This document shows, one piece after another, positions 1-10,826 of a DNA stretch of 10,826 nucleotides. The translations under genes and the position numbers were made by a program. Position 1 is the first letter of the stretch. Every line of letters starts with the position of its first letter. The stretch lies in assembly GCA_049966395.1 (NCBI GenBank), contig JBMFUT010000005.1, positions 12,212 through 23,037 of the forward strand, given 5' to 3'. Source of the stretch: Candidatus Micrarchaeia archaeon (lineage in GTDB: Archaea; Micrarchaeota; Micrarchaeia; Micrarchaeales; CABMGC01). The notes under the pieces are model-generated. The model saw only the letters and a list, made by a program, of their open reading frames with translations, ran no database searches and was not told the DNA's origin.

Positions 1-90
1 TTGGCGTGCATTTAGAACGCCGAATATCAATGCAAATACAAATGTTGCCAAAATGATGCGCAACGCAAATTCAAATTTTTTCCCTGTCAT
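1..90 (-). CDS. 5' end of a secreted or membrane protein, partial (runs off the left edge); not in the ORF track
   Basis: ATG at 90-88 overlaps the TGA (89-87) of the 351-aa gene (ATGA overlap). The frame is open to the edge: MTGKKFEFALRIILATFVFALIFGVLNARQ, a basic N-terminus followed by a hydrophobic stretch, typical of a signal peptide. Confidence 0.8.
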   Translation of the reverse strand, partial: MTGKKFEFALRIILATFVFALIFGVLNARQ

Positions 91-1142
91 ACAATCCTAC
101 TCAGCATTGAGAGAAGGTCTATCTTCTCCCCTATAGCCCTTGAAAAATCAATTATAAAAATATCTGTTATGACGAAATTTATGAAAGGTATGAGGAACAA
201 TCCAAGCCCCACTATTCCTATGTATATCATGAACCATTCAACAGAGGCATAGGCGAGTATGGCAGACACCAAGCCTGCCACCGTTGCAGCGCCAAAGCTA
301 AAGAATGCGGCTATTATTGATATTACTATCGATATTACGTCTGCAATTAGCGTAGGGGCAAATTGGCCGTATGCATAAGTGAGGGCGTTGTCTATGAAGC
401 CGTAGGTTATTGCAACAAGCATTGGATAGACAAATCCCAAGCCTATGGCAAACGCTATTGCGGCTCCGCCGAATGTTCTGGTAACGCCGAACATCCTCGC
501 TATGAGCCCTATTGCCATGAAAACTGAGAAGAAAAGCAGGGAAGTGCTTATTAGCAGAAGCTGCACCTGATTGAGCACTACGCCCATTGCCAGACCGTTG
601 AGTATCGTACCCATCGACTTTGACATCAGCAATGGTATTATTTCCAGAGCTCCAGATATTCCGAAGCCATTCAAACCTGGTATGAAATTTATCGCGAAGT
701 CCACATTTGGCACGAATGCGAATATTATCGCTATTGCAAACATGTAGTTGTTGGCAACGTCTATGGCATCGTTGTTGAATGTGTAGACATCACATAACGC
801 AATTCCATAGAGTGTGCCAGTAGAGCCGCAGTTGCCAGGTATTAAGCCTACGCTGTTGAGTGCCGGCGCTGGGTTAACGTTGCACAATAGCGTGCTGAAT
901 GCACCGAATATCGATATAAGCACGAGCGAGAGCAGTATGGCATAAATCTGGTAGCGCGTCCAGTTCTTTATATCGGTGCGACCCATGAGCGGGCTTAGCA
1001 CATAGATTATGCCAAGTATTCCTATTACTGCGATTGCTACTGCTGAAACTGCAGGAAACCACGCTGTGTATGGCGATGTAAGAAAGCCTTTTACGCTGCT
1101 TACACAGCTGCTCTGCAGAAGAAATATTGTATTTATCATCAT
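87..1142 (-). CDS. CedA/VirB6-like polytopic membrane protein, paralog 5 (351 aa)
   Basis: Long ORF with ATGA overlaps at both ends. It carries the family N-hairpin (LGIIY..IKNWTRYQ), core motif GLIARMFGVTRTFGGAAIAFAIGLGFVYP (423-509) and C-terminal FSRAIG. The CDS is secure; the CedA/VirB6 label is by recalled motif similarity. Confidence 0.65.
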   Translation of the reverse strand: MMINTIFLLQSSCVSSVKGFLTSPYTAWFPAVSAVAIAVIGILGIIYVLSPLMGRTDIKNWTRYQIYAILLSLVLISIFGAFSTLLCNVNPAPALNSVGLIPGNCGSTGTLYGIALCDVYTFNNDAIDVANNYMFAIAIIFAFVPNVDFAINFIPGLNGFGISGALEIIPLLMSKSMGTILNGLAMGVVLNQVQLLLISTSLLFFSVFMAIGLIARMFGVTRTFGGAAIAFAIGLGFVYPMLVAITYGFIDNALTYAYGQFAPTLIADVISIVISIIAAFFSFGAATVAGLVSAILAYASVEWFMIYIGIVGLGLFLIPFINFVITDIFIIDFSRAIGEKIDLLSMLSRIV

Positions 1143-2254
1143 ATCAGCTTTTGGAATATGCTCCCTCCTCTGCCCCTAAACGCTGGAGCGCCGAGAAGCT
1201 GGGCAAATGCCTCCAGCGAATCGTAGGCGATTATGAAAGCTATTGAAATGCCTATGAGTGCAAATGAGTACGACGCTACCATAGCCCCTACAAAGCCACC
1301 TATCATAAGATTGAATATAGAAAATCCGAAGCTTGTAAATAGTGATGCCACCCCGCCAAAGAAAGATATCGCCCCCGTCAGTGCGTTGTTGACGTTTATT
1401 GAAATTAGGGAGAAAGGATACACGAGTGCAGGGAAGATTATGTAGAAAGATATGAACAGGGCGAGAAATGCGCCGCCTGCGGCGCGTGTCCAAGGGAATG
1501 CCCTGAGAATTACGCCTAGGTAGAGAAAGATTGGAAATAGGAAGTATATTATGAAAGTGAGGAATACCATCAGCAACGTGAGCACGTATAGTGTAATGCT
1601 CACAAAGAACAAGCTAGAGAAAACTATTGATATTGGGGTCATGCCATTGAGTGGCATCATCGATATGCCAAAGTTGTTTGGCATGATGTTCAGGGAGAGG
1701 CCTGAAACTGCATTCAAAAGTTCTAGCTGTATAAGGCCCCCGATGGCGTTGCCTAGGAATGTATAGAAATAGCCGGCGAAGTTGTTGCATATTGATGTGT
1801 AGAATTCCAGAGTGCTTGAAGGCATTACTAATGGGGATATTGTTATTGAAGATGTGCTGGCGGTGCTTAATGAAGACATCCCGAAATTCGCAATCTGCAT
1901 TACGAAAACTATGCCATTGAATGCTATGGCAGTACTGCCGATAATAGTGGCTATTATGAGTATGTTGGCAGCCTGCTCTGCTATTTCCCTCTTAACGTAG
2001 TTGGTGATGGAGTCTATCCTCATTGAATAGCCTATCGCATATGCAATCCCCATGACGCTAAGCACAGCCAGTATTATCAGCAGGGCGATGTCAAGCATTC
2101 CAGTGTAAGTAGAGCTGTCAGTAATGTATTGGGCGTTGCCATTGCCCATTTGCGAGGGGATGCTATAAAGATTGGAGCACAACTGCGCCTTGGAAACGTT
2201 TACTAGCAGCACTGCTAAGAAGAATGTGAGGAGTGCAATGCGTTTGTAATCCAT
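1139..2254 (-). CDS. CedA/VirB6-like polytopic membrane protein, paralog 4 (371 aa)
   Basis: Signal peptide ending SKA|Q; N-hairpin MGIAY..ITNYVKRE; core motif GVILRAFPWTRAAGGAFLALFISFYIIFP (1430-1516); C-terminal FAQLLG. The start is preceded by GGTGTAAGG. Confidence 0.65.
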   Translation of the reverse strand: MDYKRIALLTFFLAVLLVNVSKAQLCSNLYSIPSQMGNGNAQYITDSSTYTGMLDIALLIILAVLSVMGIAYAIGYSMRIDSITNYVKREIAEQAANILIIATIIGSTAIAFNGIVFVMQIANFGMSSLSTASTSSITISPLVMPSSTLEFYTSICNNFAGYFYTFLGNAIGGLIQLELLNAVSGLSLNIMPNNFGISMMPLNGMTPISIVFSSLFFVSITLYVLTLLMVFLTFIIYFLFPIFLYLGVILRAFPWTRAAGGAFLALFISFYIIFPALVYPFSLISINVNNALTGAISFFGGVASLFTSFGFSIFNLMIGGFVGAMVASYSFALIGISIAFIIAYDSLEAFAQLLGAPAFRGRGGSIFQKLI

Positions 2255-2256
2255 CC

Positions 2257-3657
2257 TTACACCAGATTTCCTATTCCGAGGAGGTTAGTGTCGCCTCCGA
2301 ACAGTTGTGAGAGTCCTTTTAGCGCAGCCAGAGCTATCAGAATGTTGAGCACAGGTATTATGAAACCTGTAACATCCATCACTCCATAGACGTTTATTAT
2401 GTTTGGAATCATCTTTGTAACTTCTGATGGCGTGCATGCAGTGTTCACCGAAGGTATTGAGCTTACAAATGCAAAGGATAGCACCTGGGCGAATATTTCG
2501 TACAAAGTATAAGGAGTCAAGTAAGGCCATGCAAAACCCACTTCTGCAGAAAGTATGTTTGGCTGCCAGCAGTTATAGTTGTTTGCAACCCAGTCGACTC
2601 TTGGGAATACGTAGAAATTCAGCGTATTGGAGCCGTATACTATCTTCTGGCCGCTGAATGTAGTTTCATTTATAACAAGCACCGGAAGGTTGCTAGCTCC
2701 TATAGGTGAGGAAGCTGCAGCACCGCCGCTGAGCGCGGCATATTCTATCAGATATATTAGAGGGAATACGCCAAACGCAATTATTGCTATTGCCATGAGC
2801 AGGCCCCCGACTTTCCTCGTTAGGAACGTCGATCTTAGTATTATGCCAGCCGCAAGCAAGTAAGGCCACGCGTAAAGTATCATTATTATCATTACCAGCT
2901 GCAGGACAAAAGACTCGAAGGTTATGTATGCGACAGATTCCAAAGGCTTGGTGACCTGCTTTATCATGTCGTACCCAGCAAGGGGAACATATGATATTTT
3001 TACATCGAAAGGCACAGGAACCCAAGGCAGGGTGCAAGCTGCAAGGTCTCCAGCAGGAAGACATATGGTGAAATATGGCGAGAATCTCGAAAGGAATCCA
3101 AGGTAGTTTTCTACTACATATAGGGAATTCAGGTTTTCCAGCGCTTGCGTTGTAAGGTTGGCAGTTATAACGTAGCTTGCGGCAAGCGGATAGTCTAACT
3201 CCACAGTGTTGCTCGGATTCTGCTGGGCGTTCTCTATAAAGCTGCATATTGCATCTGTCGGGGATTGTAATGAGTTTGCGAGATTTAGCGGTGATTTTGA
3301 AAGGTAGTTCTGGCATATGCCTGAAGGTATCGAAGGCGAGAATGCTGATGTTGAAACCGCGCTAGAAGATATGATGTAGAATATTCCTAGCAGCAATACT
3401 ACTATTATCCCAGTCCCTACCGCCTGGCCAAATTCGGTAATTGCGTTAGACTTGACCCCAGGATTGTTTACTATGACCCCTGCAAGATAGTAAATTCCGG
3501 CTATCACCATGCCTAATGTTATCGCAATGAAGATTGTAGATATCCAGTTTGTAAAAACGGAATAGTGGGTTATGAAGCTCGACTGCGCGCTTGCCATAGG
3601 AACGGCTGCAATTGCAAGCGCGAAAAGCGCTATAATTATATGCTTTGAATCTGCCAT
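2257..3657 (-). CDS. CedA/VirB6-like polytopic membrane protein, paralog 3 (466 aa, largest extramembrane loops)
   Basis: Signal peptide ending ASA|Q; N-hairpin AGIYY..VKSNAITE; core motif GIILRSTFLTRKVGGLLMAIAIIAFGVFP (2761-2847); C-terminal LSQLFGG; six Cys that fall into three local pairs. Confidence 0.65.
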   Translation of the reverse strand: MADSKHIIIALFALAIAAVPMASAQSSFITHYSVFTNWISTIFIAITLGMVIAGIYYLAGVIVNNPGVKSNAITEFGQAVGTGIIVVLLLGIFYIISSSAVSTSAFSPSIPSGICQNYLSKSPLNLANSLQSPTDAICSFIENAQQNPSNTVELDYPLAASYVITANLTTQALENLNSLYVVENYLGFLSRFSPYFTICLPAGDLAACTLPWVPVPFDVKISYVPLAGYDMIKQVTKPLESVAYITFESFVLQLVMIIMILYAWPYLLAAGIILRSTFLTRKVGGLLMAIAIIAFGVFPLIYLIEYAALSGGAAASSPIGASNLPVLVINETTFSGQKIVYGSNTLNFYVFPRVDWVANNYNCWQPNILSAEVGFAWPYLTPYTLYEIFAQVLSFAFVSSIPSVNTACTPSEVTKMIPNIINVYGVMDVTGFIIPVLNILIALAALKGLSQLFGGDTNLLGIGNLV

Positions 3658-3660
3658 GCG

Positions 3661-4860
3661 CTAACCCCAGAATGAACCTCCAGCGACGAAATTCATGCCC
3701 GAATTTAAGGCCTTGGCGAGACCTATCGAAAACGCCACCGTTATTGCAACTGCTATCGCCACCAGGAATATGCCTTCAAACATATATTCGCCGACTTGGC
3801 TTGCAATTGTAACCATAGCGCCTGGGGCGTTGAAAGGATTTATGTACTCAGAAAATGCGGAGGAGAAAAACGAAACTGGCAATGTAAAATCTAGGGGACC
3901 TGCGTCTATGTTTGTAGATCGTGATGTGAATATAGAGCTAAGCGGCAGTTTTGCTATGTTGTATGATATGTATTGAGAATATGGGTTGCAAGGGCTTACG
4001 CCGAATGTGCAGAATGTCCACCCCATTGCGTAAGAGTTGAACATTAGCATTATTGGGAATACGAAATAGAAGCCTACCGAAAGGGCGAGGAAAGAATTTG
4101 CGGCCTCCCTGAGCTTTGGACCGGCAAAAGAGAGAGACCTCATTATTAGGGCGACAGGAAGCACGACAGTAAGGGCTATCGCAGATATGAATGGCAGCAT
4201 TAGATATATGAAGAAAAGCAACCCGAAGGTTACCACTACAAGCGCTGAAAGCACATCGGTAAGCATGAGTGAGTAGCTATCGTATATTGATCCGAGATCA
4301 GGGCTCGGCCCCAGGCTTACTTCGATATTTTCCGATTCGAATATCGGGGTAAATATTCCATCTGCCGCATTAGGGTCGCCAACGACAGGATAGGGCAAAA
4401 TCGAGCCTACTAAGCCGAGCGTGTGTATTACCTCAGCGGCGATGAAAAATCCTATGGCGGCGGAGTAGATGTTGGTCATTAAGCCAACGCCCTTGTTGAA
4501 AAGCAAATTCCCTACGTAAAACTGGTCGTACTGGAATATCTGGCCATTGTACGTCTGCCCGAATTCTGAGGTTGATATCGGCCCCGCTATAGATTGGCTC
4601 AGGCTGCAAGAGAGCTGGGCAGAGCCGACAAGTATCACTATTATGAACGTGCTTATCATGCCCTGGAAGAATTCGAACCTTACAACGCCCCTTGCCTTCT
4701 CCCTTGTCCTTGTAGGGAAGAGGTTGCTTAAGGCGTAGAAGAATGCCGCTATTGACAGGCTGGCTATTATGACAATTATATTTATGTTTATCCAGTTGTT
4801 CTGGTTTATGCCACCATACGTGCATCCAGGCAAAGTTTGCATCAGCAGCGTCTCAAGCAT
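3661..4860 (-). CDS. CedA/VirB6-like polytopic membrane protein, paralog 2 (399 aa, most divergent)
   Basis: N-hairpin AAFFYALSNLFPTRTREKARGVVRFE; core motif ALIMRSLSFAGPKLREAANSFLALSVGFYFVFP (4054-4152); C-terminal LAKALNSG. The gap to the upstream stop is 8 nt and the junction reads AGGCGA. Confidence 0.6.
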   Translation of the reverse strand: MLETLLMQTLPGCTYGGINQNNWININIIVIIASLSIAAFFYALSNLFPTRTREKARGVVRFEFFQGMISTFIIVILVGSAQLSCSLSQSIAGPISTSEFGQTYNGQIFQYDQFYVGNLLFNKGVGLMTNIYSAAIGFFIAAEVIHTLGLVGSILPYPVVGDPNAADGIFTPIFESENIEVSLGPSPDLGSIYDSYSLMLTDVLSALVVVTFGLLFFIYLMLPFISAIALTVVLPVALIMRSLSFAGPKLREAANSFLALSVGFYFVFPIMLMFNSYAMGWTFCTFGVSPCNPYSQYISYNIAKLPLSSIFTSRSTNIDAGPLDFTLPVSFFSSAFSEYINPFNAPGAMVTIASQVGEYMFEGIFLVAIAVAITVAFSIGLAKALNSGMNFVAGGSFWG

Positions 4861-4868
4861 TTTTTCGC

Positions 4869-6149
4869 CTATATGAGTTTCATCCTACCGCCAAGCTGCA
4901 ATCTTATTGTCCCGCCGAGCATCTTGGCAATTGCATCGGTGGCGGGGTACACTATCATAAGATCAAGCACAAAAAGAATGATTTGAGAAAGTGAAAACAG
5001 AAGGTAGTAGTTTATGCCGTTCATCACACCATACAAATTGTCGTAAAAAAAGCTGCTCAAACCGTCAGATACGCCGGCAATTCCTGCCGCAACTCCACTA
5101 AACCAACTTGAAACGGTGTTGACAATCCCGACTAAGAGTTGTTCGAGGAGGTTAGACCCTGAATAGCTAAGGGATGTCTGAGAGTAGACAGGCAGGCTGC
5201 TCAGGAGCATTGACGAAATAGGATAGTTGAAAAATAGCAGCACCGAAGGATATAATATGCCTACTCCTATCCCTATTGCGATAAGCGTCCCCCCTATGCC
5301 CCTCAAGAAAGGAAGGGCGCGCAAGATAAGACCTATTGGAATTAGCACTACCAGCACCACTTCTATCAAATATGGAAGCATGTATATCTGTGCGTAGATT
5401 ATGAGCGTAGCTGGCGCCGCGATGAACTCCATGGCGTCGTTGAGTGCAGATTCATATTGCACAGATAGCACTGTTGAATCAAGCATTGGATTTGTGTAAG
5501 GTACTGCAATAAAGCCGAACTGCAGCGTGACCACCGGCGTTGGAGGTATCAATGGCACGGGTATGTACAAGCCTACCTTTGTGGTCCTCAGGGCGCCAAG
5601 GCCAGCAGCAAGCCCTGTCAGGTAGTCGTTTCCTTCTTCTATGTTGCAAACCACTTGGCCGCAAAGATAGTTGTTCATCACTCCGTTTACCAGGGTGCCT
5701 ACGTTGTTGTAATATGCACCGGATGAGGTGGACTGACCTGATTGCAGGCCATAAAGCGCCACCATTACGCCGCTTATTAGAGTCATAATTGCGAATATCC
5801 CTGCAATAAGCATTGTTGTTTTTCCTATCTCCCAGTATTCGCTCCTGAGCCATCCCTGCACTCCTATAGACGGGATCAATTTGCTTATGAAGTATCCTAT
5901 GGCAACCACAAGAAATGATATTGTCAATGCGAGTAGAGAAAGGGATATGGCTGCTGTAGTTATGTTGAAGCTCACGTTGCCCTGGTAAGACGTGCATTGA
6001 GAAGGCACAGTTATTCCAGGGAGTTGAGAGCAACTAGACACAAGAGAAACAGAACCTGAACTTCCCGAACCTGCATAATTAATTTTAGTGCCGAAGGCAA
6101 GCAAAAGCAGCACTACAAGCATCGCAAGCCCTAGTTTGGCACCGGTCAT
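4869..6149 (-). CDS. CedA/VirB6-like polytopic membrane protein, paralog 1 (426 aa)
   Basis: Signal peptide followed by a Gly/Ser linker; N-hairpin VAIGYFISKLIPSIGVQGWLRSE; core motif GLILRALPFLRGIGGTLIAIGIGVGILYP (5247-5333); C-terminal IAKMLGG. This is the closest of the five to crenarchaeal CedA as I recall it. Confidence 0.68.
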   Translation of the reverse strand: MTGAKLGLAMLVVLLLLAFGTKINYAGSGSSGSVSLVSSCSQLPGITVPSQCTSYQGNVSFNITTAAISLSLLALTISFLVVAIGYFISKLIPSIGVQGWLRSEYWEIGKTTMLIAGIFAIMTLISGVMVALYGLQSGQSTSSGAYYNNVGTLVNGVMNNYLCGQVVCNIEEGNDYLTGLAAGLGALRTTKVGLYIPVPLIPPTPVVTLQFGFIAVPYTNPMLDSTVLSVQYESALNDAMEFIAAPATLIIYAQIYMLPYLIEVVLVVLIPIGLILRALPFLRGIGGTLIAIGIGVGILYPSVLLFFNYPISSMLLSSLPVYSQTSLSYSGSNLLEQLLVGIVNTVSSWFSGVAAGIAGVSDGLSSFFYDNLYGVMNGINYYLLFSLSQIILFVLDLMIVYPATDAIAKMLGGTIRLQLGGRMKLI

Positions 6150-6167
6150 TTAACCTAGCATATTTAT

Positions 6168-6182
6168 TATATAAACTATAAA
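6168..6182 (-). promoter_or_regulatory. Putative archaeal TATA promoter for the five-paralog array
   Basis: The minus strand reads TTTATAG-TTTATATA in the 50-nt gap. TTTATATA (6175-6168) lies 19-26 nt upstream of the ATG at 6149, consistent with a leaderless or short-leader transcript. Confidence 0.55.
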
Positions 6183-6199
6183 TGCCTTGCTATGTTGCG

Positions 6200-6931
6200 T
6201 CAGTGTGACAGCAAAGGGAATTTTCTCATGTATGCTTCAGCTTGGAATATGACGAAATAAGGAAGCACTACGATTGAATTTATAACAAGCATTAGATACT
6301 CTGAAGCCAAGGTGCCTGTGATGTGCACAAGAAGGTAGTCTAATATGGAAACCACCATGACTGCGAGCAGAAGCCATATGACAAAATACTGCGGCGCACG
6401 CGCCATCAGGCGCATGTTGTCCTTGAAAGCCCTGCCTATGCGCTTGTCTTCTACTACTATCGCGCTTGGCACGTAGAATATGAATATGAATCCGAAAAAT
6501 CCGACAATAGAAGTAATGGCGGCCTCCGCGCCAGCATAGTAGCCTATGAAGTTTGCTATAATCAGTGCAAGTGCGTAAACTAATAGCACTACGAAAACCT
6601 TGCTTATGTAGCGTTCTATGCCCTTGAGCACCGATGAAGGAGTCTTCTTGTAGGTCTTCTTCGCCTTTACTATTAGGCTTATGGCGACAAAAGCGAAGCT
6701 TATGAAAAGCAGCGAAACGAAAAGAGATATTACTATCACTGCCAAAGAGACGGCGCTCATGTTCATTGATATGCTCGCACTCCTCAGGAATATTGCGCCC
6801 GCGCTCAGGTAAGTCGGCAGAGGCGCGAACATAGGTATGAGGAAAGCTATTGCGAATGGTATTGAGAACAGAAGCACGAAACGTATGTTCTCAGCATAAG
6901 TCGAAAAAGACTCGCTGACTATGTTTGCCAT
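6200..6931 (-). CDS. Conserved-type polytopic membrane protein (about 5-6 TM; YciC/UPF0259 or GPDPase-membrane-domain-like architecture), function unknown
   Basis: 243-aa ORF with alternating TM segments and basic loops. The segment YVPSAIVVEDKRIGRAFKDNMRLM resembles the P-x-IVVE..+...A...S..L pattern of that group. Confidence 0.55.
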   Translation of the reverse strand: MANIVSESFSTYAENIRFVLLFSIPFAIAFLIPMFAPLPTYLSAGAIFLRSASISMNMSAVSLAVIVISLFVSLLFISFAFVAISLIVKAKKTYKKTPSSVLKGIERYISKVFVVLLVYALALIIANFIGYYAGAEAAITSIVGFFGFIFIFYVPSAIVVEDKRIGRAFKDNMRLMARAPQYFVIWLLLAVMVVSILDYLLVHITGTLASEYLMLVINSIVVLPYFVIFQAEAYMRKFPLLSH

Positions 6932-6954
6932 CTTTATCAGAAATATATCTAATG

Positions 6955-6967
6955 AAACAAATAAAAA
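6955..6967 (-). terminator. Oligo-T tract (archaeal terminator-like; may double as a TATA element)
   Basis: TTTTTATTTGTTT immediately follows the TAA of the 474-aa gene. Confidence 0.4.
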
Positions 6968-8392
6968 TTAGCATGATTTGCGCGGCTCCATTACAATCCA
7001 TCCGTATTTTGAATAGCTTTGCTCATAATGCGCGATAGTTGCATTTATGATTCTAGGATATGCCAAAAACCTGTCATAGCCTTCCGGAAAAACTATCGCT
7101 CCGAAGCTGCAGTTGTCCACGCTGCTGACTATTCTAGAATCGTTCCACATTCCATGAGCCTGAAGCACCCAGAAAACGCTGGGTTCGAAGAGTATTGGCT
7201 TACCTGCAGCCACATAAACCTCAGGATCCTCTGCGAGGATAGGTCCGCTCACGTTCCTTAGCATGAAGCCTATTTTGTCCGCTGATGGCACAGTGCCGTT
7301 GTATATATAAAGCGTTTTGTAGTATGCTGAATTGAAAGCAAGCAGAAGCAGGAACATTGCCACTGTGTAAGACATTGCCACCCTTGGGTTAAGCATTTGG
7401 GTGCCTTTTGCCTTGCTATGTGATATTTCACTTGCGCCGAGTGCGGCGGCAATGCCTAAGAACGCAAGAAAAGGAGTAAAATAGACTATTGTAGCGCCGT
7501 ATTTGGCGCTGCTCAATGTTGAAATGCCAGTAACCACAAGCAGCACGCTTATCAAAGAGTTCCTCTTTTTGAAAAGGAAAAACCACCCTAGTGCAAGAAG
7601 AGCGAAAGCGGCTGAATACGTTGATTTTATGAAATCGAAAAGGTTCAGCAGGAAAATTTTAAAAAGGGCAGGGGTGATAAGTGGCAGCTCAATCACTTCC
7701 AAGATGAAGCGCCCCCCTGTCAGAGCGTTTATTGAAAATACAGCGACTGCAGAAGAAACCAAAAAAATGGCCGAAAAGCCGAGCGCAAGTTTGAAGCGGC
7801 GCTCAATAAGCAAATATATGAGCAATGCGGCGAATATCACAATGGCGCTCTGCCTGAACATGAAGGCGATGAAAAGGGAGACAGCTGCGTATGCTACCTT
7901 TTTGCCTCCAGGCTTGATCATGAGGTATACTGCAAGTAGATCGAAAGCAAGCTCTAAAAAAATTGGACTGAAAGAGGTTCCGTATTGCAGCAAGAGCGTT
8001 GAAGACAAGAAGAATGCCGTTGCAAGCGCCGCATACTTCTTGCTAGACAAATTGTTAGTTATGGCAAATATTAGAACAGAAACAGCTGCTACTGCGAAAA
8101 TATCCAAAATTTTCATATAGAAGTAAGGATTTGTCGAGACGAACTGCGGCGCAAGCATAGCAAAAGCCCTGACAAGAAGATATGAAAGAGGAGTGTAGTA
8201 AGTAAGTATGTAAGGATATGTGCTGATGCTTTTGTAAAGGATCCCAGATGTAGCTAGTATCAAAGGGTCGCTGTAATTCAATCCGTAATTCCAAAATATG
8301 GATCTGAATAGCAGCAGCAAGTTGAAAAATGACTGCGCTATTAGAATTACGGTTATTGAGCTAATTGCCATGCTTGTTTTGCCCTTCAACAA
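6968..8392 (-). CDS. GT-C fold membrane glycosyltransferase (ArnT/PMT-like, GT83/GT39-type); start probably TTG at 8389
   Basis: About 11-13 TM segments. The first external loop has YSDP...YYTPLSY (YPPL-like). It also has FRQS and SAKYGATIVYFTPF motifs and a C-terminal soluble domain with 5 N-x-S/T sequons. RBS AGGTGA is at 8399-8394. Confidence 0.7.
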   Translation of the reverse strand: MLKGKTSMAISSITVILIAQSFFNLLLLFRSIFWNYGLNYSDPLILATSGILYKSISTYPYILTYYTPLSYLLVRAFAMLAPQFVSTNPYFYMKILDIFAVAAVSVLIFAITNNLSSKKYAALATAFFLSSTLLLQYGTSFSPIFLELAFDLLAVYLMIKPGGKKVAYAAVSLFIAFMFRQSAIVIFAALLIYLLIERRFKLALGFSAIFLVSSAVAVFSINALTGGRFILEVIELPLITPALFKIFLLNLFDFIKSTYSAAFALLALGWFFLFKKRNSLISVLLVVTGISTLSSAKYGATIVYFTPFLAFLGIAAALGASEISHSKAKGTQMLNPRVAMSYTVAMFLLLLAFNSAYYKTLYIYNGTVPSADKIGFMLRNVSGPILAEDPEVYVAAGKPILFEPSVFWVLQAHGMWNDSRIVSSVDNCSFGAIVFPEGYDRFLAYPRIINATIAHYEQSYSKYGWIVMEPRKSC

Positions 8393-8393
8393 A

Positions 8394-8399
8394 TCACCT
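8394..8399 (-). promoter_or_regulatory. Shine-Dalgarno AGGTGA
   Basis: Archaeal-type SD directly after the TAG of the 627-aa gene. It lies 4 nt before TTG 8389 but only 1 nt before TTG 8392, which favours 8389 as the start. Confidence 0.65.
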
Positions 8400-8400
8400 A

Positions 8401-10284
8401 CTAGCTTGCAGCTGTCATGTTTGCATTGTAGAAGTAGTCCCCGCTGTAGATTATTGCGTCGGCAACATCTATCCTATATGCCTTCTTGGTATAGTTGCCA
8501 CTAGCCTTTGGCCAATTGATAGTAGCATTAAGGGCGTATTCGTGAACGCCTGCCTGAAGCGTTATCTTATTTACGTTCAGGAGGCACCGGTAGTCATTTG
8601 TGCTGCAGCGTTGAGGCTGTTTTATCAGACTTGAATTTCCAAAACCTGATATGTATATCGTGTTGTTGGCGTATGTGTAGAAAAACAGGTACGCCGTGGT
8701 ATTTGAATTTCCCATGTAGTGTATTTCGGCAGAATAGCGGCTCTCGTTTGACTGTGGGATCGAAATCAGGCTCTGGTTGCTTATTGATACCCCGAAATCG
8801 CTCTTGTATAAATTATGAGATGCCAGTATTGCATAAAACCCTGCAACCACTAGTAGCAATGCAACTGCTGCCACAGCAAGCCTGTGCCTCTGCAGAAAAA
8901 CTTTGCGCCTAGGCGCGGCACCTTCTTTCATGAAAAGCACTATCACCGCAAAGGCTATGAAAAAAGTGAAGTATGAGCCGAGCGCATGTGGAAACATCAG
9001 TGGCACCATGCTGAATATTGGAACTAATTTTTTCTCGTTTAAGAATGCGAAAAGAAGCACCATCAAGAGCGCAGATATAGCAAACATTGTCGTGAGGGAA
9101 GGAATTGTAACATTGTAGAGCTGCAGCAGCGGGTATCCGAATAGCGAGGATGGCAAAGGCAGCAGCAGTTTTCCTATGGGGGAGAACACGTCACGGAAAT
9201 ATGCCGTCGGGCTCGAGGCTATGAAATAGCCGTTTATCAATGCAAACACGAATATGGCGCCAAGCAGGTCGTATGCGCCGCGCCTGATGCCTTTGTTTGT
9301 GAAAGAGTATGTTATGAGTAACAGCACTGGGAGCCACAGCTCTTCCTGTATAGAAGCCGCAATGCCAAGCATTAGCCACGAATACTTGCTATCTATAGAG
9401 GCATATGCTATAAGTATCAGCGCAAGCATGAGGAATGTCTGCGTTGAGGACACTATCGCAATGGCAAAAAGCAGAAATATTATCACGCTATATCTTGGCC
9501 TGGCTATGTGCTTCTTGTCAAGAAGCAGCGCTATTGTAAGCAGGAGTATGAAAATAAATACGCCGGCTTGAATGCTCATTTCGGTAGAAAGATTTTTCAT
9601 TGTGGGTGGGAGAAGCAAATAGAAAGGCAGAAAAGATAGCATGTAAAGCGCAGGGTAGTTTATTGTGCCTATTATGTCGTTGTTTGTGGTCGGAGTATAG
9701 CTCATGTTAAGCATGTTATCGTAGACCTGCTGCGAGAAAGAAATCGCATATGGATTTGTGCCGTTTAGGAATGCCTTTGTGCTTAGGAAGCATATGTAGG
9801 CCTCGTCGTCAGGAAAGAAGTGGAAGGCGTATTCAGCAAAATAGTACAGCGATATTATCAATATAGCTGCAAAAATCAATATCAGCGCAACTTTTGTGTA
9901 CTCCTTGCCCGCTCTCAAAAGGTAAGCCCCGAACATCATGCAGAAGAGTAGTGGAAGAAACAGTATTATGTACTTACCCAGCAAAGTTCCGAGCGTAACT
10001 AATGATAGTACTTCGCCTGACCTTACAACAGGCAACATTAAAATAGGCAATAAGAAGAAAAAAACCAAAACCGATAGAGCCACAATCATTGGCATGTCGT
10101 ACTTCTTTGATGCACGGTCTTTCTGGTTTTCAAACATTCTCATTGACGCTATCGCAATAAACGAGATAGCTATAGGTATGCCACTTAATGAAGGGATATA
10201 AGAAAGGTTACCGCACTGCGCCCCAATGAACATGATAAATAAGAAGGCTGACACGAAGAAGATGCTATCGTGGCTAAGTTGCAT
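8401..10284 (-). CDS. GT-C fold membrane glycosyltransferase (GT87/PimE-like) with extra N-terminal TMs and a C-terminal extracellular domain
   Basis: External loop with DDE (9810-9802), GTNPY (9762-9748) and NYP (9660-9652), the acidic / G-x-NPY / YP pattern of GT87-like enzymes. Many TMs follow; the C-terminal ~125 aa is soluble with 8 sequons. Confidence 0.7.
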   Translation of the reverse strand: MQLSHDSIFFVSAFLFIMFIGAQCGNLSYIPSLSGIPIAISFIAIASMRMFENQKDRASKKYDMPMIVALSVLVFFFLLPILMLPVVRSGEVLSLVTLGTLLGKYIILFLPLLFCMMFGAYLLRAGKEYTKVALILIFAAILIISLYYFAEYAFHFFPDDEAYICFLSTKAFLNGTNPYAISFSQQVYDNMLNMSYTPTTNNDIIGTINYPALYMLSFLPFYLLLPPTMKNLSTEMSIQAGVFIFILLLTIALLLDKKHIARPRYSVIIFLLFAIAIVSSTQTFLMLALILIAYASIDSKYSWLMLGIAASIQEELWLPVLLLITYSFTNKGIRRGAYDLLGAIFVFALINGYFIASSPTAYFRDVFSPIGKLLLPLPSSLFGYPLLQLYNVTIPSLTTMFAISALLMVLLFAFLNEKKLVPIFSMVPLMFPHALGSYFTFFIAFAVIVLFMKEGAAPRRKVFLQRHRLAVAAVALLLVVAGFYAILASHNLYKSDFGVSISNQSLISIPQSNESRYSAEIHYMGNSNTTAYLFFYTYANNTIYISGFGNSSLIKQPQRCSTNDYRCLLNVNKITLQAGVHEYALNATINWPKASGNYTKKAYRIDVADAIIYSGDYFYNANMTAAS

Positions 10285-10305
10285 GATGATAATTAAGAGG
10301 AATAC

Positions 10306-10348
10306 AAAATAAAAAGGTTAGTTTGCCGCCACACATACGGCGGCAAAC
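10306..10348 (-). terminator. Perfect 10-bp GC-rich hairpin followed by a T tract, downstream of the pilin gene
   Basis: GTTTGCCGCC (10321-10330) pairs with GGCGGCAAAC (10339-10348) around an 8-nt loop. On the minus strand it is followed after 5 nt by TTTTTATTTT (10315-10306). Confidence 0.8.
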
Positions 10349-10373
10349 GAAATTTTTCGGCTTACCCGTAGCT

Positions 10374-10697
10374 TCATATTCCTTGTATTAAGCCTACGAG
10401 GTAAGGGGCAATCAATACTAGGATCAATCCCACTATTGAACCTATGATCATACCCATTGCCCAGCCCTGCATGTTTGCCTTTATCTGTCCTGCTGCAGGC
10501 AGGAAATGCGCTGCGGCGTAGAGGACGCCTCCTACCATGAAGAGTGCTATGGCGAACACGCCGATTACAGTCTGCACTATTGATACTATGCTCTGGAATA
10601 CAGAACTGAGCAACGATGCCGCTTGAGCAAACGCTAGAGAACTTATCTGTGACACTAAAAGCAGTGAAACCAGCAGTTTCAGATAATTTATTTTCAT
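10374..10697 (-). CDS. VirB2/TrbC/CedA1-type pilin-like protein (107 aa)
   Basis: 24-aa signal ending AFA|Q, then an amphipathic helix (LLSSVFQSIVSIVQ), TM1, a short loop (YAAAHFLPAAGQIKANMQGW) and TM2 (MIIGSIVGLILVLIAPYLV). This is the size and layout of conjugative-type pilins. The gene has its own promoter, RBS and 3' hairpin. Confidence 0.75.
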   Translation of the reverse strand: MKINYLKLLVSLLLVSQISSLAFAQAASLLSSVFQSIVSIVQTVIGVFAIALFMVGGVLYAAAHFLPAAGQIKANMQGWAMGMIIGSIVGLILVLIAPYLVGLIQGI

Positions 10698-10702
10698 GTA
10701 TA

Positions 10703-10706
10703 CACC
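10703..10706 (-). promoter_or_regulatory. Shine-Dalgarno GGTG for the pilin
   Basis: The minus strand reads TTGGTGTATAC-ATG; GGTG is 5 nt upstream of ATG 10697. Confidence 0.55.
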
Positions 10707-10735
10707 AATGTCGCATTTTAATATATTGCTATTGA

Positions 10736-10750
10736 TTTAAATAGCTTTCG
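10736..10750 (-). promoter_or_regulatory. Archaeal BRE-TATA promoter of the pilin gene
   Basis: The minus strand reads CGAAAGC-TATTTAAA, a purine-rich BRE directly before a TATA box, 39-46 nt upstream of the ATG. This predicts a short 5' leader that contains the SD. Confidence 0.7.
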
Positions 10751-10757
10751 CATAAGT

Positions 10758-10826
10758 CTATGTAATAGTAGAGAACAAGCTCTCCACGCTGAAATTATAA
10801 CTTACTCTGGACTTGGATTGTAGCGT
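10758..10826 (-). CDS. Possible 3' end of an upstream gene (partial)
   Basis: A frame is open from the right edge to TAG at 10760-10758 (TLQSKSRVSYNFSVESLFSTIT*), ending just before the BRE. It is too short to be sure, and another frame ending in TAA is also possible. Confidence 0.3.
   Translation of the reverse strand, partial: TLQSKSRVSYNFSVESLFSTIT

What the first reader, a model, noticed from the sequence alone, without database searches (positions are those of the whole stretch)
1..10750. Candidate undescribed archaeal Ced/T4SS-like apparatus: conjugative-type pilin, five CedA/VirB6-like subunits and two glycosyltransferases
Seen: all genes are co-oriented and all encode membrane or secreted proteins; a pilin-shaped 107-aa protein heads the locus and five related polytopic proteins close it. 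Established: the crenarchaeal Ced (Sulfolobales, Aeropyrum) and Ted (Pyrobaculum) DNA-import systems use VirB2-like pilins (CedA1, TedC), a VirB6-like membrane protein (CedA, TedA) and a VirB4/HerA-like ATPase (CedB, TedB); in Sulfolobus acidocaldarius cedB is encoded away from cedA. Inference: this is a related but differently built cell-contact conduit with a multiplied channel subunit. If the host is a DPANN symbiont (my guess is Micrarchaeota-like), it could serve host attachment or DNA/nutrient uptake rather than plasmid conjugation. No relaxase, integrase or ATPase is in the window.
Basis: partly seen in the sequence, partly recalled or inferred. Interest (0 to 1): 0.9.

Follow-up and report, generated by a model that had tools for sequence, protein, structure and literature searches.

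The report
Micrarchaeota conjugation-like machine, six channel paralogues
This stretch of a tiny symbiotic archaeon (Micrarchaeota) is the front two thirds of a chromosomal operon that looks like a stripped-down relative of the bacterial conjugation machine, with a pilin, six ancient copies of the channel protein, a motor ATPase just outside the window and two sugar-adding enzymes, and it is a concrete candidate for how these host-dependent cells connect to other cells.

Summary
Nine co-oriented membrane-protein genes fill the window.

- **Pilin:** the 107-aa protein is VirB2-like. It matches Pfam T4SS_pilin at E 4.7e-5, below the curated cut-off, and its best solved relative is TrwL at E 0.01.
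- **Paralogues:** the five belong to one unnamed family with no Pfam match. An AlphaFold model of one ranks R388 TrwI/VirB6 first by Foldseek and by an independent aligner. Z is 8.3 to 9.3, which is modest for a helical protein.
- **Locus extent:** the locus continues past the window with a sixth paralogue, two coiled-coil membrane proteins and a HerA/VirB4-like ATPase on the same strand.
- **Conservation:** gene order is kept in six relatives. The family is in 135 of 151 genomes of the phylum. The six copies form six ancient orthologue groups.
- **Host:** Micrarchaeota.
- **Glycosyltransferases:** both are GT-C-like. One is a recurrent accessory and the other is nearly unique to this genome.
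- **Mobility genes:** no relaxase, coupling-protein or TrbL profile matched.

Function is inferred, not shown. Six literature searches found no description. This scan had already noted the same system on other Micrarchaeota DNA.

The parts
10716..10743 (-). Two A/T-rich TATA-like boxes (10736-10743 and 10716-10726) upstream of the pilin start; candidate archaeal promoter, the nearer one compatible with a leaderless or short-leader mRNA
   Evidence: Read directly from the sequence; the promoter role is inference, not tested
10374..10697 (-). 107-aa VirB2-like pilin precursor: signal peptide, two hydrophobic helices, short loop with a basic residue
   Evidence: Pfam PF18895 T4SS_pilin E 4.7e-5, 23.8 bits against a cut-off of 26.6. 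A profile of 6 orthologues has TrwL (VirB2 of R388, 8s6h) as its best PDB sequence, E 0.01. 3 of 6 orthologues match PF18895 and 2 of 6 match TrbC at E up to 0.1
10306..10344 (-). G+C-rich hairpin (10325-10344) followed by a T-run (10306-10315) between the pilin gene and the next gene; possible attenuator that keeps pilin mRNA in excess
   Evidence: Read directly from the sequence; the role is inference
8401..10284 (-). 627-aa GT-C-like (GT87/MptA/ALG3-like) polytopic glycosyltransferase with a C-terminal domain rich in N-x-S/T sites; recurrent accessory gene of the locus
   Evidence: No Pfam hit. Atlas neighbours by features and structure are GT87, MptA_B and ALG3 clusters. Asp160 and Glu161 of an acidic Asp-Asp-Glu stretch in the first loop are invariant in 3 orthologues. 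Found in 34 of 151 genomes of the phylum, and within 5 kb of the array in at least 15 of the 33 others. 13 N-x-S/T sites
6968..8392 (-). 474-aa GT-C-like (PMT_2/ArnT/GT39-like) glycosyltransferase; lineage-specific insert
   Evidence: PMT_2 E 0.0057, 17.3 bits, below the cut-off of 26.1. Atlas structural neighbours have TM 0.82-0.87, all bacterial PMT_2/ArnT/GT39-type clusters. Found in 2 of 151 genomes of the phylum including this one; the other hit is a weak partial match. Absent from the locus in 6 of 6 relatives. Not detectably related to the 627-aa enzyme (hhalign probability 1.4%)
6200..6931 (-). 243-aa polytopic membrane protein of unknown role, the best conserved window component
   Evidence: 198 homologues at E up to 0.001. 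The 120 listed are 53-100% identical over 98-100% of the length, and most are 242-250 aa long (full range 239-303). Nearly all names given by sources are 'hypothetical protein', mostly from Micrarchaeota records; three rows carry JGI automatic names, two Ste14-type methyltransferase and one MFS permease. Present at the locus in 4 of 6 relatives. AF2 model pLDDT 78.6. Only weak fold matches: PNS1 E 0.67, CysZ E 0.96
4869..6149 (-). VirB6-like paralogue 1 (426 aa)
   Evidence: Family profile; 1:1 orthologues in 6 of 6 relatives in the same position; clade with 100/100 support
3661..4860 (-). VirB6-like paralogue 2 (399 aa)
   Evidence: As above (clade support 100/99)
2257..3657 (-). VirB6-like paralogue 3 (466 aa)
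   Evidence: As above
1139..2254 (-). VirB6-like paralogue 4 (371 aa)
   Evidence: As above
87..1142 (-). VirB6-like paralogue 5 (351 aa), the one modelled; its start overlaps the stop of paralogue 4 by 4 bases
   Evidence: AF2 model pLDDT 81.8, pTM 0.75. Foldseek PDB ranks 1-3 are TrwI/VirB6, best E 0.16, probability 0.91. VIA second look Z 9.3, rmsd 7.0, 240 residues aligned to a 261-residue chain. VIA wide search: rank 1 of 48,161, Z 8.3, rmsd 6.4, 245 aligned

Best explanation
The window is the promoter-proximal two thirds of a 17-gene operon of about 19 kb (contig C5, roughly 3.7-22.9 kb, all on one strand). The operon is fixed in the chromosome and encodes a domesticated relative of the type IV secretion, Ced and Ted machinery in a Micrarchaeota archaeon.

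Shown here:
- a VirB2-like pilin with a signal peptide;
- six tandem, anciently diverged paralogues whose predicted fold is closest to VirB6;
- two membrane-anchored coiled-coil proteins;
- a soluble HerA/VirB4-like P-loop ATPase;
- this order kept across two families of the order.

Inferred:
- The six paralogues assemble, probably one copy of each, into the membrane platform or channel.
- The two coiled-coil proteins tether the ATPase hexamer to that platform.
- The ATPase drives extraction of pilin from the membrane and its polymerisation into a short pilus or conduit, and possibly the passage of a substrate.
- The two GT-C enzymes use lipid-linked sugars on the outer face to glycosylate exposed parts of the apparatus or of the envelope around it.
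- The most likely biological role is contact with, and uptake of DNA or other material from, neighbouring cells. These could be the host or kin. Plasmid conjugation is less likely.
For: Pilin: PF18895 E 4.7e-5; best PDB sequence for the orthologue profile is TrwL/VirB2, E 0.01.

Paralogues:
- One family of 3239 representative proteins at E up to 0.001.
- TrwI/VirB6 is the top fold match in three searches by two programs, one of them independent of Foldseek. It covers 240-252 residues of chains of 261-272 residues, and Z stands 1.0 to 2.4 above the next unrelated row.
- DotA of the Dot/Icm T4SS is also listed, at rank 7 with Z 6.5.

ATPase: DUF87 3.5e-18, AAA_10 6.8e-14, TraG P-loop 3.6e-10. 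PDB relatives are HerA (5e-12) and a VirB4-like protein, 4ag5, at 5e-8 over residues 57-335.

Synteny in 6 relatives:
- six paralogues in the same order, 6 of 6;
- both coiled-coil proteins, 6 of 6;
- ATPase adjacent, 5 of 6;
- pilin at the head, 5 of 6.

Distribution: 39 of 41 relatives and 135 of 151 genomes of the phylum. Six orthologue clades at 100% ultrafast bootstrap.

Chromosomal context: topoisomerase VI B on one side; MoxR ATPase, Rpb4 and DUF655 on the other. No relaxase or coupling-protein profile matched.

Second locus: contig C2 carries a simpler set of pilin, one paralogue, a 239-aa protein and an ATPase.
Against: - The fold match is modest. Z 8.3-9.3 lies in the range where helical models can match by common arrangement (notes). 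The Foldseek E-value is only 0.16, with TM 0.32-0.39.
- No paralogue or homologue matches Pfam TrbL/VirB6: 0 of 87 at E up to 0.01, and none in the genome at E up to 1.
- The paralogue profile finds nothing in PDB by sequence; the best E is 3, a GPCR.
- The pilin's Pfam score is under the curated cut-off.
- The pilin profile returned only TrwL and two calcium-channel subunits from PDB at E up to 10, not the solved Ced or Ted pilins.
- The VirB4 N-terminal domain PF03135 was not found in the genome. The ATPase scores better against HerA than against the VirB4-like chain.
- No filament, substrate or expression data exist.
- The genome is 89% complete.
Confidence: 0.7

Rival explanations
1. A new envelope machine that only resembles a T4SS. 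A HerA-type ATPase drives a membrane complex of helical-bundle proteins that are not homologous to VirB6. The small two-helix protein is a membrane subunit rather than a polymerising pilin. The product could be an S-layer or envelope assembly or remodelling device.
For: No sequence-level link of the paralogues to VirB6. Z below the level at which helical matches become reliable. The ATPase's best solved relatives are HerA proteins and the VirB4 N-domain was not found. GT-C enzymes are embedded in the operon.
Against: Three separate components each point to the T4SS counterpart expected from gene order. The pilin points to T4SS_pilin and TrwL. The polytopic protein points to TrwI, first of 48,161 chains. 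The ATPase points to AAA_10, TraG P-loop and the VirB4-like 4ag5 over most of its ATPase domain. The same trio recurs in the second locus on C2.
Confidence: 0.15
2. A surface-glycan or lipid-linked-sugar pathway. The GT-C enzymes are the core, and the polytopic paralogues act as flippases or permeases for the glycan or lipid carrier.
For: Two GT-C-like enzymes. The 627-aa enzyme lies within 5 kb of the array in at least 15 of 33 other genomes that have it. The 243-aa protein has weak transporter-like fold matches to PNS1 and CysZ.
Against: The GT-C genes are dispensable parts of the locus. The 627-aa enzyme was found in 34 of 151 genomes and in 0 of 80 outside two families, and the 474-aa enzyme in 2 of 151. 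The paralogue array is in 135 of 151. No flippase or ABC family appeared among the fold matches standing above background.
Confidence: 0.08
3. An integrated conjugative element or plasmid remnant that transfers itself.
For: The component set is of T4SS type, and archaeal conjugative plasmids lack recognisable relaxases (PMC9905601, passages read).
Against: The same chromosomal neighbours recur: topoisomerase VI B at the ATPase end in 5 of 6 relatives, and MoxR beside the pilin in 1 of 6. The six paralogues form orthologue clades that follow the genome families, so inheritance is vertical. The family is present in 135 of 151 genomes. GC content is even across the window, 0.42-0.47. No integrase, relaxase or coupling-protein match on the contig or in the genome.
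Confidence: 0.03

Closest known systems
Ced system of Sulfolobales and Aeropyrum and Ted system of Thermoproteales (CedA/TedA, CedA1/TedC, CedB/TedB, CedD; PMC9905601 and PMC11823120, passages read)
   Same: Chromosomal, domesticated T4SS derivative in an archaeon. It has a VirB2-like pilin, a VirB6-like polytopic protein and a HerA/VirB4-like ATPase, and no relaxase. The motor gene can lie away from the channel genes: in relative G017 the ATPase is about 128 kb from the array. A second channel paralogue exists in some Ced systems (CedE; PMC11823120 passage).
   Different: - There are six tandem channel paralogues kept as six orthologue groups, plus a seventh in a second locus.
- There are two extra coiled-coil membrane proteins, a conserved 243-aa membrane protein and GT-C enzymes.
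- The pilin has a cleavable-looking signal peptide and is nearer by sequence to bacterial VirB2/TrwL than to the solved CedA1 or TedC, which did not appear at E up to 10.
- The host is a DPANN symbiont with a genome of about 0.7 Mb.
- Homology to CedA or TedA themselves could not be tested here.
Bacterial conjugative T4SS, R388 Trw system (TrwL/VirB2, TrwI/VirB6, TrwK/VirB4; PDB 7o3v, 8rt9, 8rtd, 8s6h)
   Same: The best solved relatives of the pilin (TrwL) and of the modelled paralogue (TrwI) come from this machine.
   Different: - No VirB5 or VirB7-11 matched in the Pfam scans of the operon proteins; those families were not searched genome-wide.
- No VirD4 profile (PF02534) or relaxase profile (PF03432) matched in the genome.
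- No PF03135 N-domain was found.
- VirB6 is a single gene forming a homo-pentamer in R388 (entry titles; the stoichiometry is recalled), whereas here there are six different genes.
Patescibacteria (CPR) chromosomal T4SS (PMC12102498, passages read)
   Same: A reduced T4SS that is widespread in the chromosomes of ultra-small, host-dependent cells. VirB2-like pilins were found there with the same Pfam model, PF18895. That paper reports virB6 as essential for growth of one epibiont strain.
   Different: The domain of life differs. The CPR system has one VirB6 and a VirB4 that HMMs recognise. Here the channel is sextuplicated, and neither the VirB6 model (PF04610, TrbL) nor the VirB4 N-terminal model (PF03135) matches.
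Nanohaloarchaeal giant 'SPEARE' proteins with a VirB4/TraG-like ATPase domain (PMC10266531, passages read)
   Same: A DPANN archaeon with T4SS-type ATPases proposed to act on the host.
   Different: That system is built around one giant Ig-repeat protein fused to the ATPase and a PF03135-bearing second ATPase. No pilin or VirB6 array is described in the passages read.

Membership tests
Type IV secretion / conjugation-type machinery (minimal VirB2-VirB6-VirB4 core) | VirB2-type pilin: small protein with a signal peptide and two hydrophobic helices joined by a short polar loop | tested here: met
   The architecture is read from the sequence and from the alignment of 6 orthologues. The best PDB sequence is TrwL, E 0.01.
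Type IV secretion / conjugation-type machinery (minimal VirB2-VirB6-VirB4 core) | Pilin scores above the curated threshold of a VirB2-family model (PF18895 or PF04956) | tested here: not met
   PF18895 gives 23.8 bits against a cut-off of 26.6, E 4.7e-5. The whole-genome search found no match over the cut-off. TrbC only reaches E 0.03-0.04 in 2 of 6 orthologues.
Type IV secretion / conjugation-type machinery (minimal VirB2-VirB6-VirB4 core) | VirB6/TrbL-family polytopic channel protein, by sequence | tested here: not met
   0 of 87 family members match any T4SS Pfam model at E up to 0.01. PF04610 has no match in the genome at E up to 1. The profile finds nothing in PDB by sequence.
Type IV secretion / conjugation-type machinery (minimal VirB2-VirB6-VirB4 core) | VirB6-like fold of the polytopic protein | tested here: inconclusive
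   TrwI/VirB6 ranks first in Foldseek (E 0.16, probability 0.91), in the VIA second look (Z 9.3, rmsd 7.0, 240 aligned) and in the VIA wide search (Z 8.3, rmsd 6.4, 245 aligned, first of 48,161). Z is below the level that is safe for helical proteins.
Type IV secretion / conjugation-type machinery (minimal VirB2-VirB6-VirB4 core) | VirB4-family ATPase, including its N-terminal domain (PF03135) | tested here: inconclusive
   The ATPase domain matches DUF87, AAA_10 and TraG P-loop, and the VirB4-like chain 4ag5 at 5e-8. PF03135 was not found in a genome that is 89% complete. HerA chains score higher. No phylogeny was made.
Conjugative element (self-transfer) | Relaxase and type IV coupling protein | tested here: not met
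   PF03432 and PF02534 have no match at E up to 1 in the genome. Only weak TrwB_AAD_bind stretches appear in ATPases of the C2 locus. Other relaxase families were not searched.
Ced / Ted DNA-import systems | Pilin homologous to CedA1 or TedC | tested here: inconclusive
   The pilin profile against all PDB sequences at E up to 10 returned TrwL and two calcium-channel subunits only. That PDB holds CedA1 (8DFU) and TedC (8DFT) is taken from a passage of PMC11823120. Ced and Ted pilins are themselves not similar to each other in sequence (PMC9905601 passage).
Ced / Ted DNA-import systems | Channel protein homologous to CedA or TedA | not testable with these tools
Ced / Ted DNA-import systems | Imports DNA between cells | not testable with these tools
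   Needs genetics or a culture.
GT-C fold glycosyltransferases | Polytopic N-terminal domain with an acidic motif in the first outer loop, and similarity to GT-C families | tested here: inconclusive
   627-aa protein: an acidic Asp-Asp-Glu stretch precedes a conserved Asn-Pro-Tyr. Asp160 and Glu161 are invariant in 3 orthologues; that this motif marks GT-C is recalled. Atlas neighbours are GT87, MptA_B and ALG3. It has no Pfam hit. 474-aa protein: PMT_2 scores 17.3 bits against a cut-off of 26.1, and Atlas TM is 0.82-0.87 to PMT_2/ArnT/GT39 clusters. Neither reaches a curated cut-off.

The most novel reading that the evidence does not exclude
The six VirB6-like paralogues form a hetero-hexameric ring, one subunit of each kind, matched to the six-fold ATPase. 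The ring carries a glycosylated VirB2-type pilus. Micrarchaeota use this pilus as a conduit into their Thermoplasmatales hosts to draw in DNA, nucleotides or lipids. That would make it the first T4SS-derived symbiosis organelle in Archaea, and an independent parallel to the T4SS that ultra-small Patescibacteria need for epibiotic growth.
Probability: 0.25. Interest if true: 0.9.

Novelty: new variant of a known kind. Interest (0 to 1): 0.72.

Why it matters
Micrarchaeota and other DPANN archaea have tiny genomes and depend on other cells, but how they connect to them is largely unknown. This locus is a conserved, vertically inherited machine present across most of the sampled phylum. It is built from the same three core parts as conjugation and Ced/Ted DNA-import systems, so it gives a defined gene set to test for cell contact, DNA or nutrient uptake, and pilus formation in the few cultured Micrarchaeota.

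The six-fold multiplication of the channel subunit, kept as six orthologue groups, has no described counterpart in the papers read here. It bears on how VirB6-type platforms are built. The T4SS-related GT-C genes hint that the apparatus or its surroundings are glycosylated in some lineages.

Six full-text searches found no paper describing this system in Micrarchaeota. Subscription journals and supplementary files were not covered.

Tried and rejected
- **Complex prediction.** Paralogues 4 and 5 (371 aa and 351 aa, each with an alignment) gave no verdict: score 0.25 against a mark of 0.32, and the controls were not run. This says nothing for or against binding.
- **Sequencing runs.** No RNA holder is listed. 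Two rows hold only small shares of the sampled words (0.15 and 0.10), and a third row of the same sample holds next to none (0.02). None was laid, so no statement on expression or habitat is made.
- **NCBIfam** and **PHROGs**. Nothing useful for the nine window proteins. The ATPase has generic HerA/terminase-type PHROG hits.
- **PDB sequence searches** with the 797-aa, 275-aa and 279-aa downstream proteins found nothing.
- **The 243-aa protein.** Fold matches are weak only: PNS1 at E 0.67 with probability 0.91, and CysZ at E 0.96. I assign no family.
- **The two glycosyltransferases as diverged duplicates of each other.** hhalign probability is 1.4%, so this was rejected.
- **Pilin and the N-terminus of the paralogues.** Such a relation is reported for CedA1/CedA and VirB2/VirB6 (PMC9905601 passage). 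Here hhalign gives probability 36.5% and E 3.7e-4 over 31 columns. The pilin profile also hits one paralogue of G014 at E 1e-4. This is suggestive but not significant.
- **The 132-aa ORF at 10318..10716.** It overlaps the pilin gene on the same strand in another frame. I treated it as spurious.
- **The sigma-70 promoter and terminator scanner** was not used, because the host is an archaeon.

Full report
**1. What is in the window**

Nine long ORFs, all on the minus strand, fill bases 87-10697. They encode proteins of 107, 627, 474, 243, 426, 399, 466, 371 and 351 aa. The gaps between them are 89, 8, 36, 50, 8, 3 and 2 bases, and the last pair overlaps by 4 bases. GC content is even at 0.42-0.47. 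Every one of the nine has at least two strongly hydrophobic 19-residue windows.

Upstream of the first gene lie two TATA-like A/T boxes. Between the first and second genes lie a G+C hairpin and a T-run. Their roles are inferred.

**2. The pilin**

The 107-aa protein has a signal-peptide-like start, two hydrophobic helices and a short loop with a basic residue. It matches Pfam T4SS_pilin (PF18895) at E 4.7e-5, 23.8 bits. This is under the curated 26.6 bits.

A profile of six orthologues was searched against all 177,635 distinct PDB sequences. Its best hit is TrwL, the VirB2 pilin of plasmid R388, at E 0.01. The other two hits are calcium-channel subunits. The solved Ced and Ted pilins did not appear. 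Among the six orthologues, 3 match PF18895 and 2 match TrbC at E up to 0.1.

**3. The paralogues**

The five are 20-23% identical. They share a motif of the form G-L-I-x-R, then T-R-x-x-G-G, then a Pro, with invariant Arg, Arg and Pro. Pairwise phmmer links only some of them. A profile of the five finds two more copies in the genome:

- one directly downstream at C5:11137-12222, with its N-terminus masked (E 4.3e-14);
- one beside a second pilin gene on contig C2 (E 4.6e-19).

A 24-sequence profile finds 3239 representative proteins at E up to 0.001 among 1.84 billion. None of 87 members matches a relevant Pfam family. The profile finds nothing in PDB by sequence.

An AlphaFold2 model of the 351-aa copy was built from 87 sequences (pLDDT 81.8, pTM 0.75) and searched three ways:

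| Search | Result for TrwI/VirB6 of R388 | Next unrelated row |
|---|---|---|
| Foldseek, 350,542 PDB chains | ranks 1-3; best E 0.16, probability 0.91, TM 0.32-0.39 | – |
| VIA second look | Z 9.3, 8.7 and 8.6; for Z 9.3, rmsd 7.0 with 240 aligned to a 261-residue chain | Z 6.9 |
| VIA wide, 48,161 representatives, independent of Foldseek | rank 1; Z 8.3, rmsd 6.4, 245 aligned | Z 7.3 |

DotA of the Dot/Icm system appears at rank 7 in the wide search. The tool's own notes warn that Z under about 13 can be a common arrangement for helical proteins. I therefore count this as consistent, repeated, but modest evidence.

**4. Beyond the window**

The window is C5:12212-23037 of a genome of 693,655 bases in 34 contigs, 89% complete. 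On the same strand, downstream, the genes are:

- the sixth paralogue;
- a 279-aa and a 275-aa protein, each with an N-terminal hydrophobic hairpin and coiled coil;
- a 501-aa soluble ATPase (DUF87 3.5e-18, AAA_10 6.8e-14, TraG P-loop 3.6e-10);
- a 98-aa protein that resembles the ATPase's own C-terminal tail;
- a 144-aa protein with a zinc-ribbon-like Cys pattern, read by eye from the translation, and a hydrophobic stretch;
- a 240-aa coiled-coil protein;
- a 797-aa protein with an N-terminal anchor and 23 N-x-S/T sites.

The ATPase's solved relatives are HerA proteins (best 5e-12) and the VirB4-like 4ag5 (5e-8 over residues 57-335). PF03135, PF04610, PF03432 and PF02534 were not found in the genome. 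The operon is bounded by topoisomerase VI B on one side and by MoxR, Rpb4 and DUF655 genes on the other.

**5. Relatives**

Record titles of 80 loci encoding close relatives of the ATPase break down as follows:

| Title names | Loci |
|---|---|
| Micrarchaeota, Micrarchaeia, Micrarchaeales, Micrarchaeaceae or Micrarchaeum | 71 |
| Marsarchaeota | 4 |
| only 'archaeon' | 4 |
| a bacterium | 1 |

The Atlas cluster of the 627-aa protein is labelled Microcaldota.

Locus content in six relatives from two families:

| Component | Present at the locus |
|---|---|
| six paralogues in the same order | 6 of 6 |
| both coiled-coil proteins | 6 of 6 |
| ATPase adjacent | 5 of 6 (in G017 it lies about 128 kb away) |
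| pilin at the head | 5 of 6 (in G014 pilin genes are on other contigs) |
| 243-aa protein | 4 of 6 |
| 627-aa enzyme | 3 of 6 |
| 474-aa enzyme | 0 of 6 |

A tree was built from 43 rows: seven genomes with six copies each, plus the C2 copy. X residues from the masked stretch were stripped from one row. It gives six clades, each with one member per genome, at 100% ultrafast bootstrap. The group labels came from best phmmer hits, so the labels are not independent of similarity. The one-per-genome clades and the fixed gene order are independent of it.

The family was found in 39 of 41 relatives and in 135 of 151 genomes sampled across the phylum, or 119 of 133 high-quality ones. Within the window's own order most genomes have about 7-8 matches. 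Sixteen genomes, mostly of families f10, f11 and f15, had no match. These tallies include G038, which is flagged unpublished.

**6. The glycosyltransferases**

*The 627-aa protein.* It has no Pfam hit. Its Atlas neighbours by features and by structure are GT87, MptA_B, ALG3 and 'RgtA/B/C/D-like' clusters. In its first loop an acidic Asp-Asp-Glu stretch precedes a conserved Asn-Pro-Tyr, and Asp160 and Glu161 are invariant in three orthologues. That this motif marks GT-C enzymes is recalled. The protein occurs in 34 of 151 genomes: 18 of 24 in the window's family, 15 of 46 in the sister family, and 0 of 80 elsewhere. In at least 15 of the 33 other genomes its best match lies within 5 kb of a listed array member. 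This comes from a hand comparison of coordinates. The lists are truncated, so it is a lower bound.

*The 474-aa protein.* It has a weak PMT_2 hit (E 0.0057). Its Atlas structural neighbours have TM 0.82-0.87, and all are bacterial PMT_2, ArnT or GT39-type clusters. It was found in 2 of 151 genomes including this one, and the other hit is a partial match at 6.8e-7. The two enzymes are not detectably related.

Both are therefore GT-C-like. One is a recurrent accessory. The other is a lineage-specific insert, possibly acquired horizontally.

**7. Interpretation**

*Shown.* Three components, in the gene order expected for a minimal T4SS, each have their nearest known counterpart in the T4SS. The set is chromosomal, vertically inherited and widespread in Micrarchaeota.

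*Inferred.* The six paralogues form the membrane platform, the ATPase drives pilin extraction and polymerisation, and the machine mediates contact or uptake.

The main rival is a new machine whose likeness to the T4SS is only architectural (confidence 0.15). Weaker rivals are a glycan pathway (0.08) and a mobile element (0.03).

**8. Literature**

Six full-text searches gave no paper on a T4SS-like or Ced-like system in Micrarchaeota. I read passages, not whole texts, of these papers:

- PMC9905601 (Ced/Ted)
- PMC11823120 (CedD, CedE)
- PMC12102498 (Patescibacteria T4SS)
- PMC10266531 (nanohaloarchaeal VirB4-bearing giant proteins)
- PMC10354927
- PMC13705601

PMC11868833 was seen only in the search listing. 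No supplements were read.

**9. Earlier notes of this scan**

Earlier notes of this scan describe the same six-paralogue system, and the smaller C2-type operon, in other Micrarchaeota genomes. I formed my reading before seeing them and tested the shared claims independently here.

Noticed in passing
G000 contig C2:61473-64724 (locus L018:5173-8424, + strand): A second, simpler T4SS-like locus. It has a 126-aa pilin (PF18895 8.8e-5, TrbC 0.04), one 354-aa paralogue of the array family (E 4.6e-19 to the profile), a 239-aa protein and a 361-aa DUF87/AAA_10 ATPase with a TrwB_AAD_bind stretch. Further HerA-like ATPases (762 and 574 aa) and an Nre gene follow.
   Followed up: partly
window 10374-10420 (pilin C-terminus): The window's pilin ends about 7-14 residues earlier than its four array-linked orthologues in relatives (the copy in this genome's second locus on C2 differs), which carry a Gly/Ser/Thr-rich tail. 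In 3 of those 4 the tail ends in a terminal Cys, and in the fourth the Cys is next to last. No alternative frame after the stop restores such a tail.
   Followed up: partly
L016:7509-7805 (-), G000 C5: A 98-aa protein just after the ATPase resembles the ATPase's own C-terminal tail. Its orthologues in 4 relatives hit the ATPase at E 3e-6 to 5e-11. This looks like a small domain kept both fused and free.
   Followed up: no
L037:20869-22932 (-) in G030; G017:C1:62202-73815: Pilin-like domains occur inside much longer ORFs. One is a 687-aa protein next to the pilin in G030 (E 8.8e-24 to the pilin profile). G017 has several matches in open frames of 147-509 aa. These may be pilin-fused tip or adhesin proteins.
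   Followed up: no
window 6200-6931: The 243-aa membrane protein is far better conserved than the paralogues. The 120 listed homologues are 53-100% identical, whereas paralogue orthologues in relatives share roughly 30-45% identity. Most of the 120 are 242-250 aa long. It has no family. The only fold hints are the choline-transporter-like PNS1 and CysZ.
   Followed up: partly
genomes G041-G158 of other families of the class: Most genomes of the other families of the class that have the family show 12-13 matches to the paralogue profile. They may carry two arrays.
   Followed up: no
window 6968-8392: The nearest Atlas clusters of the 474-aa GT-C-like enzyme are all or almost all bacterial (Chloroflexota, Pseudomonadota, Actinomycetota and others). 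It is almost absent from other Micrarchaeota. It is a candidate horizontal acquisition inserted into the operon.
   Followed up: partly
G000 C5:12112-12211 and 23038-23137: 100-base runs of N flank the window on both sides in the laid genome. The first removes the N-terminus of the sixth paralogue.
   Followed up: no
G000 C2:57580-58734: Two adjacent ORFs of 167 and 170 aa share an identical N-terminal stretch of at least 50 residues, and the same stretch recurs within the 226-aa ORF just upstream (C2:56802-57482). This matches the tandem type IV pilin-like genes already noted by this scan.
   Followed up: no
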